DNA from: Escherichia phage vB_EcoM_EC001
Length of the DNA: 64,000 nucleotides
Reading direction: 5' to 3' (one strand)
Sequence record: MN445185.1
Part shown: one piece after another, positions 1 through 64,000 of the stretch
Position numbering within the stretch: position 1 is the stretch's first letter
How the letters are laid out: each line of letters begins with the position of its first letter
The notes under the pieces: generated by a model
Told to the model about the DNA's origin: nothing
The model's input: the letters and a program-made list of their open reading frames with translations, nothing else
Database searches by the model: none
Translations under genes and position numbers: made by a program

Positions 1-984
1 TATTAAGATCTTAAAACGCGTGCGGGCGCGCGCGTGATCCTTATTAAGAGATCGTGATCGGACGGAAGACCGAGATCGGGTACCCTGTGTATTTTTTACG
101 TGGTTTCCCTATCGTGTGTTCAGACCACCACTCGATGTCCAAAAACCCATAGCTTCGGTGGTCGCCTCCCTGGTCGGTAGACTCTGACAAGTCGACCCAC
201 AACACCAACCCGTCCGGGGACGGATTTTTATTCCAACGACAAGCTCCACGAAAATCCCCGCAGAGGGACTCACTGCTGTGTGACTCACCGGCTCCTGGAC
301 GCCTACGCCTCGAGCCGGTAATTTTTTGATTACGTGAGTTTGTTGTTATATGCGAATAGCGATTGACCGCGCCAATGGTCCAATCACTTTTAAACCCTGC
401 ACGCTAGGGCTCCAAGTCCTGGGACTGATACCCAGGACGCTTTTTCGAAAATACCTACCGTGGTGTCTTCGACAAAGCGCAATCTAACACTGCGTGATTT
501 ATTATGTTCTGGAAAACTTTCGCCGTGGAACAGAACCGGTGAGCGTCGGCGGGGATTCCGACAATCACCACCCATTCAGGTACTCGGTAGATAACCGACC
601 TGCCGACGGTGCTACGTCGGGCGTAGTTCGGTTTGCGAGAGTGTCGAGAAAGTCGACTGCGCACCCATGACAAAATCCGAGTTGACCGTGGCAGCGCCAG
701 AGGACTGGGCAGCGGAGAGACGTCGTTGAACTTACCTCCGATAGTTATCGCTGATTCCGCTCTGGCGTCGGGCCAAAACTGATTCGAATTCGGCGTTGCG
801 TCGAAAAGGGGTCTGCGTGTAGAACCGCAGACTTGGGGGATAACTCCAAAGTGGGGTGATCGGATCTTGACGGCTCGGAACAGACGAGAGGGGTGGGTAC
901 TCCCGTTGTGAAACGCCAGTACCTGGCTGATTAAAATTTACAGATTCTGCGTGAGGTATGATAAACCAAACGGAGAATTAAACC

Positions 985-1560
985 ATGAACTTGTATCGCA
1001 TCGGGTTTTACCGGAACGAGGTACCAGAATCGGTTTTGGTTGTCTTAGCCGAAAACGAGGAGCAGGCCAAATCCTTCTGGCCGGTTAGCGCAGAGCGTAC
1101 AGCGGTTGCGTGCTGCTACGACGGTCCAGTTGCCGCAACGGATGTCGCTGCAGGCGTAGTCCTGAAGATGGGCCGATGGGAAGATTACTCCCATCCCGGT
1201 TTGGAGTTTGTTTCCGAACCTGCCAGACATTCCTGGGAATTTCCCTCAGGCAACACCGAGACGTATTTCGGATTTCAGGTTAAACAACCTTCGACGCTCA
1301 AACTGTACCTGGTGTACAGCGACGCCGCTACCGAAGACTACGTCGATTCCGGAATCATCGTCGGGGCAACAACCCCTGCTGCGGCATTCGCACATTGGGA
1401 CGGTGATAAACCCGGAATCGTTTCGGTCTGTGAGCTACCACTTGAAGCCGGTTTGGTTACGAACATCAAGTGTGAGCAAGGCCAGGAGCTGACTTGGATC
1501 CGCCAGGATTACCTGACGGAAACGACATTCGAGTACACACCGAGGAAGGTGACCCAATGA
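985..1560 (+). CDS. hypothetical protein (MNLY N-terminal family)
   Basis: 191-aa ORF; stop overlaps next start (ATGA). N-terminal about 35 aa resembles ORF 2283..2525 (MNLY...V.VV.A..EEQA). Confidence 0.5.
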   Translation: MNLYRIGFYRNEVPESVLVVLAENEEQAKSFWPVSAERTAVACCYDGPVAATDVAAGVVLKMGRWEDYSHPGLEFVSEPARHSWEFPSGNTETYFGFQVKQPSTLKLYLVYSDAATEDYVDSGIIVGATTPAAAFAHWDGDKPGIVSVCELPLEAGLVTNIKCEQGQELTWIRQDYLTETTFEYTPRKVTQ

Positions 1561-2048
1561 CGACGATAGCGTTCGACGGAAAAGTCTTAGCTGCTGACGG
1601 TCAGCTGACCCGCGGGTCGAATATCTGCAACCTGAACACCCAGAAGTTATTCATCTGCCCTTCTGACGAGGAATGGTGGATTACTGGTGAACGGATTGTG
1701 GCGTTCGGAGTAAGCGGTGACATCACAGGACAGTTGGCCCTGCTGGAAACGGTCCGCTTGAGACCCGGCTACAAGGGGTTAACACAAAGCTCGCAGTTAC
1801 CTGCGAAGATGGATTTTACTTTCCTGATGCTTTTGGCCTCAGGAAAAGCGATAGTCGGCGGAAAACGTGAAGACGACGTGACGTTGTGGTGGAGTGAAGC
1901 CACACCACCTCTGGCAACCGGAAGCGGTTACGAGTATGCGTTGGGTGCGATGAAGATGGGCGCGAATGCGGTTCGTGCTGTTGAGATTGCGTCCGAATGC
2001 GATATCTACACCGGTGGTGAGATTAGCACTTACGAACTACGGAGGTGA
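1557..2048 (+). CDS. HslV-like Ntn-hydrolase (proteasome-type threonine peptidase)
   Basis: Internal ATG with AGGAAGG RBS. Product starts M-TTIAFDGKVLAADGQ (Thr right after Met as in HslV TTIV..GDGQ); Lys about 30 residues in; GSGYEYALGA resembles the HslV GSGG..A motif. Confidence 0.6.
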   Translation: MTTIAFDGKVLAADGQLTRGSNICNLNTQKLFICPSDEEWWITGERIVAFGVSGDITGQLALLETVRLRPGYKGLTQSSQLPAKMDFTFLMLLASGKAIVGGKREDDVTLWWSEATPPLATGSGYEYALGAMKMGANAVRAVEIASECDIYTGGEISTYELRR

Positions 2049-2140
2049 ATCATGCGGGAGTCAGAAGCACGCAAGCTTGACCCCATCAATCGCCTGCGAT
2101 AACGGGGTAGCGCATCCGTATAAACACGTTCAAGAATTCT

Positions 2141-2216
2141 AGGAAAGTGACGCAATTGGTAGCGTACCGGTCTCCAAAACCGGCTGTTTAGAGTTCGAGT
2201 CTCTACTTTCCTGCCA
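2141..2216 (+). tRNA. tRNA-Trp (anticodon CCA), CCA end encoded
   Basis: Hand-folded 76-nt cloverleaf: acceptor aggaaag/ctttcct 7 bp, D stem acgc/gcgt, anticodon stem ccggt/accgg with loop ctCCAaa, T stem tagag/ctcta, T loop ttcgagt, discriminator g, CCA. Anticodon and T arms closely match E. coli tRNA-Trp. Confidence 0.8.
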
Positions 2217-2282
2217 CATTTAGCCAACAAGGCCATGATTCAAAGCAGAATGACACCGAATGTCTAACTGCGGAGAATAATC

Positions 2283-2525
2283 ATGAACTTGTATTTGCTA
2301 GAACGAACTGACGATATCGGGTATGATGAATTTGATTCCATAATCGTGGCGGCTCCTACGGAGCAAGCCGCGTGTGCAATTCCTCCCGACCGTGGTCATT
2401 GGATGGACTGCCGCTGGTTACCGAAAGAGCGCTGGGATGAAGGGCTTACCCTGACCGTTACTCTTATCGGTACTACGCACTATCCTGCTGGGACCGTCGT
2501 TCATGAATCGTTCAATGCTGGCTAA
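2283..2525 (+). CDS. hypothetical small protein (MNLY N-terminal family)
   Basis: 80-aa ORF starting MNLYLLERTDD; N-terminus similar to ORF 985..1560; followed by hairpin gtgggcttcggcccac. Confidence 0.4.
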   Translation: MNLYLLERTDDIGYDEFDSIIVAAPTEQAACAIPPDRGHWMDCRWLPKERWDEGLTLTVTLIGTTHYPAGTVVHESFNAG

Positions 2526-3300
2526 ACAGTGGGCTTCGGCCCACTAACCCTATTCGAGCCGTGATACTTACTCAGATTGTGCGGGTTGATGTCCCGCATG
2601 AGCCGGTAGCAGCTCAGACCTACGGTAGACCAATAAATCCGTAGCAGCCAGGTACACAAAGCACCAGGTCGCTTGTACAGGATGCTGGGTATCTGACCGG
2701 TCATAACCTCATTCGATACGAGACACGTTTATGCATGAAATACTCCAGTACATCAGGATGTTGATTTCCAACATCCGGTTCTGGGTATTCAGTCATGTTT
2801 GGTTTACAGGCGATGGGTTTTCCCGTAAGGGCCCCACTTACAGACTGGCGTCTCCACGACAACCGTCCCTAGGGGACAGGCAAGCACCGGCCCATTAAGC
2901 CGCTACGCTACGCCTGTAAATCCACAATCTGATAACCGAATGGGATTGAGTTCCCAGTGTTAGGGTGACTGTGTGTCACCGTAGGCGCGGTACCTCATAC
3001 GGCCGGTACGCCACGAATGTACGTGATAGCGGGTGGTGCTTGGAGACGCTAAGACCTGACCTTACGGACAGGCTCAGAAGAAGAAGTCCATCACCTGTAT
3101 TCAGAAATGAATTTAGGTTAATTATTGGAAGTGGCGAAATCACTTACGTGATAACTTAGTAGTATGCAACGAACAATACCAGAGTGACTTTACGAGGTTA
3201 CTGTGGTATATGTCGGTGCGCCGGGCAACGTGTTGCCGCAGATAAGCCCGAGGGAGCTGAGTGCACTAACACACGCCGGGATGCACCGGCACCTTACAAC

Positions 3301-3373
3301 GGCTTTGTAGCTCAGGTAGGTAGAGCAGCCTCTTCGAGGAAGGTCGCTGGTTCGAGACCGGTCAAAGCAAGAG
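3301..3373 (+). tRNA. tRNA-like element, possibly a degenerate tRNA or pseudogene (anticodon arm does not fold canonically)
   Basis: Canonical D arm gtagctcaggtaggtagagc and T arm gctgg-ttcgaga-ccggt, acceptor 6 of 7 bp, but only 19 nt between D and T arms so no standard anticodon stem-loop. Confidence 0.35.
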
Positions 3374-3828
3374 CAGCGAAGTTAGAGGAATTAACACCCG
3401 ACTCATAATCGGATATTTCGACGGTTCGAATCCCTGCCACTTGCTCGCCCTATTTGTGTTATCCTTATCCCGAAGGCATTCGAAATAAGACGCGTATCCA
3501 CACACGGGTCAAGGATAACACGAACCACTTCCGCGGTCACCGTGTCCATTGCCGCCTACCTGCATGGGCTGTCCTCCGACACGGTGACTTCGGGCCAAAT
3601 TACAGACCAGGGCCGTTTGGGTTTTTCTTACGCATCCGTCCAGAGCCACCTCGAGCCCTGGTTTGTTCTCCCTTTTCTGTTCCTAGTTAGCCAACTAAAT
3701 CAATTAAGCCTGGTGCGTTGCCCTGGGAACAGAAAAACTTATTCGGTTACACACCGAACCCACCCACGAGGGATATGTCGTGGACTACCAATAGAAGCAG
3801 CAATAGTAGAAGTAAGAAGGAAAGCAAC

Positions 3829-4650
3829 ATGTTTACAGTTAAACGTGTGATTGATGGTGACCGCATTATTACCGAACATGAAAAAGTTCGTATCGGTGAC
3901 CGTAAGTCTCGTGTATTCCGCGAGGCATTAAAAATGCTCGAGAACGAGCGATTCGACATTGTTGTCGATGATGAAAAGTTAGCCCTTAATCCGGGGTTAA
4001 AACGCGTTGCCCCTGATGTGCCTGATCCGAACACCATGCATTTGTCTGACTACTGCAGCTGGTCGCACAGATTATATAAAAGTCAGGTTTATGCACACAC
4101 GTATTTGCGGCAGCTTTTCCCCAACCTTATTATCCCCGATTTGGAAACGGTCGAGGTGTTTAACTGCAACGCACGCGAGTTTATTAGCTACGTGCTAGAT
4201 AATAAGGGCAATGCTATCTTGGTACTGGACACAAGTTCCAGTATACCTGATGCTGTGGCTAGCATACGTGGTGAAATCATCGGTTACGGTACTCCCCCAG
4301 AGAAATTAGGCTGGTACAAACCATCTCCTGATAGCGACATGGCGATCATTGTCTACACTCAGGAAGAACTGCAACAAGTCGAATTAGAGCCTGGCCCATC
4401 TATCGAGTTCACTGATGTCCAGGAGCAGTCGCAGTGGATTAACGGTGAGTCTGTTGTTACTGTTTTAAAAGGCGCTCGCCCTGGCGACCGGTCAGTCGAT
4501 GAACTGATTGGCGCAATGTGCATCGAAGAAGAATCTGGATACGATCCTGATAACCAGATCAGTACCGGTGCGTTGTACGAACTGTTTTATAAAGGCGACG
4601 AAGTCTACGTGGTTAACTCTCACGGTAAGACTACCGACGCCCTTCGCTGA
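3829..4650 (+). CDS. hypothetical protein
   Basis: Internal ATG of track ORF 3718..4650 with AAGGAAAG RBS; 274 aa; followed by terminator. Confidence 0.6.
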   Translation: MFTVKRVIDGDRIITEHEKVRIGDRKSRVFREALKMLENERFDIVVDDEKLALNPGLKRVAPDVPDPNTMHLSDYCSWSHRLYKSQVYAHTYLRQLFPNLIIPDLETVEVFNCNAREFISYVLDNKGNAILVLDTSSSIPDAVASIRGEIIGYGTPPEKLGWYKPSPDSDMAIIVYTQEELQQVELEPGPSIEFTDVQEQSQWINGESVVTVLKGARPGDRSVDELIGAMCIEEESGYDPDNQISTGALYELFYKGDEVYVVNSHGKTTDALR

Positions 4651-4740
4651 ATTAGCTAACGCCCAGTAGCTATGTTCCTGACGATTAGCCCTCGTCTGAC
4701 CTTGTAAGACCTTGTAGATTTACATGCCAACACCAGGGAA

Positions 4741-4784
4741 GTCCTCACTCTTCGGAGTGAGGACAACTCTTTTATTTTTTTTTG
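4741..4784 (+). terminator. intrinsic terminator (hairpin gtcctcactcttcggagtgaggac plus T-run)
   Basis: Perfect GC-rich stem with TTCG loop followed by a T-run. Confidence 0.6.
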
Positions 4785-4797
4785 TATTCCAAATATA

Positions 4798-4825
4798 CAC
4801 AGATAGATATTACCTAAGTGAGATG
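4798..4825. promoter_or_regulatory. conserved promoter-like motif copy 1 (cacAGATAGATATTACCTAAGTGAGATG)
   Basis: One of 7 dispersed copies; closest match to copy at 58724; sits about 50 nt upstream of ATG 4875. Confidence 0.45.
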
Positions 4826-4874
4826 AGAAAGCCTCATCTGAATTCTCCCAACTCGACTATAAAAGGTATGCATC

Positions 4875-5825
4875 ATGTACAGACCAAGTAATCCTAGCGC
4901 TATTGAAGGATTAAACCAGGATGGCTTCAGCCTCGCAGAAGCAACCCGCATTCGACCTTTCTTACCTCGCAGATTCTTCCCTTTCGGTTCGTTATACAGA
5001 ACGAATTTCGACGCTTGGGAAGCGATACGTGCTGTAAAAGATGCACTACAGTACAAGAACTTCGAATTCCGATTTGTTTTCAAATGGGGCAACGGCGAAT
5101 TGCTCCACCACTTCGGATTCCAACAGAACGAGTTCATTGAGTATACCTCACCTACGTACCACACCAGGTTCTTAAGTATCGAATTCGTTCGCCATTTCGG
5201 CGATGCACTCTTTACGGAACGGGCTACAGATGAAAACCACGGACGTAGGCTGATGTTAACGAACGGCGCACTGCGCATCAAGATGAATCGTTTACGGGAA
5301 GCGTATAACCAGCTTATCAATCCTGAACCGGTAATGTTTCCAACTGTAGCTGATTTGAACATTACACCGCTCCAGTTACCTGTGGATGTGGATAGACCGA
5401 TTCTGGCAATCCACGCTCTCCAGGCAGGCTATGCAAACTGGTATAAAGAGCACAGTCTCCCGAACACCAGATTGAACATCGCACCGTTTGAGTTATGCCT
5501 GTTCTTAACGTTACGCAAACAACTCGAGCCAGAAAACTTAGACTTGCGTTATCTGGCTAAAACAGATAGCGGTAGTTACTACCCAACGACCTGGATGCTA
5601 GCGGCTGTACTACCCGGCGGTGAAATTATCGGTAACCCTGTCACCGATGTTCAACAGTTACCATCACCGTTAGCACCACCGAAGGATTCAATCTATCCAT
5701 ACGCTTCGTGGTACGCGAGCAGTATTGGCGTGAGATGGTTAATGTTACACGTTCCTGAAGAGGTCTATAATTTATTCCCGCATGAGCAATGGCTCCGTGC
5801 GTATGAAAATCGGTTTGGTTGGTAG
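4875..5825 (+). CDS. hypothetical protein
   Basis: 316-aa ORF between promoter-like motif and terminator. Confidence 0.65.
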   Translation: MYRPSNPSAIEGLNQDGFSLAEATRIRPFLPRRFFPFGSLYRTNFDAWEAIRAVKDALQYKNFEFRFVFKWGNGELLHHFGFQQNEFIEYTSPTYHTRFLSIEFVRHFGDALFTERATDENHGRRLMLTNGALRIKMNRLREAYNQLINPEPVMFPTVADLNITPLQLPVDVDRPILAIHALQAGYANWYKEHSLPNTRLNIAPFELCLFLTLRKQLEPENLDLRYLAKTDSGSYYPTTWMLAAVLPGGEIIGNPVTDVQQLPSPLAPPKDSIYPYASWYASSIGVRWLMLHVPEEVYNLFPHEQWLRAYENRFGW

Positions 5826-5835
5826 TCGATGCTTT

Positions 5836-5870
5836 TGAGGGAACTTCGGTTCCCTCTTTTTTTTCTTTTT
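5836..5870 (+). terminator. intrinsic terminator (gagggaacttcggttccctc plus T-run)
   Basis: Stem-loop plus long T-run; followed by conserved TTTTTTCACG...TCTTATAG module also seen at 11855..11900. Confidence 0.55.
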
Positions 5871-5907
5871 TCACGACTGCCTCAGAATCTTATAGGAGGA
5901 AGTTACC

Positions 5908-6324
5908 ATGATTACGCAGTGCTATTACCAGACGCAAGATTTATTTAAAGCATTGGAAGAAAATAAGTTACCCACGACTTTAAGACCGCAGTGCAGTTAT
6001 TCAAGAATGCTTGCAAGTGAGGTCTTTCCGGTGCTAATGCAGTTGCCTCAATTCCAACCGTGGCTCGACTCGCTAGATGTGGTAGATGTTGTGGCTATCT
6101 ACACTGGGTCAGACACACCAACAATAAATACAAGCGAGTGTTTATCCCGTAGCGAATCGTCGGCGTTAAATGAAATGCCGCAGCTAATGCCTTCTTTATT
6201 CGATTCGATGTGCGCTGCAGTTATGCAGAAACGACTACCTTATGAGGAAGTATTCGCCATTGTGTTAGACAGCATCCACGCAATGAATTATAAACACTAT
6301 AAAACCCTCGGAACCTTACACTGA
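5908..6324 (+). CDS. hypothetical protein
   Basis: 138-aa ORF with GGAGGAAG RBS. Confidence 0.55.
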   Translation: MITQCYYQTQDLFKALEENKLPTTLRPQCSYSRMLASEVFPVLMQLPQFQPWLDSLDVVDVVAIYTGSDTPTINTSECLSRSESSALNEMPQLMPSLFDSMCAAVMQKRLPYEEVFAIVLDSIHAMNYKHYKTLGTLH

Positions 6325-6391
6325 CTTTTTTACGGCAGGCACCTATCTTGTAGGGAGTCTGTGCTGTAATAGATTCCAAAGGAGATGCTCG

Positions 6392-6781
6392 ATGAAAAAC
6401 AAACTGCGTCCGCTGGACGTGATTATGGCGCATCCGGATACCCTCAAGAAAATTAAAGTGGTCAACGAACTTGACCGTGGTCTCCTGGATACAATTCAAT
6501 GGGGTTTTACTTTCCACCCCGATGAAGAGAACAACACGCGTCAATTAGATGTCTGCGACGGTGTAGAAATTGATTGGTCTTCTAACGAAGGCTTCAACGA
6601 TGTCGTCGATTATGTCAAACAAGCCACCGTTCCACCTGTGTTTCCCGTAGCGGGTTTAGCGGAACACACAATTTCTCTCCGCCGACTGGTTAACGCTCAA
6701 CCGGAAATCGTGCGTGAAGGTGAGGCGTGGACGTCAGGTATTACCCATCATCTTAAGGATGTGCTGGGTGTTGCCGGTTAA
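6392..6781 (+). CDS. hypothetical protein
   Basis: 129-aa ORF, AAGGAGA RBS, ends at bidirectional terminator. Confidence 0.55.
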   Translation: MKNKLRPLDVIMAHPDTLKKIKVVNELDRGLLDTIQWGFTFHPDEENNTRQLDVCDGVEIDWSSNEGFNDVVDYVKQATVPPVFPVAGLAEHTISLRRLVNAQPEIVREGEAWTSGITHHLKDVLGVAG

Positions 6782-6833
6782 AAAAGAAGAAGTACCTCTA
6801 CTTGCGTAGAGGTACGGAATCTTTCTTTTTTTG
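6781..6833. terminator. bidirectional intrinsic terminator
   Basis: A-run, hairpin gtacctctac-ttgc-gtagaggtac, T-run, between convergent genes. Confidence 0.6.
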
Positions 6834-7646
6834 TTACGACTTGAAGCGTCCACCGTTCATGTAGTTCCAACGGTTTCCGATGTTGTCGTTGTGGACCAGA
6901 CAACGCTGCATTTTCGGCAAGGTGTCTTCGAACATTTGACCTGCGTCCGAGTAACCTTCAATAACGTTTCTGAAGGCACCGAACTCCATACCATTTTCCA
7001 GTTTACCAGAGTCCATGTCGAAGATCATGGTGTTGTAAATATATTGCTTAACAGCCATGACTGCCAGCTCACCTACAACCGGATAGAATGCTGGTTTGAT
7101 TTCGTTCATCTCCTGGGATAGTTCGTACTTCACCACGAGTTTGGTAGAGTAAACGAACATGCCTGGGTCTTTGATACGAATGGTATTCGGACCGAGCACT
7201 TCGACTTCTGGTGAGGCGATGCGCGGCATCGCGGATTGACTATCAACCACTTGTTGAGTGGACGCCAGTACGCCAGAGGTGGCACCGTCCAGATATGAAC
7301 CTGCTGGAGGCATGGTGTACGCCTGTCCGGCAACGGGTGTTACAGAAATGTGGGCATCCAGAATAGGACGACCGCCTGTTTTGATGTCGTCGAGATAATA
7401 CACGCGACTGAAATAATCTTGCGTGTCGTTATCCCAAGGGACACCTTGCAAATCTACTTCTTGATACTGCCCCATTCTCGAGATTTCAGGGACCAGAATC
7501 TCACGAATAACACGTTGTTGGATTTCGTTATCTACAGAGCTTGCAATTCCCAGTAACTTGAGGTTTTCTGGAACAAAAGCCGCCTGTAGAATCGGGGCAG
7601 GGATATGCTGTCTGATTTTACGCAGACAGTAGTCGATAACATTCAT
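6834..7646 (-). CDS. hypothetical protein
   Basis: Track ORF 6834..7676 begins with TTG; in-frame ATG at 7646 is preceded by AGGAG at correct spacing; 270 aa. Confidence 0.65.
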   Translation of the reverse strand: MNVIDYCLRKIRQHIPAPILQAAFVPENLKLLGIASSVDNEIQQRVIREILVPEISRMGQYQEVDLQGVPWDNDTQDYFSRVYYLDDIKTGGRPILDAHISVTPVAGQAYTMPPAGSYLDGATSGVLASTQQVVDSQSAMPRIASPEVEVLGPNTIRIKDPGMFVYSTKLVVKYELSQEMNEIKPAFYPVVGELAVMAVKQYIYNTMIFDMDSGKLENGMEFGAFRNVIEGYSDAGQMFEDTLPKMQRCLVHNDNIGNRWNYMNGGRFKS

Positions 7647-7809
7647 TCTAAGGCTCCTATGAAGCTCGTAGGACAACTCATACCATCGGGTAATGCTATC
7701 CCATTACCTGACATTAAAATACGTTTTACGACCTTTATGTGCGCACCATACTCGAAGAAATTTTGCATAGATATTATCTTCGTGAATTATCCTTAAGGAG
7801 CATTTCTCG

Positions 7810-8130
7810 ATGACGCGCATGTTCTTTAATTTCTCTCCAGGGACAAATGAACAGATTGTGCCTGCGGACATGTTACTGTGCGCGATACAAGAAGTTATTT
7901 ATCCCGGCACGCATGAGTTTCCACGTGAGTGGACACGCATTGCCGAAAGTTATTTTGGCACGGAAGCGTGGTTTGTTATTTCGGCGTTGGGCCGAAACCA
8001 TCGCTATCCCTTTCATTACAAAAATGGAGTTGTGCAAACGTGGTCAGAATATACCTCGAACCAGCTGCGGTTCATTCTAGCTTCTGGGGGCCTGTCGATG
8101 CTTCCCAGTACGCTACCGCTCTGCGGATGA
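7810..8130 (+). CDS. hypothetical protein
   Basis: 106-aa ORF with TAAGGAG RBS; stop overlaps next start. Confidence 0.5.
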   Translation: MTRMFFNFSPGTNEQIVPADMLLCAIQEVIYPGTHEFPREWTRIAESYFGTEAWFVISALGRNHRYPFHYKNGVVQTWSEYTSNQLRFILASGGLSMLPSTLPLCG

Positions 8131-8690
8131 GCCAAAAAGAACGCGAGATGTTAACTGTACAACTGTTACACACTGCGCTCGAAGATATCTTTTACTCCGT
8201 TCCGGAAATGCCTAATGCACGTATGGAACCTTTGCTGGAACCTTATACTGACGCTTTTAATCTCACGATGATGTTGGTGGCTGACCAGATCATACTTCCA
8301 CCGAAAACAGTTCCTGTGGAACGTACACACGTTTCCAGTGGCGGTTTGGGTGCCCCGGTTAATAAGACGAAAGAGACCGTAGCGATTTTACGTTCTACCG
8401 AATATCTTATCGGATTGGCATTCGAAGACTGTTACAACAGTTTCCTGGACAGTATCCATGCACTTGTGGAGAATGCTGTGAAGGCCGCCAAACACCCGTT
8501 TAATCGTTATGCGACGATTAAACTGGAACCACACATAACCCGTCGTGGGCAGGTGCAATCTCTGGAGTTACAAATTGGAGAAGACATCAGATTCATCCAC
8601 TACCGCCAATGCTTCCCAAACAAACGATATCGTCCGTCTGGTACTGATCGATCACATCGCCTCGACGGCATACGTCAGGATATTGAATGA
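8127..8690 (+). CDS. hypothetical protein
   Basis: Internal ATG (MSQKEREML) of track ORF 7929..8690; upstream part of that ORF is Cys/Trp-rich and overlaps 7810..8130, so judged non-coding. Confidence 0.5.
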   Translation: MSQKEREMLTVQLLHTALEDIFYSVPEMPNARMEPLLEPYTDAFNLTMMLVADQIILPPKTVPVERTHVSSGGLGAPVNKTKETVAILRSTEYLIGLAFEDCYNSFLDSIHALVENAVKAAKHPFNRYATIKLEPHITRRGQVQSLELQIGEDIRFIHYRQCFPNKRYRPSGTDRSHRLDGIRQDIE

Positions 8691-8703
8691 CCCCAGCGAC
8701 ATC

Positions 8704-9012
8704 ATGTTCAGCATGTATGATGTTAATACGGGGTTGAAGCATATCATTCTCTGTATGCTCGAATACATGATTCCGACATTTACAGAACACGGTACGTGGG
8801 ACGTAGAAACAGTCTCACTGATTGTTAGGTGTTATCGTCCCAGAAGTCATTCGCGGGAAATCCACACCATCGCGTCACACGTTCATCGTGCTATCTGTGA
8901 GGAAATGGGCATTCCTCCAAAAGGGTATCGGTATCATTATAATCAAGCAGACAGAATTCTCCGTTTCATTCCACGTAAGGTAACAGATGTCTATGATGAC
9001 GGTTTATACTGA
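8704..9012 (+). CDS. hypothetical protein (start uncertain)
   Basis: First ATG downstream of the stop of the preceding gene within track ORF 8545..9012; true start may be upstream non-ATG. Confidence 0.4.
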   Translation: MFSMYDVNTGLKHIILCMLEYMIPTFTEHGTWDVETVSLIVRCYRPRSHSREIHTIASHVHRAICEEMGIPPKGYRYHYNQADRILRFIPRKVTDVYDDGLY

Positions 9013-9394
9013 GTTCGTGCGATTGACTTGCCGACTCACCGCACTCGTCAAAGAGAATCTCGGCATCGATTACCAGGATGCTGCGGTAGAGCTTGACGAC
9101 TATATCGAGCAAATTGTTCGGTTGCATGTTCTGCGGAAAAAATATGGCGTTATCGATAGCATGATACGTCAGTTCTTTATGGAGTATGTTCACGATAACC
9201 CAATCATTACCCCAACCACGTCGGCAAAATACTGGGCTCTTTGTCGATTTGAGTTGTTGATACGGGACACCGATTGCATCTGGCAAGCAATCGACGAGGA
9301 CATGACTTTTTTACCACAATCCGACTTTCTCCTCTGGCATGTAGGAGACGGTGTCTGGAAAATGTTAACTACAGGGGTTACTTACAATGATTGA
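8987..9394 (+). CDS. hypothetical protein
   Basis: 135-aa ORF in tightly packed operon-like array. Confidence 0.5.
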   Translation: MSMMTVYTEFVRLTCRLTALVKENLGIDYQDAAVELDDYIEQIVRLHVLRKKYGVIDSMIRQFFMEYVHDNPIITPTTSAKYWALCRFELLIRDTDCIWQAIDEDMTFLPQSDFLLWHVGDGVWKMLTTGVTYND

Positions 9395-9896
9395 GCGATC
9401 TCATTTTTATATCCCAGGCTATCAGTTATTGGCTGGGCCGTTAACGGAGTTTTCGCCAAACGATGTGCTCCGCGAAGTGAATGACGATTTGAACTCGATA
9501 ATCAATACCGCCATGAGCTTCGTGGAACGTGGAACCATTGGTAGTGAGTTAAAGTTTATGATGAACAATACCTTTGGGTTTGTTTCTCGTACACTGAATG
9601 CGCACGGCGTTGTGTTGGAAAATGAGCAAGTAATCACTTACGGCACCGCAATTCAAAACATCGGTCGTGCGTATATGACCGCCGTATCGCAGTCTCCTTA
9701 TTGGTTTACTCACTACGGTCGTTGGGTCGGTGCACAATACACAACGCGCAATCCGGCGGATGTCGAATTCTTATTAGACTATAACGGTGGTGATAAATTC
9801 CCACAGTTTGCCAGCCAGGAAGCGTACGAGCGAATCACCCCACAACTTCTGCCTGTTATCGATTTGCTTATCGGTAATCTCGGAGGTCGTGTATGA
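9387..9896 (+). CDS. hypothetical protein
   Basis: 169-aa ORF overlapping neighbours by a few nt. Confidence 0.55.
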   Translation: MIERSHFYIPGYQLLAGPLTEFSPNDVLREVNDDLNSIINTAMSFVERGTIGSELKFMMNNTFGFVSRTLNAHGVVLENEQVITYGTAIQNIGRAYMTAVSQSPYWFTHYGRWVGAQYTTRNPADVEFLLDYNGGDKFPQFASQEAYERITPQLLPVIDLLIGNLGGRV

Positions 9897-10381
9897 GCGT
9901 TCTGTTTGATGTGGCGGATATTGCGAACCAATATAGCGCGACTCGGTTTTACGAGCATGTTCGTGAAGCGGCATTGCGTGTACTGGAAGCCAGTAACCTG
10001 GAGATCGATGAAACACAGATACGTGATTTTTATCAACGTTTTGCGTTTGCATATATCATCGGTGTGAAAACTCGTGACCCTTCGACGATGGTTGATTTGT
10101 TACAGGAAGACACGCTTGAACCTCTGGGCAATTGGGAGTTGGTGTCCGATGGTCTGTCCGTTGACCAGTTCGCTAAGGAAACGTCTGTCGATACGACGTT
10201 TCTGGCAGCACAAGGTTCGCCCGAACAACATCAAGCCGCCTTCGGCGCTGCGGTAAGTTTGCTGGCCGAAGAGTTAACAAACTTAACTGGTTTTGCTGGA
10301 CTGATAGAGTCGCTGTATCCGGGGCGATATCAAACGTATGTAGGTGATAGTTTTAACGATGTGGTGTTAATCTGCGAATGA
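9893..10381 (+). CDS. hypothetical protein
   Basis: 162-aa ORF, start overlaps previous stop (ATGA). Confidence 0.55.
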   Translation: MSVLFDVADIANQYSATRFYEHVREAALRVLEASNLEIDETQIRDFYQRFAFAYIIGVKTRDPSTMVDLLQEDTLEPLGNWELVSDGLSVDQFAKETSVDTTFLAAQGSPEQHQAAFGAAVSLLAEELTNLTGFAGLIESLYPGRYQTYVGDSFNDVVLICE

Positions 10382-10809
10382 AACTGTACATGACCATAGG
10401 CGAAGTCTTCAAATATGAGTCGTTGTTGGCACGGGCCGAGATTGCTGATACTAGCGAGATCGAGCCCGCTGTCGCTTATTTGTTTCTGGCCAGTTACGCC
10501 GAATTAACGGTTCGTTCTATTGTTAATGGGCTAGGTAAGGGTAAGAACTTTCTTACTTTTATTCCCCCAGACCCTGCGTTGATACTGGAACAGTTGAGCG
10601 GGATGTGGGGTACTGAAAAGGTGCTGCCTCTAAACTGCTACAGCATGAGCAGTGGGATTAAGGATGATGTTCGGTTCTATGAAATCCTTTCCGTGATAGA
10701 ACGTGTGTGGGGCATGGCTGGCTTGACTCCAGAAGACGGAGCAAAAAAGACAAAGGTTTCACTCCTTATGAATGAAATTGGCAACGCACTCATCTGTGTT
10801 GAATGTTAA
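10378..10809 (+). CDS. hypothetical protein
   Basis: 143-aa ORF, ATGA overlap with previous gene. Confidence 0.55.
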   Translation: MKLYMTIGEVFKYESLLARAEIADTSEIEPAVAYLFLASYAELTVRSIVNGLGKGKNFLTFIPPDPALILEQLSGMWGTEKVLPLNCYSMSSGIKDDVRFYEILSVIERVWGMAGLTPEDGAKKTKVSLLMNEIGNALICVEC

Positions 10810-10818
10810 GGAGTACGA

Positions 10819-11418
10819 ATGATCTACAAGGTGATCGCCAACCACTTGATTAATGTGGACTTGGGGGTCGTGGGGTATCTTCCGGACGGTATGCGGTTTT
10901 TGGATTTGGTGGTTGACACCGTAGTCCGCCTACCGCGTATCACCGTGGAGATACCCGTAAAAGAATTGGACCAGGACGAGATGCACGAACTTATACGTGA
11001 AACGCTGACCAGCTACACGTACGAGTTTCGTTGCATGTTACCTCGCACCGACCTTACGTTCTTGCACGACTTCTTTACGTTACTGACTGACGAGTACCGT
11101 CGGTGGAAGTTTAATGTTGCAATGGAAGCCAGCACTGAATCACATTTTAACGGGCTGACACCATTGTTAGATTTAGCGTTGATGTACAAAGAGCAAGACA
11201 GCTCACACTGGGCCACGCTCAAGCACTATACGTTGGATCTAATGGCGACCGCCGTAACGGAGGCAGTTATGGTGCATTATGTTGAGCCGGTGAAGATGTT
11301 CTTAGAGGCGCATAATGGCGCTATCCGTACGTTGGTTCTCAAGGTGGACTTCCCGAAAACACCAGTGACCAATGCTTTGGATATGAGGCTGCTTATTGAT
11401 GTTCCTGAGGAGGAATAA
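10819..11418 (+). CDS. hypothetical protein
   Basis: 199-aa ORF with TAAGGAG RBS. Confidence 0.55.
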   Translation: MIYKVIANHLINVDLGVVGYLPDGMRFLDLVVDTVVRLPRITVEIPVKELDQDEMHELIRETLTSYTYEFRCMLPRTDLTFLHDFFTLLTDEYRRWKFNVAMEASTESHFNGLTPLLDLALMYKEQDSSHWATLKHYTLDLMATAVTEAVMVHYVEPVKMFLEAHNGAIRTLVLKVDFPKTPVTNALDMRLLIDVPEEE

Positions 11419-11828
11419 TGTTCGATTTACGCACACTGGTCGCTGGGCAAAAAGTTAACATTGTTTACGACACCCCTTTGAAAGGGCAAGAGACGCGTGT
11501 AATTATTCTGGCAACCGGCGTTGGCTATGAAATGGCCAAAAGCTATATGGATGTGATGGCGGAGCAGAAGAATATCTACTCATCCATCGTCTCTCAGCCA
11601 GAAGATAACGTGAACAAATACACGTATCTGATTTTCAAAGGTGTTGACGGCAAACCCAAAGTCGCTGCCGATGCCTGGATTCGTGATGTTCAGATTATCG
11701 AAAACACGAAGGTGCGTTTCACCGTCACTCTGGATAACAAACAGGAGATTGACGACCTTAAACGCGCCCTGGCTGCCAATGGTTTCAATGATGTCGATTT
11801 TGAAATCGTTGAGAGCATTGCCGGTTAA
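11418..11828 (+). CDS. hypothetical protein
   Basis: 136-aa ORF, start overlaps previous stop; followed by terminator. Confidence 0.55.
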   Translation: MFDLRTLVAGQKVNIVYDTPLKGQETRVIILATGVGYEMAKSYMDVMAEQKNIYSSIVSQPEDNVNKYTYLIFKGVDGKPKVAADAWIRDVQIIENTKVRFTVTLDNKQEIDDLKRALAANGFNDVDFEIVESIAG

Positions 11829-11834
11829 AGTAAT

Positions 11835-11869
11835 CCCACTCTTCGGAGTGGGTTATTTTTTTTTCTTTT
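11835..11869 (+). terminator. intrinsic terminator (cccactcttcggagtggg plus T-run)
   Basis: Hairpin with TTCG loop and T-run; followed by TTTTTTCACG...TCTTATAG module. Confidence 0.55.
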
Positions 11870-11919
11870 TTCACGTATCCCGCAAGTCTTATAGCTGAGT
11901 AAAAACCAAGGGGCCAGAC

Positions 11920-14211
11920 GTGGACTACAATTCACCATTTCGTCTTAGTCAAGACGAGTATCATCGCGACATTGACGTTATCGATGCGTACTACGAACAA
12001 CTGGCGCTCTACATTCATACCGTCACCAACGGGAAATATTCTTTGGAGTTCTGTCGACAGCAGGTCGAAGAAATGTTCCAACCTGGTGGTGAGTTAGTAC
12101 ACGAATTCCCCGTGTGTAAGATGTGGGTGCGCAATCAAAAGACCGGCGATCGCGAAGAAAAATACACCACGGTAGATAAACTGTTCCGTACAGTGATTGA
12201 TAAGCAGATTATTTCTGCACCGTCGCTGACCTTTTATCTGCCTGAGCACGTCAAGCGCTCTAAGCTTGCTGAATTTACCGCAGAGAACGTGCGTAAGCGT
12301 GCGGTTGTTAAGAAAGAGATGTACGCAGCAGGTGCTGCGGGTAATGAAGTTCTGCGTATTAACAAAAAGAACGAACAGAACGCTGTTAAGACGTTGAACA
12401 ACGGGATGTCGGGTGCATTCTCATCACCGTACACGGTAATCTTTAACCAGTCTTCGCACTCTGTATTGACGTCAACCTGCCGTACGGCTACATCGTTCGG
12501 TAACGCGGGCAACGAACGTCTACTGGGCGGTAATCGTCACTACGACACGCCGTCCCGTGTTATCGACCACTTACTGTCTATTGGTACACTGACTAACTTT
12601 GCTGAGTTCAAGAAGTGTATGGAACTCTATAACCTCCACTACCCAACAGTGGACGAGGTTATGGAAGTGGTTATGTACTCTGCAGAGTTTTACTTCCGTA
12701 ACGACGAAGGGCTGGAGTTCATTCGTCACTACGTCGGTAATTGTAGCCCGCTGGTACGTGCAGCGTTTGTCTACATGGGTGACTTCTACCACCTGGCGAA
12801 ATACAACGATGAATTCATGCGTGGGTTTATCGGTGCGCTGATTGCCGAGGAGATGGAAGACGAGATCACCGATTGGGATGCTGCTGAGCGCTCTATCGAC
12901 GGTGACATGCAGATCATTATCTCGCAGTTCCGTACTGATATCGTGCCGTTAGGTAAGTCGTTCTCTGACGTTAAACTCAAAGACGAAAACACGAACAAAG
13001 CGGAACCGTGGGATAAGCAGGAAAAATACAAAGAGCTGATTCGCTCAGCTGTGTATCTGCAGAAAACCATCGGTAAGTACGCGTGCTTGATTCGTAATAT
13101 CCTGACTACCAAAAACCTGCCGATTAACATTGCCAGGATGCCTGACGTGGTTCGTCGTGTCGGTGTGGTATCTGATACCGACTCCACGATGATGACTGCA
13201 CAGTGGTGGGCACAGTGGTATACCGGTCAACATTACGGTCGTGAAGCTACGCGCGTATCGGATGCGATGATTTATATTGCAACCCAGCACTTACGTCATC
13301 TGATGGCGAGCATGTCGGCGAACATTGGCGTGGCGAAAGAGCGTTTGTTCTTGTACGCAATGAAGAACGAATTTAAGTTCGACTCCTTTGCGTTAACCAC
13401 AAAAGCAAAACACTACTTCTCCATCATCACTGGTCAGGAAGGACAATTGAAGTCCGACCCTGAGTTAGAAGTTAAAGGTGTGTCTTTACGTACGTCAAAC
13501 ATACCGCCTGTGGTCATGAAAGAGTTCAAACGCACGATTAAAGAACTCTGTGAGATTGTAGCGCGCGGCGATAAGATTAAGATTCTGCCTCTGCTGGAAA
13601 AGGTTGCTGCAATTGAGCACGTTGTGGTGGACTCTATTCGTGCTGGTAAAGCAGGCTACCTGAAAACAACCAACGTCAAAGACCGTAGTGCGTACTCTGA
13701 AGATGATGAAAAGAGCTACCACTACCACCGCATGTACAACGCCATCTTTGGACCGAAGTACGGCTACCTGGACGAACCGCCTTATGATGCCGTGAAGCTT
13801 CCGGTAAACCTGGAGAACAAAACAGCCGTTAAAGAGTGGCTGGAAAACATTAAAGACCCGATGATTAAGACCACCGCAACACGGTGGTTCGAAGAAAACA
13901 ACTATCGTACCTATCGTACTCTGATACTGCCAGAGTTCCTGGTGGAAAACTTCGGTATTCCGCCGGAGCTGATTGATGCTGCAGACACACGTCGAAGCGC
14001 ATTCTCCACAGTAGAACCTTACTATCACATTCTGGAATGTCTGGGTGTGTTCATGATGGACAAGAACAGAACTCGTCTGCTTTCGGATTACTACGGCGAA
14101 TCTGTAGACTCGGTCAAGGAAGAATTAGGTAGCGGTGAGTACGTTAAGAAATCTGAACGTGATGGAGAGGAAGAAGATGGGGAAGAAGATGGGGAAGAAG
14201 CGGAGGAGTAA
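11920..14211 (+). CDS. family-B DNA polymerase, C-terminal fragment (fingers, motifs B and C, thumb); acidic C-terminal tail
   Basis: GTG start with AAGGGG RBS. Lys/Arg-rich helix then KTLNNGMSG fits motif B (K-x3-N-x3-G); VVSDTDS fits motif C (DTDS); ends EEEDGEEDGEEAEE. No exonuclease or motif A, which lie in minus-strand ORF 43654..45438. Confidence 0.6.
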   Translation: MDYNSPFRLSQDEYHRDIDVIDAYYEQLALYIHTVTNGKYSLEFCRQQVEEMFQPGGELVHEFPVCKMWVRNQKTGDREEKYTTVDKLFRTVIDKQIISAPSLTFYLPEHVKRSKLAEFTAENVRKRAVVKKEMYAAGAAGNEVLRINKKNEQNAVKTLNNGMSGAFSSPYTVIFNQSSHSVLTSTCRTATSFGNAGNERLLGGNRHYDTPSRVIDHLLSIGTLTNFAEFKKCMELYNLHYPTVDEVMEVVMYSAEFYFRNDEGLEFIRHYVGNCSPLVRAAFVYMGDFYHLAKYNDEFMRGFIGALIAEEMEDEITDWDAAERSIDGDMQIIISQFRTDIVPLGKSFSDVKLKDENTNKAEPWDKQEKYKELIRSAVYLQKTIGKYACLIRNILTTKNLPINIARMPDVVRRVGVVSDTDSTMMTAQWWAQWYTGQHYGREATRVSDAMIYIATQHLRHLMASMSANIGVAKERLFLYAMKNEFKFDSFALTTKAKHYFSIITGQEGQLKSDPELEVKGVSLRTSNIPPVVMKEFKRTIKELCEIVARGDKIKILPLLEKVAAIEHVVVDSIRAGKAGYLKTTNVKDRSAYSEDDEKSYHYHRMYNAIFGPKYGYLDEPPYDAVKLPVNLENKTAVKEWLENIKDPMIKTTATRWFEENNYRTYRTLILPEFLVENFGIPPELIDAADTRRSAFSTVEPYYHILECLGVFMMDKNRTRLLSDYYGESVDSVKEELGSGEYVKKSERDGEEEDGEEDGEEAEE

Positions 14212-14315
14212 GAATAAGTCACGATCGTGTGTACCACAAACAATAACCTTTACGTGGGTGGACCCAGCACCGGTACCGACGGCGTTACTCAATCTTTGGT
14301 TATCTTATCTAAAGG

Positions 14316-14597
14316 ATGAACATTGTGTCGAAACGAAACAGTAAAGCAAATAACTGGGGCTGGCGACAGCTCTATTTGCACAGCCAGCCTAACCTGGTAC
14401 GGCAGCATGTGTTGTCTTTGCCAACGCAGTTTCAAACACTGGCATCGTGTGAAGGTTCAGTGTCGCCACGCGACGATCGTTGGAAAACCATGAAACCGGT
14501 TGTGTCTATTGACAAGCAATTTGACAATCCTCTCGACGGTTGGTTTGCAGCAATAGGCGGTTTAAACGTGCTGGTGGAAGGGTATGTATCGAAATAG
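14316..14597 (+). CDS. hypothetical small protein
   Basis: 93-aa ORF with AAAGGA RBS. Confidence 0.35.
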   Translation: MNIVSKRNSKANNWGWRQLYLHSQPNLVRQHVLSLPTQFQTLASCEGSVSPRDDRWKTMKPVVSIDKQFDNPLDGWFAAIGGLNVLVEGYVSK

Positions 14598-14781
14598 CGG
14601 GAAGTCCACAGAGATGATAACCGCAATCCGTCGCGACCTCGAAGAACGGGGTTGCGTGGATATTGAGTTACATCAGGCAGGCGAAACGGTGCATATCACG
14701 GCATTGGATGCCAAACGGAAACGTAGTATCACTGTGTGGGGTAAACCGTACGCAAGTGATTTCATGGAGACGATAAAATGA
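14584..14781 (+). CDS. hypothetical small protein
   Basis: 65-aa ORF; stop overlaps next start (ATGA). Confidence 0.35.
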   Translation: MYRNSGKSTEMITAIRRDLEERGCVDIELHQAGETVHITALDAKRKRSITVWGKPYASDFMETIK

Positions 14782-15449
14782 GTGATGAACAAGATTTGAA
14801 GTTACCAATGTCAATACCCGAATTGACTTATCTCACCGTCAACCGAGACGATCTCATTAATCAAGTAAGCAAACGCGTAGAGAAAGCCTTTGCTCAGAGT
14901 GGTTATAGTGAAGCGATTCGTAATTTCCGTACACCACTGGCACAATCAGTTACACAACCGCATGGTAAAGGCACTCAGTTATTAGTCGCTGTTCACCCGA
15001 CCTCACCTCTGGCAAAACAGCTGCTTACTGAAATGAACTGGCACTATAAGTGTGTTGAAGAAGTTCAGTCAGCTAATATCGAATGGGCTATGTCGCACAA
15101 GTCTCGCGAAGTGGCGTTAGTCGAATACCTGCGAAAACTACCTTGGGTTGGTGATTCTGCTGTTCTCCGCGATGGCGTAGGTGGGCCGGAAGTCTGGTCA
15201 CCTAATGCGGTGATTGATGTCGATTTCGTGGTTATCGATCCGGGTAGCAATACGCATGTCGTTCGTTTTACGGATGCGAATGTCGCTTCTGTGTGTAAAC
15301 AGTTGGGTATTGCCTACTATCAATGCGGGAAGAAAAAGAAGTCGTCGAGTGTTGAAATTGAGGTGGCGTTTACTGCGGTACAAACCCTAGATCCCGCTGC
15401 GGTTGAACATGCTTTAAACTTCCTCAAGAACCACCCAGACAGCAAATAA
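14778..15449 (+). CDS. hypothetical protein
   Basis: 223-aa ORF ending at bidirectional terminator. Confidence 0.55.
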   Translation: MSDEQDLKLPMSIPELTYLTVNRDDLINQVSKRVEKAFAQSGYSEAIRNFRTPLAQSVTQPHGKGTQLLVAVHPTSPLAKQLLTEMNWHYKCVEEVQSANIEWAMSHKSREVALVEYLRKLPWVGDSAVLRDGVGGPEVWSPNAVIDVDFVVIDPGSNTHVVRFTDANVASVCKQLGIAYYQCGKKKKSSSVEIEVAFTAVQTLDPAAVEHALNFLKNHPDSK

Positions 15450-15457
15450 AAAAAGAA

Positions 15458-15483
15458 CTACACACCGAAGTGTGTAGTTTTTG
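15458..15483. terminator. bidirectional intrinsic terminator (ctacacaccgaagtgtgtag flanked by A-run and T-run)
   Basis: Between convergent genes 14778..15449 (+) and 15532..16599 (-). Confidence 0.5.
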
Positions 15484-15531
15484 TATATAGTATGAATACT
15501 CGAAAGAGTGTTCGCGAGGAGAGAGTAAGTC

Positions 15532-16599
15532 TTATTTTTCTTCTAGCTCTGTCGTCAACGGGATAATCAAATCCCGTTGGATAAAGTTATAGAAGGATTT
15601 GGTCAAACGTGTGAGGACTTTAGAGTCCACATAACGCGCCAAATCAACCAACATCGTACGTTTATGCTTTTCCATATTCCCCTGGTTGTATTGAAGACAA
15701 AACAGTGCCCAGTACCAGTTCACCATGTTCTGGTGCCAGGTGTTCTGCAGTGTTTGACCTGGTTCTCGAAAGACAATCAGTTCCAGTGCTGTGTGGCCTT
15801 CTTCATCAGGGTGTTGGAAGAACAATGGGATGTTGTTTAAGACTTGTCCCGGTAACGGGTTGGCAGCCAGTAGTTTACTACGGATGCCTTTTGCGTGCTT
15901 CACAGCTAAAGCTTGAAGCGGTGGAACAGGAATGACACGTAATGTTTCATCCGGTTCAATCTCTTTCCCAAAGGCTATCGCACGATGTATATTTACAAAG
16001 GCGATATCCATGTAGCTCGGCAACATGCGAGAGATCACATGTCGTTGGAGATACACAGGTGTGGCAATAGGTTCGGTACCGCGACTGTAGTGCTGCTGAC
16101 CTTTGACATATTGCCAAAGCAAAGCAACCAGGTTGATTTCGATCACCGTAACACCTCGGGGCCGTCCGTCACCGAACTTCCAATTGAGGTTGGTATACTC
16201 ATGGTAGAGGTAACGGGCGGGGGTGTAGTCGCGGAACGAAAGGTCTGGATTTACTGGGCGGGCTACGAGAGAGATTACCTCATCTTGGCCCTGGATAAAC
16301 TTGCTATTAAAGATTTGACCGTACTCACCAACAGACGTCAAGCGTAAGGCGTTACCGATCTGAACAAGTTTGCGACGGCAAGCCCATTCGATGTCTTCGT
16401 ACTCTGGTTCACCGGCATAGCCGATGGCAGACAACACCTGTTGCAACAAATGGCCATTACCAGCACTGCGATTAAGCTGTTCGAAGTAGTTGCGTATACG
16501 CTGGCTGTTGTTTTTTACGTGAGCCGCTAATGTTATAGCGGAGGGGTCCGTGCTGTGACCCTTTATGGCCACTTGGTTTAACTCGGCTTGGCTGAACAT
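15532..16599 (-). CDS. hypothetical protein
   Basis: Track ORF 15532..16620 starts at GTG; in-frame ATG at 16599 (MFSQAEL) is preceded by TAAGGAG; 355 aa. Confidence 0.65.
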   Translation of the reverse strand: MFSQAELNQVAIKGHSTDPSAITLAAHVKNNSQRIRNYFEQLNRSAGNGHLLQQVLSAIGYAGEPEYEDIEWACRRKLVQIGNALRLTSVGEYGQIFNSKFIQGQDEVISLVARPVNPDLSFRDYTPARYLYHEYTNLNWKFGDGRPRGVTVIEINLVALLWQYVKGQQHYSRGTEPIATPVYLQRHVISRMLPSYMDIAFVNIHRAIAFGKEIEPDETLRVIPVPPLQALAVKHAKGIRSKLLAANPLPGQVLNNIPLFFQHPDEEGHTALELIVFREPGQTLQNTWHQNMVNWYWALFCLQYNQGNMEKHKRTMLVDLARYVDSKVLTRLTKSFYNFIQRDLIIPLTTELEEK

Positions 16600-16653
16600 G
16601 GCAGACTCCTTAGATTCCACATAGGAAGTCAGTCACAGTCAAAAATATCTCAG

Positions 16654-16667
16654 ATTGATATTATCTA
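16654..16667. promoter_or_regulatory. promoter-like palindromic motif copy 2 (GATTGATATTATCT)
   Basis: In divergent intergenic region between 15532..16599 (-) and 16806..18659 (+). Confidence 0.4.
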
Positions 16668-16747
16668 TGTGACAGTTCCTGAGAAATGTCTGGACTATGT
16701 GCCTTGTAAGTAAGCGACGGCATACTTGCATTCCATGGAATTACAGG

Positions 16748-16760
16748 CAGATATTATCTC
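16748..16760. promoter_or_regulatory. promoter-like palindromic motif copy 3 (GCAGATATTATCT)
   Basis: About 45 nt upstream of ATG 16806. Confidence 0.4.
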
Positions 16761-16805
16761 TGCGAACCGAACTATGATTGCAATCACTATTAAGGAATAT
16801 TTAAA

Positions 16806-18659
16806 ATGGTAAAAATCGTTGACTCTAACAACAACGCTCAGCAGAACAACACTCAGACTCAAGACACCGCACCACTGGGCGGTCTGGGCAACGAGACTGT
16901 AAAAGTGCAAACTGCTGTGCCGGGTACTTCTACTGTCAGCCAATTCGATAACGCATTTGGCATCCGCAACATCAGCACCTATGCAATGCACTTCACCAAC
17001 CTCCTGGATGAGCTGAAGAAAAGCAACGAATACCTCAACGCATTCCGCTGGGGCACCATCGTCGGCGTGGGTAACGAAATGGGTTCCGCGGCGTATGTCG
17101 CAGGCCAATGGCAGGGCCACTGGCTGTATGGTATCATCTTCTTTGAACGCGGTCAGTCTCTGCGTCTGAAAGAAACTACCAACAACGGCCAGGAAGACTA
17201 CTACACCATCACTGAACTGTTCAACAAAGACGTGCTGGCAGTAGTACAGAAAAACATCATGGAAGCGCATGGTCTGACCAATGCGAACTTCATGATCATC
17301 AACTCCGTACCAGACCTGGGTAAAGTTCTGGATGCTGAGTGGGCACGTACACTGATGGGTCAGATGATGATGGGCATCTTCGGTCGTATCGCAGGCTACC
17401 TGGGTACGCTGAACCTGCGTAAGCATGACCGTTATCAGGCCGCAGTAATGCCGCTGGAAGATGGTGCGGTTGTTGATGCTAACGGCCACGCACAGCGTGC
17501 TGATTTCGCAATCACCGTTGAGCACAGCCCAAGCAACGTAACCGATGCCACTCCGACTCTGCTGGACACCAATCAGGTACAGGTGTATCCGCGTGTATCC
17601 GGTACCGGTTTCGTCAATATGCGTTTCACCGGTCAGAAGCCTGTCGTTAACGGCGTCTACGACCTGAAACAGCTGCAGGCTGAAATCGTAGTAAGTCTGA
17701 TCGATTCTCAAACTGAAGGTGCAATGGCACCGTATGAACGTCAACTGCTGCTGCTGGCTGCATTTGCAGAAATCGCGGCAATCGGTGGCTGGCGTGACCT
17801 GTTTGTGAAACGTCTGAACAAACAAGATCGCAAGTTCTCCCGTGTGGCAGAATACCTGTCCTGGGGTGCTGACGCTCGTCCTGATGTATCCAAAATCGAC
17901 GGTAGCCGTGAAGCTATCGAAGGTTGCCTGGATATGTTCGCACCGCGTGAAGCAGCACTGGTAGTTAGCCATCGTGCCGGTAACGGCCTGGGTGGTCTGT
18001 CTACTTTGCTGTCTGAAATTGCGGTCGGTTACGACAACTCTCTGAAACAGCTGCTCGCTATTCTGAATTCCATGTCCCCGCGTGATCAGAACGGCGAAGT
18101 TGTTGCAGCGACCAGCTTCACTGCAGTATTTGCTTCTGCACTGAAAGCACAGCTGGGCGATGCCTTCAATGGTACCATCCATTGCAGCCACATCGTGAAA
18201 GCAGCCGTACCGACTGTTTCCGGTGTTTACACCGGTACTGCACAGAAACGTAGCTTCCAGGATATGGACCTGATTTCCGTTGTTACCAAACTGGGTGATA
18301 ACGCGAACGACGTCTATAGCTACCTGAACGCACAGTCCTACAGCCACCGTGAACTGAACGAGCGTCAACAGCGTATCTACATGCTGAAACTGGCCGCTTC
18401 TCTGTTCGCATCCAAAGCACCGCAAGCTACCGGTGAATCTCTGGATATGGCTATCAACCCGATCTTCGGTAAATGCCTGCTGGACTTCGTCCGTAACAAC
18501 TGCACCTGGTCTATGACTGGTGTAAATGCCTACAACACGATGGCGACCTCTCTGTTCTTCAACAACGGTGGGGAAGACTTCACGCTGTCTGGCAACGGCC
18601 TGTCTGCAAGCGGTTCCGATTTCGGTCTGGGCGTGACTCTGAGCAACTTCAAACTGTAA
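16806..18659 (+). CDS. abundant protein with host-like codon bias; candidate phage-nucleus shell protein (chimallin-like), function unconfirmed
   Basis: 617-aa ORF with strong preference for ctg/ccg/ggt/cgt/aac codons, two promoter-like motifs upstream, TAAGGAA RBS, low-complexity N-terminal tail, immediately upstream of the RNAP beta-prime N-terminal gene. Confidence is for the CDS, not the function. Confidence 0.7.
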   Translation: MVKIVDSNNNAQQNNTQTQDTAPLGGLGNETVKVQTAVPGTSTVSQFDNAFGIRNISTYAMHFTNLLDELKKSNEYLNAFRWGTIVGVGNEMGSAAYVAGQWQGHWLYGIIFFERGQSLRLKETTNNGQEDYYTITELFNKDVLAVVQKNIMEAHGLTNANFMIINSVPDLGKVLDAEWARTLMGQMMMGIFGRIAGYLGTLNLRKHDRYQAAVMPLEDGAVVDANGHAQRADFAITVEHSPSNVTDATPTLLDTNQVQVYPRVSGTGFVNMRFTGQKPVVNGVYDLKQLQAEIVVSLIDSQTEGAMAPYERQLLLLAAFAEIAAIGGWRDLFVKRLNKQDRKFSRVAEYLSWGADARPDVSKIDGSREAIEGCLDMFAPREAALVVSHRAGNGLGGLSTLLSEIAVGYDNSLKQLLAILNSMSPRDQNGEVVAATSFTAVFASALKAQLGDAFNGTIHCSHIVKAAVPTVSGVYTGTAQKRSFQDMDLISVVTKLGDNANDVYSYLNAQSYSHRELNERQQRIYMLKLAASLFASKAPQATGESLDMAINPIFGKCLLDFVRNNCTWSMTGVNAYNTMATSLFFNNGGEDFTLSGNGLSASGSDFGLGVTLSNFKL

Positions 18660-18687
18660 TCGAATCGGTTACTGAGTAGTTAGGAAA

Positions 18688-18727
18688 CGGACGGGGGCTA
18701 ACGCCTCCGTCCTTCCCTCTTTTTTTG
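18688..18727 (+). terminator. intrinsic terminator (ggacgggggctaacgcctccgtcc plus T-run)
   Basis: GC-rich hairpin followed by T-run after 16806..18659. Confidence 0.55.
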
Positions 18728-18741
18728 TTGAGGTTGACAGT

Positions 18742-20076
18742 GTGAGAAAGGTACCAAAATTCTACGGAATATCCGGCCGGTTGGTTAGTCAGGATAACTA
18801 TTTGTCCGATTTGCAAATAGAAGCTGCTGCCAAAGGTATTAAACCACCCACTATTATTAACGATGTCGCCGTTAACGGGGATGCGATCGAGGTTGCTGAA
18901 CTTATCGATCGCATGGTACAGAACAGAATCGTTGACGAAGAACTGAACTCTGCACCGATTTGTAGTTTGGATTGTCCGGCACCGATCGCGCATCGTTACA
19001 ATCTCGGTTGTAAGTGTCCGACGTGTGGCTATGTTGTAACTGAACATCGAATTGAATCCGATGTCTGGTTACGTGCACCTGATGAAATGGGTAACTTCGT
19101 CAACCCACGATTCTGGGCAATGTTCAATGCTTTCTTTAATAGCAAGTTGAAGAAGTTTGAACGTAACAAGGTCACTATCGAACGCGGTAATGACTTGATG
19201 ATGTGGATGATTGACCCGTATTACCGTATAGAAGAACCAGACGGTAAACGCGCACATGCTGTGAAACGTGTATTGGAAGAACATGGTTTCGTTCGTGGCT
19301 TGCGCAATCTGGTTGATAACCACGTTAGTATCTTTAACATCCTTACCACGCCAGAAGCCTGGAAGGAAATCTTCGCACCTAATCGGCATAACGCCGCTGA
19401 AGGTGAACGCTTACGTTTACAATGGAAGGAGCTATTCGAAACGCAACGACACGCATTCTTCCCAAGACACTTACCGCTAATCTCCTCTAAACTTATCGTT
19501 ACTGAGGAAGGTCGTCGTGGTGTCATGGTAGACCCAGTGTTCACGGGTGCTATTGATGCGGTGAAAAATATCGCGTTGCTCTATACGCGGCGTAAAGCGA
19601 TCGAACCACGTTTTCTGATTAGTCGTGCTTTGAAAGCGAACCGTCAGTTAACGTACTTCCACATGGACTTCCGTCGTGAGTCTATGGAAGGTAAACCGGG
19701 TGACTATCGTGCGAAATTGGGTTCTACCCACATCCCGTTCGGTGGTCGTGCAACCATCTCACCTATCTCAGAACCACATGATGCCTGGAAGTTAAAAGCA
19801 CCATGGCGTTGGATGGTTGGGTTGATGTCGACCCACATCGAGAACAAACTGCTACGACGCGGTTATTCGTCACGGCAGTGTGAACGTATCGTTGCGAAAG
19901 CGGCAATGCAGTATGACCCGCTTGTAGATGAAATCTTTAAAGAACTGATTCGTGAATCCCCAGGCGGTCTTGGGATCATGGTCATACCGCTACGTAACCC
20001 AACGCTGGTACAGTTGTCTATTCAAACGCTGTACATCGATGAAGTTGTTACCGATGTTAACCAGTGTTCGCTGCGT
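18742..20076 (+). CDS. multisubunit RNA polymerase beta-prime-like subunit, N-terminal fragment, exon 1 (3-prime boundary approximate)
   Basis: GTG start. Zinc-ribbon CSLDCPAPIAHRYNLGCKCPTCG; LRNPTLVQLSIQ...CSL resembles RQPTLHRLGIQ...HPLVC just upstream of the catalytic loop. ORF continues 58 codons into the intron to stop at 20250. Confidence 0.65.
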
Positions 20077-20453
20077 ATCTCTGACCGTGTGATCAAGATG
20101 GCTAACGGTTCGAAAAGAGCCCCATCGGACGGGAAACCTCTGATGCGTATTCTCCTGAAATGCTGGGAAACCCTAAAGCGTATCTACCAGAAATGGGGAC
20201 GAAAGTCTGAAACAACAGATACGATGGCCTACGCTAAACAATACTGCTAACGGTTGTGATAATGGGTAATCAGCAGCGAAGCCTCGTGAGAGGAACGTTC
20301 AACGACTATCGCTGAAATGCGAGTAGGGGTCCCAGTGGACTTCGAAGTGGGAGAACACCTAAGGCGATAGCTATGGTGAAGATATAGTCTGTGCCTTATC
20401 GAGAGATAAGGAGGGTGTCTTAGCACACCTGCTGTATACGGAAACGGTATACG
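20077..20453 (+). ncRNA. group I self-splicing intron (no internal ORF), boundaries +/- about 10 nt
   Basis: Conserved core elements R (GTTCAACGACTA, 20297..20308) and S (AAGATATAGTC, 20379..20389) with complementary gacta/tagtc. Frame changes between flanking coding segments; beta-prime homology stops at CSLR and resumes at DKQDFDGDQ. Confidence 0.75.
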
Positions 20454-20693
20454 GTGGACAAACAGGATTTCGATGGCGACCAGTTCCAGGTACGTTTACC
20501 AGTCGATGAAACTGAGATGAAGTTGGCGCTCCAATTCCGTCCAGATAACGGCTTTATGTCTTCTACTGATGTGGACCGCGTAGAACACGGCATGGTTTTA
20601 CATAACGAGCTAATCAGTATGCAGAACCAGTTCCTTATTGAAGCAGATGAGGATGATGAAGAAGGCATTCCGTTGGAAGCGGTGATGGGCTAA
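20454..20693 (+). CDS. RNA polymerase beta-prime-like N-terminal fragment, exon 2 (catalytic DFDGDQ loop)
   Basis: Begins VDKQDFDGDQFQVRLPVDETEMKLA, matching [23 protein letters not shown]; ends 79 codons later. Confidence 0.65.
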   Translation: MDKQDFDGDQFQVRLPVDETEMKLALQFRPDNGFMSSTDVDRVEHGMVLHNELISMQNQFLIEADEDDEEGIPLEAVMG

Positions 20694-20706
20694 TAGGAGT
20701 ATTGTA

Positions 20707-21288
20707 ATGTGGCTACAAGGTAGCACGGTGTGGACGAAACAGACCGAAGGTAGCGGGGCACTCAGCGTATTCAAAGAATCGTTTTCGCTGTCTAGCCTGG
20801 CACCCGATCTCGTTGACCGTGTAAAAGAACATTGTCAGGACTTAATCTCACTGGAGCGTTTCCGTGAAACATTCAGTACCGCACGTAAATTACGTTATAG
20901 CGATGCGGTAGAGATGGTAAGACAGATCGAAGAGTTGGGTGAATTCCAGTTCGCCAATGCTGCTTTACAGCCATTCCTCGTTGCCATGCCGGAATATCGT
21001 AAGTTGTATAATGACGGTATGGCGACTGGTTATGAGAACGGCTTTTCGCGGTTGGATGTGTTCAAAGGCAATGCGTATATGCGTACCGATGACCACTTCC
21101 GCGAAGCAACATCGGGCATTTCGACGAAGTACGACGAAGATAAGATTTGGCAATGGGCTACCAATGAAGATCGTGCAGTACGACTGAGTCGAATCGATAA
21201 AGTGGATATTCAACTTAACTGGGCACGCATGTCAGCTTTCGACTGGGAAGATGGTGATCCCTGTTCGGAACTTGGCGCGACGTGTTAA
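20707..21288 (+). CDS. hypothetical protein
   Basis: 193-aa ORF followed by terminator. Confidence 0.55.
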   Translation: MWLQGSTVWTKQTEGSGALSVFKESFSLSSLAPDLVDRVKEHCQDLISLERFRETFSTARKLRYSDAVEMVRQIEELGEFQFANAALQPFLVAMPEYRKLYNDGMATGYENGFSRLDVFKGNAYMRTDDHFREATSGISTKYDEDKIWQWATNEDRAVRLSRIDKVDIQLNWARMSAFDWEDGDPCSELGATC

Positions 21289-21295
21289 AAAAGAT

Positions 21296-21318
21296 GGGGC
21301 TTCGGCCCCTCTTTTTTT
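21296..21318 (+). terminator. intrinsic terminator (ggggcttcggcccc plus T-run)
   Basis: Hairpin plus T-run. Confidence 0.6.
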
Positions 21319-21370
21319 CTTCACTGGGGGCTGTATGCAGCATCCTACCTTGAATTTGACAGGAGCTAAC

Positions 21371-21757
21371 ATGATTGCGGTAGGAACCTTATCCACACGT
21401 GGCTGGGCACGTACACCCCAGGAAAAGGCGCGTGAGCTGATGAACCATTACACCGAGTCTGGCTATAGCCAATCGGTGGTTTATCGTGGGAACATTAAAT
21501 CACTTGCGTATACGCAAGCTGTGTTTGCACAAGATCCCGACGGGATGGTTGCCCAGATTAAAATGGATTTGGAGAACCTCTACGGGAACGTATTTCCTGC
21601 TGGCGTTGAAGTTGAAACCAGCTGGGAGTTTTTAAAAGATTCAGATGTACGTTACCGCATCTTCATTAGTGTCCGTGTGCAAGAAGTTGTAGACGGTGAA
21701 TGGTACGATGTTGAGCGGTACGTGGATACCGAGTCGAGTGCGATTGAGGATATGTAA
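21371..21757 (+). CDS. hypothetical protein
   Basis: Internal ATG (MIAVGTL) of track ORF 21251..21757 with AGGAG RBS. Confidence 0.5.
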   Translation: MIAVGTLSTRGWARTPQEKARELMNHYTESGYSQSVVYRGNIKSLAYTQAVFAQDPDGMVAQIKMDLENLYGNVFPAGVEVETSWEFLKDSDVRYRIFISVRVQEVVDGEWYDVERYVDTESSAIEDM

Positions 21758-22431
21758 TGAGCCAGGAACCTACATTTAACGGTGTACCGTTAAGTCAGAT
21801 GAATGAGCAGATGCGCTTTGAGTATAACAAACTCAAAGAGATTGAAAAGGATTTGGCGGAAAGCCAGAACGTCTGTAGTGTCTTCACCGAAGCACAGTTC
21901 CGTCGACAGGGCTTACCACTGCTGTCCGGGATGCTGGATGGTACTTTTAACGAAGAGACCTGGACGGCTTACGTAGGAAGTCCATTTGTACCCCTACAGA
22001 TTGTGGACGATGCTGATAACAGCAAACTGCTATTTACCATCCCTGCTCTGTTGAACACCGGTCGCTCGTTAATCACCGTTGACGGCGAACCCTCCCTCTC
22101 CGATGAGACTGAGTACATCCGTCGTCAGGTTGATGTGATTGCAACCGTCGGTGAAACCCAGATGTACAAGATGATCGATTACACCTTAACCGGGATCGAA
22201 AATATGTCTCTGGCTGAAAATTCAGTTCGTGCGAAGTACATTATTGACTTGCTGAACTGGATTTTCCGACGCTACGGCGTGGGCGGTCAATTGCCGTATC
22301 CGGAAGGGTTGGTTGAATACGTCGATAAAATTACTGGCGGTAAAAACACAGCGACAGCTGCAGAGACCTCGGTGCAAGCCCCAGCTCAAACGCAGCCAAT
22401 CGTAGGGATCGGTGATGGAGAAGATTACTAA
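21757..22431 (+). CDS. hypothetical protein
   Basis: 224-aa ORF, start overlaps previous stop. Confidence 0.55.
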   Translation: MSQEPTFNGVPLSQMNEQMRFEYNKLKEIEKDLAESQNVCSVFTEAQFRRQGLPLLSGMLDGTFNEETWTAYVGSPFVPLQIVDDADNSKLLFTIPALLNTGRSLITVDGEPSLSDETEYIRRQVDVIATVGETQMYKMIDYTLTGIENMSLAENSVRAKYIIDLLNWIFRRYGVGGQLPYPEGLVEYVDKITGGKNTATAAETSVQAPAQTQPIVGIGDGEDY

Positions 22432-23563
22432 ACCTCCTAAAAAACCAGAAGGTGTTAAGCGCCTTTTGAACACTAACGATATCCATTTGTTGCATAAACG
22501 TGTGCCCACTTGGCACATCGTGGATGTGATACGTGAGGTACTCATTAGCTGCGAAAATACGCTTGACGCCTTTTATATAGCAGGGGATTTATTTGATGAT
22601 TCCCGACATCTTCGCCAGGAAGATTCTCAAGAAGCTGTGGGCTTCTTGACGTGGTTGCTCCAGTGGTCTAAGGCCACTAATACCGCAGTTCGCATCGTTG
22701 AGGGAACACCGTCCCATGACCACGGCCAGTCCAAAATAGTTGAGTCGCTGAACATCAGTATAGGCGCAGACTGTTTGTATTTGGCAGGGATCGGGATATT
22801 TTACGATCCGGCTCTCGATGCGATGGTAGGTTGGGTGCAGGACGAATATAAAGCTGCTGGCGTCGATGAAATTAATGCTGCTGCCACTGAGGCAGAAATG
22901 GCAGAACTGATGGCGACACGAGGCTTGGAGAAGTTAGACTTTATCTTCATGCACGGCTGCTTCCAGTTTCAACTCCCTGTCGAGTCCCCTCGTTCTTTCC
23001 ACGAGGAGTTCTGGTTGCCGAGAGTCAAGCACCTGATATTTATCGGGCACGACCATCGACCTAAAGAATTAGACAAGATAAGAGTTGTAGGTAGTCCTGA
23101 GCGACTATCTCAAGGTGAAGAGGAGGACAAAGGCGTAGCTCTTGTCGATTTCACCGATACGGTTGCCAGGGACTATTTCCTGGTTAACCCACGCGCGTGC
23201 CCGCAGAAAAAGATTCGGGCACAGGAAGACTTTGATGCGCAGTTAGCAGCTTGTCTTTCTGCATTAGAATACATCGACAATCATCCCTCGTCCGCTATTG
23301 GGCGATTTGAAGTCGAGTATTACGCAGGTTCACCGATGGCCGAATACGTCAGTCGGTGGAAAAAAGAATACACGTTCCACATATCTGGAGAACGTGTGCG
23401 CTCCTCTGAAGAAGAGGAGTTGTTAGTGAAGAGTTTTTCGAACGAAGCCCCAGTGTACGAAAAACCTACTCCTGAGAACTTCGAACGGTTGGTTCTCGAA
23501 GAGCTAACATCAGTGAAGTACGACCCTGATGTTGTTACTGCAATCATTAGGAAAATAGAATGA
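22415..23563 (+). CDS. calcineurin-like metallophosphoesterase (SbcD/Mre11-type nuclease or phosphatase)
   Basis: Ordered motifs TNDIHL (D-x-H), IAGDLFD (GD-x2-D), VEGTPSHD (GNH[DE]-like), FIFMHG, IFIGHDH (GH-x-H). Confidence 0.6.
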   Translation: MEKITKPPKKPEGVKRLLNTNDIHLLHKRVPTWHIVDVIREVLISCENTLDAFYIAGDLFDDSRHLRQEDSQEAVGFLTWLLQWSKATNTAVRIVEGTPSHDHGQSKIVESLNISIGADCLYLAGIGIFYDPALDAMVGWVQDEYKAAGVDEINAAATEAEMAELMATRGLEKLDFIFMHGCFQFQLPVESPRSFHEEFWLPRVKHLIFIGHDHRPKELDKIRVVGSPERLSQGEEEDKGVALVDFTDTVARDYFLVNPRACPQKKIRAQEDFDAQLAACLSALEYIDNHPSSAIGRFEVEYYAGSPMAEYVSRWKKEYTFHISGERVRSSEEEELLVKSFSNEAPVYEKPTPENFERLVLEELTSVKYDPDVVTAIIRKIE

Positions 23564-24396
23564 ATCCAATCAGTGTTGATCGCACTTTCGGGTTCTATTC
23601 AGTGTCAATCGCCAGTTCGCTGGCGTTTGAAGGTCTGCTGCATACCGGCGAATACGCCGACTGGAAAGGCGAATTGCCTATCCATTCCTATCAGGAAATA
23701 TACCTGAATCTCCGGACATTGTTCCGTAACGCCTTCTATGCGTTTGAAGAGAATAGAGAACGGTTAACACCCGACGTGATGCTAACATCGATTGAAGAAG
23801 ATATTAATAATCTTACGGCTACCGCGAGAGCGGTAGCCCCTTCGGTGTTATGCGTTCCGTACCTTTGTAGCTATCGTAGCGCTAACAAAGTGTTTCCCGA
23901 AGCCTCGTTCAAAAACATTGCAGGCGGTCAGGATAAGATGACGCCAAACCAGCTGCACTATAATGCACTGGAACACGACACCTTAAAAATGTACGGTGAG
24001 AAACACGAAAATGACTTCCGTCAATTCGATGTTTTCCCAGAGGGTAGCCGCGACACACTGTTACTGACCCACATGCCAGCTGATCTCCTGGCACGTAAAG
24101 ATTTCCCTAAACTGGGTTTGTTGGAATCGCACACCGGTAAAGTGAAAACACAACTGGAGTGGTACACCAAACTTAACGGGAAACCCCAACATATTCCGTT
24201 TAACAAAGCGTTCCTGACGTTGTTTGGCGACGGGATAATGTTTTCACCCCTCGATCGCAAAACGCGTGGGGTGGTGTTAAAAACCGCAGAGAAGTACAGC
24301 TGGAAACAGGATACCACAATGGACCGTATTTATAACTGTCTAAAACTGGTGAATGAGCCATTTGTAATTGAACTGCTCCGCAGGCTTATGAAGTAA
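23560..24396 (+). CDS. hypothetical protein
   Basis: 278-aa ORF, ATGA overlap with previous gene. Confidence 0.55.
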   Translation: MNPISVDRTFGFYSVSIASSLAFEGLLHTGEYADWKGELPIHSYQEIYLNLRTLFRNAFYAFEENRERLTPDVMLTSIEEDINNLTATARAVAPSVLCVPYLCSYRSANKVFPEASFKNIAGGQDKMTPNQLHYNALEHDTLKMYGEKHENDFRQFDVFPEGSRDTLLLTHMPADLLARKDFPKLGLLESHTGKVKTQLEWYTKLNGKPQHIPFNKAFLTLFGDGIMFSPLDRKTRGVVLKTAEKYSWKQDTTMDRIYNCLKLVNEPFVIELLRRLMK

Positions 24397-24461
24397 GTTA
24401 AAATTTACGTTAGTGGGACATCATGTGTGAACCACTAGACTGCTTTTCCGAAAAGGATGAA

Positions 24462-25115
24462 ATGATGATTAACCAAGAAATTTTCAAAGACAAATGGCTT
24501 TACCCGCAGACCGAACCGGATCAGCAAAACCGTACGCGTAAACTCAACATCGAACCGAATGATTTCAACGGTGATGTTGAAACTATGAAGTTTAGCTACT
24601 CCTTTGGTAAGGGCGAAGGTCTCTATTTCTCTGCGCCGATTACGGTTTGCCGTACCATTATCGAAGCTCTGCAGGATTGTCTGCGTAAGAGCGAAAAGAG
24701 TATGCTGAAGTTTACTAACGAAAACGGCAACAAACCGCCCGTTAGTCTGATTGTTGGCCGTGAAGACAACCTGGTACCGTTCATCGCTATTGCCGGTGAA
24801 ATCCAGGGCGTTGGTGCCCGCCAGAAGAAGTTCTACTTCTCCTACCCGAAAGGTTTCCGTATTTTCCGCGACGGCCAGCAGGTTTCTGATTTAGAACTTG
24901 CTGAGCGCTGTGCACGTGCGTTTATCACTAACTTCGAGAAGTTCTTACAGAACCTGGAAGAGAAATATAAGCCGCGTGAATTCCAGCAAGGTGGTGGTAG
25001 CTTCGGTCGTGGCGGATACGGCGGTGGCCAGGGTGGCGGTCAGCGTAGCGGCGGTTATCAACAGCAACAATCTGCACCTCCAGCAACCACTGATTCTTAC
25101 GACGAATTCCTCTAA
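24462..25115 (+). CDS. abundant protein with SSB-like C-terminal tail (Gly/Gln-rich linker plus acidic tip); possible ssDNA-binding protein or SSB-tail mimic
   Basis: Host-like codon usage; ends GGGSFGRGGYGGGQGGGQRSGGYQQQQSAPPATTDSYDEFL, resembling the E. coli SSB tail (shared QQSAP, acidic aromatic terminus). Start chosen at ATG after AAGGA; track ORF starts 24423. Confidence 0.5.
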   Translation: MMINQEIFKDKWLYPQTEPDQQNRTRKLNIEPNDFNGDVETMKFSYSFGKGEGLYFSAPITVCRTIIEALQDCLRKSEKSMLKFTNENGNKPPVSLIVGREDNLVPFIAIAGEIQGVGARQKKFYFSYPKGFRIFRDGQQVSDLELAERCARAFITNFEKFLQNLEEKYKPREFQQGGGSFGRGGYGGGQGGGQRSGGYQQQQSAPPATTDSYDEFL

Positions 25116-25200
25116 GAAACAAAATAAAAAATACGCCCAAGGGAAACCTTGGGCTATTAACGCTTATGCGTGGTCCTGCAACACACACTGTAAGAAGATT

Positions 25201-25221
25201 GAGATAGATATTATCTCAGTG
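25201..25221. promoter_or_regulatory. promoter-like palindromic motif copy 4 (GAGATAGATATTATCTCAGTG)
   Basis: About 30 nt upstream of ATG 25251. Confidence 0.45.
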
Positions 25222-25250
25222 CAATCGACTATTCGCGGAGTTCAACTATA

Positions 25251-26885
25251 ATGAAAATTACGAAGATTAAAGACCGGATGACAATCGAGCATCACGGTCA
25301 AGAGGTCTCATTTATTGGCTTACGTTATCGGAAGGATAACAACGCACCCGACTACATCACTGTTAAAGGTAAACAGATTGCACGCGACAACATTCTCTTC
25401 ATGGAATTACAACGCGTGTGGGATTATTTAACGCCAGACGAACAAGATGAACTGTTCATGGCGTATCTGATGCTGGACGAGCTGGCAAACGAATCGACGG
25501 AAACGCAGCGTAAGCACATGCCGAAGATTGTGCAGACGATTGCGAAGTTCCACAAGGCCGAAGTGTATCGTAAGCTGTATCCCATCGATAAGCTGTGGAT
25601 TCCGCAGAACATGGAAGATACGCACGATGAAATGAACAGTAATTATCCGGAAGCGATGACGTACATTCGTCCGGACTATTACGAGTTGTTGATACTGGTC
25701 CTGATGATTAAACCGTATATTCCGGTGTTCCTTACCATGGGGACGTTCCCGATAGGTAAGAACTTGCCAATCGAAACACATCGGAAAATGGTGTACAATC
25801 TGACATACTGTCTGGAGATGCTTCAAGACACAGAAGTCATGTCTTTACCTGCTATTCCGAAACTGCGTGGGTTCCTACAGACAGTGATGGAAAAGGTAGA
25901 AAAAGAACTGGCAAACAAAGGTACGAACAGCACCAGTTTGTCGGTACTGGCTACGGTGCGGGGCTATGGCACGGATATGATGGAAGATTATATCCTGGCG
26001 TATGCTATTATTAAATTGTTGGCTGTCCGTGAAGTCGGTGGTGAATTACCGGTTGAAATCATGGTTAACAACAATATCGTCACCGGCATGTATTTTCTGG
26101 TTAAACAAGAGATTGAAACAGGTTTTGCAAACAAAATCTCTAACCAGCCGGTGCTGTTGAAAGCGCATCCAGAAAGTGTGGTATTCAATGGCGAAAAGGG
26201 CAAGATAAACGCCATGGATTTGGTGCAGGCACGTTCTCCTGCCCAGATGAAAGAATACGTCCGTACCGAGTACGTATTTAAAGAATACCGCTCTTTCTTG
26301 AAAACAATGCGTCTGGATAATGCCGCTCCAGCAGATGTTAAGTTATTGATTGATTCGCAACTGGCAACACACGACGGTCCTGTCTATACATTGCACGAAT
26401 GGTTAGTCGCATTAGCACTCCATCGTAGCGCGCATTATAAGACGTATACTGAATGTGGACCAGAAGCGTTTCGCTACGGTATGGCGTTGGCGCAGGCAAC
26501 TTATCTCAATTATGGAATGTATGACGTTGCGCAACTGTTAAGTTGCAATATGGTGCGTTCTGAGATGTCTGCCGGTTATGCAGCCGATCCAATTCGATCT
26601 GAACTCAAAGCAGATTTAGATAGATATTATCTTCAGGAGTATCGCAACCCGCGTAATCTCGAACCGCAATCTACACCACGGGAATCACTGACCTTGTTAC
26701 ACAAGGATCACATCAACCCGTATCTGTTCCATCTCAGGGCTACACCAGAAGCAGCTGCGCTGCTGAAGTGTGAGACGGATCAGCCAAACTATATACCTCA
26801 CTTGTCACTGCACAATAGCCTGGCGGAGTTTATGGTGTTGAATGCACGTCGCAAGTTAGAAGAAGTTGAATGGTTTAATTCTTAA
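25251..26885 (+). CDS. hypothetical protein
   Basis: 544-aa ORF downstream of promoter-like motif. Confidence 0.65.
   Translation: MKITKIKDRMTIEHHGQEVSFIGLRYRKDNNAPDYITVKGKQIARDNILFMELQRVWDYLTPDEQDELFMAYLMLDELANESTETQRKHMPKIVQTIAKFHKAEVYRKLYPIDKLWIPQNMEDTHDEMNSNYPEAMTYIRPDYYELLILVLMIKPYIPVFLTMGTFPIGKNLPIETHRKMVYNLTYCLEMLQDTEVMSLPAIPKLRGFLQTVMEKVEKELANKGTNSTSLSVLATVRGYGTDMMEDYILAYAIIKLLAVREVGGELPVEIMVNNNIVTGMYFLVKQEIETGFANKISNQPVLLKAHPESVVFNGEKGKINAMDLVQARSPAQMKEYVRTEYVFKEYRSFLKTMRLDNAAPADVKLLIDSQLATHDGPVYTLHEWLVALALHRSAHYKTYTECGPEAFRYGMALAQATYLNYGMYDVAQLLSCNMVRSEMSAGYAADPIRSELKADLDRYYLQEYRNPRNLEPQSTPRESLTLLHKDHINPYLFHLRATPEAAALLKCETDQPNYIPHLSLHNSLAEFMVLNARRKLEEVEWFNS
26612..26636. promoter_or_regulatory. 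promoter-like motif copy 5, internal to the 3-prime end of CDS 25251..26885
   Basis: AGATTTAGATAGATATTATCTTCAGG about 260 nt upstream of the next gene. Confidence 0.35.
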
Positions 26886-26897
26886 GGAGTATTTAAA

Positions 26898-28598
26898 ATG
26901 CAGCTTGTAAATCTACTGATGTATCCGGTCTACGATGTTCCAGAGCAAGTTCGTCGCCGCATCGGCTTTAACGCATCGACGGGTGCACTGGATGACTTAG
27001 CAGCAGCGGTTGAACTGGGCGGGGAAAAAGCTGTGGGAACACAGCAGTATCAAGAAGCGTTATCTGCCATCGTGGGCTTCGATGGCACCCAGAATGGTTT
27101 TGAGCGTCCATTCATCAACGTGTCCGATGATGACAATCGTCCTGTACAGTTCCAATGGGAATCACGTGATACCGGTATCTTTAACTTCGTGGCGGTGTTT
27201 ATTGCTAAACCTCTGAATGCAACACGCACTCAGGAAACGCAATACATCGTCTCCGGTTATACCAGTCAGGCAGAAACCAGCCTGGGTAGCCTGCTGCCGG
27301 ACGATATGGTGTTGTACATTAACGACATCTACGGCTTACAGGCAACGTATACACACGATGCCCTGGGCGGCAAAACATTGAACCCAGACTCATTCCGTCT
27401 ACTGGATAACTACGTTTTATCGAAAGCGCTGTCTGTTGAAGGTCAAACAGAAAGTACGGTAGATATCATTTCGATCGCGAAAGCAGCGGACATGGTAAAA
27501 CGTATTGAAATGAATAGCGGTGAGAAGTTCGTCCCAACGAGCGACTCTGTGCTATCCGCAACCAGTAGCTCTGCACCACAGTTGATGGTATCCCAACTCC
27601 AGCGTCCAGAAAACTACGTATCTGCAATCAGTAATGCGTATCTGGCAAGCTCTGGGGTAGATACCGAACTCGGTAGCGTGGAAAGCTTCTTTGCAGGTAA
27701 TAACTCCATCGGCGTTGAATCTGAATTGAAGCAGCGTGGTGTTATCCGTAACTACAGCAACCACGAACTGATTGCTGCGATGCGTCAAGCACTCCAGAAC
27801 GGGATGTCTGATGTATCTGGCGGTTGGAAAGCAACCAGTAAGGCGACGTTCCGTTTGGCTGATTTGCGTAATGCGATTGTCAACCCAATGCGGTTGGATG
27901 AATGTATCCGTGAATCGCTGGCGCTGGCAAGTCGCCGTGGGTTGGGTGCAGGGCTGGTTAACCAAACCGACCACTGGATTGGACGTAATGGCTTCTCCAC
28001 GCAGGGTAGTCTAGTTGCGTATGATCTGGCTATGTCTATCGGGCCGATTATGTCACGTAACCTGATTGGTGAAGTGAGCTTTGTCTTTGATAACCGCAAC
28101 ACAGATATCATGATAGAGCCTACGCTGGAAGTTATTCCTAACTCAGTCAGCAGCATCACGCACCATCAGTTACCTGCTGCATTAGGTCGTCGTTTCTTGC
28201 AGAACATGAAAGAAGCGATGGTTCAGGTTACTAAACATAACCATATTCGCTGCCACATGCTGGTCACCGCATTGTTGGGGACCGTTACTCGTATTGAAAT
28301 CCGTGTCGACGACGAACCGCTGGAATATTACACCTACGCGTCGTTTATGCAATTCCGTCTCCATACCGGCAACACCACCGATCTCAAATACGTTGGTGAG
28401 CTGGCACAGAACACCGCAACGCTGCTGAAAGCCGTGGAAGAAGGTTATACAGAATTCGAGAAAGGCCAAGGCCGGGGTCGAATGCTATCTAACATTCCAA
28501 CTAACACAGGTGGCTTAGATCCTCTTGGAGGTCTTGACCTGGGTGGTGGCTTAGGCGGTATAGGCGGAAACGGACTCGGCAACGGTCTCATTGATTAA
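26898..28598 (+). CDS. hypothetical protein with glycine-rich repetitive C-terminal tail
   Basis: 566-aa ORF, TAAGGAG RBS; tail GGLDPLGGLDLGGGLGGIGGNGLGNGLID. Confidence 0.65.
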   Translation: MQLVNLLMYPVYDVPEQVRRRIGFNASTGALDDLAAAVELGGEKAVGTQQYQEALSAIVGFDGTQNGFERPFINVSDDDNRPVQFQWESRDTGIFNFVAVFIAKPLNATRTQETQYIVSGYTSQAETSLGSLLPDDMVLYINDIYGLQATYTHDALGGKTLNPDSFRLLDNYVLSKALSVEGQTESTVDIISIAKAADMVKRIEMNSGEKFVPTSDSVLSATSSSAPQLMVSQLQRPENYVSAISNAYLASSGVDTELGSVESFFAGNNSIGVESELKQRGVIRNYSNHELIAAMRQALQNGMSDVSGGWKATSKATFRLADLRNAIVNPMRLDECIRESLALASRRGLGAGLVNQTDHWIGRNGFSTQGSLVAYDLAMSIGPIMSRNLIGEVSFVFDNRNTDIMIEPTLEVIPNSVSSITHHQLPAALGRRFLQNMKEAMVQVTKHNHIRCHMLVTALLGTVTRIEIRVDDEPLEYYTYASFMQFRLHTGNTTDLKYVGELAQNTATLLKAVEEGYTEFEKGQGRGRMLSNIPTNTGGLDPLGGLDLGGGLGGIGGNGLGNGLID

Positions 28599-28610
28599 GG
28601 ATTATTAACC

Positions 28611-29978
28611 ATGAAATTGATTGAATTCTACCGTTCGTTTCTGACCTCGCTCGGATACGGATTCGAAGGTGACATGCTGACTATCGATGATGGTCATCCG
28701 GCAATGTTCACCTACAACAAAGTGAAGCGCCGCTTGGTGCTTCCAACTGCAGCGATGATTAAGCGTGGGTTGGAAGATGACGAAGGTAGTGAATGTCATG
28801 CGTTCCACCCACTGTGTGAATCGGTACTGGCTGGCGAATCTGGAACGATTCGTTTCCTGAAGAAAGCCATCAGCGCGAACCTCTTCCTGAAAAGCTTCGA
28901 GTTAATCGATGCGATTTTGGAAACAGCAGCCGAAGGAAAAAATATCCGTCTGGCATCGTACAAGAAGTTTTTAAGCGATGTGGTTTGTGCTGACCTGAAA
29001 GATCCAACGATGGATAAGAAACTGGTTCAGAGCTGGCACGCAGTGAAGAACTACGTTTACGGGTTGCTGGAAGAAGATAAAAAGACAAAGATCACCAGTA
29101 TCTTCATCTCCAGCGATATGACCATTGAAGGTATCAAATATATCCGTGTGGCGAACTACAAACACATGTTTGAAGAAGAGTCACTGGATGGTACGGCAAC
29201 ATTCTTCGGTGCCAAGCTCCAGCGTAAGCAGGATAAGGTTATTATCTTTAACCTGCTAACTGCAGTGTTTGGTTGGTATCCTTCGGTTACGGGTTCTAAC
29301 GATCCGCGTCCGTACTTCGGTTCTTTGGCACGCGGTTGGGCACAATACGTGACCAACTACAATCAAGTGGTTCGTGGTCTGCGTGACCACACTCCACTGC
29401 GTCCGTTAGAAGAAGAATGGATTGGCCAACTGGATAACATGAGCGTTTATGATAACGTTATCCAAACTCTGCCGTATAATACCGGCCCACGTAACGATCA
29501 GGCAACAGACACCACCGCAACGGATTTCCGTATCGGGCGTACACCTGCCGGCACAAAGCCGGTCGTTGCTTTAGCTTCTCAACAAGCTCCGCAGGAAAAT
29601 CTTGATCTCAACGATCCGGTAAACTATTTCCGTGCGAAGAAAGCGCAACAGGCGTCTTCAGCTAATAGCTTCAATGCGTTAGCACCGAAGATTCAGGAAG
29701 CGCTGCGTGAGAACAACGGCCATTTACCGAAAGGGACAATTAAAGAACTGTCTCTCGGTGAAGCGCTGCGTGGTAATGCGGTGACGAAAGAAAGTGGTCT
29801 GGGTTCTGGTTTGCTGGGAAGTAGTAATAATCTCTTGGGGGGTAGCACGCAGTTGGGCGGCGGTAGCACCAACCTCTTAGGAGGGAGTAGTGACGTGTTA
29901 GGTGGTCTGGGTGGTTTAGGTGGCGGAAGTAGCAGCAGTTTAGGCAACCTACCATTCTCATCAGCTAATTTACGTTAA
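28611..29978 (+). CDS. hypothetical protein with glycine/serine-rich repetitive C-terminal tail
   Basis: 455-aa ORF; tail SGLGSGLLGSSNNLLGGSTQLGGGSTNLLGGSSDVLGGLGGLGGGSSSS. Confidence 0.65.
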   Translation: MKLIEFYRSFLTSLGYGFEGDMLTIDDGHPAMFTYNKVKRRLVLPTAAMIKRGLEDDEGSECHAFHPLCESVLAGESGTIRFLKKAISANLFLKSFELIDAILETAAEGKNIRLASYKKFLSDVVCADLKDPTMDKKLVQSWHAVKNYVYGLLEEDKKTKITSIFISSDMTIEGIKYIRVANYKHMFEEESLDGTATFFGAKLQRKQDKVIIFNLLTAVFGWYPSVTGSNDPRPYFGSLARGWAQYVTNYNQVVRGLRDHTPLRPLEEEWIGQLDNMSVYDNVIQTLPYNTGPRNDQATDTTATDFRIGRTPAGTKPVVALASQQAPQENLDLNDPVNYFRAKKAQQASSANSFNALAPKIQEALRENNGHLPKGTIKELSLGEALRGNAVTKESGLGSGLLGSSNNLLGGSTQLGGGSTNLLGGSSDVLGGLGGLGGGSSSSLGNLPFSSANLR

Positions 29979-29989
29979 GCGTTAGAAAG

Positions 29990-30016
29990 AAGGGACTGGG
30001 CGTCCCTTCTTTTTTT
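29990..30016. terminator. intrinsic terminator (aagggactgggcgtccctt plus T-run)
   Basis: Between convergent genes 28611..29978 (+) and 30016..30339 (-). Confidence 0.5.
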
Positions 30017-30339
30017 CAAGATTCTACGATAGTCGATAAGATGTTACTTACCACACCGACACTAGGAACCAATAAGGTCCTTATCTCTGGCGTGAAATCA
30101 AACGGAGTAGAAATTCCGTTCATTAACATCATCGGATAAATAATACTATTATCGTACTGTTTGAGACGACAGTACGCGTAGAAACTGTGTACCTCTGGGT
30201 AGGCATATTTTGGGTCAACAACTTCTTCTGTAGTATCTGGGTGTTTGCGAAGGAAGTCTGTATAGTCATGCAACACCTTATACTTGGTCGAATCAGGCGA
30301 AGGTATTATTTCGGATAAGGTAGCAAATTTATCTAGCAT
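30016..30339 (-). CDS. hypothetical protein
   Basis: 107-aa ORF; TAAGGAG 5 nt upstream of ATG on minus strand. Confidence 0.6.
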   Translation of the reverse strand: MLDKFATLSEIIPSPDSTKYKVLHDYTDFLRKHPDTTEEVVDPKYAYPEVHSFYAYCRLKQYDNSIIYPMMLMNGISTPFDFTPEIRTLLVPSVGVVSNILSTIVES

Positions 30340-30360
30340 CGTCTCTCCTTAAAATAAAAC

Positions 30361-30383
30361 AGATAGATATTATCTTACCGAGG
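30361..30383. promoter_or_regulatory. promoter-like palindromic motif copy 6 (AGATAGATATTATCTTACCGAGG)
   Basis: Single copy between divergent genes 30016..30339 (-) and 30406..32643 (+). Confidence 0.45.
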
Positions 30384-30405
30384 TAACCAAAAGGAGCATT
30401 TACGA

Positions 30406-32643
30406 ATGAAAACACCAGTCGAACTCATGTCAAGCGTTGCTGACCGTGAGGTGAATATCACTGGCGTATCTGGGGCACGTGCCTCAATGGTGGGTGGACA
30501 TATGAAGTCGGCGGTACCACTGGACAATCCAGATCCGACTATCCATTTTACCGGCGCTGATGTGAACTACCACGATTATTGTTTTAACGATATCGTGGAA
30601 GACAGTGGTACCGTGTGCAGTTACACAACCAAAGAAGGTGTTACTCGTGCAGCTGTTTTTGCACGCTATGGTCGTGAAGGGGATCACGATCCGCTCCAAC
30701 ATGTTATCTTCTTCACGCGCGCAGATTTAACCAACCAGCGCAAAGTGATGATTGATGTAATCGATATCAAGTATTACACCAACCACGATAACATTTTCTC
30801 GTCTAAGAAAGAGGCTACTGGGAAACTTCAGGCGTTGCTGCGCGGACAGACGCAGCACCTGGAAAAAGATGAAATGCTTACCGTACTGCCGGCACAGAAA
30901 GACGGTGAGTTTGTCGATGGGGTCAACCTGCACACTGTGACAATGTCGCACCCGGACATTATCGAGGACTCGTACACCATCTCCGAAACTGCAGCGAAGG
31001 CGATGCACGCTTATGGTTTGCGTGCAATCGACTTTACCTTGCGCGACGACGAGTACCTGCTTGATACGTATGGGACAACGGGTATTGATGGCGTTCGTCG
31101 GCCACAGTACCTGCCCAATAAAGGACAGGCAATTCGCGATGATGGGTTGGTTATAGCCGCGCGTCGTTTCGATAAGCTGTGGGCGGCTATTGACTCGCAC
31201 GTGGGCGAAACACAACATATCTCTCCACACTTCGACCGTTGTGAGTATGTTGATGCTGACCCTGAGCATTACAAAGCGCGTCAGGCCGGCGACTTTGAAA
31301 AGATGGAACGTACCGGTTCTCGTGTCGTTGATATTCAGGTATGGCGGGACGAAACCAAATGCGATCGTGGTGTTAACAATATCGCATGTACCGAAGAGAA
31401 CAAACGCGAGTTAGATCACTACGCGAACGCTTTGAAACGTTTTTACAATGATATCGTGCGGTTCTATTTTGCGATGTCCAAAGACAAGAACATTGTCTGG
31501 TCACCGAAAGCGTTTGAGATCCTTGACAAGGCGTTCTGTTCTGAGACGTATGAAGTCTATAACGACTTCCGTGAAGAGATTGGTCGTGAATACGATGAAG
31601 CCATGCGTAAAGGTGAGTATAACCGTTCTGCTGATAAGAACGTGTTGAACAAACTGGCGCAGCCGGTTCAGCGTGGTCTCTGGGACCCAATTGGTAGCTA
31701 CACGATACGCATCGTGGTACGTTATCCAATCCCAGTTACCGTCTCATCGAAAATCACCGACCGTTCAGGTACAAAAGGTATCGTGGGTGCAGTGCGGCCT
31801 GATGAAGAAATGCCGATTAACGAGTTCGGAGAACGTGTGCATGTCATTCGTTCCATGAACGCCGTAATTCGTCGTTCGACTTATGCTGCGCTGTTCCACA
31901 TGTATTGGTCTGCTGCATCCGAGCAGTTGAAGATGCGGTTGAAACCATTACTTGCCGCCAACCAGGTTGACGAAGCCTGGGAAATCCTGATGGACTATAT
32001 CGATCGCTATAACCCACGCTGGACATTCTATCTCAATGCCAGTCACCCGGATACTGGGTCACGTCTGGAACTCTTTAAAGAGATTTACGACTTCACGATT
32101 CGTATCTGGCTTCCCCACGAATTGAATGCTACCCAGGTAGAAATCTGCCGTGCTCTAGGCGAGTATGCACCACGCAAGTCTAAGCTACTGATTACTAACT
32201 ATCAGGGTGAGAAAGAGTGGACGAAGAACCAGTTCTACGTCGGCATGGTAGAGACTCTGCGCCTGGATAAAACCGGTCGTGAGTTCTCCAGTATCTCGTC
32301 GATGTACACGAACTATTTGGGTTGTATTGATGCATCCAACCAAGGACGTGGTTCATATCCGATTAACCTGAAAGGGTTGAAGTGGGGTGGTCCTTCCGAG
32401 CAGCGTCTTACCGACGGCTTTGGTCCGGGCAACTTCCCCGAAACTCATGACCGCGCTAATAACCCTGCGGTACACCGTGCGATCGTAACGGGGTTGTATA
32501 ACTCGCCAACACCAACCAATCCGGGGGTGCTGGTCGATCGTAAGAAACTGCCAATGGGAGATTCGCAGATTGACAGGATGATACGTAACATCCATCGCTG
32601 TGAAGGTTTTGAATTAGTGCGTCCAATTCGGGAGGATAAATAA
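30406..32643 (+). CDS. multisubunit RNA polymerase beta-like subunit, C-terminal half
   Basis: GARASMVGGHMKSAVPL resembles GANMQRQAVPTL; IIEDSYTISE resembles NFEDSILVSE; DRSGTKGIVGAVRPDEEMPINEFGERVHVIRSMNAVIRRSTYAALFHMY resembles GRHGNKGVIS..PVEDMPY..G.PVDIVLNPLGVPSRMN.GQI.E.HLG. Confidence 0.65.
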   Translation: MKTPVELMSSVADREVNITGVSGARASMVGGHMKSAVPLDNPDPTIHFTGADVNYHDYCFNDIVEDSGTVCSYTTKEGVTRAAVFARYGREGDHDPLQHVIFFTRADLTNQRKVMIDVIDIKYYTNHDNIFSSKKEATGKLQALLRGQTQHLEKDEMLTVLPAQKDGEFVDGVNLHTVTMSHPDIIEDSYTISETAAKAMHAYGLRAIDFTLRDDEYLLDTYGTTGIDGVRRPQYLPNKGQAIRDDGLVIAARRFDKLWAAIDSHVGETQHISPHFDRCEYVDADPEHYKARQAGDFEKMERTGSRVVDIQVWRDETKCDRGVNNIACTEENKRELDHYANALKRFYNDIVRFYFAMSKDKNIVWSPKAFEILDKAFCSETYEVYNDFREEIGREYDEAMRKGEYNRSADKNVLNKLAQPVQRGLWDPIGSYTIRIVVRYPIPVTVSSKITDRSGTKGIVGAVRPDEEMPINEFGERVHVIRSMNAVIRRSTYAALFHMYWSAASEQLKMRLKPLLAANQVDEAWEILMDYIDRYNPRWTFYLNASHPDTGSRLELFKEIYDFTIRIWLPHELNATQVEICRALGEYAPRKSKLLITNYQGEKEWTKNQFYVGMVETLRLDKTGREFSSISSMYTNYLGCIDASNQGRGSYPINLKGLKWGGPSEQRLTDGFGPGNFPETHDRANNPAVHRAIVTGLYNSPTPTNPGVLVDRKKLPMGDSQIDRMIRNIHRCEGFELVRPIREDK

Positions 32644-34748
32644 TGGCGGGTCGTTCTGTACACGTGCGTGATTTGCGTATGCTTAACTCTGATCAGGTGT
32701 GGAAACTACGCGGGCGTTATTACGTGACATTCGACGATGGTAAGTCGTTGGAAATGTCTAGTCGCCACATCAAACTCAGCTGGCCGTATTGGGGTGTGTC
32801 GCGTCTGTATCCGCAGGTGCCCACTCCATCGACCATGGCGTATCGTCCAGGTCAGGTAGCAACAGATGACCTGCATCTGGACTTTATGTCGGAAGCAGCG
32901 GTACTGGCCCGTAAAGCAGGTGTCGACCTTGCTGAAACGCGTTATATCCTGAGTCAACATGTCTACGCCGATGCGTTCAACATGACAGTGAAGAACCTGC
33001 TGTCCTATTGCACGACAATCGACTTTGATACGATGATGGAGATCTACGACCATCCGAACTTCGAACTCATCCGTCAGTGGGAAGTGCAATATCCTACTGG
33101 CTACGATGAAGATGGTCGGGATATGGTTGAAGAAGCGTACAAGCTTATCGAGAAAATCTTCAAAGACCCTGCGCTACGGTATAACCCGGTCGTGATGTCG
33201 GTACTGGATGGTACTGTGAAGATGAACCAGGTACTGCAAGCCTTCGTGCGTGGTAAAACGTCAGAAATTGACTCACGTGTATACACCAATCAGGTGTGGG
33301 AAGGCTTCTTTACCGGAATGCATTCGGTTATTTCGCGTTTGAAAGAATCTGGTGCAACTTCACGTTCCCACTTGTACAACACTGACAAGATTGCCGAAGC
33401 AGAATACGCCTCACGTAAACTGCAGCTGGCAGCAAACGTACTGATGTATTTCACGTACGACGACTGCGGTACAACTCACGCACACCGCTACACGTTTAAG
33501 GATACGCAGCTGGATGAGCGTGCCTATAAAGCGATGGTGGGGATGCGTTATCGTTTAGAAGGTGATAATGGTCCGTGGTTGAGATTTGAGAAAGGTGGAT
33601 ACGCAGACCTGGTTGGCAAACCGCTGGTCTTCCGTAGTGCCATGACCTGTAAAGAGATGGCGAATCAGTCCATCTGTGCGACCTGTATGGGGGATTTGAT
33701 TTATAACCTCTCTGAAGGTACGTCACCAGGTCATCTGGCATCCACGTCCATCTCGGAAAAGGGTACACAGGGAATTCTCTCTACCAAGCACCTTGACTTC
33801 TTGCGTTATCTGCTCAACCTGGTACTCACCCCACGTATGCGTGAGTATATGACCGAATACAAACATAACTCTCTGAAAGGGTTGTGCTTGCTGCCAAAAC
33901 CACAGCGTGGGAATTGGTCAGAATACGAGTTGGTTGTTACCGACAAAGTTTATTCGGAGCTGAGCCAGATTGCGTATCATGAAGATCTCGATGCAATTGA
34001 TGAAACGGCATTACCAGAAATCACCGACTTAACTTTCCAACGTCGTTTAGAAGATGGGCAGATAATCGCTGCGGATTCTATCGATGTGCGAATGGGTGTT
34101 TGTGGGAACTTCTCTAAACCGTTCCTGCACTACTTCTTGAAACAACGAGCGAACATTCGTATCGAGAAGAAGACGGTTCAGATTCCTTTGAAAGGATGGA
34201 ACCCGAAACACCCGGTCCTGGTCTACACCAACCGTTCTGAATCGATGGCGGAGTTCGTAGCCGGCTTAGAAACCAAGCTCCGTTCGATTGCTGCCGATAA
34301 GAACGAAGACATTGTGGAAATCATCAACACAGCCTCGACTGTGAAGCTGAACAAGAAACAAGGTCGTGTGAAACCGGTGACGTTGGTTGAAATGGGTGGT
34401 GCTACAGAGAAACAGTGTACTTATGCGTTGATGGACACGTTTAAGTATATCCAGCGTAAGCTGAGTGGTATACCGATGACGCACATTGCGATTATGTTGG
34501 CGATATCTCGTGTAGAGTCGCCAACCAATCCGTTCCCGGCAGTAGGATTTGACAGTGAGGATTCTACTAATGCCACCGGGAAACGGTTTGTCGATCACAA
34601 CACGCTCATTAGTTTGCGCTCGGCAATTCCGATGTTGTTGTTTGAAGGACAGCAGGGGAATATCGATCGCGTTGGTTTTTATACCGAGTACAAAATCCCG
34701 GCATCGTTGTACGATGACCTAGGAGCCGCTGTGGTAATTGAGTTGTAA
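32643..34748 (+). CDS. multisubunit RNA polymerase beta-prime-like subunit, C-terminal fragment (bridge helix and trigger-loop region)
   Basis: ATG overlaps the beta stop by 1 nt. ISRLKESGATSRSHL resembles the bridge helix ALKTANSGYLTRRL; ASTSISEKGTQGILSTKHLDF resembles SIGEPGTQLTMRTFH. Confidence 0.55.
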   Translation: MAGRSVHVRDLRMLNSDQVWKLRGRYYVTFDDGKSLEMSSRHIKLSWPYWGVSRLYPQVPTPSTMAYRPGQVATDDLHLDFMSEAAVLARKAGVDLAETRYILSQHVYADAFNMTVKNLLSYCTTIDFDTMMEIYDHPNFELIRQWEVQYPTGYDEDGRDMVEEAYKLIEKIFKDPALRYNPVVMSVLDGTVKMNQVLQAFVRGKTSEIDSRVYTNQVWEGFFTGMHSVISRLKESGATSRSHLYNTDKIAEAEYASRKLQLAANVLMYFTYDDCGTTHAHRYTFKDTQLDERAYKAMVGMRYRLEGDNGPWLRFEKGGYADLVGKPLVFRSAMTCKEMANQSICATCMGDLIYNLSEGTSPGHLASTSISEKGTQGILSTKHLDFLRYLLNLVLTPRMREYMTEYKHNSLKGLCLLPKPQRGNWSEYELVVTDKVYSELSQIAYHEDLDAIDETALPEITDLTFQRRLEDGQIIAADSIDVRMGVCGNFSKPFLHYFLKQRANIRIEKKTVQIPLKGWNPKHPVLVYTNRSESMAEFVAGLETKLRSIAADKNEDIVEIINTASTVKLNKKQGRVKPVTLVEMGGATEKQCTYALMDTFKYIQRKLSGIPMTHIAIMLAISRVESPTNPFPAVGFDSEDSTNATGKRFVDHNTLISLRSAIPMLLFEGQQGNIDRVGFYTEYKIPASLYDDLGAAVVIEL

Positions 34749-34751
34749 ACC

Positions 34752-34777
34752 GAGGGGCCTTGCGCCCCTCTTTTTTT
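34752..34777 (+). terminator. intrinsic terminator (gaggggccttgcgcccctc plus T-run)
   Basis: Hairpin plus T-run after the RNAP genes. Confidence 0.55.
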
Positions 34778-34794
34778 GTGCGAAGAGGGGCAGC

Positions 34795-37539
34795 ATGGTA
34801 GAAATTCAAATGACTTACACGAGTATGGGGGTACGGGTTGAAGTCCCTATCCGCCAGGCTGAAAGGGCCATACTCGCGTGGGCCGAAGAGAATATGCACG
34901 CCCCAAAGATGGGCAAGCAACATGGACGAATAACTACGGAACGCGGTGACGCGTACTACGCCCACATTCCGTCTTTAAGGACGTTCATTTTCCATAAAGT
35001 GTTCGCTGAGAAGATTAAACATATCCTCCAACGAGCAGCAATTGAATATGCTTTTCAGTACAAGCTTACAGAGCACCATCCTGAGCGAGGAACACCTTAC
35101 TGCTGTACATTTGATAACTACGGCTTCTCGATGGTAGAAAGCGATCCGGAGTCGCGTTTCTACTATCAGAACGAGGTTGTGGATGCAGCGTCCGATCCAA
35201 ACCGACCACAGACAATCTTTGCCATTCAGACAGGGAGAGGAAAATGCTGTGCTCATGGTACGCGTGTGCGTGTACCGGGTGGTTGGAAGAACATTGAGGA
35301 TATACAGCTAGGTGATTACGTTACGGGGCGTGACGGAAAACCAGCAATGGTCTCTGGAGTGTTCCCACAGGGTGTGGTTGACCTGTATCAGGTGACGTTT
35401 TGGGATGGTAGGAGTGTTGACGTATGTGGCGAGCACTTGTGGCAAAGCTACTACGTTAATACCACCGAGAATCGTCGCTGGGGTGTACGTGATACCCTAG
35501 AGATGAAACGTTTAATTTCGATGCCTAATCCACGGGTATACATCCCATTACCAGAACCAGAGGAAATGCCAGCTAAGGATTTTGTCATTCATCCGTATTT
35601 ACTCGGTATCCTCTTGGGTGATGGCTCCCTATCGATGCCTGGTGTTTTATACACCAAAGGCGATGTGGAGATTCGTGACCGTGTTGCTGAGGTCATGCCC
35701 GCTGGACATGCAATCCATGATTCATCGTACAGCGATGGGATAACGAAGTGCATCTCTTGTCCCGGCGGTGTTAACCTTGTCCGCAGAGAGCTTGAGCGGT
35801 TAGGGTTAATTGGCTGCAGGTCTTGGGAAAAGTTCATACCTGGAGATTACTTCGAAACGTCCATCGAACAACGGTGGGAGTTGTTGCGTGGCTTGATGGA
35901 TACTGACGGTACTGTGGATAAGGATGGTGGTACGCCTTCTTTCTGTTCCACCAGTAAAGAATTGGCTTTAGGTGTTCAGGAACTTGTGCGGTCTTTAGGA
36001 GGGATTGCAACACTACGCGAGAAACGTCCGTTCTTCACACACAACGGCGAACGTCGTGAAGGTCGTTTGGCTTATAACGTCTCCATCCGCCACAAAACAC
36101 CATCGAAACTGTTCCACCTTCCAAGGAAGAAAGAACTGTGTCGTGATAACGGACAATACACCGATATACTGAAACTCCGTGTTAAGTCTATCGAACCCAT
36201 TGGTCGTGATCTTGCCACGTGTATTCGTGTCGAGAACGACGATGCGTTGTTTGTGGTGGACAAGTGGATCGTTACGCACAACACCAAGACCTGTATGAAG
36301 TCGATGGTTAAACGGGGAACCCGTACCGCATTGATTCACCGTCCGTCGTACGTTCCCAAATGGCTGTTTGACGTCTGTGATGATGAAACAGGACTTCGTA
36401 TACTTCGTGACGAGGTGTTAGTTTGTACAGGCGTACAGGCGATTTACGACGCGCTGGAGATGGGTAAGTCGGGAGAGCTAGATAGTCGTGGTATTAAGGT
36501 AATAATCCTCCCCACGGTCTCTCTACAGCGTTTCCTGAAGGAGTACATTAACACTGCTGCGACTAACCCTGTGGACCTGGATACGTTTTATGATGTTCTG
36601 GGTGTGGGTCTGGTGGCGATGGATGAGGTGCACGAGCATTTTCACCTCGTTTACATGGCTGGTATAATGTTGAACCCTCCGGCATCGATAGAGATGTCTG
36701 CAACCCTTAAGCCGGGTAGCAGTAAAGCCTTTATCGCGGAGCGGTATTTAGAACGTTTCCCAATGGAGTACCGAATCAGTATTCCAATCATTCCGGTGGT
36801 TGACGTGAAGGCGTTGTACTATCGACTGGATGATAAGAAGTTTGCGTGGTGGGCGTCGAAGATGACGCCGTATAACCACAAGCTCTTCGAAGGGAAGCTG
36901 ATTAAAGAGAACTTGCATTTAGAATACGCGAACATGATCTGGGATGTGGTTGAGAAATCGTTCCTTAAACGGTATCAACCTGGCCAAAAATGTTTGATAC
37001 TCTTTGCTACGGTAGCGATGTGTGAGTTCTTTACCGAGTATGTGAAAGATAAGTTATCGCGTGACCCTGTATTCCATCCGTTGATGGTGGCGAAATATAA
37101 TGCAGGCGATTCGTATGACGACTTTATCCAAGCAGACTTCTCTATCTCCACACCGGGGAAAGCGGGGACTGCGGTCGATAAACCTGGGTTGGTACACATG
37201 TACATTTCAACCCCGGTAGAAGACCAGCAACTGAACGAACAGATGGCCGGTCGTCCACGTAAGATTCTCCACAACGAATGGGGTGAAATAGACCCAACGG
37301 TGTGGTTATTCCATGCGTATAACGTACCGAAGCATTGCAATTACCTGAATGCCCGCCAGAAATCACTCAAGGATGTCGTATTGTCGTTCCGTATCGCGAC
37401 ATCCCCCTACGTTGTAAGGAAATCACATGCTCACTCCGCCGCGTCCAGCAGAGCCGCTGCCACCCTACATCGGAATGACTTTAGCAAGTTTTCTCGAAAA
37501 CGTTCTAAAGGCGTATCCCGGCGTAGAAGACGTCGCTAA
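34795..37539 (+). CDS. SF2 (DExH-box) helicase interrupted by an intein in the Walker A motif; 3-prime end uncertain
   Basis: Start at ATG with GAGGGG RBS (track ORF 34738). Extein motifs: P-loop GRGK-[intein]-TKT, DEVHEH, SAT, QMAGRPRK. Basic C-terminal tail overlaps the next ORF. Confidence 0.65.
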   Translation: MVEIQMTYTSMGVRVEVPIRQAERAILAWAEENMHAPKMGKQHGRITTERGDAYYAHIPSLRTFIFHKVFAEKIKHILQRAAIEYAFQYKLTEHHPERGTPYCCTFDNYGFSMVESDPESRFYYQNEVVDAASDPNRPQTIFAIQTGRGKCCAHGTRVRVPGGWKNIEDIQLGDYVTGRDGKPAMVSGVFPQGVVDLYQVTFWDGRSVDVCGEHLWQSYYVNTTENRRWGVRDTLEMKRLISMPNPRVYIPLPEPEEMPAKDFVIHPYLLGILLGDGSLSMPGVLYTKGDVEIRDRVAEVMPAGHAIHDSSYSDGITKCISCPGGVNLVRRELERLGLIGCRSWEKFIPGDYFETSIEQRWELLRGLMDTDGTVDKDGGTPSFCSTSKELALGVQELVRSLGGIATLREKRPFFTHNGERREGRLAYNVSIRHKTPSKLFHLPRKKELCRDNGQYTDILKLRVKSIEPIGRDLATCIRVENDDALFVVDKWIVTHNTKTCMKSMVKRGTRTALIHRPSYVPKWLFDVCDDETGLRILRDEVLVCTGVQAIYDALEMGKSGELDSRGIKVIILPTVSLQRFLKEYINTAATNPVDLDTFYDVLGVGLVAMDEVHEHFHLVYMAGIMLNPPASIEMSATLKPGSSKAFIAERYLERFPMEYRISIPIIPVVDVKALYYRLDDKKFAWWASKMTPYNHKLFEGKLIKENLHLEYANMIWDVVEKSFLKRYQPGQKCLILFATVAMCEFFTEYVKDKLSRDPVFHPLMVAKYNAGDSYDDFIQADFSISTPGKAGTAVDKPGLVHMYISTPVEDQQLNEQMAGRPRKILHNEWGEIDPTVWLFHAYNVPKHCNYLNARQKSLKDVVLSFRIATSPYVVRKSHAHSAASSRAAATLHRNDFSKFSRKRSKGVSRRRRRR
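35245..36282 (+). mobile_element. intein (346 aa) with double-motif LAGLIDADG homing endonuclease
   Basis: Begins CCAHGTRVRVPGG...IEDIQLGDYV directly after P-loop GK; contains LLGILLGDGSL and LRGLMDTDGTV; ends VVDKWIVTHN followed by Thr. Predicted spliced P-loop is GRGKTKT. Confidence 0.7.
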
Positions 37540-37810
37540 GAAACTCTGCACCGACGCCACTATCAACCAAGCGTTTCATTACTACATGGTCACTGAACAT
37601 TACAGTGGCCTGTTCCTTAACCAACGCGGGTTGACGTATTACGTCACCCGCACGTCAAGTATCCGTAACACTTCGTCGTACGAGCTTTATACGTACGTGT
37701 TGTGGAATGAGAACCCGGCCGGTAGTGTCGATCAGAATCCAAAGATGGCTTATCGTCTTTACTCTGAAAAATGGCACGATTGGGTGACTGTTCCACACGA
37801 TGCAAGTTAA
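37475..37810 (+). CDS. hypothetical protein (start uncertain)
   Basis: Internal ATG (MTLASFLEN) of track ORF 37427..37810, which overlaps the helicase 3-prime end. Confidence 0.4.
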   Translation: MTLASFLENVLKAYPGVEDVAKKLCTDATINQAFHYYMVTEHYSGLFLNQRGLTYYVTRTSSIRNTSSYELYTYVLWNENPAGSVDQNPKMAYRLYSEKWHDWVTVPHDAS

Positions 37811-37870
37811 TCACGTTTTGGGTGTATATTGTGTATACACCCAACCCCTAATTTCAAAAGGATTATTACG

Positions 37871-38491
37871 ATGAGTCGTCGCAAAAAGAAACCCGCTTAT
37901 AACCCACGTAAAGACGCCCGCGATTTCGTCAAGGCGATGATGCAGTCTGTGTTGAAAAAACAAGCTGTGTTTATCGAAAGTACCGAATTCCTGTCAGGCA
38001 GAATTGATCGGGAGCGTGAAGTAACTGAAGCCATTACGCACGAAGAGCTGAAAGCCTTTACGTTGAAAGCGCTGGATGAAGCACAGGCGGCTTTCCTTGG
38101 CATGTGTCAGCAAGGCAAAGAGCTGTTCGGTAAACTGATTGTTGAGGCAGATGCTAAGGCTGTGCCGGTGTTTGACATGCTGAACGATAACAGCAAAACG
38201 TGGAAAGAAATCAAAGACCAGTTCCACGTCGACCACACCGAACTGTCCCTGATTGACCAGCGGGCAAACATGCTTGCGATGGATATTCAGGGCACCAGTA
38301 TCGAAATCTTCTCCACGTATAACGCGAAAGTGAAGTTCGTGAAGCAGGCGCTGAATAACGGGCATACCGTGGAACAAGCCGAAGTTCTGTTGGCTGAAGC
38401 TCTGGCTAATAATTCGAAGGAACTCCCTAAAAACGCCATCGTCGATCACAACGACGTTGTAGTAGAAACCGAGGAAGCGGCACATGTCTGA
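37871..38491 (+). CDS. hypothetical protein
   Basis: Internal ATG (MSRRKKKPAYN) of track ORF 37829..38491 with AAAGGA RBS. Confidence 0.55.
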   Translation: MSRRKKKPAYNPRKDARDFVKAMMQSVLKKQAVFIESTEFLSGRIDREREVTEAITHEELKAFTLKALDEAQAAFLGMCQQGKELFGKLIVEADAKAVPVFDMLNDNSKTWKEIKDQFHVDHTELSLIDQRANMLAMDIQGTSIEIFSTYNAKVKFVKQALNNGHTVEQAEVLLAEALANNSKELPKNAIVDHNDVVVETEEAAHV

Positions 38492-40454
38492 GATCCAAGA
38501 TCAGCGTCCGGGTAATGCCCGTCGCCCTAATCCCGACCAGCCAGCCCCTGTGGCGGCTGCTACCCAACAAGAGATGATTCTTCCGACCGTGCCTGATGAC
38601 GCGACCTCGGATGCAATCATCATGGCTATTAAACAAGCCAATCCCGATTTTTCTTTTGCCCGTGCAGAAGAAGTTTATCACCAACACTATCATCGTCCGG
38701 AGCCTAAGCTTGAGCGTCCGACGTTTGTAGAAGAGGCGTTGCCTGAACCTGCTGCACCTGTACCACCGGCACCTCAGACTTTTGCTGAACAGGTGCAGGA
38801 GCACCTACATCGTGCCCCGGAACCGGTAGTAGAGAAAGCGCCTACGGTAGAACCTGCTCCGCAGCCAAAAGCTCCGGAAGCGGTTGCACCGGCACAGCCG
38901 GCTGTAAAAGAAATGGAAGATGCAGCACCGAAGGTTCCGGAACAACAACAGATGCGTGAGATTGACTTCGGTAATACCCATTTAGCTGAAACCGCCGAAA
39001 TGGGTGAAGATGAAGCCGATCGTATTCTGACACAGTCGAAGATGTTGATTGGTCTGAAACAAGACCCTAACATCATTGCAGACTCCCTGCAAAAGTTCCT
39101 CGGTAATATTAAACGTTCACCGAAAGACGGCCGGCTGCTATTCGAAAGCCCTGAACAGCAACAGGTTTACGACGACATCTATCGTGCTTTGAACATGACC
39201 CCGCCACGTCTACAGGACGGCGTACCGGCATTCGCGGGTGCACTGGACCGTGGTGATACCGCTTGGGAACAGCGTGTGATGTTGCCGGACGGCAAGGCAT
39301 CTGGTGCTATTGCACCGCGTGACAATATGCACACTGGCGCGCTGGCTGCCTTACGTCGTGTACGTAAGTCGGGTATTCCGAACATGGTTTGGTTGCCGGC
39401 CACAGGTATCTACGTGGGCTTCCGCGCACCGCACGAACGTGACCTTTGTGACTTCGACATGCGTCTAACGCTGGAAACTGCGACCATCGGTATGCAGACC
39501 TACGGATTGATGCTGTCGTCGTCTTCTGGCGTGTACATGCGCCACATGGTTGAATTCGCACTTCAGTTTGTTACCGAAGCAACCATCGATTGTGCGGGTA
39601 ACGATCTGCGTACGGTGCTGTTGGATACCATTGATCTGGCTGACTACTGGCTGGTTATTCTGGGTCCGTTGCAGGCGAAGTGGCCGTCTGGTATTCCATG
39701 GACGCTGATGTGTGGCGAAGACGGTTGCAACCAGCAGGAAGATGTGAAGCTGAACATCGCGCGTTGTATCCGTTTCGGTTCCGGACTGTTTAGCGACCTG
39801 CAGAAACAACTGTGGGCACGTCAACGCGGTACTGAGCGTCCAGTGATTTCTATTGCAGAACAGCGCGAATATATCGCGGCGCATCAGGTTGATCCGTCCT
39901 CGGTATTTGAATACCACGACGTGCGTGTTGAATTTGGCCGTTCCACCCTGGGTAGCTTCTTTGACTCCACCGAGAAGTGGATTGAAGACGTTAACGCGTC
40001 AACTACGGCAGCGCTGTCTGAATTTGCTACCGAGCGTGAACGTGAATCCCATATGCGTTTAACTGCGGAAGCCCGTCGCTTAACGCGTTACGCTCACATG
40101 GTGAAGTCTATCACTGTTAATGAGCAACGTGAAGTAAACGGTGAAATGCAGGTTATCCCACAAACTGAAACCGACACAGCGAAAATCGTTGAGATGCTGG
40201 AAGAGCTGTCTTCCGACCGTATCTACGTTGGTCAGTTTGAAAACGCGATTGCTGAATACAACGAACGTACACGTTTAGCGGTATTCGGTTACATGGGTAA
40301 ACGCTGCCCGGCGTGTGGTAAAACACACGGCGAGAAAGACGGTCTGTATCGCGGTATTGTTACCATCAGTCCGGACAGGGTTTTTTTCGTGCTCTCTCGA
40401 GTGGTGTCCGAGATTCAGAAATTCTTGCTGGATCAATACGCCGATATTGGCTAG
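38484..40454 (+). CDS. hypothetical protein with proline-rich PAPE-repeat N-terminal region and single CxxC near the C-terminus
   Basis: 656-aa ORF, host-like codon usage; low-complexity Pro/Ala/Glu-rich N-terminal segment (about residues 80-140) with repeated PAP/PEP units; later CPACGKTHG. Confidence 0.6.
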   Translation: MSEIQDQRPGNARRPNPDQPAPVAAATQQEMILPTVPDDATSDAIIMAIKQANPDFSFARAEEVYHQHYHRPEPKLERPTFVEEALPEPAAPVPPAPQTFAEQVQEHLHRAPEPVVEKAPTVEPAPQPKAPEAVAPAQPAVKEMEDAAPKVPEQQQMREIDFGNTHLAETAEMGEDEADRILTQSKMLIGLKQDPNIIADSLQKFLGNIKRSPKDGRLLFESPEQQQVYDDIYRALNMTPPRLQDGVPAFAGALDRGDTAWEQRVMLPDGKASGAIAPRDNMHTGALAALRRVRKSGIPNMVWLPATGIYVGFRAPHERDLCDFDMRLTLETATIGMQTYGLMLSSSSGVYMRHMVEFALQFVTEATIDCAGNDLRTVLLDTIDLADYWLVILGPLQAKWPSGIPWTLMCGEDGCNQQEDVKLNIARCIRFGSGLFSDLQKQLWARQRGTERPVISIAEQREYIAAHQVDPSSVFEYHDVRVEFGRSTLGSFFDSTEKWIEDVNASTTAALSEFATERERESHMRLTAEARRLTRYAHMVKSITVNEQREVNGEMQVIPQTETDTAKIVEMLEELSSDRIYVGQFENAIAEYNERTRLAVFGYMGKRCPACGKTHGEKDGLYRGIVTISPDRVFFVLSRVVSEIQKFLLDQYADIG

Positions 40455-40498
40455 ACCAGGAAGACGTTCCGTCCGAGCAAATCATTACAACGCTCAAG

Positions 40499-40870
40499 AT
40501 GGATACCACCTCTCTCTTCAAGCAGCGTAGCACACGTCCTATTACGTATCAGGAAGCCCATAACGAGCTTCTGGAAGCGTATGACCGTACACTGGCTCTT
40601 AATACCGGCGACCATCAGGTAGGGTTGTCGGATTTTGAAAACCCGGTATACGGTAGTCTTTACGATATCTGGTACGCCACTTACTTACGTGAAGAGGTCG
40701 GTGAAAACTACCGGATGTCGATAGACGAGTTCCTCGACCGTCCCCGCTGGCAGATACTGCTGATGCTCGACAATATCCGTCGTCGCAAAGCGATTATCGC
40801 CAAAGCCGGCGAACAGGTGGCAGGTGAACGTGCGCTAAAGGAGCTGGAGAAAGATCTGACGGGACATTAA
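40499..40870 (+). CDS. hypothetical protein
   Basis: 123-aa ORF followed by terminator. Confidence 0.5.
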   Translation: MDTTSLFKQRSTRPITYQEAHNELLEAYDRTLALNTGDHQVGLSDFENPVYGSLYDIWYATYLREEVGENYRMSIDEFLDRPRWQILLMLDNIRRRKAIIAKAGEQVAGERALKELEKDLTGH

Positions 40871-40879
40871 TAGAAATTC

Positions 40880-40908
40880 GGGGCTTCGGCCCCGTTTTCT
40901 TTTTTTTA
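40880..40908 (+). terminator. intrinsic terminator (ggggcttcggcccc plus T-run)
   Basis: Hairpin plus long T-run. Confidence 0.6.
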
Positions 40909-40923
40909 TTCGCCTTGGTATGA

Positions 40924-41808
40924 ATGCCCTTTTCACTATGGAACAGAGCCATGATTGATATTTATACCGACTATGCGGCTGTATTGACAGTCAACCGTCA
41001 CGAAGGTCGTGCAGCACCGATGCTAGATTTAGTGACGCTCGGTATGGATTACGGTTACGATGTGGCGTTATCCGATGTTTATAGCAACCCGTTGTCTGAC
41101 CCCGCGGACGAAACTGTCCGTCTGGAATCCATTATCGTGAAGGTAGCGGTTGGATTAGGCAACCGCCTCGGTATCGGACTTAATCCACAAATCGTCTTCC
41201 AGAAACCGAAAGAAACCGTACGTATCCTTCACGGTGTGTTGGAAGCCTTCGAGGAGTTCGAAGACAGTGATGCCCTTTACGGGATTGTCTCCTCTGGTGA
41301 GACACCAGAGTATATCCTGGAGAACATGTGTCGTTATGTTTACGGTGACGAAAACCTGCACTTCGAAGACCTGATTACTGTTGTCAGCCCACGCGTGCTT
41401 ACCGTGATGGAGAACTTCTTAGCAGCAGAGTCGTTGGAAAGCCAGAAACGAAACGGCGACGACGAGCGTCAACAGCGTATCGTCGCTTACTTGCGGTTGT
41501 TCCCTGAGAACCCGTCAGCGTTTGTCTTTATGAATCTGCCTGCTGAGCCAGACTTAACGGTGGTGCAGCAGTCGTTAGAGTTTCGCGTAGAGGACATTAG
41601 CGAAATTGATTTGCTGACGATGTATGCGGTGGGCTTATCGATTATTCCTCATGCGGAGTTTGATGGGGCTTACGGTGACTTAGAAAAGAACCTTGCCCTG
41701 TTGAACGTCGACAACGTCCCGCCTGGAGAAATCTTGCGGAAAGGATTGGAAGCGTTGAAAGTCATATACGCTAGTGGGGACGCGGAGGTAGATGATGAAC
41801 AAGATTGA
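40924..41808 (+). CDS. hypothetical protein (start may be 40951)
   Basis: 294-aa ORF; alternative in-frame ATG at 40951. Confidence 0.5.
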   Translation: MPFSLWNRAMIDIYTDYAAVLTVNRHEGRAAPMLDLVTLGMDYGYDVALSDVYSNPLSDPADETVRLESIIVKVAVGLGNRLGIGLNPQIVFQKPKETVRILHGVLEAFEEFEDSDALYGIVSSGETPEYILENMCRYVYGDENLHFEDLITVVSPRVLTVMENFLAAESLESQKRNGDDERQQRIVAYLRLFPENPSAFVFMNLPAEPDLTVVQQSLEFRVEDISEIDLLTMYAVGLSIIPHAEFDGAYGDLEKNLALLNVDNVPPGEILRKGLEALKVIYASGDAEVDDEQD

Positions 41809-43090
41809 CTATCTGGTCGCTGCGTGTAAAGCAGAAGCTTGGCGTAGACTGGTGTGGCGTATTGCGGTTTTCAACGTGGCAATCTTTAATGAAAAAGGTG
41901 AGCCACCTGAGCAATACGACCTGAACTATATTGACGGCTTGCCCCACTACTGGGAAAACGAAGAAATTAAATGGGTGCCGATTGAAGGGTGCAAAAAAGA
42001 TGAAGAGCTGTTCGTGCCAGAAGAGCAGTTTGAATTGCGTCCTGAGATGTACCCAGGTTTAGCTGGTCCCATTCCGACTACCGTGGGTCGCTATGTCTTT
42101 AACTGGATTGCTATCTATTACGCTTTCGGTACCCGTCTCCCGTATCTGGCAGAGTCTCGTGACCCACTAGCCTACCGTAAAGAGATGTATGAGCGTTGTG
42201 TGGAATATGATGACAGCGATCCAGACAACGAAGACGCGATTCGACCGTACATGATAGGACGCTTTGTAGGGGGTCTACACGAGCTTGCTCCGTTGTGTCG
42301 TGGGATTGCCCCAACAGGAACTATTAGAAGCCTTACAACGCATCCTGACGCGTATAAGGTACGAGATGCGTTGCTGTTGAAGCACAAAGACGAACTGGAT
42401 AACCCTGCGGTTATCGTTATGATTGAAAAAGCTCTCGATGAACTTGATAAAGAGTGGTTGAGTGGCGACCAGTCCGTTGAGTTCTACAGCTCTCCTAAAG
42501 CGCGTATGCGTCGCCGTAAGCTGATGCTGATGTACGGTATTCAGACCGCTTTTAAAGAAGGTGCAGATTTTACCTTAATCCCAACGAGCCTGATGGAAGT
42601 TGATCAGACCGGGATGAAGTATCTGGTAGAGAAATTCAATGATACGCGAGAAGGTTCCTTCATGCGTGGTGCAGAAACTGCCAAGGGCGGGGAGCAAGTA
42701 CGTATCATCCAGATGATCTTCCAGAACCACAAAATCGTGCCTGGTGATTGCGGGACAAAACTGACACATGCAGTTGTAATTAACCAGTATAACTACAAGC
42801 GTTATGTTGGCATGAACGCGATGGTTAACGGTAAAGTTACCCAACTCACCGAAGAGTATTTGAAAACGCAATTTGGTAAAGTTGTTCGACTCCGCCGACC
42901 CATCTTATGTCAGCAAGGTCACGTAGACTGTTGTGCGGCGTGCTCCTCTGCACACAAAGCAGAAGAGCCACGGGCAATCGCTGCGGATATCTCTTCCGGC
43001 TTCTCGAACGTTATGACCACTGCAATGGGTGCGATGCACGGTCGTGAAACCGTGGTTAAAGAGTACATCCCTAAATTCCACATCACCTAA
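41792..43090 (+). CDS. hypothetical protein
   Basis: 432-aa ORF overlapping previous gene end. Confidence 0.55.
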   Translation: MMNKIDYLVAACKAEAWRRLVWRIAVFNVAIFNEKGEPPEQYDLNYIDGLPHYWENEEIKWVPIEGCKKDEELFVPEEQFELRPEMYPGLAGPIPTTVGRYVFNWIAIYYAFGTRLPYLAESRDPLAYRKEMYERCVEYDDSDPDNEDAIRPYMIGRFVGGLHELAPLCRGIAPTGTIRSLTTHPDAYKVRDALLLKHKDELDNPAVIVMIEKALDELDKEWLSGDQSVEFYSSPKARMRRRKLMLMYGIQTAFKEGADFTLIPTSLMEVDQTGMKYLVEKFNDTREGSFMRGAETAKGGEQVRIIQMIFQNHKIVPGDCGTKLTHAVVINQYNYKRYVGMNAMVNGKVTQLTEEYLKTQFGKVVRLRRPILCQQGHVDCCAACSSAHKAEEPRAIAADISSGFSNVMTTAMGAMHGRETVVKEYIPKFHIT

Positions 43091-43103
43091 GGATTGTTTC
43101 CTC

Positions 43104-43604
43104 ATGACTAAGAAAGACACTACTACCCTTGACCCGCGTACAGAAGGCGTGGTCCGTGATAGCGCTTCTTACAGCAACGACGACCAATATCGTGTTAAAC
43201 TGATCACCACGATGCTCGATGAAGCAGGTAACAATGCCGGTCCACGCAAAGCATCTGGTACCCAGGCTGAGAAAGATGCGTATAATAAGCTGCATCACTC
43301 TTTCCGTGAGCTGTTTAAACTGCGCGGTCAGGCCTTCCTGGACGGTTTCTACGCCTTCGTAGAAGCGGCTAATAAGCATCGTAACGGTATTTTCTACGCA
43401 CCGGCTGCTAATAACCGTATCAGTGAGAACTTCCCGAATCGCGACGAGCGTGAAGTCTTCGTTATCTTTATTAACATGCTGATTCGTTACGCACGTTGCG
43501 CCGACAAAGGCCGTTTCCGTGATACCAACGATGTTGACCGTCTGGCTCGTCGCTTGAACGACCCGGACCTGCGTTCGCTGGTTATGCACGCCTTTGGCGG
43601 TTAA
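43104..43604 (+). CDS. hypothetical protein (host-like codon usage)
   Basis: Internal ATG (MTKKDTTT) of track ORF 43029..43604 with AAGGA RBS; 166 aa. Confidence 0.6.
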   Translation: MTKKDTTTLDPRTEGVVRDSASYSNDDQYRVKLITTMLDEAGNNAGPRKASGTQAEKDAYNKLHHSFRELFKLRGQAFLDGFYAFVEAANKHRNGIFYAPAANNRISENFPNRDEREVFVIFINMLIRYARCADKGRFRDTNDVDRLARRLNDPDLRSLVMHAFGG

Positions 43605-43613
43605 ATAAAAGTA

Positions 43614-43650
43614 CCTCTCTACCCTAGGGTAGAGAGGCCTTTCTTTTTTT
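43614..43650. terminator. bidirectional intrinsic terminator (cctctctaccctagggtagagagg flanked by A-run and T-run)
   Basis: Between convergent genes 43104..43604 (+) and 43654..45438 (-). Confidence 0.55.
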
Positions 43651-43653
43651 GTT

Positions 43654-45438
43654 TTAGAACCCGCAGATGTACTCCATAGGCTCTGTCACTACTTCCCCTT
43701 GCTTACGTAAGAACGTAGACAGGACAGTGTCTTTGTCCGGTAAGCAGAAGAAGTCTGTCGCTATTTCCATGGCATTAACTCGCCCAGCAGTTAAGTTGAC
43801 GCCCGTGCGACGTCGAATCTCTTCACTAACCCCATTGATGGACAGTAGTTCGATGAGTGTGGTCTCACGAGACTGGTTCATCATGTTTGTGGCCGAAGGG
43901 TAGGCCTGGGTTAAGTCCGCATCCGCAGTTTGTCCACGGAACGCAGAGTAATATTCGTCAATCTCCTCCAGAATGTTATTCAGACCGTTCTCAGCATTCA
44001 TACATGCTGTCAGGGTAACAATCCAACCGTCTGTACCGATAACCTCTTCATCGTAATCGTTACGCATTGCAGACCCTACGGAACCGATGACGTATCCTTT
44101 GTCATACAGATAATAGGTAAAGGCCACACAGATACGTTTTGGTAACGACGGGAAGATATCGTACATCGAGAAACCTGCCAGAATGGATATTGCTGAAGAC
44201 AAGTCGTTCGTCTTCTTATCCAACAACACGATTAACAAGTTATCCATCATGTTGTATACGGCATATTCGGCAGGGTAGTCCCGTTGTGCTTTTATGTGCC
44301 ATTGCAGGTTATCTTCATACGGCAGTCCAGGAATGTCGAGTTTGTGTAAACCGAGTTCGGTGTACAGTATGGCAGATAACTTGTACGAAGGACGTTGCCC
44401 TTCGTGGACACGCAACGAACGGAATAACACCATGGCATCCACACAGTAGAAAGACGCAGTACAGTAGAGTACGTGCCACTGTTGAGACGGTGCTTTGGTG
44501 AGTGACTTGGATTCCGTCTTTTTGTTCGCCTGGTCTTCTTTAAACCACAGACGACGGTATTTCTCCGGAACATCCGGATGGTTAAAGACGCCCAGTGGAT
44601 CGATACCTTCTTTCTGCAAGGTTTCCAACATGCGTGAAATATCGAACTGGTGGTTCCATGCGACCAGCAAATCAGGAAGACGTGGATGAATTTCTTCGAA
44701 CATCCTGACGATGCACTGCCCTGCCGTAGCGCAGGTATAGGTGAATATTTTATAACCGCTGATAATGTCTTTGGTCTTTGTCACCTTTTCGCCAGTCTTT
44801 TTGTCTTTCTCATCGAATTCGATTTTGCTTAAGAGTTCCTGCGCTTTTTTGAGAATGACTTCTTCCGCGTTTTTACCGATGCGGTCCATGTAGTTCTTAG
44901 CACCAAAGAAATGGATTTCGTCGTCTAAGATAAACGACACGATCCACGGTTCCTTCGTGCCGTCCATTTCGTTGGTCTCCACGTCGTATACGCAAAGACG
45001 GTTAGGGCTGATGTTGTTCGGCCAGCGCTTTAAGTATTTCTGTTTAATCCAGCTGGTAATCGGTAAGTCGGCCCAATAAACGTACGGGCTAGTACAGACT
45101 CGGCGCAGGTTCTTTTTCGGGTCAGGGAAACGTGCACCTAAACCCATCTGCAACGTCTTCGCCATCTGCGCATCAGTAGTCCAGAGTTCTTGACATTTTC
45201 CTTTTTCTTCGAACTCTTTTTTCTCCTGGTGGTTACGATATTCTTCACGGGTAACGTACACCGGACGCTTTAAATTCTCACGCATTACCAAGCGCGGGAT
45301 AAGCCTGCCATCCTTAGTATGGATGACCTCTTTGATGAGGACAAAGTCATTTTCTTTTTCTTCGTCCGTCGCATAAGCGACGTGCTTGCACTCTTTAGCG
45401 ATGACATCCTCGGGTGCGTAATAGGTATTGATTTCCAT
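43654..45438 (-). CDS. family-B DNA polymerase, N-terminal fragment (3-prime to 5-prime exonuclease domain plus palm motif A)
   Basis: Exo I LCVYDVETNEMDG (D-x-E), Exo II WNHQFDISRML, Exo III YAVYNMMDNLL (Y-x3-D), motif A DLTQAYPSA (D-x2-SLYPS-like). ORF stops about 80 aa after motif A; motifs B and C are in 11920..14211. Confidence 0.65.
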   Translation of the reverse strand: MEINTYYAPEDVIAKECKHVAYATDEEKENDFVLIKEVIHTKDGRLIPRLVMRENLKRPVYVTREEYRNHQEKKEFEEKGKCQELWTTDAQMAKTLQMGLGARFPDPKKNLRRVCTSPYVYWADLPITSWIKQKYLKRWPNNISPNRLCVYDVETNEMDGTKEPWIVSFILDDEIHFFGAKNYMDRIGKNAEEVILKKAQELLSKIEFDEKDKKTGEKVTKTKDIISGYKIFTYTCATAGQCIVRMFEEIHPRLPDLLVAWNHQFDISRMLETLQKEGIDPLGVFNHPDVPEKYRRLWFKEDQANKKTESKSLTKAPSQQWHVLYCTASFYCVDAMVLFRSLRVHEGQRPSYKLSAILYTELGLHKLDIPGLPYEDNLQWHIKAQRDYPAEYAVYNMMDNLLIVLLDKKTNDLSSAISILAGFSMYDIFPSLPKRICVAFTYYLYDKGYVIGSVGSAMRNDYDEEVIGTDGWIVTLTACMNAENGLNNILEEIDEYYSAFRGQTADADLTQAYPSATNMMNQSRETTLIELLSINGVSEEIRRRTGVNLTAGRVNAMEIATDFFCLPDKDTVLSTFLRKQGEVVTEPMEYICGF

Positions 45439-45508
45439 GGTCTACTCTCAAATATGGTGTCTGCTATACTGATTTGTGGGTAACGTATTTTCTAAAAGGA
45501 ACGTCTAA

Positions 45509-46861
45509 ATGGGACACTGGCAAAAGCACATAACCTCGTTGGCCGACGCGAAAGCCGTGGCCTCGGAATCCATCGGATTCCAAGATAAAAAGAAACTCGC
45601 CTCTTTGGCGGAAGTGGTACGTAAGTTCCGTGATGCGGGCGACTTCTCGCCAGCGGGTTATCAGAGTTCTGGTATTGCTGCCTGGGTCTTTGACAACAAC
45701 GGTATTACAGTCCTGCCTCGTAACGGGTCCGACTTAGGTGTGGCGGACGTTGTGTTTGCGGGTGTGGAGCCGCCGAAGCTCGACGCGAACAACCCAATCA
45801 TCGCCGACCTGCAACGCAAGATGGTGCAGGGTAACATCGACCTGGATGTCTACAGTAAGTTCTTAAAAGAGAACGAGCTGAACGGCGAGTTCGACGATAA
45901 AAATGCGAAGCTTTCAGGCGAACTCAGCAAGGTGCCGTCCCCACTTTGGCTGACCCCGAAACTACTGACCGGTATCGAGTTAACGGATTTAGAAGTCGCG
46001 GCGATAATTCTGCATGAAGTCGGCCACGTCTATTACTATTTCCGTACCTTGATGCGTACGGTGGTAACGAACCTGATTGCGGATGCTGCAGCGAACCGCA
46101 TGATGCAAACCGAAGACCCGACAGTGCGTTTAAAAGTCGTAAAAGACGTTGAACGTATGCTGAACACCAAAGTGAATCAGCCGGAAACTATCTGCAAAGA
46201 GATGTCTAAAGAGAACATCTACATGCATCTGGTGACAGACATTCTGCTTGAGCGTCCGTTTGTTACCGGTTCGGAAGGGTTCGCTAACCGTACCTGGGAA
46301 CGTGCTGCGGATGACTTCGCAGCTCGCTTTGGTGCAGCCCCGTACCTGGCGTCAGCCTTGTACAAAATCGAAACGTCCCAATTCTATCTCTGCCGGAACG
46401 CGTCGTACATGAACTACGGTGTGCATCTGATGCTGGAAATGCTTAACGTTTCGCTGCTGATTGTGGCTTCGACTAATCCAGTTGGCCTGTTCTTCACGAC
46501 TATCTCGGTGGCGTTCGGTCTGATTGTGAACGACCCACGCAACACCATCTACGATCCGCCGCAGGAACGTTTTGAGACGATGCGTCGTAACTTAGTGGAG
46601 GAGCTGAACACCTTAAAAGGCAGCACCACGAAAGAAGCGAACGAACACCGTAAACGTATTCTGCAGGGCATTGCGTCTATCGACGAATTACTGAAAACCG
46701 TGAAAGACAAAGACAACGTCTTTAGCTTCATCATGAAAACGCTGACCCCTGGCGGTCGCCGTGAGCGTGCTGGGGTGGATTATCAGCGTACGATGGAGCG
46801 CTATCTTTCTAATGACCTGCGTGTGGCTTCTGCGAAGCTTAGTCAGGCGACTTCTTCCTAA
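45509..46861 (+). CDS. putative membrane-associated zinc metallopeptidase (HExxH)
   Basis: 450-aa ORF with IILHEVGHVYYY and hydrophobic segment NVSLLIVASTNPVGLFFTTISVAFGLIV. Confidence 0.5.
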   Translation: MGHWQKHITSLADAKAVASESIGFQDKKKLASLAEVVRKFRDAGDFSPAGYQSSGIAAWVFDNNGITVLPRNGSDLGVADVVFAGVEPPKLDANNPIIADLQRKMVQGNIDLDVYSKFLKENELNGEFDDKNAKLSGELSKVPSPLWLTPKLLTGIELTDLEVAAIILHEVGHVYYYFRTLMRTVVTNLIADAAANRMMQTEDPTVRLKVVKDVERMLNTKVNQPETICKEMSKENIYMHLVTDILLERPFVTGSEGFANRTWERAADDFAARFGAAPYLASALYKIETSQFYLCRNASYMNYGVHLMLEMLNVSLLIVASTNPVGLFFTTISVAFGLIVNDPRNTIYDPPQERFETMRRNLVEELNTLKGSTTKEANEHRKRILQGIASIDELLKTVKDKDNVFSFIMKTLTPGGRRERAGVDYQRTMERYLSNDLRVASAKLSQATSS

Positions 46862-46876
46862 GTAAGGGTACTTAAC

Positions 46877-47320
46877 ATGACGCATAAAGTTTCTTTAAAT
46901 AACCTGGTACTGGATTTCAAACGTACCAACGAAGGGAAAGGTGTACACGCCCAGCGTGCTTTGACCGGCCTGGTTGCTTTCTCACTGGCGTATAACGCGG
47001 TACTGGCTGATAATGGTCAATATGGCGCTGCAGAGGCCGCTGGGACGTTTTTACGTCCGGTAATGCGTAATATCGTCTCTGACGTTAACGAGCTGTACTG
47101 TGTTGATTTGGGCGTGATTGAGGACATGACCGTGGGTCTGTACTGCAATCGTTACTGCAACGTGTATGGCGGCGCTAAAGCTCTGGAAAGTTTCTCAGTT
47201 CGTGAGATTTTCAACCAGGCACTCGGGGAAGATATCTGGGAAACCGTTGGTCTGTGGATTAGCCGCTTTATGGAAGTGGTTGGTTTCTACATGGCAGAAC
47301 TGAAAGGGCAAATTTCATGA
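46877..47320 (+). CDS. hypothetical protein
   Basis: 147-aa ORF; stop overlaps next start. Confidence 0.5.
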   Translation: MTHKVSLNNLVLDFKRTNEGKGVHAQRALTGLVAFSLAYNAVLADNGQYGAAEAAGTFLRPVMRNIVSDVNELYCVDLGVIEDMTVGLYCNRYCNVYGGAKALESFSVREIFNQALGEDIWETVGLWISRFMEVVGFYMAELKGQIS

Positions 47321-49050
47321 GCATGGAAATGACAGGTAACGCCACCCACCCCAAATGGCGTTTGGGGGAGATCGGTGAAGTCCTGCGTTCACGTATGGCC
47401 GAGCGTATTGATTCTGTCAACCAGCTCAATCTGTACATGCAACGCAACGAAGCCGACCTAATCTACGGCTCTCGACTGATTCTGCAAATTGACGCGATTC
47501 TTGACGAAGTGCGTCGCGCAGGTCTGTCGAAAGATGTCGCTGTCGCTGTTGAATCTTCTCGCCCAGGTACAATTCCCGAAGCCGTTCGCAAAATCCTGAC
47601 TTCGAACTATACCCGCACGCACCAGAAAGAGACTATTGTTGCGCTCGAATCCTGGGCAAATGCAGGTAAAGTGGGATTGGTTGTGCTGATCATGACCGCG
47701 ATTATCAAAATCATCGGTTGGATTATCAGCAACGGTAACGGGTTTGCTGGTAATGGCGAATTCGATGGCGAAGGTTACGCTGAGAAAGTCGGCGAAAAAG
47801 CAGAGAGTTTCTCCCAGACCGAAAATACTATCATCGGTCAGCTGAAAATCAGCGCAGTGAAAGATGCATACATCGAAGCCTCTAAGGGTCTGAAAGGTCG
47901 TGACCTGGAAAACCTGAACTTGGCTATCGCGATGGCCGACGAAGTGTTTACGAACATGAACGCGGAAGAGTATCTGAACGACTTGAGCAGCGCGCTGGGT
48001 CGTTCGCCGTTCACTGAGTTGTTCAAAGGTTACACTAAGAAACGTCAGTCAAGCCAGCAGGTTATTCACGATCTGTTAGATACCCTGTTACAACACAACG
48101 TGACGTACGGTATCTACCCGATTGAAGTGGGTAAGAAAGCCTGGCAGGCGTTACCGAAGTCTGCTCGCGAAGCCGGTGTGCGTATTCCGAACCTGTTGAA
48201 CTTCCATCAGATGTCGAATGTTGCCAGCGAACTTATCGGTTACTTTGGCTCGCTCCAGAGTGCCTTTAAAGCGATGATTGACCCAAGCGTCGCCGAAGGT
48301 TTTAAGAATCAGCAAGGTTCAACCACCACGCACAACGGTAAGCAGGTTAACAAAGCAGCACACGACACCGCGCTTATTTTCGGTCAGGCGTTAGCGCAGC
48401 TGAACACCACGATGAACTTCATCATCAGCGACGTTTCCCGCAAAGGATTCGAATACGCCACTGCACCTTTGGTCGTTATCCCAGAAAACAAAGTTCGTGG
48501 TTTAGTGGGTTATGATGATGGTGTGGACTTCGTGCCTGGTAAGGTATTGGTCAACGCACAAGCATCTGCGTTCTTGGGACGCGAGTGCTTAGAGCAAATG
48601 CGCCAGGCAGGCACGTTATCGGTTGGTGACGAACGTGAGTTGCTGGCTGTAGTGGTAACGTTAGGTAAACAAGGCTTTACCAACGACACCGCTGCGACTA
48701 ACCTGAATCGTTACAGTGCGCTGGATAAGGCGGTTAACAACACGATTAAAGTGTTGGAGCAGTTCCAGAAAGCAACCAAGGATAACGTTGAATACGTTAA
48801 CCTGATTAGCGAAGTCATCATGAATGAGCTTAATCAGCCTTCTGGCCTGCGTACCGATGGTCGTGAACTCTCGATGGTGTTATTCTCCCCAGACGGGGAT
48901 GAAGACCTCTTCGTCGGCTTGCGACGTAACCTGTCGTTGGTGCGTCGTTGTTGCAGTGCTGCCGCTACATTGCAGACGATACTGAACCTGGCCAAACGTA
49001 ACCCGTTGGTGAAAGGCAATAATCGCAAAAACATGCTTGACGGCGAATAA
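47317..49050 (+). CDS. hypothetical protein with one predicted transmembrane helix
   Basis: 577-aa ORF; hydrophobic stretch GLVVLIMTAIIKIIGWII. Confidence 0.55.
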   Translation: MSMEMTGNATHPKWRLGEIGEVLRSRMAERIDSVNQLNLYMQRNEADLIYGSRLILQIDAILDEVRRAGLSKDVAVAVESSRPGTIPEAVRKILTSNYTRTHQKETIVALESWANAGKVGLVVLIMTAIIKIIGWIISNGNGFAGNGEFDGEGYAEKVGEKAESFSQTENTIIGQLKISAVKDAYIEASKGLKGRDLENLNLAIAMADEVFTNMNAEEYLNDLSSALGRSPFTELFKGYTKKRQSSQQVIHDLLDTLLQHNVTYGIYPIEVGKKAWQALPKSAREAGVRIPNLLNFHQMSNVASELIGYFGSLQSAFKAMIDPSVAEGFKNQQGSTTTHNGKQVNKAAHDTALIFGQALAQLNTTMNFIISDVSRKGFEYATAPLVVIPENKVRGLVGYDDGVDFVPGKVLVNAQASAFLGRECLEQMRQAGTLSVGDERELLAVVVTLGKQGFTNDTAATNLNRYSALDKAVNNTIKVLEQFQKATKDNVEYVNLISEVIMNELNQPSGLRTDGRELSMVLFSPDGDEDLFVGLRRNLSLVRRCCSAAATLQTILNLAKRNPLVKGNNRKNMLDGE

Positions 49051-49057
49051 AATAAAA

Positions 49058-49096
49058 GGCTACCCTCTCCTTCGGGAGAGGGTAGTGCTTTTTTTA
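49058..49096. terminator. bidirectional intrinsic terminator (ggctaccctctccttcgggagagggtag plus T-run)
   Basis: Between convergent genes 47317..49050 (+) and 49094..52054 (-). Confidence 0.55.
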
Positions 49097-52054
49097 TTCT
49101 TTTTCGGTATCGTGACGGTTGTACGACAGTACGATGTCATCTTTCAAACCGATGTCGCCATTGGCTTCAATATCGAGCTTCTTACCAATTGTAGCTCGCG
49201 CTGCTTCGGTAATGACAGTGAACAGCCGCAGGTCTTTATCTGGCCCCATATCGTCGAGTTCAACACCGATAATGGCATCGTTAAGCGTATTGCGTAACGC
49301 ATTACCGATCTCGGTTGCTGAAACGGTCAGATGTGTTGACAGATAGTCGTTAATGACTTGCGAAGTCCGTTTCCGGATTTGTGCCAGAAGCTCGCTGTTT
49401 GCACGGTTCGCTGCAGTGAGGTAATATTTGACAGTGAACTGGTTTTCAGCAGGCAACGGTGACACAACCCCGTCTTCGGTACGTACGTCGATATAACCCA
49501 TCGTGGTGATAGGAACAAAGAAGCCTTCAGTTTGCTCCAACAGCAGCGGTTTCAGATTAGGCAGTACCACCGTAACATAGTTGATGATGTTGTCAATTAC
49601 GCTATCAAGGTACGTTTTAACCGCCTTCGAGGTTGCGAACTTATAACGGGCATCAAAGACAGCCATTTCACTACGGAACTTAATACTGCGCGGTTTCGCA
49701 ATAATAGGCTGACCGTTCCCGTCGAAGATTTGCTCCCCAACGTGGTGTGCGATTTCTTGTTCACCGGTGGCCGGGTCTATTTTCGGATCGCCTTTACGAT
49801 GCAGGTACGTGATTTGCAACGGTGGAACAGCATTAGGGTCGTACGTATACTCAGGCGTTACACCGTCGTCTTTGGTTTTAATAACATCCTTTTCCCAATA
49901 CGCCAGAACGTCCTTCTGGTAGTATTCGTAGTTTATGCTGTCCGTTACTGCACGTGCTTTTCGCCAGTAATAGGACATGGCTTTACCCAGCTCGATTTTG
50001 AAAATCTCATGAGTAATCCCAATACCATCGCGCGCAGGTGGTACAATCATTGTATCCATTTCAGCGCGTTCGTAATTACCGGGGTAGTAACCCGTACAGC
50101 CGTAGAACACGTTATACTCGGTTAACAACGGTACCGGAGTATCCACGTCCGCTTCGGTGGTGATTCGGGTGTTGTTGATAATCAGCTCATCGTTACGGTC
50201 AACATCGAGATTGGTTTTCAACAAGAATTCCCATACACGCTCCGAACCTTGACGACCCACTAAGGTGCCGTTGATGTACGCCAACTTACCGTCTGCGTTA
50301 CGCGGCGAGAAGGAAATCTGCGCAAAGACTTGGTCATCACTTAACGCCTGGTACGGCGGTTCTGACTTAGTCACAGTGCGCAGGATATAACCTTCGCTCG
50401 TTTTCTCAATCTGATAATCTGCAGTGACAACACTCAGCTCCGTTGTCACGTTGGTGCTAACGAAACGTTTTGAGTTCAACTGCGGTTTATCGAGTTGGTA
50501 AATACGAACATCGCAAGATTTGTTGTTAATGTCCACCACGTAATGGAACGGCGTGAACAGGTAACGGTTAGTGTTACCCGCGTTAACCAAATCTTCTTTA
50601 CGCATGGTCTTCGCAAGAATGGTCATCTCCGCATCGATTTGCAGACTGGTATCCGTAAAGCGATACAGCGTATCTGGCTCAATTGTCAAACGGTTGCCGT
50701 TAATACGGACCGTCGGCAGTTTCACCAGTTCATCCCAGCTAAAGTACAGCGGGGCGGTGATGGTCCCGATAGGGGAACTCACTTTAGATAACGTGGATTC
50801 CGGCATCGGCGCGGTCAGGAAGTAAGTACGCCCAGTTACGTAATCGTTCGGCTTAGACAAGGTCAGGCCGTAATCCGATACCGTGGCTTCTAACTGCTTC
50901 TCTGTTACTGGCAGTTTGCGAATCCCCACTGCATTGTTTACCACACGGTCACGCAACTCATCAAACGAAAGTTGTGTACGCCCCCCAGTGGCGTAACTGC
51001 CTTCTTCCGCAACCAACATTTTGATGGAGAATGATTTCAACGGGTTGATGTATCCCGCATCGTATTCACCGTTCAAGTCTCGCAATGAGAAGGTGTACTC
51101 GTCCGCCGGAAATGCAGAAACGTCGAGGTCGAGTGGGCCGATGGTCGTATATACGTCCATGCGGATTTCACCACTTACCAGGTTCTTCGCCATGTAGATA
51201 GACGGTATCGTACAGCGAATGGACTGGTTAACGACTTGAATCAGCGCCGTAGGTGTGTTTGGATCGTAAACGTCACGACTGTGCGTGTGGTGGATTTCTG
51301 TCCAGGTGTTTGAATTGGACGGTTTATTCCACACCCGTGCGTAGAAGAACTTGTTGGTGAACGTGCGCGTCATCACAAACGTGTTCTGCCCCAACAACGT
51401 ATCGTTCTCGTCCTTTACACTGTACTGCATCACCGGAATACGGATAGCCAGTATCTGCGACGGTGTGCTAGGAACACTTGTCAGTTCCCAGTCCAACGCG
51501 TTAGTGGTTACGGGCGATATCGGTGACTGGGTTTCGGTAATCCACAAGACCTGGAAGGCTGGATTATCAACGGTACCATACGGCAGCACTCGAATTTCGA
51601 TGGGATACTGAATGGCAAAGTTGTAACCTGAAACAGTAAAGACGGTATCCCGTGGAATCACGACTTTACGAATACCTGCCACGTTTAACGGCATCGCCTT
51701 CGCTAATAGAGAGTCGACATCTAGAAGCAGCAGTAAGGTCGCTTGTGATGGCTGGGCAAAAACATCGACATAATCCACGTCAGACATGTGGCGGAACAGA
51801 TCATCGTGAGTTTGTGCCATAGAGGGGAACATTTTCGGAATGGTGTCCCGATCGCCCTGGATAATCGTGTGGCCCATCGTAATTCCGACTTCGGTCATGT
51901 AGACCACCGGGTCGGTCGGGTCACGTAGCAGGATTTGCCCGTCGGCGTCCTGCACGTCTTGGAGCTGGTTCAGCATTAATGACTGCATTGCTGATGGGTT
52001 ATGTGCCATCAGCAGCAAGTCTTTCGATAATGCGTCGTACGTTTTCGTAGTCAT
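49094..52054 (-). CDS. large hypothetical protein (986 aa), possibly virion structural
   Basis: Long ORF with upstream gene 52054..53316 overlapping at its start; no enzymatic motif seen; structural role is a guess from size and context. Confidence 0.6.
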   Translation of the reverse strand: MTTKTYDALSKDLLLMAHNPSAMQSLMLNQLQDVQDADGQILLRDPTDPVVYMTEVGITMGHTIIQGDRDTIPKMFPSMAQTHDDLFRHMSDVDYVDVFAQPSQATLLLLLDVDSLLAKAMPLNVAGIRKVVIPRDTVFTVSGYNFAIQYPIEIRVLPYGTVDNPAFQVLWITETQSPISPVTTNALDWELTSVPSTPSQILAIRIPVMQYSVKDENDTLLGQNTFVMTRTFTNKFFYARVWNKPSNSNTWTEIHHTHSRDVYDPNTPTALIQVVNQSIRCTIPSIYMAKNLVSGEIRMDVYTTIGPLDLDVSAFPADEYTFSLRDLNGEYDAGYINPLKSFSIKMLVAEEGSYATGGRTQLSFDELRDRVVNNAVGIRKLPVTEKQLEATVSDYGLTLSKPNDYVTGRTYFLTAPMPESTLSKVSSPIGTITAPLYFSWDELVKLPTVRINGNRLTIEPDTLYRFTDTSLQIDAEMTILAKTMRKEDLVNAGNTNRYLFTPFHYVVDINNKSCDVRIYQLDKPQLNSKRFVSTNVTTELSVVTADYQIEKTSEGYILRTVTKSEPPYQALSDDQVFAQISFSPRNADGKLAYINGTLVGRQGSERVWEFLLKTNLDVDRNDELIINNTRITTEADVDTPVPLLTEYNVFYGCTGYYPGNYERAEMDTMIVPPARDGIGITHEIFKIELGKAMSYYWRKARAVTDSINYEYYQKDVLAYWEKDVIKTKDDGVTPEYTYDPNAVPPLQITYLHRKGDPKIDPATGEQEIAHHVGEQIFDGNGQPIIAKPRSIKFRSEMAVFDARYKFATSKAVKTYLDSVIDNIINYVTVVLPNLKPLLLEQTEGFFVPITTMGYIDVRTEDGVVSPLPAENQFTVKYYLTAANRANSELLAQIRKRTSQVINDYLSTHLTVSATEIGNALRNTLNDAIIGVELDDMGPDKDLRLFTVITEAARATIGKKLDIEANGDIGLKDDIVLSYNRHDTEKE

Positions 52055-53316
52055 TACAGTAAGCCCGCTCGTTTAAGGATGAATTGGTAATCTGCCTGAT
52101 AAACATACCAGGTCAGTTTACGACGCAGGGAGTCGATGTGCGGATAGCCGTAGTAGTTGAACAGCGGTAGTAGCTGTGGTGCAATCGGCACAAGCTGGTC
52201 TTCAGCAATCGGGATAAAGTTGCCCGCTGCAACACTCCCTGGTTGCGGCATCATATCCGGGTTAAACATAGACACCGTCAAGTTGAACATCTCCATGTAC
52301 AATGGGTCATCGAAGCGCGCCCCGATGCATTGCCAGTTGAGGTTAATTGTGGTGTCGTCATTTAATTGAGGCTTGGTGTTATCGACATTCGCCATTTGAC
52401 CGGCGTTATCGTTCATCGGCCAACAAACACACGCTGTCCAGAAACGGGTAATGTTTCCGAGCGCGTCGTATTTAAACCCGTACATCCTTGACTGGTAGTC
52501 GATACGACGTTGGATGGAGTTACGCATCTTCGGTTTGAACTTACCCATTTTAATGCCGGACATATACTCCAGCCACACGCCCATCATTCGCATGATTGGG
52601 TTGCCGTATGGGTTGTTCAGCGACATCGACATGCTGTACTGGTTATTGATTTCATGTGTGGAGTCAACCATACCCCATTGTTCGCGCATTAAACCTTCTT
52701 CAGACATCCAGTTATCGACAGACTGGTCAGGCATCCCCGAGAGGCTCAGCATCTGCGTACTCAGCAATGGTATGAATGCCTGAAGATTGTCAAACATAAT
52801 GTCCTTCATGAATGGCGTGCCCAAACGGTTCTTTCTTCGCCCATCTTCCATCGGTGAATCAGAGAACCCCAATTCAAAATCTGGGTCTAACGCTGCCAGA
52901 ATGGAATAGTCGAGTGACGATTTCGGCTGAGAAGCCATGTTCGACATCTTGCGCGAGTTGGCAATGTTGTCAAAGCACAAGTTGAAGTCAGGGCGGGTAA
53001 TGAAGGTTAGGCCACCGTACTCACGGTTAACAGGCGTCGGGTTCGACGCCATCATATGGTTGAACCCCATGTAGGGGTTGGTCACACGCTGCGCAGCCAG
53101 ACCCAAACCTAACGTAAGACGGATACGGTCATTCCAACCCGATAACTCATCATTAACGTTGTACGCCGTGGTGGGTTTCGCATCGGACAGTCGACGGTCA
53201 AAGTAGTCGGCGACCGATGGTACTGCATCGATATTATTCGGGTTTTGATACGAATTGTCGTAGTCGGTATTCGGGTCATACCCCGGATCGTTCTTATCGG
53301 TCTCGTTACTCATCAT
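52054..53316 (-). CDS. hypothetical protein (420 aa), possibly virion structural
   Basis: Minus-strand ORF co-oriented with 49094..52054; start 22 nt from divergent + gene 53339. Confidence 0.6.
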   Translation of the reverse strand: MMSNETDKNDPGYDPNTDYDNSYQNPNNIDAVPSVADYFDRRLSDAKPTTAYNVNDELSGWNDRIRLTLGLGLAAQRVTNPYMGFNHMMASNPTPVNREYGGLTFITRPDFNLCFDNIANSRKMSNMASQPKSSLDYSILAALDPDFELGFSDSPMEDGRRKNRLGTPFMKDIMFDNLQAFIPLLSTQMLSLSGMPDQSVDNWMSEEGLMREQWGMVDSTHEINNQYSMSMSLNNPYGNPIMRMMGVWLEYMSGIKMGKFKPKMRNSIQRRIDYQSRMYGFKYDALGNITRFWTACVCWPMNDNAGQMANVDNTKPQLNDDTTINLNWQCIGARFDDPLYMEMFNLTVSMFNPDMMPQPGSVAAGNFIPIAEDQLVPIAPQLLPLFNYYGYPHIDSLRRKLTWYVYQADYQFILKRAGLL

Positions 53317-53338
53317 TAACTCCGGAGTTTAGTTAAAA

Positions 53339-54457
53339 ATGGCAGAAAAAACATTTGAGACATCGCTCGTCTCCTTTCTTTCTAAGTTTCCCATGCTGCT
53401 TCGCCAGCGGGCGGAATCGACGGAAGAATTCAACTCTGTGCTGTACAACGAGCACACCACGCTGGTTGAACAAAGTCTGTTGGGCTTAGATTACCTGCCA
53501 GGTATTCTGGAGAAAATCCAAATCCTGCTCGCGGGCAACCAACTTACCGCCATCTCAATTCTGGTAGGTGTTCCTGAGGTTGATATCCTTGGTACGCTTG
53601 ACCAGGTTAGCACCCGTCGTAATGCCCTCGATGCGGCTGCACGTTCGGGTTCTCGCTTAGCGTCTTTCGCAATCGGCGAGTCCTCCCGTCACACGCTGCC
53701 GTCATACGATAAAATCGGGCTTGCGGTCGGTGAATCCCGTCGCCAGAAATCCGATAACAAAGTAGCGACTGAATCATCCGCAGGTTCTGTGCTGCCGAAC
53801 AACACGCTGAAGCTCCTGCACGATCAGGAAGGTCTGTCCAACGGTAAAGTGTTCTCTGTTACCTTCGAACGCGACGGTAATAAAGTCGAGCTGCCGATGC
53901 GTCTGCGTCTTGATGTGAAGTCTCTGCCAACCGATGAAATGAAGACGCTGATTGCGTTCAGCGATCAAACCAAAACCTTCTGGGAACGTGTGCTGCGGGC
54001 GAAGGTCGGTTCTCTCAGCTACGCGAAAGATATCGCGCTGTGTAATGACCTCATTGAAGAATACCGTAAGAACCGCTTCCGTGATAAGTCCGGTTATTAC
54101 CGTAAGATGATGGAAAAGAAAAACGCCAACTGGCTGTCTGGCCTGCTGACGCTGAGCCCATCCATCAACAACGCGTCTTCGGTTATGGTGGTTTCTCAAG
54201 AAACTATCGACGATCTGACTGCTCAGCTGGGCGGAGACTTCGATGATTACAATATCCGCCAGCGTGTGTTCAAAGACACCCTGACTGTTTACTACGTGGT
54301 TGTCGACCAGACCTGGAACCGTGTAACCATTTATACGCGTGGTCAGACCGGGTCTCAGGAACTCGACAAATCAGACTTTAGCAAGGCGAAGTCCGGTAGC
54401 GGCGATGTAAACAAAATCATCGATGCCTATCGCGTCGGCGCGAATCCGGTACTGTAA
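53339..54457 (+). CDS. hypothetical protein (host-like codon usage)
   Basis: 372-aa ORF biased to ctg/ccg/cgt codons. Confidence 0.65.
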   Translation: MAEKTFETSLVSFLSKFPMLLRQRAESTEEFNSVLYNEHTTLVEQSLLGLDYLPGILEKIQILLAGNQLTAISILVGVPEVDILGTLDQVSTRRNALDAAARSGSRLASFAIGESSRHTLPSYDKIGLAVGESRRQKSDNKVATESSAGSVLPNNTLKLLHDQEGLSNGKVFSVTFERDGNKVELPMRLRLDVKSLPTDEMKTLIAFSDQTKTFWERVLRAKVGSLSYAKDIALCNDLIEEYRKNRFRDKSGYYRKMMEKKNANWLSGLLTLSPSINNASSVMVVSQETIDDLTAQLGGDFDDYNIRQRVFKDTLTVYYVVVDQTWNRVTIYTRGQTGSQELDKSDFSKAKSGSGDVNKIIDAYRVGANPVL

Positions 54458-54467
54458 GGGGAAAAGA

Positions 54468-55400
54468 ATGCCGATTCCGAATATGTTGGCGATGTTGCTG
54501 CCGAGCTTCGAAGCCACCAACTTAAAAAATCAACTGTCATCTAACTGCGACTCGATTGCTGCGTTAGAGCCACAGTTCCAGAACCTCCAGGAACTGGTAG
54601 GAAGTATCCAGGGTAAGCCATTTAAAGCGAAGCCTGTTGCAGACCTTTCTACTGAAATCGTTAAGTACCTGCATAGCTCCGGTTTGGAAGTTAAAGGGTT
54701 ACGTAACGCAAGTATGCTGGAGTACGTCATCGCGTCTATGCAGAACGTACAGGCGCTGCGACCTTTCCTGGAGCAGTGTATCGACCGTGACATCGGGAAA
54801 ACGTTGGTGACATCATCTCTAACGTTCAACAAACAAACCGTGTTGCAGTTGCTGGATATGATCGAATTCTTCGTCGGTTACGCTAGCACCCTGATTAACT
54901 ACATCACGGCCGAAGAGATTGCCGCTGTACAAGACTCGAACATTGCAGTGAAGGGAATCGGTCCGAAAGACCTTCAGTATCTGCAAACCCGTAAGACGTC
55001 TTTCTGTATTGCGGTGCGCGTCCTGGCAACCCCCATTACCAAACTGAAAGCAGACTACGCTGAGATACCCGAAGCGGTGTTTGACGAAGAGACATATAGC
55101 CAATTGGTTCAGCAGTTCGGTTCGAACACCACTGACCCGCTGGGTATGTCCTCCGTTCCGTTCCCGCTGTCGATCGTCTACCGCGTGCGTCTGAATATTG
55201 CAGAATGGCAAATGGATCGTTATGACGAGTGCGTGGAAGCCGCGAAAGCGACTGAGCTGCGTATTCTGTTGTACAAGAAACAACAGGCTGCCGGTGAAGG
55301 GGACGTGCACATTGAGAAACTCATCGAAGCACACGAAAAGCGCTTGATGGAACTCAAGTACAAACGTGAACGTCTGGAGAAAAAATACGGTCTGGTCTAA
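54468..55400 (+). CDS. hypothetical protein
   Basis: Internal ATG (MPIPNML) of track ORF 54423..55400 with GGGGAAAAGA RBS. Confidence 0.55.
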   Translation: MPIPNMLAMLLPSFEATNLKNQLSSNCDSIAALEPQFQNLQELVGSIQGKPFKAKPVADLSTEIVKYLHSSGLEVKGLRNASMLEYVIASMQNVQALRPFLEQCIDRDIGKTLVTSSLTFNKQTVLQLLDMIEFFVGYASTLINYITAEEIAAVQDSNIAVKGIGPKDLQYLQTRKTSFCIAVRVLATPITKLKADYAEIPEAVFDEETYSQLVQQFGSNTTDPLGMSSVPFPLSIVYRVRLNIAEWQMDRYDECVEAAKATELRILLYKKQQAAGEGDVHIEKLIEAHEKRLMELKYKRERLEKKYGLV

Positions 55401-55423
55401 GACCGTATTATCAGGAGAGTCTC

Positions 55424-55981
55424 ATGTTTGACAATGACCAGAATTTTAACCTCGCCGAGAAGTTGATTAAAAACTACATGGCGAAACTGACCCAAAACCC
55501 CGTGCTGGTTCATGACGACGAACTGATACATGAAACCCTGGAAGCTGCAGCCGTTGTGCTGCCGTATTTCCGCATGATGGGCGCTGACTCTGTCCAACAA
55601 GTATTATATGACGAATATCCGCAGGTCGGTTTTACGTTTAATACGTTTTATAACGAATCTGCATCGTTCATACTTGACGGTAAACGCCGTACAGTGTCAA
55701 CAGGACAGTGGTCCGTTCTTCTGGTATCGTACATGAACGATATCCACTCTACTAAGCAAGTAGAGCGAACCGGTTCCCTGGGCTCACGACTTCTTGCTGC
55801 GGCTTACGGTCGTAGTGGGCAAGTTCGCCGTATGGGAACTGCGCATCAGACGTACACGCCTGACCGGCGTCTATTATCTTATGCAGACCACGAACTGCTG
55901 GCACGTTGGTTGACACGTCCGAACGGGTTATCCGATATGATCTCGTCGTTAGCAGTGTTTTTAAAAATCGCACGTCCCTAA
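55424..55981 (+). CDS. hypothetical protein
   Basis: 185-aa ORF with AGGAGAG RBS. Confidence 0.5.
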   Translation: MFDNDQNFNLAEKLIKNYMAKLTQNPVLVHDDELIHETLEAAAVVLPYFRMMGADSVQQVLYDEYPQVGFTFNTFYNESASFILDGKRRTVSTGQWSVLLVSYMNDIHSTKQVERTGSLGSRLLAAAYGRSGQVRRMGTAHQTYTPDRRLLSYADHELLARWLTRPNGLSDMISSLAVFLKIARP

Positions 55982-56037
55982 GGGGGCCCCTTATCTAGGG
56001 GCGTGTAATTGGGTTATAACCAAAGGAACCGAAACAA

Positions 56038-57315
56038 ATGGCAAACTTTGTAAAAAGTAAACTCGCCCGCGAGTCCGTTGAAGCTACCGGCGACGTAATC
56101 GACGGTCTGAGCAACGTTGAACCGGCAGAAGAGAACATCGACGTTCAGCTGGCAGAAGTTGCGTCTATCGACGGTCAGCTGGAACAGCTCGATGGTGACC
56201 AGGAAACCCTGGCTGCTGATACCGAGCGTACCGAAGCTGCTATCGACGCTGCTGACGAAAAAATCGAAAACGGTGAAGAGATGCCTGAAGAAGCCATCGC
56301 TCACACCGAAGTGGCGCAGGAATCTATCCGTAAGCGTTGGGCTATCGATCGTACCAAACTGGCACGCGAATCTTATCGCCGCGGCCGTGGCATGACCAAA
56401 GCAGCTCAGGAAGGCTGGAAAGAAACCCTGAAAGATCTGTTCAAGCGCTTCGTTGAACTGTGTAAAGCAGTTATCGCGAAAGCGAAAGAGCTGAAGCTGA
56501 AATACATCAACGTTGGTAAGTCTGCACAGAAACGTGCGAAAGCTTACCAAGAGATGCTGCGTAAGCTCGGTAAGCAGAAGAAAGAAAACATCTCTGGCGG
56601 CTTTATTAGCAAACTGTCTATCGAAGGCGACTTCGATGTGGCCAACTCCATCGCTATCGCGAAAGAGCTGACCGGCGGTAAAGCGAAAGATGCTATCAAC
56701 AAGCTGTCCTCTCAGGCGGCTGACTCTGCCGTAGCGATCACCAAAACTGCAGAAGGTACTGCAACGGCTGCTAAAGGCGCCGTTGATGTTGCCCTGTTCG
56801 GTACCGCTGCTAAGAAACTGCGCACCCTGCCGCAGTTCGAAGATGGCGAAGGCGGTCAGAAAGTTCTGGCACTGCCAGGCAACGCCTATGTGCAGATCGG
56901 TAGCAAAACTCTGGCCGGCGGCCAGGAGTACACTGCGGTGGCGTTCCTGTCAACTGGCGACTCTACCGACACGAAAGAGATTGCTACCCCGGCAATTACC
57001 GCACTGGCGTCTGCAGCAACCGCTCTTGATGCGATCGGTAAAGGTTTCGAGAAAGTGCTGCAGGACTTCCGCTCCTATGACGCCGAAGTTGAGAAACTGG
57101 AGCAGGCTGCTAGCAAAGCTGCTGCTGCCCTGGATAAATCCAACGACGAAGGCGAGTGGGAAGCACTGCGTAATGCACGTACTGCAGCCGACCAGGCTGT
57201 GCGTAACTACCAGACTCTGAACCGTGCCGTGGCGCATGTTGGTAACACTGTTATCAGCGGCCTGAACGGTTACATCGGTGCTGGTATCGGCGCGTACGAA
57301 AAGTCTAAAGCTTAA
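56038..57315 (+). CDS. abundant paralog A with acidic N-terminal propeptide-like region; possibly virion or internal protein
   Basis: 425-aa ORF, host-like codon usage; first 15 aa identical to 57393..58652; shared VAQESIRKRW and C-terminal GLNGYIGAGIGAYEKSKA. Confidence 0.7.
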   Translation: MANFVKSKLARESVEATGDVIDGLSNVEPAEENIDVQLAEVASIDGQLEQLDGDQETLAADTERTEAAIDAADEKIENGEEMPEEAIAHTEVAQESIRKRWAIDRTKLARESYRRGRGMTKAAQEGWKETLKDLFKRFVELCKAVIAKAKELKLKYINVGKSAQKRAKAYQEMLRKLGKQKKENISGGFISKLSIEGDFDVANSIAIAKELTGGKAKDAINKLSSQAADSAVAITKTAEGTATAAKGAVDVALFGTAAKKLRTLPQFEDGEGGQKVLALPGNAYVQIGSKTLAGGQEYTAVAFLSTGDSTDTKEIATPAITALASAATALDAIGKGFEKVLQDFRSYDAEVEKLEQAASKAAAALDKSNDEGEWEALRNARTAADQAVRNYQTLNRAVAHVGNTVISGLNGYIGAGIGAYEKSKA

Positions 57316-57392
57316 TCCGCTTTACGTACCAAACGTCGGTTGACAAATCATTAATGGCGGTACACGGCGTACCGCCTAGAGGATAGAAAAAG

Positions 57393-58652
57393 ATGGCAAA
57401 CTTTGTAAAAAGTAAACTCGCTCGTGAATCTGTCGAAGGCGCAGGCACTGTCGTTCCAGATGGTATCGAGCTGCCGGCTGAGTCCGTGGAAGGTACTCTG
57501 GCTGACATCGAGCATGACACCAAACCGATCGACCAGCTGGACGCAGAAGCAGACGTGCTGGCAGAAGACGGTGACGAAACTGATGCACAGCTGGATGCAG
57601 TTGATGCTGCTGAAGCTGCCGCTGACGGTGAAGGTGAAGATGGCGAAGAGCCAATGGAAGTGGAAGAAGATATGCCTGACGATGCTGCTGAGCAGCTGGA
57701 CGTTGCGCAGGAATCTATCCGTAAACGTTGGGCATTCGACCACCGCGTAAGCGTTGCGCAGGAATCTTACGGTGCACGTAAGCGTCGTCAGGTTGCTCGT
57801 GAAAGCCTGTGGGAAGATATCAAAGCCTTCCTGAAGCGCATCTACGAGTGGCTGAAAGAGCAGGGCCGTAAAATCAAAGATCGCTGGCTCAAGTTCAGCA
57901 ACCAGGGTAAATCCATTCAGGCGCGTGCTAAGAAATATGACGCTGCGCTGTCTGGCCTGGGCAAGCAGAAGAAAGACACCGTTTCCGGTGGCTTCATCAA
58001 GAACCTGACCTCTAACGGCAAGTTCCTGGGTGACAACCTGCAGGTGCTGAAAGAGCTGCTGGCTAACATCGGTGGCGTTTACAGCATGCAAGAAGACGTC
58101 GTTCGTGAAGCAACTGTAATGGTAACTTCTATTGAGTCTGGCAAACACGTTGGCGGTTTCGCTGCAGCGGTTAATAAAGCAGTTTCTGGTAAGTCCGGCG
58201 ATCTGCAGCTGCTGGGCAACCAGATCGGTAAAGCTGACGTTAAAGTCAACGGTGACGACCTGGAAGCATCCTTCACTGTTATCGATGCAGAAGGCAGCGT
58301 AGAGCAGTCCGTAGCGACTCCTTCTCTGACCACCCTGAGTGGTCTGGTGGCGTTCTTCAATCAGCTGGGTAAAGCTGTGGAAGAAAACGTGAAAGCGTAC
58401 CACAAGAACAACCAGGCGCAAGAGAAGTACGAGCAGGCTATTGACAAGCTGCTGAAGCGTATCGACAGCGTGAAGATCGACGACAACGCCGAGCTGACCA
58501 ACAACGTACGTGTTGCTCGCCGTGCTATCACCATCGCGAACCAGTTCGTTTCCTGGACCGAACGTTGCGTTGCAACTGGCCAGAAAAACCTGATCGCCGG
58601 TGTTAACGGCTACATCAGCGCCGGTATCGGTGCTTATGAAAAGGCTAAGTAA
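57393..58652 (+). CDS. abundant paralog B (tandem duplicate of 56038..57315)
   Basis: 419-aa ORF; same N-terminus, AQE motifs and C-terminal GVNGYISAGIGAYEKAK; followed by terminator. Confidence 0.7.
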   Translation: MANFVKSKLARESVEGAGTVVPDGIELPAESVEGTLADIEHDTKPIDQLDAEADVLAEDGDETDAQLDAVDAAEAAADGEGEDGEEPMEVEEDMPDDAAEQLDVAQESIRKRWAFDHRVSVAQESYGARKRRQVARESLWEDIKAFLKRIYEWLKEQGRKIKDRWLKFSNQGKSIQARAKKYDAALSGLGKQKKDTVSGGFIKNLTSNGKFLGDNLQVLKELLANIGGVYSMQEDVVREATVMVTSIESGKHVGGFAAAVNKAVSGKSGDLQLLGNQIGKADVKVNGDDLEASFTVIDAEGSVEQSVATPSLTTLSGLVAFFNQLGKAVEENVKAYHKNNQAQEKYEQAIDKLLKRIDSVKIDDNAELTNNVRVARRAITIANQFVSWTERCVATGQKNLIAGVNGYISAGIGAYEKAK

Positions 58653-58663
58653 TTAGTCTGGCG

Positions 58664-58703
58664 AATCCCCCACTTCGGTGGGGGATTTACCCTTTCTTTT
58701 TTT
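58664..58703 (+). terminator. intrinsic terminator (aatcccccacttcggtgggggatt plus T-run)
   Basis: Hairpin with TTCG loop then T-run. Confidence 0.6.
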
Positions 58704-58723
58704 GTCTCGGATTAGAAAAGATT

Positions 58724-58750
58724 TCAGATATATATTACCTAGGTGAGATT
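58724..58750. promoter_or_regulatory. promoter-like motif copy 7 (CAGATATATATTACCTAGGTGAGATTG)
   Basis: Nearly identical to copy 1 over TATTACCTA(A/G)GTGAGAT; about 40 nt upstream of ATG 58789. Confidence 0.45.
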
Positions 58751-58788
58751 GCATTGGTAATCTTTTAACCGACTATCACTTAAGGAAT

Positions 58789-59550
58789 ATGAAAATGAAA
58801 ACTATCAATCTGCTCACTCTGGCTAATGGCTCTATCGAACGTAACGAAGACGACGGTGCTATCCTGCAAGCAACCAACGGCTTTAAAGTTATACTGTCCC
58901 CAATTCAATTCACAGGCTTACAAGTCTGGCTGCGCGAAATCAACAAACGCAAACTGCCGCGTCGTATGGCGGTTGGCGACCTGCTCTTTACACTGGATAA
59001 CGTTGACGGTGTTAAACCGGAACTGTACGAAGTTCAGTACAAAGCCGCAGTCGATACACTGCGACTGAAGAAAGGGGAAGAAATCAAATTCATTCCGGTG
59101 ACCTATAATGGTAACACTTACCTGCAGATGGAAGACACTCCGTTCGCTGCGCACGTCACTGACACTGCTGTTGAACTGGTCATTGCCATTGGTCTGGTTG
59201 CGACTCCGGCGGTACTGGAAGTCAGCGAAGATCCACTGCAGGATTTCGGTACGCTGTTCGAAACCATACTGGGTGGCACGAAGCTCGGGAACATCACCAA
59301 GGTCATCCGCCGTATTCCGATTCGGAATGCGCAGCCGAAAGTGATGACGCTGGCAGAAAGCATGACGGAACACCCGGAGCTGACTGCTGAAGAAATTCAG
59401 GCGCAAGAAGAAGCAATTGAAGAAGAACGTCAGAACGCCCAGCGTGAAGCCATGAAGCCGTTCCGTGGTTTCCTGGATGCTATCTTCGACTGTGCGAACT
59501 CGCTGATGAAACCGGTTGAAGTGAAAACCGCTGAAGAACCAGCAGCGTAA
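58789..59550 (+). CDS. hypothetical protein (start may be second ATG at 58795)
   Basis: 253-aa ORF with TAAGGAA RBS. Confidence 0.6.
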   Translation: MKMKTINLLTLANGSIERNEDDGAILQATNGFKVILSPIQFTGLQVWLREINKRKLPRRMAVGDLLFTLDNVDGVKPELYEVQYKAAVDTLRLKKGEEIKFIPVTYNGNTYLQMEDTPFAAHVTDTAVELVIAIGLVATPAVLEVSEDPLQDFGTLFETILGGTKLGNITKVIRRIPIRNAQPKVMTLAESMTEHPELTAEEIQAQEEAIEEERQNAQREAMKPFRGFLDAIFDCANSLMKPVEVKTAEEPAA

Positions 59551-59608
59551 ATATTACGTTAGCCCGAAACCGTATGTAATCGACCATTAATCTTAAGGAG
59601 TATTTATA

Positions 59609-60154
59609 ATGAAACGTGTCAATCTTAAAGATATTATTAGCGTAAGTAACGATAAATCATCACCCCTTTGGGATGAGGTTACTACGCTGCAATTTAGTAC
59701 CAGTGTCATGACAATTCCACGTCCAGTTATGATTGGTCTAGGTGTGTTTATTTTAGAATGTGACCGTCGCTCAGCAGGCACGCACATTCTAACGTACGGT
59801 GGGTACGAGTTTGTCGTCGAAAGCGAACTTAACAAACATTGCTCAGAGGGCATCATCGGTCTTTGGAAATACTTAATCGATGCGGGATTGTCCGACATGT
59901 CTAAAGTCTGTAGTCACGATTACGGTAAGTTGGAGCATTTTGTTCGTCGTAACGGTGAGCGTGTTCCGGTGACGATTGATGGTTACCAGACCAAAATGGT
60001 CACCGCGCCTTACAGCGCTGAGGGGATACGTGCAACGCTTTACATTCGCCAGACGCTCGTACGCGATGACCTGTTAGACGAAGCAGAGCAAACTCTACAT
60101 GGTCGTGTTGTGAACCTCGCACCGTCTTACGACGCGCAGCGTATGGTTCAATGA
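59609..60154 (+). CDS. hypothetical protein
   Basis: 181-aa ORF, TAAGGAG RBS, followed by terminator. Confidence 0.55.
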   Translation: MKRVNLKDIISVSNDKSSPLWDEVTTLQFSTSVMTIPRPVMIGLGVFILECDRRSAGTHILTYGGYEFVVESELNKHCSEGIIGLWKYLIDAGLSDMSKVCSHDYGKLEHFVRRNGERVPVTIDGYQTKMVTAPYSAEGIRATLYIRQTLVRDDLLDEAEQTLHGRVVNLAPSYDAQRMVQ

Positions 60155-60160
60155 TTTAAT

Positions 60161-60190
60161 AAGGTGGCCTAACAAGCCACCTTCTTTTTT
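60161..60190 (+). terminator. intrinsic terminator (aaggtggcctaacaagccacctt plus T-run)
   Basis: Hairpin plus T-run. Confidence 0.55.
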
Positions 60191-60198
60191 GGGATTGT

Positions 60199-60573
60199 GT
60201 GATGACTGATAAATTTAAATTTGAGATGACGCCAGAAACCGCAAACGTAGAACCGCAGATTCGCCTCCGTGTACGAGATGACGAATACTGTCTAGCGATA
60301 GTTGAAGAAGACCTGGCAGAGGCCTTGTTGCTGCTCGGCGACAGAGAATGGCTTGGCACGCTAACTATTAGGCTTAAGAGGCCGTTGGTTGGTAGTGGGA
60401 TGTTTGCAGGTTGCTGTACGAACAGTCTGTTGGTCGATGTGGATGCCAGAACGGTATCACTGTCGGTGATTCTGGACTATCCGGTGACATTCTCGTATAG
60501 CCGTCTTGAATTTAGTCGCCATTTACGCCACGCAATGAAAGAATTATCTAAAGCCCGTAGGAGCAAACCGTGA
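60199..60573 (+). CDS. hypothetical protein
   Basis: 124-aa ORF; stop overlaps DHFR GTG start. Confidence 0.5.
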   Translation: MMTDKFKFEMTPETANVEPQIRLRVRDDEYCLAIVEEDLAEALLLLGDREWLGTLTIRLKRPLVGSGMFAGCCTNSLLVDVDARTVSLSVILDYPVTFSYSRLEFSRHLRHAMKELSKARRSKP

Positions 60574-61121
60574 AACTCTCTATTATCGTCGCGATGGACC
60601 GCAACAATGCCATCGGTAAAAACAATGAACTGCCGTGGCGTCTGCCTGCCGACCTGGCTAACTTTAAGGCAATTACCACAGGGAAGAACGTTATCATGGG
60701 TAGTAGGACCTGGGAATCGTTAGGTTGTCGTCCTTTGCCTAACCGCGGCAACTTAATTGTTACTCGTAACCCAGAAGGGTACATCAATGGCCGGGAAGAA
60801 CACACGGACATGCGTTTGGTGACGTTTCACACGAGTATTGATTTAGCCATCAAAGCTCTGGAACGTATCGAGAAAGATACCGGAAAAGAGCAAGAGGTGA
60901 TGATTATTGGTGGCGCATCAGTTTATCAACAAACCCTCGCTCGTGCGGATCGTATTTATCTATCGCGTATTGACATCGCTGTTGAAGGTGCCGATGCTTT
61001 CTTCCCAGAAATTGACAGAGATGTTTTTCAAGTCGATTACACCATGACCCATTTACCCGACGGCCAGAAACACACGCACCGTTGGACGTATCAAATTTTA
61101 AATCGTATCGCTGGAGTTTAA
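60570..61121 (+). CDS. frd: dihydrofolate reductase
   Basis: GTG start with GTAGGAG RBS. MKLSIIVAMDRNNAIGKNNELPWRLPADLANFKAITTGKNVIMGSRTWESLG and VMIIGGASVYQQ match DHFR signature regions. Confidence 0.85.
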   Translation: MKLSIIVAMDRNNAIGKNNELPWRLPADLANFKAITTGKNVIMGSRTWESLGCRPLPNRGNLIVTRNPEGYINGREEHTDMRLVTFHTSIDLAIKALERIEKDTGKEQEVMIIGGASVYQQTLARADRIYLSRIDIAVEGADAFFPEIDRDVFQVDYTMTHLPDGQKHTHRWTYQILNRIAGV

Positions 61122-61122
61122 A

Positions 61123-61452
61123 GTGGAAAAGAAATCTGTTAAAGGTTACGTGATGGAAGTAACCCCAAAAGCGGCTGAACTGGCGAGAGAATATACCGGA
61201 TGTATCGTGCCACTGACCTCAATCGTGGTGTGTGAGGGTTCCTTCTATCTCATCTTCGGCAGTAATGAGCCGGTCTATGCGTACATCGATGACCCTGATC
61301 AAGTTACAGCCCTCTCTATTGCGATGGGTAAAATGGTATCAGACAAGATGATTGAATTCGTTGTCGGGAAAACGATGGACATTATCCGCAATCCGGTTGG
61401 ACACAGCGGAATAAAATGTAAGAAGTGGCAGCTAGCTTGGCTGGCACATTAA
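61123..61452 (+). CDS. hypothetical protein
   Basis: 109-aa ORF from GTG with GGAG RBS. Confidence 0.45.
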   Translation: MEKKSVKGYVMEVTPKAAELAREYTGCIVPLTSIVVCEGSFYLIFGSNEPVYAYIDDPDQVTALSIAMGKMVSDKMIEFVVGKTMDIIRNPVGHSGIKCKKWQLAWLAH

Positions 61453-61479
61453 ACGGTTATCTTCTTAAGGAGTATTAAA

Positions 61480-62070
61480 ATGCTTAGTGAACGTGCGCCC
61501 CGTTTAGAAGCGGCGGTATTGAAAATTGAACGTGTGAATATCAAATTGTTATCGAACGATGTTGGTCGGGCATCGTACAGTGACTTATGGAGTATCCCCG
61601 CACCACCGCGTACGTTGGTGGTGAACTGGTTAACGAATCGTTTGGGCTCATGCGATGTTAAAGCCAAGGATGTCGTACTAACGCTACCTGACGGCAAAAC
61701 AACTACCGGCGATGTGTTGATTGCCAGTGGTTCTAAATTGCGTATGGGCGATATTCGCTTGGGTGAGTCCTATCTTCCGGACGGTATGCGACCTATGCCG
61801 ATTGGCGAGGTAGAAAACCGAATTCTGGAAAAAGAAAGAGTGCTGGCGTTCATACGCCGCCCGCCGGATAGCACGGTGTCGTTTAAGCAACGTAAACCGG
61901 CTGCAGACAACACACCCGTTGTCGAGTGGCTCGAAAAGTATTTTGGCGAATATGGCATCAGTCCTGATGAGGTCATTCTCATCAACGGCCACGCCATGAT
62001 GCCGTTTAAGCCCAGCCCGTATTACACGATGGGACAACTGCGCGCTTCCTTCAAAGGGAAAGCACGCTAA
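61480..62070 (+). CDS. hypothetical protein
   Basis: 196-aa ORF, TAAGGAG RBS, followed by terminator. Confidence 0.55.
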   Translation: MLSERAPRLEAAVLKIERVNIKLLSNDVGRASYSDLWSIPAPPRTLVVNWLTNRLGSCDVKAKDVVLTLPDGKTTTGDVLIASGSKLRMGDIRLGESYLPDGMRPMPIGEVENRILEKERVLAFIRRPPDSTVSFKQRKPAADNTPVVEWLEKYFGEYGISPDEVILINGHAMMPFKPSPYYTMGQLRASFKGKAR

Positions 62071-62074
62071 AGTG

Positions 62075-62103
62075 TGGGGGACTTCGGTCCCCTTTCTTTT
62101 TTT
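62075..62103 (+). terminator. intrinsic terminator (ggggacttcggtcccc plus T-run)
   Basis: Hairpin plus T-run. Confidence 0.55.
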
Positions 62104-62144
62104 GCGTTTTAGGCCAGTGATATGACTACAACGAGGGACAGCTA

Positions 62145-63647
62145 ATGCAACAGTATTTTGAAATTCCATCGTTGGACAAGACCATGCGCAAAGCTGTGGT
62201 CGACGGCGTCGTAGAACGTGTGCTAAACGAATCTGGTATTGAACGTGCCAGTGTTGTTTTCACGGATAGCTTCAACACCGCCCATCAGCCAGGCTCTACG
62301 CTCGGCGATGAGACACCGGTGGACTATTCAGCACCGAACCGTGTCTACGTCGAAGTGGAAGAAGAACGTGATGAACGCGCACGCATTAACCGTCAAGTTG
62401 GGTTAGCGGCAGAGATTCCATTCTTCCATAACCCCGAAGACCAAGTACGCGCCGCTCCTGTCCGCGTAATGTATAACGTGACTATCACGCTACGGCGTGT
62501 CGGCCCATCGCGTGACGAATTGTTACGTTGGGCGAACCGCCTGGATTCACTTATCGACATGGGTCGCTATTCAACCATGACGGAATCCGAAGCGTACTAC
62601 TTGATTCCAAAACCTGCGCTTAAGCTATTGAACGAATGCTATATCGCCGCAGGGACCCGTGTGCCGAAATACGATGACTTTAAAGATTATCTAAAGGCGC
62701 ACTTCACACCCGACGTTTTCACCACAGGTAATGTTGCCGGTGGTCAGAATGTCTTAGCGGTACGCTACGCACCAACCCGTATCGAGACGGTTTACGATGT
62801 TATCTCTCCTACCTGGGATAACGACGAAAACCGTTACGAGACCAGCTTCGTTATACGCTTCTCATATCAGCGACCCGAAGAGGTGGTGATTACCTACCCG
62901 TACATTATCAACCAGACACCGTTGCCTGATGAATGGTGGCCTGAGATAGACCCACCGTTTGTGAGTAATGAAGAGGGTGTGCAACGTCACCAACAGCAAA
63001 AGAACCTCGACGGCACTTGGTGGATTAATGAATCTCGCCAGTTCTTACGCCTACCGTATCTGCTGTCACCGACAGAACAGTTTGAACGTACACACTCGCC
63101 GCTAAAAGCAAAGCTTCTGCATGTGTTCGGCACCGATGTAGCCTTCGGTGAAGAAAACATGATCGACCCTGAGGTTTGTAGTATCGATGATTTACCGTAT
63201 GTCTGGAATGCCGACGTGGTTCCTTATATCGAACACTGTCGCACGATAGACCCGACAGGTCAGACTGGCATTATCCGTATGGAATTGTTCGAGAATGGTC
63301 AAATCATTGAACCACGTTTCTACCATTGGGAAAACGGCGTCTTCTCGCTACGTAACCGTGAAGTTCATGTCGAGAAAGCGTACTACTTAACAGAGTCGGC
63401 AATACACGACTGGCGTAATATGGACTTATGGCCACTGCATCTTTATCCAAAAGCGGCAAAAGTGCTTATTGAGTGGTTATTCCCAGATTGGGATTGCCCG
63501 GATTGGTGGTGGGATAAACCTGTGTTACCACCAAGTGTGATTGATGAAATCACGAAGTTCTATCGCCGTGTCCTGTTGACGCAATTTAATACCACGATTA
63601 TAGCCATCAGAGGAGCCGATAATGCTCAAGGCGAACAAGAGGGGTGA
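62145..63647 (+). CDS. hypothetical protein
   Basis: 500-aa ORF. Confidence 0.6.
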   Translation: MQQYFEIPSLDKTMRKAVVDGVVERVLNESGIERASVVFTDSFNTAHQPGSTLGDETPVDYSAPNRVYVEVEEERDERARINRQVGLAAEIPFFHNPEDQVRAAPVRVMYNVTITLRRVGPSRDELLRWANRLDSLIDMGRYSTMTESEAYYLIPKPALKLLNECYIAAGTRVPKYDDFKDYLKAHFTPDVFTTGNVAGGQNVLAVRYAPTRIETVYDVISPTWDNDENRYETSFVIRFSYQRPEEVVITYPYIINQTPLPDEWWPEIDPPFVSNEEGVQRHQQQKNLDGTWWINESRQFLRLPYLLSPTEQFERTHSPLKAKLLHVFGTDVAFGEENMIDPEVCSIDDLPYVWNADVVPYIEHCRTIDPTGQTGIIRMELFENGQIIEPRFYHWENGVFSLRNREVHVEKAYYLTESAIHDWRNMDLWPLHLYPKAAKVLIEWLFPDWDCPDWWWDKPVLPPSVIDEITKFYRRVLLTQFNTTIIAIRGADNAQGEQEG

Positions 63648-64000
63648 TACTAAATTCGTTCCTGTTGAACCTGAAATTCCGATTATCAATAAACCGCAGG
63701 ACGGGGTGAAAGAAGCCAGCAACTTGGTAACGATTCCAACCCGCACCACGGTAACGGACTTCGACAGGATTCCGAAACAGTATCTCCTGCAATACAACGA
63801 AGGTTCTGAATGGCCGGTTGATTTTTATCACGCGTTGTCGGGTCGCAACGATCCGAAGACGATGTTCGATACTCAGAATGACAGCCCTACGCAACAGCTG
63901 CTTAAGATTGTTAATCTGTCATTACGTGTTAACGCACCGCTCGACCGTACGCAGGACGAACAACGTAAGACTTTCGAACTGACCGGGACGTCGACCCTGG
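63622..64000 (+). CDS. hypothetical protein, 5-prime partial (runs off window end)
   Basis: ATG at 63622 with AGGAG RBS; open frame (MLKANKRGDTKFVPVEPE...) to the last base; not in the ORF track because no stop is reached. Confidence 0.45.
   Translation, partial: MLKANKRGDTKFVPVEPEIPIINKPQDGVKEASNLVTIPTRTTVTDFDRIPKQYLLQYNEGSEWPVDFYHALSGRNDPKTMFDTQNDSPTQQLLKIVNLSLRVNAPLDRTQDEQRKTFELTGTSTL

Follow-up and report, generated by a model that had tools for sequence, protein, structure and literature searches.

Results and discussion

An exact in-frame insertion in the Walker A motif of a helicase gene

How can a phage depend on a helicase whose ATP-binding loop is cut in two by several hundred codons? 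The question arises in Escherichia phage vB_EcoM_EC001 (MN445185.1), from which a window of 64,000 nucleotides was analysed; the host genome is that of an SPN3US-like (Seoulvirus) jumbo phage. Here, 346 stop-free codons (1038 bp) lie in frame within a helicase gene (Table 1). We read this insert as a functional, recently mobile intein of the class 3 lineage, which separates the Lys from the Thr in the Walker A motif of the helicase (probability about 0.88). The central claim of a first-pass annotation, an intein with a LAGLIDADG endonuclease in this motif, agrees with the exact boundaries, splicing residues, domains and fold described below.

Table 1. Features of the helicase locus (positions in the window; the slash in the text marks the insertion point)
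Feature	Position	Strand	Remarks
Terminator-like GC hairpin and T-run	34752..34777	+	hairpin 34752..34770, then T-run; between RNA polymerase beta' gene and helicase start
Helicase precursor gene	34795..37539	+	914 codons and stop; N-extein, intein and C-extein in one open frame
N-extein	34795..35244	+	150 aa; ends in first half of Walker A, AIQTGRGK at 35221..35244
Recoded upstream flank, GGG AGA GGA AAA	35233..35244	+	intein-less: GGT CGT GGG AAG
Intein	35245..36282	+	346 aa, 39.0 kDa; equals gap in intein-less alleles
Block A, CCAHGTRVRVPGGW	35245..35286	+	residues 1-2 Cys-Cys; Ala-Leu in SPLA3, SPLA5c, JN03
Block B, CGEHLW	35425..35442	+	Cys61 (B:7), His64 (B:10), Trp66 (B:12, first of WCT)
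LAGLIDADG homing-endonuclease domain	35560..36144	+	approx. intein residues 106-300
LAGLIDADG motif 1, LLGILLGDG	35599..35625	+	catalytic Asp126; Gly121, Gly125, Asp126 invariant
LAGLIDADG motif 2, LRGLMDTDG	35884..35910	+	catalytic Asp221; Gly216, Leu217, Asp219, Gly222 invariant
Block F, ATCIRVE	36214..36234	+	Cys326 (F:4), position of the class 3 branch-point nucleophile
Block G, WIVTHN	36265..36282	+	Thr344 (G:5, third of WCT), His345, Asn346
C-extein	36283..37536	+	418 aa; begins at Thr+1
Recoded downstream flank, ACC AAG ACC (T K T)	36283..36291	+	intein-less: ACG AAG TCG (T K S)
DEVHEH	36622..36639	+	C-extein
SAT	36697..36705	+	C-extein
QMAGRPRK	37240..37263	+	C-extein

In translation, CCAHGTRV comes directly after AIQTGRGK and VVDKWIVTHN closes the insert before TKT, both as first proposed. 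Alignment with intein-free homologues, which had been suggested as a check, bears these boundaries out at the DNA level: against the helicase genes of SEGD1 and SPN3US there is a single gap of 1038 bp, exactly 35245..36282, and the identical gap was found for SaP7, MET_P1, SPFM4 and Proteus phage 7 (the insert-less relatives comprise SEGD1, SPN3US and about 30 more). The insertion point thus falls between the Lys and the Thr of Walker A, GRGK/TKT, and Thr+1 doubles as Walker A residue and predicted splice nucleophile. Removal of the insert restores the P-loop GRGKTKT, in line with the original proposal, and the natural intein-less alleles are uninterrupted here (GRGKTKS in SEGD1). Since these alleles read GRGK/TK followed by Ser or Thr, only the segment from Cys1 to Asn346 excises cleanly, and a register shifted to the second Cys as first intein residue was rejected.

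The ATG at 34795 matches the annotated starts in Lh1B, SEGD1 and SPN3US and has a Shine-Dalgarno-like sequence, GAGGGG. A TTG at 34738 was discarded as start, as the frame would overlap the upstream gene and the terminator-like hairpin (7 pairs, 6 of them GC, followed by TTTTTTT), and the annotated relatives all use the equivalent of ATG 34795. With this start, the computed precursor has 914 aa (104.3 kDa) and the spliced helicase 568 aa (65.3 kDa) instead of the roughly 587 aa given previously; the free intein would have 39.0 kDa. Base composition gave no sign of a foreign origin of the intein (GC content 49.2% vs 48.4-48.6% in the exteins).

The helicase motifs claimed downstream of the insert, DEVHEH, SAT and QMAGRPRK, were all located in the C-extein, and after in silico removal of the intein they stand alongside the restored GRGKTKT. 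PHROG 16, "DNA helicase", matches the host protein at 4.7e-58. RAY gp250, which may be the Agricanvirus orthologue, is an SF2 helicase characterised as core, nuclear and non-virion (PMC10299810). The tentative assignment to SF2 is carried by the motifs, PHROG 16 and the orthologue literature but not by Pfam, where ResIII and DEAD reached only E=0.04-0.13 with the intein-less helicase, below threshold. A PDB sequence search with the same intein-less protein returned no meaningful match. The NCBIfam matches, limited to models of intein-containing DnaB, RecA and GyrA and far under cutoff, were produced by the intein itself and set aside as uninformative on the host protein.

The splicing domain

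The insert has splicing blocks A, B, F and G. Block B contributes His at B:10, the C-terminus is His-Asn, and Thr+1 follows, with Thr or Ser at +1 across the alignment. His64, Trp66, Cys326, Thr344, His345 and Asn346 are invariant among the 49 aligned sequences. The Pfam model Hom_end_hint matched the intein at E=4.2e-7, although both it and Hint_2 stayed below their gathering thresholds; PHROG families bearing inteins matched down to 1.7e-36, and 99 database homologues were found, down to 1.5e-73. The PHROG and homologue matches, like those to LAGLIDADG_3 and PI-SceI given below, lie far beyond chance. Sequence matches in the PDB were gp41-1, the class 3 Msm DnaB-1 intein and PI-SceI. An AlphaFold model of the intein (pLDDT 94.8, pTM 0.93) retrieved PI-SceI in Foldseek with E=1.2e-17 and a TM-score of 0.72, and among mini-inteins it fitted the class 3 DnaB-1 inteins of Msm and Mch best (target-normalised TM-scores 0.78-0.80). 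The predicted structure is accordingly that of a Hint fold, as judged from the model and its matches to PI-SceI, VMA inteins and DnaB mini-inteins.

Compared with the allele on a Salmonella Derby contig, dN/dS was 0.008 in the N-terminal Hint part and 0.05 in the C-terminal part (dS 0.37-0.49), which shows, at the level of codon substitutions, purifying selection on the Hint parts. From these ratios and from the viability of the phages despite the interrupted P-loop we infer that the protein is spliced.

A probable class 3 lineage with an N-terminal cysteine

Class 3 inteins are defined by a WCT triplet together with Thr/Ser+1 and occur mostly in helicase P-loops (PMC2807308). The window intein has this triplet (Trp66/Cys326/Thr344) as well as Thr+1, but it departs from the class 3 description of Tori et al. 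2010 at residue 1, which is Cys. Trp B:12 was present in 58/60 aligned homologues, Cys F:4 in 56/60 and Thr G:5 in 58/60; the +1 residue was always Thr or Ser except for one Ile and three unaligned sequences. Residue 1 was Ala in 44 of these 60, and Cys only in the window intein and one Salmonella-assembly contig; the alleles with Cys at this position are those of the window, Lh1B and the Derby contig. The nearest relatives combine the WCT triplet with a non-nucleophilic residue 1. By its active-site signature and, probably, by descent, both read from sequence, the window intein is placed in the WCT (class 3) lineage and not in standard class 1.

The most informative comparison comes from the sister alleles of SPLA3, SPLA5c and JN03, which are 96.5-99% identical to the window intein and begin with Ala-Leu instead of Cys-Cys. 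The SPLA3 allele differs from that of the window by nine nucleotides, seven of them within nucleotides 1-9, and at the protein level only residues 1 and 2 change, Cys1 being replaced by Ala and Cys2 by Leu. Because SPLA3 differs only at residues 1-2, the same active site appears to work without an N-terminal nucleophile in viable phages; because near-identical alleles carry Ala1, Cys1 is probably not the required nucleophile and probably dispensable. Given these alleles and the relatives starting with Ala, Val or Leu, the first nucleophile is probably Cys326, and we moderately favour the view that this residue starts splicing.

Initiation by Cys1 is the less likely course, and the same holds for the canonical class 1 route built on it, in which Cys1 would undergo the N-to-S shift, Thr+1 would attack the linear thioester, Asn346 would cyclise and Cys326 would play a supporting role like Asp F:4. 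Cys1 adjoins Lys-1 directly and is a competent class 1 nucleophile, the Cys-Cys pair is kept in two alleles diverged to dS about 0.5, and codons 1-2 share none of their six nucleotides with those of the Ala-Leu alleles, a difference that looks beyond drift. Cys at F:4 also occurs in some class 1 inteins (PMC3196547), and 3 of 37 WCT inteins had Ser1 or Cys1 and were then unresolved in class (Tori et al. 2010, PMC2807308). However, the Ala1 proteins of SPLA3, SPLA5c and JN03 are otherwise identical or nearly so, which indicates an active site that works without Cys1, and the other relatives found pair the WCT triplet with a non-nucleophilic residue 1. Moreover, a WCT triplet grafted on the class 1 gp41-1 intein spliced inefficiently (PMC7664689), so the active-site designs of classes 1 and 3 are not freely interchangeable, and the window intein has the class 3 design. 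Later literature describes the N-terminal nucleophile of class 3 as merely "not required" (PMC5222942).

The persistence of Cys1 over a dS of about 0.5 gives a hint that selection maintains it. It is conceivable, if rather improbable, that Cys1-Cys2 marks a class 3 intein that has adaptively regained an N-terminal nucleophile, as a dual-pathway element or as a redox- or metal-gated switch. Tori and Perler in 2011 reportedly examined WCT inteins with Ser1 or Cys1, at least one of which is said to splice via the class 3 route. In the dual-pathway version, Cys1 or Cys326 could each initiate splicing; in the switch version, Cys1, Cys2, Cys61 and Cys326 would cluster at the active site and control the maturation of an essential helicase. 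If true, nucleophile regain would present a living intermediate of class 1 and class 3 chemistry, complete with Ala-Leu sister alleles, and would counter the proposal that neither class can turn into the other by divergence (PMC7664689). Alleles that carry Cys-Cys or Ala-Leu and differ at residues 1-2 only make a natural test of whether an N-terminal Cys is used by, or regulates, a class 3 active site.

For the class 3 route, the following sequence of events is proposed. Following translation of the 104-kDa precursor, the Hint domain would cut out the 39-kDa intein and join the exteins, which would give a helicase of 65 kDa whose P-loop, GRGKTKT, is intact. Cys326, aided by His64 and Trp66, would attack the bond between Lys-1 and Cys1 to form a branched thioester, from which the N-extein would be transferred to Thr+1; cyclisation of Asn346, assisted by His345, would then free the intein, and an O-to-N acyl shift would establish the peptide bond. 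The free intein's LAGLIDADG endonuclease would cleave the Walker A-coding site in intein-less helicase alleles of co-infecting relatives, and repair off the intein-bearing copy would spread the intein with a few flanking codons. For the window intein, splicing, the order of the nucleophilic attacks and the endonuclease activity are all three predictions from sequence.

The endonuclease domain and signs of recent homing

Two Pfam models scored above their cutoffs in the central part of the intein, LAGLIDADG_3 (E=1.3e-10, 41.9 bits vs cutoff 22.5) and Hom_end (E=1.2e-4, 22.6 vs cutoff 21.1), providing the profile match that had been named as a check. Both LAGLIDADG-like motifs claimed inside the insert were recovered (Table 1), the catalytic Asp221 being kept in at least 90% of aligned sequences. 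In the AlphaFold model, the alpha/beta repeats match PI-SceI and I-DmoI (Foldseek). Motifs, catalytic Asp residues and the modelled repeat fold together characterise the domain as a predicted two-motif LAGLIDADG endonuclease. In the Salmonella Derby contig allele, the endonuclease region is swapped for a version only 69% identical; dS between these two regions is saturated and gives no value.

The intein is present in only 4 of about 35 Seoulvirus records. It is 100% identical to that of Lh1B, while the exteins of these two phages are merely 97-98% identical; in turn, the exteins of the window are 99.5% identical to those of the intein-less SEGD1. For the N-extein, the latter value applies apart from its last 12 nt: there, 5/12 nt differ from SEGD1, all synonymously, compared with two differences in the remaining 438 nt. 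Altogether, 8/21 nt around the insertion are recoded, and this flank accompanies the intein in every intein-plus allele. The SEGD1-type intein-less site reads CAGACAGGTCGTGGGAAG/ACGAAGTCGTGTATG. A similar pair exists in Erwinia phages, as the intein of Kwan is missing from Wellington and the exteins of the two are 99.7% identical. SPLA3-group N-exteins are 88% identical to that of the window, the C-exteins 98%. Presence/absence polymorphism and a mosaic history of the intein are shown by these sequence comparisons. The sporadic distribution, the identical intein in diverged exteins and the recoded flanks are indirect evidence for recent homing, and the recoded upstream flank is proposed to represent a co-conversion tract and/or a guard against the endonuclease.

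Two other readings would make the element less active than this. The endonuclease of a splicing intein might be dead, with the patchiness due to vertical inheritance, ordinary recombination or precise losses; we think this improbable. Seoulvirus genomes are visibly mosaic, as the unequal SPLA3-group exteins illustrate, so that the intein could be moved by general recombination; precise losses could in principle account for the sporadic distribution, and the recoded flanks could stem from optimisation of the splicing context instead of co-conversion or cleavage immunity. Speaking against a dead enzyme, the LAGLIDADG motifs are conserved over 49-60 homologues, Asp126 even invariantly, whole-intein dN/dS vs JN03 is about 0.07-0.11, every intein-plus allele has the recoded 21-nt flank, and the copy identical to that of Lh1B sits in exteins nearest an intein-less phage. 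Far more remote is the idea that the insert stays in the mature helicase as a native or decayed domain, be it a non-splicing pseudo-intein or a cleavage-only Hint-like domain. Among class 3 inteins, Arsp-FB24 Arth_1007 is one known case of decay to a pseudogene, but it lacks His B:10 and Cys F:4 (PMC3196547), whereas the splicing residues are all intact here. Since GK/T of Walker A is split, a retained insert of 346 aa would destroy ATP binding of a conserved helicase, yet the phages are viable; the insert-less orthologues have an unbroken P-loop, and the Hint parts evolve at the low dN/dS given above.

Relation to known inteins and to database annotation

Inteins that carry an endonuclease and sit in the P-loop of a phage helicase are selfish elements of the textbook kind, which makes the basic finding ordinary. 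The class 3 prototype, the DnaB intein of mycobacteriophage Bethlehem (MP-Be DnaB; Tori et al. 2010, PMC2807308), resembles the window intein by its published features, being a phage helicase intein (about 341 aa) with WCT, His B:10, a C-terminal His-Asn and Thr+1; it differs in starting with Pro1, a non-nucleophile, instead of Cys-Cys, and in residing in DnaB instead of an SF2-type helicase of a jumbo phage. The M. smegmatis and M. chimaera DnaB-1 mini-inteins (6bs8, 6rix, 6riy), the best mini-intein match by sequence at E=5.8e-6, share the WCT catalytic arrangement but are bacterial, start with Ala1 and lack an endonuclease domain. Splicing of Msm DnaB-1 is oxidation-sensitive owing to cysteines close to its active site (PMC6195587). 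The best full-length fold matches, PI-SceI (yeast VMA1 intein), TliVMA and PI-PfuI (E=1e-17, query-normalised TM 0.72), have in common with the window intein the Hint domain and the two-motif LAGLIDADG endonuclease; they are class 1 (Cys1, Cys+1), only ~16% identical, reside in other host genes and carry an extra DNA-recognition region.

Closer relatives occupy the identical GK/T site of the orthologous helicase in Kwan (gp48), Rebecca (gp251), RTH11, Proteus phage 10 and EL (ORF039), and in PhiPA3 an Ala1 intein occupies the GK/T site of gp233 itself, which is a helicase of the SNF2 type. These six are 41-57% identical to the window intein, with WCT and a like architecture; residue 1 is Val in Kwan, Ala in RTH11, Rebecca and EL, and Leu in Proteus phage 10, compared with Cys in the window. 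Their carriers are nucleus-forming jumbo phages of different hosts (Erwinia for Kwan, Xanthomonas for RTH11, Pseudomonas for EL). Insertion between Lys and Thr is the "classic" P-loop insertion (PMC5050341) and is also found for the TerL1-a mycobacteriophage inteins, which likewise are sporadic in related phages and often 100% identical per insertion-site group, although they reside in the large terminase subunit of actinobacteriophages (Kelley et al. 2016, PMC5050341).

The intron-encoded homing endonuclease of PhiPA3 mediates interference competition among co-infecting jumbo phages (Birkholz et al. 2024, PMC11620839). Like the window intein, it belongs to a self-splicing element that interrupts a core gene in a nucleus-forming jumbo phage; it differs in being encoded by an intron in another gene and in its experimental support, the window intein being known from sequence. 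By this analogy, it is a plausible model for a window endonuclease acting on intein-less competitors. The natural intein-plus/minus pairs with 99.5-99.7% identical exteins, the window vs SEGD1 and Kwan vs Wellington, suit tests of homing and of endonuclease competition within the phage nucleus, by analogy with the intron endonuclease of PhiPA3.

None of the examined database records for the window intein and the same-site jumbo-phage family carries an intein annotation, and our literature searches found no paper describing an intein in SPN3US, Seoulvirus, Lh1B, EC001 or chimalliviruses; the MIJ3 intein paper was set aside, as it concerns an unrelated split DNA polymerase B intein. Product names of related genes range from helicase, terminase and DarB-like antirestriction to RNA polymerase beta subunit and gyrA, and in SPLA3 and SPLA5c the helicase is labelled "terminase large subunit". 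An unannotated P-loop intein family in a core helicase of jumbo phages thus misleads annotation pipelines. The window contains a second self-splicing element: the intron mentioned in the first-pass annotation was found by Rfam as a group I intron (RF00028, 69.4 bits) at 20090..20411, within an RNA polymerase beta gene.

Identification of the intein and its boundaries

The stretch at window 35245..36282 in the helicase gene comprises 346 stop-free codons, the translation of which begins with CCAHGTRV right behind ...AIQTGRGK and closes with ...VVDKWIVTHN, followed by TKT. The Cys-initial insertion reported by the first-pass annotation was found in full, together with its two LAGLIDADG-like motifs and with DEVHEH, SAT and QMAGRPRK in the C-terminal part of the gene. 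Megablast of the helicase gene against 50,697 phage records gave 41 matches. Four of these cover the whole gene (Lh1B, SPLA3, SPLA5c and JN03), and about 30 Seoulvirus records match as two pieces with a total of 1764 bp, i.e., 2802 minus 1038. In multiple alignments, the intein-free helicase genes of SEGD1, SPN3US, SaP7, MET_P1, SPFM4 and Proteus phage 7 show a single gap at exactly 35245..36282, where they read GRGK/TKS (GAGK/SKS in SPN3US); at the protein level only one splice register is possible. The SEGD1-type, intein-minus site is CAGACAGGTCGTGGGAAG/ACGAAGTCGTGTATG and the recoded site in the intein-plus flanks is GGGAGAGGAAAA/ACCAAGACC.

In Pfam searches of the intein, LAGLIDADG_3 (E=1.3e-10) and Hom_end scored over threshold, and Hom_end_hint, with 30.6 bits, slightly below its cutoff of 32.1. 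The PHROG matches were all to intein-containing families (terminase, primase, helicase loader; best 1.7e-36), and PDB sequence matches were gp41-1, the class 3 M. smegmatis DnaB-1 intein and PI-SceI. A database search recovered 99 homologues in varied hosts, mainly P-loop proteins (PhoH, AAA_30, terminase, DnaB, SNF2), with some residing in PD-(D/E)XK-domain proteins instead. Given an alignment of 49 sequences, AlphaFold produced a confident model (pLDDT 94.8, pTM 0.93); the closest PDB folds to this model were PI-SceI (E=1.2e-17, TM 0.72), the TliVMA and PhoVMA inteins and PI-PfuI, and the top mini-intein folds were the class 3 Msm and Mch DnaB-1 inteins. In the 49-sequence alignment, His64, Trp66, Cys326, Thr344, His345 and Asn346 were invariant on the splicing side, and Gly121, Gly125, Asp126, Gly216, Leu217, Asp219 and Gly222 on the endonuclease side. 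Together, these profile, PDB, homologue, fold and conservation results support the reading of the insert as an intein with a putative LAGLIDADG endonuclease.

Features of the window and alleles of the intein
Feature	Position	Strand	Basis or context
Group I intron	20090..20411	+	Rfam RF00028, 69.4 bits
Terminator-like hairpin, strong (GAGGGGC...GCCCCTC; stem 34752..34770; then T7)	34752..34777	+	46-nt gap between RNA polymerase beta' gene and helicase start; directly 5' of GAGGGG ribosome-binding site
LLGILLGDG (LAGLIDADG motif 1)	35599..35625	+	translation
LRGLMDTDG (LAGLIDADG motif 2)	35884..35910	+	translation
Six-arginine run (...KGVSRRRRRR)	37516..37536	+	closes helicase C-terminus
127-aa ORF	37427..37810	+	shares last 113 nt of helicase gene, different frame
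tRNA gene	2141..2213	+	Rfam, 63.6 bits
tRNA gene	3301..3370	+	Rfam, 33.6 bits, barely over gathering score
Mosaic allele 1: Cys-Cys, endonuclease version A			window, Lh1B
Mosaic allele 2: Ala-Leu, endonuclease version A			SPLA3, SPLA5c, JN03
Mosaic allele 3: Cys-Cys, endonuclease version B			Derby contig

A probable class 3 lineage intein with N-terminal cysteines

Class 3 inteins are defined by Trp B:12, Cys F:4 and Thr G:5 (WCT), a +1 Thr or Ser and a usually non-nucleophilic first residue; their reaction is begun by Cys F:4, not residue 1, most of them occupy the P-loops of helicase-type proteins, and they have been proposed to stem from phages (PMC2807308, PMC3196547, PMC4031507). A small number of WCT inteins, 3/37 in 2009, are known to start with Ser or Cys (PMC2807308). 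The window intein carries the signature (Trp66, Cys326, Thr344, Thr+1), and among 60 aligned homologues 58 have Trp at B:12, 56 have Cys at F:4 and 58 have Thr at G:5. Ala1 is found in 44/60, and Cys1 is limited to the window intein and the Salmonella Derby assembly contig P0001. By its sequence, the window intein probably belongs to the class 3 lineage. The intein reading proposed earlier holds; a canonical class 1 intein, as Cys1 might suggest, is less probable, given the WCT triplet and the Ala-Leu sister alleles.

Using tblastn against phage genomes, related inteins (41-57% identical) were found at the same GK/T site of the orthologous helicase in Erwinia phages Kwan and Rebecca, Xanthomonas phage RTH11, Proteus phage 10 and Pseudomonas phage EL, downstream of an RNA polymerase gene wherever the context was examined; PhiPA3 gp233 has a homologous intein in its own P-loop. 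Residue 1 is Val in Kwan, Leu in Proteus phage 10 and Ala in Rebecca, RTH11, EL and PhiPA3. Within Seoulvirus, the inteins of SPLA3, SPLA5c and JN03 are 99.1%, 98.5% and 96.5% identical to that of the window at the DNA level, and start with GCT CTC GCG (Ala-Leu-Ala) vs TGC TGT GCT (Cys-Cys-Ala) in the window and Lh1B. Seven of the nine nucleotide differences between the window and SPLA3 inteins fall within nt 1-9, and only residues 1 and 2 are changed.

As SPLA3, SPLA5c and JN03 are viable isolates, the active site, judged from these alleles, must be capable of splicing when residue 1 is not a nucleophile. This favours Cys326 over Cys1 as the residue that would initiate splicing, a reading to which we assign a probability of roughly 0.6. 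Initiation by Cys1, for which the window intein does have the residue, appears less likely. The Cys-Cys start of an intein with a class 3 scaffold is mechanistically somewhat curious, and natural controls for it are at hand.

At nt 1-9 (window 35245..35253) the window has TGCTGTGCT, SPLA3 and JN03 have GCTCTCGCG, and 7 positions differ; codons 1-2 differ in all six of their bases, and the other 1029 nt differ from SPLA3 at 2 positions. These changes are hard to account for by point-mutation drift, and the 5' end may mark a joint left by recombination with a Derby-type allele, or a scar left by repair.

Probable mobility and mosaic alleles

The intein is identical between the window and Lh1B (1038/1038 nt, 100%), with exteins 97.0% and 97.8% identical, and the nearest exteins to those of the window are from the intein-less SEGD1 (99.5% and 99.7%). 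Relative to the SPLA3 group, N-extein identity drops to 88%. All intein-plus alleles carry one flank pattern, 12 nt upstream and 9 nt downstream of the intein (GGR AGA GGA AAA / ACC AAG ACC), vs GGT CGY GGK AAR / ACG AAR TCG in intein-less genes; the window differs from SEGD1 at 8 of these 21 flanking nt vs 6 of the other 1686. In the sister genus Wellingtonvirus, Kwan has a homologous intein and Wellington does not, with exteins 99.7% identical. Distribution and flank patterns are as would be expected from homing in which short flanking tracts are co-converted and the target site becomes immune, with endonuclease activity inferred.

The Derby allele (AAPGIT010000170.1, 1357 bp), presumably phage DNA in a bacterial assembly, is a third version of the intein at an unchanged insertion site. 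At the DNA level, the Hint parts of this allele and of the window are about 90-95% identical, and the Cys-Cys codons and upstream flank are identical. The endonuclease region (residues 116-300) reaches 69% protein and about 50-60% DNA identity, which looks like a swap of the endonuclease module (window 35560..36144). The diverged endonuclease region and the shared Cys-Cys vs Ala-Leu starts thus define at least three mosaic alleles. Compared with the Derby allele, dN/dS was 0.008 (dS 0.49) for the N-terminal and 0.05 for the C-terminal Hint part.

In the genomes of some jumbo phages, related inteins occur at two or three separate places: three in Pseudomonas phage EL and its relatives and in Raoultella phage VB_ZK_P1, two in several Aeromonas phages. 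Among these multiple copies, EL ORF039 was the one analysed.

The host gene and its surroundings

The window region matches the SPN3US-like jumbo phages (genus Seoulvirus), and its helicase gene is 98.5% identical to that of Escherichia phage vB_EcoM_Lh1B, with equal coordinates (megablast). The RNA polymerase beta' subunit gene lies directly upstream. Translation starts at ATG 34795, preceded by GAGGGG and annotated likewise in Lh1B, SEGD1 and SPN3US; this start gives a precursor of 914 aa (104.3 kDa) and a predicted spliced helicase of 568 aa (65.3 kDa), replacing the earlier estimate of roughly 587 aa. The free intein is computed at 39.0 kDa, near the 38 kDa first suggested.

In-silico removal of the intein unites Walker A, DEVHEH, SAT and QMAGRPRK in one protein, which matches PHROG 16 'DNA helicase'. 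Pfam gave sub-threshold matches only (ResIII, DEAD), and a PDB sequence search found no relative. An Agricanvirus orthologue may exist in RAY gp250, which has been described as an SF2 helicase that is core, localised to the nucleus and not part of the virion (PMC10299810). The C-terminal arginine run is kept in SEGD1, SPN3US and Kwan and missing from more distant orthologues. The overlapping 127-aa ORF is annotated as hypothetical in Lh1B, SPN3US and JN03; SEGD1 has a short 114-nt CDS annotated instead.

The group I intron noted previously in this region was confirmed by Rfam and splits the RNA polymerase beta-subunit gene, the halves of which are annotated in Lh1B at 18742..20250 and 20454..20693. 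Its presence varies within Seoulvirus: phage 1252, Lh1B, JN03, SPLA3 and SPLA5c have it, and the SPFM phages, SPN3US, SEGD1, MET_P1 and SPLA1a lack about 356 bp. The intron is found in each of the four intein-plus database phages and, without the intein, in phage 1252; SEGD1 and SPN3US have neither element.

Annotation

Our literature search found no paper on an intein in SPN3US-like phages or a chimallivirus helicase. The intein is of a well-known kind; this element is new and so far unannotated. The database records examined name the gene as a helicase, as a hypothetical protein or, in error, as 'terminase large subunit'; the last name is that of the SPLA3 and SPLA5c helicases. The intein causes systematic misannotation. 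Labels on related-intein genes of other jumbo phages include 'DarB-like antirestriction', 'RNA polymerase beta subunit', 'gyrA' and 'DNA helicase/terminase'.

Follow-up and report, generated by a model that had tools for sequence, protein, structure and literature searches.

On a modest balance of probability, the palindrome at 37818-37844 is the core of a phiKZ 'middle'-type promoter that is combined with a terminator-like hairpin lacking a T-run. The window, i.e. the whole 64,000-nucleotide stretch of Escherichia phage vB_EcoM_EC001 that was analysed (MN445185.1), carries at this position a bipartite motif with strict spacing. The motif is enriched in intergenic DNA and conserved among related phages, and its locus is homologous to that of the phiKZ promoter P78M. 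From the sequences we infer the promoter activity, the exact start site, the 'middle' timing and the role of the hairpin. A 3'-end or stability role of the hairpin on read-through RNA is plausible, and an RNA role of the hairpin taken by itself is possible, though somewhat short of probable.

The element alone is an ordinary regulatory signal, and its kind of promoter is already known from the phiKZ middle class. It bears on promoter recognition in phiKZ-like phages, whose known consensus for middle and late promoters comprises only 4-9 bases, and its relevance lies mainly within the field of jumbo-phage transcription. phiKZ, SPN3US and the Erwinia and Cronobacter jumbo phages share the layout of TTAC, 14 bases and T[A/G]TG at exactly the same spacing, and a search with the motif provides some 20-30 candidate sites in each genome that can be tested. 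SPN3US is a genetically tractable Salmonella phage. At two loci, moreover, a hairpin around the start site has been kept by evolution while the sequence of its stem changed.

Palindrome and its transcription unit

A stop codon at 37808-37810 and an ATG at 37871 bound the 60-nt gap that holds the palindrome, and the hairpin starts 7 nt 3' of this stop codon. The palindrome was initially annotated as a 9-bp inverted repeat, GGGTGTATA-TTGTG-TATACACCC, at 37820-37842. This repeat is present as described, and the perfect pairing runs two pairs further on each side to give an 11-bp stem, TTGGGTGTATA-TTGTG-TATACACCCAA, with arms at 37818-37828 and 37834-37844 and a 5-nt loop, TTGTG, at 37829-37833. 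Folded as DNA (39 nt), the palindrome reaches -9.8 kcal/mol (z = -4.7), a value equalled by none of 200 shuffled sequences, and an RNA fold spanning it (70 nt) reaches -17.7 kcal/mol (z = -2.4). When perfectly paired hairpins with a stem of at least 11 bp and a loop of 3-9 nt are counted, the window contains 3 against 0.1 expected from Markov-1 shuffles, and the remaining two are canonical T-run terminators.

The 12 bases 3' of the stem are CCCCTAATTTCA. Because the T-run is absent, as the first-pass annotation had noted, the palindrome is not a canonical intrinsic terminator; its accompanying judgement that intrinsic termination is unlikely agrees with a terminator scan that is silent at the palindrome. 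The structure does resemble an intrinsic terminator in that the stop codon is followed at once by a stable stem-loop, in a phage that has many canonical terminators. It differs from them in the missing U-run, in having only 4 G-C pairs out of 11 with an AT-rich stem top, and in its 5-nt loop, the terminators of this phage having TTCG-type tetraloops.

Searches for other known signals at the element were negative. No sigma-70 promoter with a -35/-10 spacing of 16-18 nt was matched on the plus strand, and the minus strand gives a weak match (9/12). The covariance models of Rfam 15 yield no real match, with CRISPR-DR35 at chance level (E = 0.48, below its gathering score). The early-promoter consensus AGATAGATATTAyCT is not found at the element, which shares only ATATT with it. 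No further copy of the palindrome or of its core occurs in the window or in the 240-kb SPN3US genome, each of which holds a single occurrence, and a repeated operator or REP-like palindrome is ruled out by this uniqueness.

Around the element, the sequence matches Salmonella phage SPN3US and related Seoulvirus phages at 97-99% identity; SPN3US-like phages are phiKZ-related jumbo phages that encode their own multisubunit RNA polymerases. All parts of the element and its unit lie on the plus strand. The element begins directly after the stop codon TAA (37808-37810, invariant in the 14-region alignment) of an upstream small ORF. The putative upstream promoter element, TCACG (37811-37815, predicted -22 to -18), has one mismatch to TTAC and corresponds to TTACC of P78M and to TTACG of most sibling sites described below. 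The left arm of the palindrome (37818-37828) occupies part of the N14 spacer together with the first bases of the conserved core TATATTGTG (37825-37833), which ends in TGTG (37830-37833). By analogy with phiKZ TATG, where +1 is G, we predict the start site to be G37833 (35403 in SPN3US), the last base of the loop, and the right arm (37834-37844), which pairs with the left arm, would then form +2 to +12 of the new transcript. The predicted 5' UTR of 38 nt leads to the Shine-Dalgarno sequence AAAGGA (37857-37862) and the start codon ATG (37871-37873). The transcription unit (37871-40870) comprises three genes encoding proteins of 206, 656 and 123 aa, homologues of SPN3US gp228, gp227 and gp226, and is closed by a canonical terminator, GGGGC-TTCG-GCCCC followed by a T-run, at 40880-40907.

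We also considered whether the RNA-polymerase subunit gene at 41792-43090 belongs to the operon of the predicted promoter. Since the terminator at 40880-40907 intervenes, the gene was placed outside this unit. Directly after the terminator, a late-type TATG (GGTATGAATG, 40916-40926) precedes the start codon at 40924 by 3 nt, and a transcript from it may be nearly leaderless.

On the upstream side, the small ORF (37427-37810, with a provisional start) is a homologue of SPN3US gp229 (PHROG 9835). It overlaps the 3' end of the helicase gene by 113 nt (37427-37539) in another frame, an overlap that is annotated in several relatives as well. The helicase tail is Arg-rich (…SRRRRRR), and a frameshift is conceivable at the overlap. 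The helicase gene itself (34795-37539) encodes 914-933 aa here as against 568 aa in SPN3US. LAGLIDADG and Hint (homing-endonuclease intein) domains are matched by the additional residues, indicating that the helicase of this phage carries an intein that is lacking in SPN3US. The helicase of phage Kwan is likewise long.

A class of bipartite motifs in SPN3US-like phages

Inspection of all intergenic regions of SPN3US reveals three recurring signals. The first is the early-promoter motif AGATAGATATTAyCT, the second a late-like (A/T)GTATGAC, and the third a bipartite signal composed of a T-rich stretch with TTACG, a spacer, and then TAT..TGTG or TATG. We evaluated the third signal with an untrained expression, T[TC]AC[GA]-N14-T[GA]TG. 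With the spacer varied from 10 to 19 bases, the SPN3US genome gives 44 matches at a spacing of 14 and 7-12 at each of the other spacings. As many as 19 of the 44 are intergenic, compared with 0-3 at other spacings (binomial P = 7e-14, taking intergenic DNA as 5% of the SPN3US genome), and 17 of these 19 have a gene start within 120 nt ahead. The window behaves similarly, with 12 matches at a spacing of 14 and 0-4 at the others. When a position matrix was trained without the present site, the site ranked 12th of 480,758 positions.

The class extends beyond the genus. Erwinia phage Wellington belongs to a different genus, and in 150 kb of its genome the spacings 14 and 15 are the enriched ones, with 6 of 13 and 6 of 12 matches, respectively, being intergenic. 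The SPN3US-trained matrix places 8 of its 12 top matches on the same 150 kb in intergenic DNA. The site upstream of the thymidylate kinase gene is conserved in position in Wellington.

Most sibling sites lie directly 3' of canonical terminators, in gaps that contain neither the early-promoter motif nor another promoter motif, which is a location where a promoter must be. The usual order within such a gap is terminator hairpin, T-run, TTACG, N14 and TATG. On the plus strand of the window, siblings of the form TTACG-N14-TATG are found at 59554-59576, where the intergenic site points at the next gene, and at 330-352, also intergenic. A TTACA-N14-TATG occupies the intergenic positions 938-960 upstream of the gene starting at 985, and a TTACG-N14-TGTG is located at 24405-24427. 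The last falls on a 26-nt gap (24397-24422) with its predicted start just after the called ATG at 24423, so it is possible that this start codon has been mis-assigned. Relative to its commonest siblings, the present element has TCACG rather than TTACG and TGTG rather than TATG, and it has no upstream T-rich stretch.

Correspondence with the phiKZ middle promoter P78M

The middle promoters of phiKZ carry AAanTTACc at about -24; in P78M this element is AAAATTACC, and TATG is also present at +1 (PMC4666361). P78M drives gp78-gp77 and was mapped experimentally by Ceyssens et al. (2014), as cited by Yakunina et al. (2015, PMC4666361). At the late promoters of phiKZ, every position of TATG is required by the non-virion RNA polymerase (nvRNAP) in vitro, and the same enzyme, in purified form, does not use the phiKZ middle promoters in vitro (PMC4666361).

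Our comparison with phiKZ is based on one promoter, P78M. Upstream of gp78, phiKZ has AAAATTACC-N14-TATG, so that the layout TTACC-N14-TATG has the same spacing as the SPN3US class. The locus is homologous too: phiKZ gp77 is related to the 656-aa protein encoded by the second downstream gene (BLASTP E = 9e-23 over 475 aa), and the neighbourhood of RNA-polymerase subunits and helicase is syntenic between the two phages. No sequence similarity is detectable between gp78 and the 206-aa protein. A scan of spacings for TTAC-N-T[AG]TG across 50 kb of phiKZ shows no peak, although it is underpowered; the genome is AT-rich and the sites are few.

The present element and P78M are alike in several respects. 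Both are bipartite, with a TTAC-type element about 20 nt upstream, here TCACG, then a spacer of exactly 14 bases and T(A/G)TG, here TGTG, at the same fixed distance with a G start, which in our case is predicted. Both stand upstream of a gene pair whose second member belongs to the gp77 family, and both phages transcribe with their own split-subunit RNA polymerases. The differences are that P78M combines TTACC with TATG whereas TCACG is combined with TGTG here, that the flank 5' of TTAC is A-rich (AAAA) in phiKZ and T-rich or neutral in SPN3US-like phages, and that P78M has no palindrome. In addition, activity and timing have been mapped for P78M, according to the secondary account cited above, whereas here they are predicted. 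Given the motif matches in the orthologues together with the spacing and locus homology of P78M, we take the element to be the equivalent of P78M in this phage.

Conservation across orthologous gaps

The orthologous gap was taken from 17 phages of five genera, across which the downstream proteins compared are only 27-57% identical. The expression [TA][TAC]AC[ACG]-N14-T[AG]TG has exactly one match in 16 of the 17 gaps, 32-47 nt before the ATG, and the variants of the upstream element include TTACA, TAACG and AAACA. When 14 of the gaps are aligned with MAFFT, the non-coding stretch from the stop codon to the ribosome-binding site contains just three invariant columns, T37832, G37833 and T37834.

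The first-pass annotation had proposed conservation in related genomes as a check, and the palindrome proves to be conserved, but only in Seoulvirus and Erskinevirus. In these two genera the 23-nt core GGGTGTATAWTGTGTATACACCC is essentially invariant while the downstream protein is only 44-57% identical, and the right arm TATACACCCAA is identical. In Machinavirus and Wellingtonvirus, the left half and the loop are kept (GTATATTGTG, GATATAATGTG, GTATATGGTGTG) and the right arm is no longer complementary; the hairpin at this locus is weak or absent there, with the TTAC-like element, the N14 spacing and TGTG retained. Derbicusvirus has an unrelated hairpin, GGGGGACAT-loop-ATGTCCCCC, at the same position relative to the motif. 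Since the motif is kept across genera while the stems vary, the sequence motif is the oldest feature, and the hairpin is recurrent but replaceable. The hairpin is nonetheless maintained by selection, being identical in Seoulvirus and Erskinevirus and represented by a different stem at the same place in Derbicusvirus.

One close relative departs from this pattern. Phage Lh1B, which infects E. coli, carries G37833 -> T and A37839 -> C, so that T[GA]TG no longer matches and the stem is left with one pair fewer. The two changes fall within 7 bases, and the rest of the 136-nt stretch is identical except for a common SNP at 37854. They may represent a sequencing error, relaxed constraint or adaptive retuning.

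More distant orthologues were sought by scanning viral contigs twice, and the sole matches were SPN3US and a near-duplicate of phiKZ. For Machinavirus, we also considered a long-range RNA structure that would pair a coding GGGTGAC with GTCACCC after the motif; it gains no support, as the covariation term of RNAalifold is positive (a penalty) and there is only one compensatory pair.

Hairpins around other predicted start sites

At SPN3US 144280 on the minus strand, a second member of the class has its TATG in the loop of a hairpin whose 10-bp stem is perfectly paired. The stop codon of a virion gene immediately precedes this site, and a conserved 57-aa ORF that lacks annotation follows downstream. 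This ORF (SPN3US 144050-144220, minus strand) shows 46-82% identity across the genera in which it is matched. The orthologues of the 144280 site in Huxley, Wellington and EarlPhillipIV carry T[TA]AC[GA]-N14/15-TATG inside hairpins, and the start-in-loop stems of SPN3US and these three phages, which represent four genera, all differ from one another. In Huxley, the hairpin has a G-T wobble and runs into TTTTTTT, and in this form it resembles a normal RNA terminator.

A hairpin as a general property of the class was rejected, because only 2-4 members have one. Most members of the class and P78M itself lack a hairpin, which is therefore not required for the class.

The hairpin promoters of phage N4 offer a further comparison. 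They are read by a single-subunit virion RNA polymerase, and their hairpin, with a stem of 5-7 bp and a loop of 3 nt, has its centre some 12 nt 5' of the start. Like them, the present element would be a phage-polymerase promoter with an inverted repeat able to form a DNA hairpin; it differs in its 11-bp stem, in the position of the start within the loop, and in that the hairpin is not found throughout the class.

Proposed mechanism and alternative explanations

In the mechanism that we propose, one of the phage's own multisubunit RNA polymerases would read a promoter composed of TCACG (37811-37815), the 14-base spacer and TGTG (37830-37833). Transcription would begin at G37833 and drive the three genes at 37871-40870. 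The spacer, as the left arm, appears to be kept complementary to the first 11 transcribed bases, the right arm, and this complementarity places the putative start site in the loop of a hairpin. New transcripts would start in the loop and could not form the hairpin; pairing of the arms would be confined to read-through transcripts from upstream and to DNA that is single-stranded or extruded. Read-through RNA from the helicase and gp229 genes would fold the hairpin and be either ended there, as at a terminator without a T-run, or protected at its 3' end. Termination by these polymerases would in the former case proceed without a T-run. The 60-nt gap may thus pack the end of one unit and the start of the next, the terminator hairpin having possibly slid onto the promoter where gaps are short. 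A transcript boundary is expected at the element; our literature search returned no map of transcript ends or start sites for SPN3US-like phages.

With respect to the initial interpretation of the palindrome, the rejection of a canonical terminator was right, as was the attention to conservation and to a transcript boundary, and the function that is best supported here, a promoter for a phage polymerase, had been missed. The idea of a protein-binding palindrome holds as far as a binder is concerned, most likely RNA polymerase, and is unlikely to hold for a dimeric regulator, given that the stem is replaced in other genera and occurs once per genome.

It is conceivable, albeit unlikely, that the element acts purely at the level of RNA, as a T-run-less terminator, a pause site or a 3'-end stabiliser of the helicase/gp229 transcript, and that the promoter match is incidental. 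The stability of the stem and its location 7 nt after the stop codon would agree with such a role, as would the T-run and G-T wobble of Huxley at the second locus. T-run-less intergenic hairpins are, moreover, common in SPN3US, where 44 of 71 perfect stems of at least 7 bp do not pass a strict criterion for a T-run, in several cases by a clear margin. However, Machinavirus and Wellingtonvirus lose the hairpin and keep the TTAC-like element, N14 and TGTG, while the spacing and intergenic enrichment of the class are independent of hairpins. The orthology of the site with P78M and the lack of an Rfam match also speak against a purely RNA element.

A slightly less likely explanation, attractive in view of the way such polymerases engage their consensus, places the hairpin in the DNA: the palindrome would be extruded on supercoiled or single-stranded DNA and present T[GA]TG in single-stranded form to the phage polymerase. 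The start motif lies in the loop or at its edge at two loci, and the stems have changed in sequence but kept their pairing across genera; because the stem is perfectly Watson-Crick paired, it would form on both strands. The nvRNAP of phiKZ is described as holding the TATG consensus in a pocket of an open-promoter analogue (PMC12809450), and that of AR9 can start specifically on single-stranded DNA (PMC7598289). Against this, most members of the class and P78M have no palindrome, and the G-T wobble and T-run of Huxley at the second locus fit RNA better. Broader still, and improbable in our estimation, is the idea that a subset of jumbo-phage middle promoters is structure-assisted, with a DNA hairpin showing T(A/G)TG in its loop and the same palindrome terminating incoming RNA. 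If true, such promoters would explain the specificity of a 4-base consensus and tie promoter use to supercoiling or replication.

An operator, in which a dimeric regulator of phage or host origin would bind the 11-5-11 dyad to turn the promoter on or off, seems decidedly improbable. The dyad is perfect, centred on the predicted start and invariant across two genera, yet neither the window nor the 240-kb SPN3US genome has more than a single copy of its sequence, and other genera either keep the symmetry with an unrelated stem or lose it, which is the signature of a structure. The replacement of the stem by unrelated sequence and the single genome copy thus make a sequence-specific operator unlikely. 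Finally, a chance palindrome without function is hardly credible: although the self-complementarity of TATA gives 4 of the 11 pairs for free and Lh1B tolerates two changes, only 0.1 such hairpins are expected per window, and the flanking proteins have diverged to 44-57% identity around an element that does not vary.

Other elements of the window

The AT-rich motif AGATAGATATTAyCT can be taken with near certainty as the consensus of the early promoters, those of the virion RNA polymerase, in this phage group. It occurs at 4801-4814, 25202-25215, 26618-26631, 30361-30374 and 58726-58739, with two looser copies within 16600-16805; the copy at 26618 is inside a predicted gene.

G+C-rich intergenic hairpins without a T-run are also present at 57356-57376 and 55982-56037, between late (internal head protein) genes, and may be leaky terminators or mRNA stabilisers. 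Another hairpin, GCCCAAGG-GAAA-CCTTGGGC at 25135-25154, has an A-run before it and no T-run after it. Both of its neighbouring genes are on the plus strand, and it looks like a terminator for antisense transcription. The window also contains a tRNA-Trp (CCA) gene at 2141-2216, and tRNA-like 3' ends are possibly present near 3409-3453 as well.

Follow-up and report, generated by a model that had tools for sequence, protein, structure and literature searches.

The open reading frame at 38484..40454 (+) of the window, the 64,000-nucleotide stretch of Escherichia phage vB_EcoM_EC001 (MN445185.1) that was analysed, codes for the gp39 protein of a chimallivirus of the SPN3US type. This protein belongs to the family of phiKZ gp77 and Goslar gp081, which constitutes core gene cg18. 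The coordinates and the length of 656 residues given in a preliminary description of the sequence were confirmed by the list of open reading frames. The gene shares 99% nucleotide identity with positions 36054..38024 of the Salmonella jumbo phage SPN3US, and its product matches the profiles phrog_8054 over residues 1-656 (E=0, 1041 bits) and phrog_4585 over residues 115-639 (E=3.9e-66). Homology was found to phiPA3 by tblastn (1e-17) and to Goslar by BLASTP (3e-11). In earlier tabulations gp39 is paired with phiKZ ORF077 (Thomas 2016, Table S1), and cg18 is listed as a core gene of the chimalliviruses (Prichard 2023, Table S3). The counterparts of gp39 include phiKZ gp77, phiPA3 gp074, 201phi2-1 gp136, EL gp47, Goslar gp081, and RAY gp267; the homology is clear and the same four cysteines are found across the family. 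With 883 representative clusters (50% identity) recovered by phmmer at E<=1e-3, it is a large family and a strictly phage-like one. The features of the locus are as follows.

37871..38491 (+), gp38, the upstream gene, 206 aa (synteny, PHROG 8045)
38471..38475 (+), Shine-Dalgarno sequence GAGGA, 8 nt 5' of the ATG (read directly from the sequence)
38484..40454 (+), coding sequence of the 656-aa protein, SPN3US gp39 (ORF list, nucleotide identity, PHROG)
38484..38693 (+), N-terminal module, residues 1-70 (alignment, AlphaFold2, regional identities)
38694..38978 (+), disordered acidic spacer rich in Pro, Ala, Glu, Val and Gln, residues 71-165 (composition, shuffle tests, pLDDT, alignments)
38979..39368 (+), alpha/beta subdomain ahead of the putative zinc domain, residues 166-295 (AlphaFold2 pLDDT 74-92, alignments)
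39369..40451 (+), conserved family core, residues 296-656, a candidate gp26/gp51-like domain (AlphaFold2 models, Foldseek, and hhalign, the last not significant)
39711..39728 (+), first cysteine pair, C410-x4-C415 (alignment, AlphaFold2 secondary structure)
40305..40316 (+), second cysteine pair, C608-x2-C611 (alignment, including that with T4 gp26)
40499..40870 (+), gp40, the downstream gene, 123 aa, third member of a conserved three-gene unit (synteny, PHROG 7580)
40879..40894 (+), terminator-like hairpin CGGGGC-TTCG-GCCCCG, followed by TTTTCTTTTT (terminator scan)

Annotation offers little on the role of this family, which is annotated throughout as hypothetical, apart from some database records of relatives that say 'baseplate protein'. 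Scans of gp39, 32 family members, and the neighbouring proteins against Pfam, NCBIfam, and PHROG returned no functional annotation, and a word-indexed homolog search with mixed alignment found nothing beyond the close clade. For gp39, gp77, gp077, orf77, gp78, and gp79 the searchable literature yielded no functional study or experiment on any family member; the matches to 'gp77' were all genes of other phages. A reading of gp39 as an AEP primase was considered on the strength of 'CDFD' and 'SSSSGVY..H', which resemble primase motifs I and II, and was rejected since these motifs are not conserved in the phiKZ-like members. The description of the gene as codon-optimised held in part: the bias is clear (self-referenced CAI 0.79, rank 7 among the 46 open reading frames of the window; ENC 43.7) but falls short of the most biased genes of the window, which reach a CAI of 0.85 and an ENC of about 35.

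The genes of the window are arranged in the order gp38-gp39-gp40-gp41-gp42. The start of gp39 overlaps the stop of gp38 by 8 nt (ATGTCTGA), and the two genes are probably translationally coupled. The position of gp38 is that held in phiPA3 by the homolog of phiKZ gp78, and the hairpin at 40879..40894 closes the gp38-gp39-gp40 unit. This arrangement recurs in other genomes. Thirteen other chimallivirus loci were examined: in all of them a small upstream gene adjoins or overlaps the gp77-like gene, and most of the 13 have the complete trio (small gene, gp77-like gene, and a gene of about 125 aa), mostly beside gp79 and the gene for the beta' subunit of the virion RNA polymerase (vRNAP). The SPN3US-like genomes differ in that gp41-gp42 run in the same direction as the trio and do not diverge from it. 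The immediate neighbours of gp39 are thus gp38, gp40, gp41, and the vRNAP gene gp42; hub genes do not adjoin it, and the nearest baseplate genes, gp48 (the PHIKZ087 wedge) and gp49 (a tube initiator homolog), are some 9-13 kb downstream. A scan for sigma-70 promoters was uninformative because the phage uses its own polymerases.

The first 70 residues form a small module with a conserved tip (M1, R8, and P9 in MSE..DQRP..RR) and a predicted two-helix hairpin (residues 42-52 and 58-69, with the motif NPxFSFAxAE), for which AlphaFold2 gave a pLDDT of 91-95 over residues 31-70. According to the alignment and the regional identities, the conservation of this module does not extend beyond the SPN3US/Erwinia clade. 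It is followed by a segment of strongly biased composition. Residues 71-160 contain 22% proline against 4% in the rest of gp39 (binomial p=2e-10) and 56% proline, alanine, and glutamate together against 20% (p=4e-14), with a Shannon entropy of 3.26 against 4.03 bits. Only 8 of these 90 residues are F, I, L, M, W, or Y, and with 16 D+E against 9 K+R the segment is only mildly acidic. The preliminary description had placed the biased stretch at residues 80-140, about 60 residues; the bias is real, but composition and pLDDT extend it to about residues 71-165. Its further claim of a repeat of PAPE type was not confirmed. The tetrapeptide PAPE does not occur in gp39, Tandem Repeats Finder reported no repeat in the DNA at a score of at least 30, and the recurrence of short words is at the level of composition-preserving shuffles, both for 3-mers (15 observed against 11.8±4.2; a fraction of 0.25 of the shuffles reached the observed value) and for 4-mers (0.52).

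The idea of an extended linker, on the other hand, is supported. AlphaFold2, which served as the disorder prediction, assigned a pLDDT below 50 to most of residues 79-165, with means of 38-52 for 10-residue blocks over residues 71-160. In a comparison of 17 relatives the spacer was the least conserved region (identity 12-42%) and its length ranged from 69 to 156 aa, but its proline content was kept at 11-24%. Low identity and variable length combined with a steady composition fit a spacer that is selected for composition and not for sequence. The spacer at residues 71-165 is best regarded as a real, flexible, and non-repetitive linker. Proline-rich acidic spacers of a comparable kind are the Pro-Glu/Pro-Lys region of TonB and the PEVK segments of titin. 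The gp39 spacer is likewise rich in Pro, Glu, Val, and Ala, poor in hydrophobic residues, and predicted to be disordered, with a composition that outlasts its sequence; it differs from them in having no periodic repeat unit, no membrane anchor that could be seen, and a charge that is only mildly acidic. The long form of the spacer is limited to the SPN3US/Erwinia clade, whose members carry about 110-170 additional N-terminal residues (the two-helix hairpin plus the long spacer rich in proline) compared with the other members of the gp77 family. Most of the latter have just about 140 acidic and variable residues ahead of W261. An N-terminal part of at least 200 aa was present in only 17 of the 145 family representatives, so that the long linker is missing from most of the family, while the N-terminal parts of the family are in general acidic (D+E 19% against K+R 9%).

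The folded body of gp39 comprises about 490 residues. Its first part, residues 166-295, is moderately conserved and contains the nearly invariant W261. In the AlphaFold2 model the conserved core (residues 296-656) consists of two similar halves, each built as beta-beta, helices, and beta-[Cys pair]-beta. The first pair, C410-x4-C415, lies in the turn between the predicted strands 404-409 and 418-423, and the second, C608-x2-C611, follows the predicted strand 599-604. The preliminary description had noted a single CxxC, which is literally true of C608-x2-C611 but overlooks C410-x4-C415. Each of the four cysteines is retained in nearly all of the 145 family representatives (C410 in 143, C415 in 141, C608 in 142, and C611 in 143), and because of this conservation gp39 is likely to contain a Cys4 zinc site. 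The body matched no solved structure; a sequence match to Cas12f in the PDB (E=0.21) was at chance level and was discarded.

A possible relationship of the core emerged from comparison of predicted structures. A Foldseek search of BFVD matched gp39 to a protein named 'Baseplate hub assembly protein, bacteriophage T4-like' (E=5.2e-4, probability 1.00, TM 0.50 normalised to the target), and the link runs via intermediate phage proteins that form a graded series. T4 gp26 and gp51, which are classed as hub assembly chaperones (PMC3004832), hit Pfam PF12322 (T4_baseplate) at E=9e-64 and 4e-52, respectively, and both also hit phrog_150; the NCBI name of this family is 'gp26 family baseplate hub assembly chaperone'. 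Like gp39, they consist of two similar halves, each closed by a beta-hairpin that carries a Cys pair in its turn, and they have in common with gp39 a C-terminal CPxCGKTH...FFxL motif. The pairs of T4 gp26 are C82-x-C84 and C187-xx-C190, the latter of which aligns with C608-x2-C611 of gp39. An independent AlphaFold2 model of T4 gp26 (pLDDT 92) shows the same order of secondary-structure elements as gp39 residues 296-651 (EE-H-H-H-E[CC]E / EE-H-EE-H-H-E[CC]E-H). Likewise, gp51 is absent from T4 particles (PMC3004832) as gp39 is from those of SPN3US, and the hub of the chimalliviruses is very similar to that of T4 (Goslar preprint). There are also clear differences. The core of gp39 is larger (about 360 aa with long helical insertions, against about 208-249 aa for gp26/gp51), it is preceded by about 295 extra N-terminal residues, its first pair is Cx4C and not CxC, and its gene adjoins vRNAP genes and not hub genes.

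By hhalign, full-length gp39 and gp26 gave E values of 0.004-0.08. When the halves were compared separately, the cognate C-terminal halves gave E=3e-4 (probability 39%) and the N-terminal halves 0.004-0.02, while pairs of non-cognate halves gave 0.05-0.09. An alternative alignment, not significant, was colinear along the full gp26 and placed both Cys pairs and the strand 'IKIKFRYP / VRVEFGRS' in register. However, when the gp26 profiles were shuffled in blocks of 8 columns, the real comparisons were equalled or surpassed by 16 and 26 of the 60 shuffles, respectively, so that the profile signal essentially amounts to the CPxCG knuckle motif. On this account the hhalign support has been downgraded, and the kinship with gp26/gp51 is treated as hypothetical. 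Neither gp39 nor 32 family members matched PF12322 at E<=1, NCBIfam and phrog_150 likewise gave no match, and the family HMM scored below 8 bits against the gp26 and gp51 sequences (hmmsearch).

In the proteomes of four purified SPN3US particle samples gp39 had zero spectra in every one, whereas gp37, gp38, gp41, and gp42 were listed, gp42 with 27-37 spectra and gp38 and gp41 with low counts (Thomas et al. 2016, Table S4). Similarly, phiKZ ORF077 is not flagged as structural (Thomas 2016, Table S1). The chains of solved chimallivirus virion structures in the PDB contained no match to the gp39 family, although the same search recovered PHIKZ087 with the gp48 of the window (E=1.6e-141), and in Goslar all of the hub and inner-baseplate density has been assigned (Goslar preprint). 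The exception is Goslar gp081, which was detected with 24 peptides and 49% coverage in a virion preparation purified with CsCl, at an estimated 15-35 copies per virion, similar to the vRNAP subunit gp078 (its neighbour gp079 was estimated at about 10-24 copies). The same preparation contained chimallin, ChmC, and PhuZ, which its authors attribute to co-purifying assemblies. Taken together, gp39 is probably not a building block of the virion, and the suggestion of a virion or scaffold-like protein is not borne out, with the caveat of the Goslar detection.

We tentatively propose, as a serious possibility that stops short of being probable, that gp39 is a remote, enlarged, and zinc-clamped relative of gp26/gp51 that serves as a non-structural or very low-copy hub-assembly factor with the spacer as its tether. 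The core at residues 296-656 would then belong to the kin of PF12322, and its four cysteines would jointly bind a single structural zinc, clamping one half to the other. Such a protein would work in the cytoplasm as a morphogenetic factor for the assembly of the T4-like tail hub, probably with the co-transcribed gp38 and gp40 as partners. The spacer would provide a flexible and soluble tether between the N-terminal binding module and the chaperone body; with about 95 residues it could reach up to roughly 25-30 nm when extended (an estimate at about 0.3 nm per residue).

Other readings have to be weighed against this proposal. One is that gp39 and its relatives are low-copy virion proteins that are packed with the vRNAP, injected, and act early, the N-terminal region being a targeting segment or propeptide. 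The copy number of Goslar gp081, so close to that of gp078, would agree with this, as would the adjacency of the gene to gp42 and gp37, the latter being lost from particles without vRNAP, and the low counts of gp38 and gp41 in SPN3US particles. Against packaging stand the lack of spectra for the 72-kDa gp39 in samples where gp42 yields many, the phiKZ flagging, the lack of a solved chain, and the contaminants of the Goslar preparation, and this reading appears rather improbable. We also consider it unlikely that gp39 is a non-virion zinc-ribbon factor for phage transcription or replication whose Cys4 knuckles bind DNA, RNA, or RNA polymerase. The gene is indeed flanked by those for nvRNAP subunits and a helicase and, at its other end, by those for a vRNAP subunit and DNA polymerase, the Cys4 arrangement is zinc-ribbon-like, and the codon bias is fairly strong; but Pfam and NCBIfam found no polymerase-subunit or nucleic-acid-binding domain in gp39, the phiKZ-type RNA polymerases that have been characterised are described as enzymes of five subunits, among which this family does not figure, and the protein as a whole is acidic like its N-terminal region. 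In JGI a C-terminal fragment of identical sequence carries the name 'DNA-directed RNA polymerase subunit F', a label without profile support.

A role in the phage nucleus, such as protein import, mRNA export, or capsid docking, appears highly improbable. It would be in keeping with a core gene of nucleus-forming phages and with the disordered acidic stretches, since transport factors often have long disordered regions of acidic character. In addition, phiPA3 gp75, encoded directly upstream of the gp39 homolog, appears in a supplementary protein table of a paper on the interaction network of the phage nucleus. Against it, phiPA3 gp74 was not found by name in the supplementary tables of that paper, and the family is not named among the nucleus factors (ChmA-C, PicA/Imp) in the literature examined. 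Moreover, cg18 is not restricted to chimallin-encoding phages (Prichard 2023, Table S3), which fits morphogenesis better than a nucleus-specific role. The view of the preliminary description, a structural virion or scaffold protein with a PAPE-type repeat as an extended arm, now has scarcely any credibility. It could draw on the extended-looking proline-rich segment, on the relatives recorded as 'baseplate protein', and on the Goslar detection. Nevertheless, the segment has no repeat periodicity, the long linker is confined to a minority of the family, no chain of the solved virion models belongs to it even where the hub density is fully assigned, and the absence of gp39 from SPN3US particles, an outcome that the preliminary description itself had named as speaking against it, largely refutes this view for SPN3US. 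A more speculative combination, decidedly unlikely, is that cg18 is not a simple cytoplasmic chaperone but a dual-use protein, a zinc-clamped relative of the T4 hub chaperones that is carried in the particle at about the copy number of the vRNAP, as the Goslar data hint, and delivered with it. In concert with gp38, gp40, and gp41 it might act as soon as infection begins, perhaps at the tail tip or in the early infection vesicle, with the clade-specific proline-rich tether setting the reach between anchor and client.

The link to gp26/gp51, if true, would supply a function for cg18 (phiKZ gp77), a core gene of the nucleus-forming jumbo phages, and would mean that these giant phages combine a hub of T4 type with an assembly factor that is likewise T4-like but much enlarged. 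T4 gp26 and gp51 are themselves poorly understood, and a Cys4 clamp and an internal duplication conserved across both families would help to define their mechanism. As SPN3US has an amber-mutant genetic system, the predictions for gp39 are directly testable. The proline-rich linker taken by itself is an ordinary disordered spacer, of practical use for marking the clade and for studying the effect of tether length.

The 656-aa ORF singled out in the preliminary description is a real gene whose coordinates and length hold, and a hairpin lies beyond its downstream neighbour:

38484..40454, + strand: gp39 CDS, 656 aa
40879..40894, + strand: strong terminator-like hairpin, CGGGGCTTCGGCCCCG then a T-run, 3' of gp40

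The window belongs to a nucleus-forming chimallivirus, an SPN3US-like Salmonella jumbo phage of the genus Seoulvirus. Over its 1971 nt, the gene shares 99.0% nucleotide identity with SPN3US 36054..38024, and a protein of phage SaP7 is 100% identical to gp39; the RefSeq label is hypothetical protein. The window also carries the 127-aa gp37, the 206-aa gp38 and the 432-aa vRNAP subunit gp42 (431 aa in Table 5 of Thomas et al., 2016; PMC5105663), and its gene order matches Table S1 of that paper, where SPN3US gp39 is paired with phiKZ ORF077. Hence, these sizes and this order identify the ORF as SPN3US gp39, a member of the gp77 family. A Shine-Dalgarno GAGGA lies 8 nt 5' of the start, and gp39 shares its first 8 nt with the end of the upstream gene. 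Alongside this overlap, the hairpin after gp40 makes gp38-gp39-gp40 (37871..40894, +) look like one transcription unit. Only weak matches were obtained for the neighbours: influenza HA2 across ~95 residues for gp38 (37871..38491; E=0.01-0.09) and an 'uncharacterized protein', 5dmp_A, in the PDB for gp40 (40499..40870; E=0.003).

The family is widespread. PHROG 8054 (E=0) and PHROG 4585 (E=4e-66), both of unknown function, match gp39; tblastn recovered homologs in 230 phage records, including phages of Pseudomonas, Erwinia, Serratia, Klebsiella, Vibrio, Ralstonia and Burkholderia; and an exhaustive phmmer search gave 883 clusters (50% identity) at E<=1e-3, the best 150 representatives being mostly ~450-700 aa. 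The phiPA3 record describes gp074 as similar to phiKZ gp077, 201phi2-1 gp136 and EL gp47. The family is already listed as core gene cg18, a 'hypothetical protein' comprising Goslar gp081, phiKZ gp077 and RAY gp267 (Prichard et al., 2023), and the homology of gp081 to gp39 was confirmed by BLASTP (3e-11) and synteny. The gp081 gene lies at 28832-30001 of the Goslar locus (L017). In each of the 13 further chimallivirus loci examined, a small, often overlapping gene stands directly 5' of the gp77-like one; in most, a ~125-aa gene follows it and the trio adjoins gp79 and the vRNAP beta' gene. The trio is divergent from the gp79-vRNAP pair in most of these loci and co-directional in the window.

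An AlphaFold2 model built from a 32-sequence alignment (mean pLDDT 79.9, pTM 0.71) divides gp39 as follows:

residues 42-69: two-helix hairpin, confident (pLDDT 91-95 for residues 31-70)
residues 71-165: disordered segment, pLDDT mostly <50
residues 166-656: folded body, well predicted
first half of the core: strands 300-304 and 309-313, helices, strand 404-409, C410 and C415, strand 418-423
second half of the core: strands 474-477 and 480-484, helices, strands 540-551 and 554-562, two helices, strand 599-604, C608 and C611, strand 625-627, helix 630-651

The Pro/Ala/Glu-rich segment is present, but spans residues ~71-165 rather than 80-140. It contains 22% Pro against 4% in the remainder of gp39 (p=2e-10) and 56% P+A+E against 20% (p=4e-14), with an entropy of 3.26 against 4.03 bits and large hydrophobics at only 8 of 90 positions. 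The repeats attributed to it are not there: gp39 has no PAPE tetrapeptide, tri- and tetrapeptides recur in the segment no more often than in composition-preserving shuffles, and Tandem Repeats Finder reported nothing in the gp39 DNA. Among 17 relatives, whose overall identities are 39-76%, no part is less conserved than the linker (12-42% identity versus 49-85% for the core), which ranges from 69 to 156 residues, while Pro stays at 11-24% and the shares of Ala, Glu, Val and Gln remain similar. Composition that is kept while sequence drifts is the pattern expected of a functional disordered spacer, and supports the extended linker originally proposed. Only 17 of 145 family representatives have at least 200 residues N-terminal of the conserved W261 (median 142), and N-terminal parts across the 145 are generally acidic (D+E 19% vs K+R 9%); the long Pro-rich spacer and helix hairpin thus elaborate, in one clade only, on an N-terminus that is variable and acidic. 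The linker itself is ordinary. The gene had also been called codon-optimised, and its bias is indeed above the window average without being extreme (self-referenced CAI 0.79, rank 7 of 46 window ORFs; ENC 43.7). The strongest bias is found in ORFs 16806..18659, 56038..57315 and 57393..58652 (CAI ~0.85, ENC 35-37), the latter two matching in size gp53 and gp54, which are abundant in the head, and the 617-aa ORF among the three having no Pfam match.

In the model, residues 296-656 may be read as two similar halves. The CxxC reported as single (C608, C611) is accompanied by a second pair, C410-x4-C415; both pairs sit in beta-hairpin turns with zinc-knuckle geometry. These four cysteines are conserved in 141-143 of the 145 representatives and the remaining three show no conservation, which naturally suggests a putative structural Cys4 zinc site that would link the two halves.

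PDB sequence searches with gp39, a phiKZ-like homolog and the family profile were empty except for one chance-level match, and Foldseek of the model against the PDB gave E>=0.59, no solved structure matching the body. Against BFVD, the top-ranking matches were family members; smaller phage proteins without names followed (E=1e-11 to 1e-7), and after them a 284-aa 'Baseplate hub assembly protein, bacteriophage T4-like' (E=5.2e-4, probability 1.00, TM(target) 0.50). Pfam PF12322 contains both T4 gp26 and T4 gp51. In the AF2 model of T4 gp26 (pLDDT 91.9), the elements run in the order EE-H-H-H-E[CC]E / EE-H-EE-H-H-E[CC]E-H, with Cys pairs C82-x-C84 and C187-xx-C190. In the predicted models this order is the same as that of gp39 296-651, to which gp39 adds helical insertions, and both proteins look internally duplicated, the unit being beta-beta/helices/beta-[Cys pair]-beta. 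An internal start in T4 gene 26 gives an annotated product, 26', corresponding to the C-terminal half of gp26.

At the sequence level the link is not strong. The two families share no Pfam, NCBIfam or PHROG model, and the gp77 family HMM scores gp26 and gp51 at <8 bits. An alternative hhalign alignment is colinear over the whole of gp26, and in it both Cys pairs line up, as do the 'IKIKFRYP / VRVEFGRS' strand and the C-terminal 'CPxCGKTH...FFxL'; cognate halves align at E=3e-4 and 0.004-0.02 versus 0.05-0.09 for non-cognate halves. However, when the gp26 profile was shuffled in 8-column blocks, 16 of 60 (C-terminal half) and 26 of 60 (full length) shuffles equalled or exceeded the real score, and therefore the profile signal is essentially the zinc-knuckle motif. 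The case for homology to gp26/gp51 draws on the Foldseek match, the agreement in topology between two models predicted independently and the corresponding positions of both Cys pairs; such homology seems about as probable as its opposite, or slightly more so.

The preliminary description raised a virion or scaffold-like protein as a possibility; a structural or scaffold protein now appears highly improbable. In four CsCl-purified SPN3US particle preparations, gp37, gp38, gp41 and gp42 were found (gp42 with 27-37 spectra) and gp39 was absent (Table S4 of PMC5105663); phiKZ ORF077 carries no structural flag (Table S1 of PMC5105663). PDB chains, including chimallivirus virion parts, gave no match to the gp77 family, while as a positive control window gp48 matched PHIKZ087 (9xqs_A; E=1.6e-141). 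The whole hub and inner-baseplate density of Goslar has also been assigned (Goslar preprint), which likewise counts against a virion role. On the other side, mass spectrometry detected Goslar gp081 (24 peptides, 49% coverage), its copy number being estimated at 15-35 per virion, similar to vRNAP gp078, in a preparation which, according to its authors, also held chimallin, ChmC and PhuZ (Goslar preprint). The discrepancy with SPN3US reflects either a true phage difference or a purification artefact, and the virion evidence speaks mostly against a structural role. The Goslar copy number would suit a packaged, vRNAP-associated or injected protein, which in view of the SPN3US particles we consider unlikely.

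T4 gp26 and gp51 are classed as hub assembly chaperones, gp51 being required in assembly and missing from the particle (PMC3004832). The chimallivirus hub closely resembles that of T4 (Goslar preprint), and conservation of cg18 extends beyond chimallin-encoding phages (Prichard et al., 2023); hence a role in hub assembly is the best supported reading. That breadth makes a nucleus-specific factor, as might be expected of a chimallivirus core gene, very unlikely. A zinc-ribbon factor of transcription or replication, to which the Cys pairs could also belong, is unlikely. Tentatively, and with somewhat less than even confidence, gp39 may be a zinc-stabilised relative of gp26/gp51 that acts in morphogenesis and is non-structural or present only at trace level. 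In that role it would contribute to building the tail hub, probably with gp38 and gp40, and residues 71-165 would form an acidic, flexible segment tethering the chaperone body to an N-terminal binding module specific to the clade.

Databases already carry the gp39 sequence under the label hypothetical protein. Some automated records name its relatives 'baseplate protein', so pipelines have glimpsed the hub link; the literature search found no paper stating or testing a link between the gp77 and gp26/gp51 families. If this link is true, gp39 would represent a familiar type of assembly chaperone in a new and greatly enlarged form.

In several Salmonella phage SPFM genomes (e.g. LR535901) the gp39 gene appears fragmented or frameshifted, with 7-25 separate matched stretches (proteins P0025, P0028, P0030, P0031 and P0033), more likely through sequencing or assembly errors than as real pseudogenes. 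A 279-aa JGI fragment (P0032), equal to gp39 residues 378-656, is labelled 'DNA-directed RNA polymerase subunit F', a label without support from Pfam or NCBIfam profiles. Upstream, the 914-aa product of an SF2 helicase gene (34795..37539, +) contains an intein with a LAGLIDADG homing endonuclease at ~residues 150-495 (Pfam LAGLIDADG_3, E=3e-10; Hom_end_hint, E=2e-6). The SPN3US helicase is without it (CDS of 568 aa), and the coordinate offset between window and SPN3US shifts by 1038 nt across the gene.

Follow-up and report, generated by a model that had tools for sequence, protein, structure and literature searches.

A split polymerase in a jumbo phage genome

We analysed a stretch of 64,000 nucleotides from Escherichia phage vB_EcoM_EC001 (MN445185.1), referred to below as the window. 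Its first 20 kb are collinear with Escherichia phage vB_EcoM_Lh1B at 98.5% identity and a close match to Salmonella jumbo phages of the SPN3US group (genus Seoulvirus); judged by its sequence, the window is SPN3US-type Salmonella/E. coli jumbo phage DNA. BLASTP against the EL shell protein and a search of PDB sequences did not confirm a 617-aa ORF (16806 to 18659) as chimallin. Two genes of the window, 29.4 kb apart and on opposite strands, encode parts of a family B DNA polymerase (PolB), one the exonuclease and palm motif A, the other the fingers, further palm motifs and thumb (Table 1). A first-pass annotation of the same DNA had placed Exo I, Exo II, Exo III and motif A in the 594-aa minus-strand ORF, and motifs B and C on the other strand about 30 kb away. 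Both placements are exact: the residues of the former are found in 58 of 58 aligned homologues, and the motifs of the latter read K157TLNNGMSG165 and S418DTDS422. We judge the motif matches to be far beyond chance.

Table 1. Features of the two polymerase genes and their upstream regions (positions in the window)
Feature	Position	Strand	Evidence or remark
Gene of an SH3-fold protein, directly upstream of the polymerase half	11418..11828	+	Pfam PF20287 SH3DP, E=3e-35
Promoter-like block ACGTATCCCGCAAGTCTTATAGCTGA	11873..11898	+	Block end lies 21 nt upstream of the 763-aa ORF's GTG start
PolB fingers/palm/thumb subunit gene, 763 aa	11920..14211	+	Pfam, PHROG, AF2, hhalign
Motif B, K157-TLNNGMSG165, second fingers helix	12388..12414	+	Invariant residues; RB69 and Pol zeta alignment
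All-helical insert, residues ~211-395	12550..13104	+	DSSP on AF2 model
Motif C, S418-DTDST423, D419 and D421 predicted metal-binding	13171..13188	+	59/59; RB69 alignment
K497-H-Y499, equivalent of the PolB KKRY motif	13408..13416	+	59/59; hhalign
PolB N-terminal/exonuclease subunit gene, 594 aa	43654..45438	-	Identity to SPN3US; PHROG 3011; AF2 and Foldseek; hhalign
C-terminal helical tail, residues 530-594	43657..43851	-	AF2 helices, conserved residues
Palm motif A, D508-LTQAYPS515	43894..43917	-	58/58 residues; alignment with RB69 D411...Y416-P417
Exonuclease active-site span, Exo I-Exo II-Exo III	44242..44985	-	Five invariant residues
Promoter-like block ACGTTACCCACAAATCAGTATAGCAGA	45460..45486	-	Block end lies 21 nt upstream of the 594-aa ORF's ATG start

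A polymerase divided in this way has been published before (Kazlauskas and Venclovas 2011; Thomas 2016; Iyer et al. 2021), as gp50 plus gp82 in phiKZ, and the SPN3US literature uses the term "split subunit DNA polymerase." The split in the window is real, conserved and already known, being the phiKZ-type split PolB of the Chimalliviridae itself: the two ORFs match PF20286, PHROG 2927 and PHROG 3011 end to end, and the SH3DP neighbor is present. The corresponding pairs are phiKZ gp50 and gp82, EL gp21 and a separate exonuclease ORF, and SPN3US YP_009153312 and YP_009153338. The object is thus identical, and it is the mapping that differs, with D508 on the exonuclease chain rather than on the polymerase chain. 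The first-pass annotation had reasoned that such a polymerase would need to assemble in trans or be inactive. Since the literature already describes the split as common to the whole family of phiKZ-like phages, assembly in trans is the accepted view, and an inactive polymerase appears very unlikely.

The neighborhood of the polymerase half, with its SH3DP gene, and the helical insert within that half were described by Iyer et al. (2021), and the SH3DP protein is, as those authors proposed, a candidate accessory (third) subunit. The TATAG core of both promoter-like blocks is kept in Erwinia phage relatives. Statistics on the common upstream block are circular, the pattern having been derived from the same two sites.

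The exonuclease half

The 594-aa ORF is the orthologue of SPN3US YP_009153338 and phiKZ gp82. Its product is 100% identical to the SPN3US protein and to about 20 other records, which variously name it "DNA polymerase" (the RefSeq name of YP_009153338), "T4-like DNA polymerase," "DNA polymerase II" or "hypothetical protein." PHROG 3011 ("DNA polymerase") matched the ORF with an E value of 4e-251 over profile positions 1 to 574 of 576, and Pfam gave no match even at E<=1. A phmmer search of PDB sequences with either polymerase ORF returned nothing relevant, so that profiles were needed. The chain consists of an N-terminal domain, a DEDDy 3'-5' exonuclease, palm motif A and a C-terminal helical tail.

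For conservation, 58 sequences were chosen from 94 homologue matches, down to ~30% identity. The exonuclease motifs are D152-V-E154 (Exo I), N262-HQFD266 (Exo II) and Y395-NMMD399 (Exo III), in which D152, E154, D266, Y395 and D399 are each present in 58 of 58 sequences; they correspond to RB69 D114/E116 (for D152/E154), D222, and Y323/D327 (for Y395/D399). Four residues of the motif A region, D506, D508, Y513 and P514, are likewise invariant (58/58), and the predicted roles are metal binding for D508 and steric gate for Y513. Searched against solved structures, the profile of this half found RB69 gp43 (E=4e-6) in three segments whose order is kept: Exo I/II, Exo III and motif A.

In an AlphaFold2 (AF2) model of the 594-aa chain alone, residues 1 to 460 mostly have pLDDT values above 90, while the motif A region (468 to 530) lies below 50. 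The best Foldseek matches of this model are all full-length PolBs, with RB69 gp43 aligned over ~470 columns (E=2e-12). Beyond motif A, the model has helices at 539 to 593. This tail (residues 530 to 594) has no RB69 counterpart and is conserved, N555 being invariant and R543, L549, G552, A556 and P567 nearly so.

The polymerase half

The 763-aa ORF is the orthologue of SPN3US YP_009153312 (named "DNA polymerase" in RefSeq), phiKZ gp50 and EL gp21, and its product is 99.9 to 100% identical to the SPN3US and Lh1B proteins. Pfam PF20286 (divDNApol, "Divergent Family B DNA polymerase") covers it at E=4e-284 over profile positions 3 to 705 of 705, and PHROG 2927 matches end to end (E=0). An alignment of 58 sequences drawn from 346 homologue matches, to ~30 to 35% identity, was extended to 59 by adding phage EL. 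Across all 59, K157, N160, N161, G165, D419, D421, K497 and Y499 do not vary. Motif B aligns with RB69 K560...G568 and lies in a helix (143 to 168) of the AF2 model; the motif B region of Pol zeta was matched when the profile of this half was compared with solved structures. Motif C aligns to RB69 GDTDS (620 to 624). With a chimera profile as the query, hhalign paired residues 493 to 570 with RB69 702 to 772 (Prob 91%, E=9e-7), equating K497 with K706 and Y499 with Y708.

The AF2 model of the 763-aa chain (pLDDT 86.7, pTM 0.82) has two long fingers helices with motif B, followed by the canonical palm helix, the KxY sheet and the thumb. Between the palm helix that follows motif B and motif C lies an insert of ~190 aa, for which DSSP assigns helices only; it is lineage-specific. 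Motif C itself is a coil, with no hairpin, when the chain is modelled alone. RB69/T4 gp43 are the best folds for this model in Foldseek (E=1.3e-4), with low TM-scores because of the insert. Over the models of both chains, the leading Foldseek matches are the RB69, T4, archaeal and Pol epsilon PolBs. No structure of a phiKZ-type polymerase was among the PDB entries searched.

Position of the break

To place the break, we used an alignment of canonical gp43 proteins as the reference, in which all the textbook RB69 catalytic positions come out invariant. hhalign joined the exonuclease half to this alignment in a single unbroken block, ORF residues 117 to 528 against RB69 79 to 431 (Prob 98.4%, E=4.5e-15), which ends with ADADLTQAYPSATNMMNQSRETT opposite VMSFDLTSLYPSIIRQVNISPET, so that D508 falls on D411 and Y513 on Y416. 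The ORF is therefore not a stand-alone exonuclease devoid of motif A, an outcome for which the first-pass annotation had allowed. The polymerase half matches gp43 only from RB69 457 onward, residues 100 to 183 pairing weakly with 457 to 586 (Prob 28%, E=6e-4). The first-pass annotation had put the break between motif A and the fingers and had suggested profile and structure searches for complementary halves; these bear it out, the first ORF covering RB69 79 to 431, the second 457 to 586 and 702 to 772, and Foldseek returning full-length PolBs. The two ORFs encode complementary, non-overlapping parts of one PolB.

The break lies between residues 431 and 457 of RB69 gp43, within a lineage-specific expansion of ~140 residues. 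The gap between the aligned blocks is ~26 residues in RB69, against ~66 on one chain plus ~99 on the other, and the distance from motif A to motif B across the junction is ~243 residues, against 149 in RB69. The junction stretches are conserved and largely helical.

Three candidate motif A regions were cut out and each was aligned separately to the gp43 profile. The tail of the 594-aa chain alone (455 to 594) had as its best single match RB69 403 to 429, which is motif A, although weakly (Prob 8%, E=0.004). Segment 205 to 430 of the 763-aa chain aligned to canonical PolB at motif C only. At the N terminus of the same chain, D19-VIDAYY was rejected as motif A, as the D19 column holds D in 38 and N in 17 sequences and residues 1 to 99 gave no motif A alignment.

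Distribution of the two genes

Homologues of the first ORF were found in 294 phage records and those of the second in 300, and the counts per genus agree between the two (Pseudomonas 81, Erwinia 62, Vibrio 23, Serratia 21, Aeromonas 20, Klebsiella 16 and Ralstonia 13); phiKZ itself (PHIKZ050) is among these records. A deep profile search of 1.84 billion representatives detected 621 members of the exonuclease-half family at E<=1e-30. The 150 of these matches that were listed are 490 to 690 aa long, with the profile covered through the tail. A fused exonuclease-polymerase form was absent from the 94 plus 120 homologues and from the 150 deep-search representatives listed. One protein considered as a fusion, P0215 (894 aa), was rejected, since the additional 330 aa extend it by an acidic stretch that bears no relation to the polymerase half.

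A two-chain enzyme

The two ORFs probably encode the two chains of one heterodimeric replicative PolB, the "divergent PolB" of phiKZ type that nucleus-forming jumbo phages have. We infer assembly into a heterodimer from homology, complementary coverage, invariance and co-occurrence. In such an enzyme, the 594-aa chain would give the N-terminal domain, the proofreading exonuclease and the first strand of the palm, carrying motif A, in which D508 would be a metal ligand and Y513 the sugar steric gate. The 763-aa chain would give the fingers, the remaining palm, the helical insert and the thumb, with R127 and K131 together with motif B residues K157 and N161 as the dNTP-binding residues of the fingers, D419 and D421 as metal ligands, and K497 and Y499 as primer-binding residues of the palm. 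The tail of the exonuclease chain would insert its motif A strand beside the motif C hairpin of the partner, and the two-metal site would exist in the complex only. That, in the isolated models, the motif A region has low confidence and the motif C hairpin is a coil would be expected if the palm sheet becomes complete only when the chains are joined. Docking would involve residues 530 to 594 of the 594-aa chain and 1 to 96 of the 763-aa chain, and the two genes would be co-expressed from similar promoter-like elements. The conserved helical junction is the likely docking module.

A more specific reading is a composite active site: the motif A Asp and the steric-gate Tyr would be supplied in trans by the proofreading subunit, no synthesis would take place without the exonuclease chain, the ~140-residue junction would be a module devoted to docking, and one promoter-like element would be common to the two unlinked genes. 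Taken together, these points make a serious possibility, which we put forward tentatively and stop a little short of calling probable.

The main competitor of the composite site is the domain map of Kazlauskas and Venclovas (2011), who discovered these polymerases, found the exonuclease and the polymerase on separate chains and assigned the two catalytic aspartates, EL D229 and D398, to the polymerase chain. Were that map right, the 763-aa chain would be self-sufficient, and the 594-aa chain would be only a separate proofreading exonuclease in which DLTQAYPS is vestigial. The map drew on the conservation of the aspartates in three phiKZ-like phages and on a three-dimensional model; it fits the wording of Iyer et al. 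(2021), who term the exonuclease a possible "standalone protein," and the polymerase chain does have an invariant aspartate, D288. However, the column of EL D229, which is N226 here, holds D in 42, N in 16 and E in 1 of the 59 sequences. Both this variable position and D288 lie within the all-helical insert, in the segment that aligns to canonical PolB at motif C only, and the EL D229 position comes after motif B, in the wrong order for a PolB; we therefore rejected both as motif A. Nor would a vestige be expected to hold D506, D508, Y513 and P514 in 58 of 58 sequences down to 30% identity, or to keep its tail in all 150 deep-search representatives listed. The 2011 assignment of motif A, made from three genomes, thus appears to fail under wider sampling, and we regard that map as unlikely to be right. 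Since the EL D229 equivalent is Asn in 16 of 59 members, a composite active site is favored. The evidence favors motif A on the exonuclease half; this would be the sole fresh point of our analysis, a modest one, and may have been stated earlier (Cornelissen et al. 2012).

Two further explanations would do away with a two-chain enzyme altogether. The two proteins could be independent, or one of them catalytically dead (for instance, a stand-alone nuclease and a noncatalytic DNA-binding protein), with replication left to another polymerase. Inactivity had been raised in the first-pass annotation, but the catalytic residues of PolB are all invariant on both chains, and the canonical gp43 profile found no other PolB among the 359 six-frame ORFs of the window, full-length polymerases, a concern of that annotation, included. 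In the regions inspected, RefSeq applies the label "DNA polymerase" to these two proteins only, and Iyer et al. (2021) regard this enzyme as the replicase that defines group 1 jumbo phages. We consider independent or dead proteins highly improbable. Still less credible is an artefact, in which the split would come from faulty assembly, rearrangement of the record or decay of the polymerase to a pseudogene. The arrangement is unusual, and some SPFM phage records have frameshifted copies, but both ORFs, intact, are shared at 100% identity by about 20 independent genomes, the two-gene layout recurs in ~300 phage records from more than 20 host genera, and the catalytic residues are under purifying conservation. 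Co-occurrence in ~300 phage genomes and the lack of a fused form among the 150 representatives listed therefore speak against an assembly error, and we give an artefact almost no credence.

In nucleus-forming jumbo phages, the replication machinery operates within a compartment walled by protein, and the polymerase is its core. To our knowledge, there is no recognised primase in the replication of these phages. Both phiKZ gp50 and gp82 are taken up by the phage nucleus. The literature searched yielded no enzymology of a phiKZ-type PolB, and the CRISPRi-ART and SEC-MS papers contain nothing on either polymerase gene. Should motif A reside on the other chain, phiKZ gp50 or an SPN3US gp18-type protein expressed alone would be expected to show no activity, and a true composite site would correct the 2011 domain map. 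No new biological category is involved, the split having been in the literature since 2011-2012 and being reflected in RefSeq annotation.

Comparison with other family B polymerases

RB69/T4 gp43, the best structural match for both halves, has the same motif order as the two ORFs (Exo I-III, A, B, C, KKRY). It differs in being one polypeptide, in lacking the 190-aa helical insert before motif C and in using a sliding clamp; no clamp was known for phiKZ-like phages (Kazlauskas and Venclovas 2011).

PolBs encoded by two genes occur outside the family as well. In Pseudomonas phages MIJ3 and PA5oct the polymerase is also encoded by two genes, and in MIJ3 a split intein and a homing endonuclease (HNH) lie between the adjacent genes. 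No intein or Hint motifs were recognised at the junction in the window, where no dedicated intein search was made. Methanothermobacter and Nanoarchaeum likewise have a PolB split over two genes.

Outside the family, the nearest counterpart is the T4-type pair gp43A/gp43B of Acinetobacter phage ZZ1, which is also cut between motifs A and B and must assemble in trans too; Aeh1 is another example of a T4-type split gp43. ZZ1 gp43A (502 aa) carries Exo I and motif A (D409), and gp43B (390 aa) carries motifs B, C and KKRY. The ZZ1 genes lie on one strand, 1.9 kb apart, with six small ORFs between them, in contrast to the 29 kb and opposite strands in the window. The positions of the cuts differ as well: that of ZZ1 is at the fingertip (~RB69 510 to 516), after the first fingers helix, whereas that of the window precedes the whole fingers (RB69 431 to 457). 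The first fingers helix (R127/K131) is thus on the polymerase chain in the window, unlike in the T4-type layout. Finally, the T4-type split is sporadic, while the phiKZ-type split is fixed across an entire phage family.

Promoter-like sequences upstream of the two polymerase genes

The unlinked genes for the two halves of the family-B DNA polymerase are each preceded by a 26- to 27-nt block of the form ACGTWWCCCRCAARTC-N(1-2)-TATAGCWGA, and in both cases the start codon lies exactly 21 nt past the end of the block. At the polymerase half, a T-run is present 5' of the block. In the Erwinia phages Asesino, Stratton, and pEa_SNUABM_43, the TATAG core is retained upstream of both polymerase genes, and the ACGT of the block is mostly retained there as well. 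No TATAGCWGA was found in the 64-kb window outside these two blocks; statistics calculated for this pattern are circular, since the pattern was derived post hoc. One possibility is that the block serves as a phage promoter through which the two polymerase halves are co-regulated.

A third promoter-like copy, TTTTTTACGTGAGCCGCTAATGTTATAGCGGAG, falls within the 5'-terminal part of ORF 15532..16620, which is on the minus strand. Some 270 nt downstream of this copy starts a 617-aa ORF (16806..18659), which matches PHROG 8316 (annotated as unknown function). By analogy with the gene order of phage EL, this ORF would be the nuclear-shell (chimallin) gene; BLASTP comparison with the EL shell protein and a sequence search of the PDB gave no match.

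Coordinates of features associated with the split polymerase genes
Feature	Position	Strand	Remarks
136-aa ORF, Pfam PF20287	11418-11828	+	E=3e-35; directly 5' of polymerase half
Promoter-like block, polymerase half	11873-11898	+	Motif common to both genes
D288 of ORF 11920..14211	12781-12783	+	Invariant, 59/59
D329 of ORF 11920..14211	12904-12906	+	Nearly invariant, 54/59
Motif TRLLSDYYG, residues 717-725 of ORF 11920..14211	14068-14094	+	Conserved, near C-terminus
Acidic tail EEEDGEEDGEEAEE of ORF 11920..14211	14161-14208	+	Disordered; 3' of TRLLSDYYG
223-aa ORF, PHROG 14096 (unknown function)	14778-15449	+	
Third promoter-like copy, TTTTTTACGTGAGCCGCTAATGTTATAGCGGAG	16511-16545	+	Architecture as at both polymerase halves
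RNA polymerase (multisubunit) beta-subunit fragments, PHROG 2987 and 2962	18742-20250, 41792-43090	+	
Promoter-like block, exonuclease half	45460-45486	-	Motif common to both genes

Conserved features of the 763-aa polymerase chain

For both polymerase genes, several Salmonella phage SPFM records combined high HMM scores with BLAST coverage of only 3-16%. These versions (SPFM1, 6, 7, 9, 10, 12, 15, and 20; entries P0039-P0053, P0181, and P0211) appear to be sequences corrupted by frameshifts and not genuine variants, and they were therefore excluded from the alignments. The conserved D288 and D329 both lie within the all-helical, lineage-specific insert, a region that carries no canonical PolB motif. 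In the TRLLSDYYG motif, S722 is invariant and L720 and D723 are nearly so; this motif is the counterpart of the clamp-binding-like TRLISDFY motif described by Kazlauskas (2011), although no clamp is known in phiKZ-like phages.

Neighboring genes

The PF20287 ORF is a conserved neighbor of the polymerase half, and its family is named "SH3 fold domain associated with phage DNA polymerases"; its product may act as a third polymerase subunit or as a processivity factor. The 223-aa ORF lies in the interval from the polymerase half to gene 15532..16620 on the minus strand. It looks like a strain-specific insertion, because a gene of comparable size is absent from the matching position of the SPN3US RefSeq record and the coordinate offset between the window and SPN3US increases by ~660 bp at this ORF. 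RNA polymerase beta-subunit fragments are found within a few kilobases of each polymerase half; in the vB_EcoM_EC001 genome, large enzymes are as a general habit divided among scattered genes.
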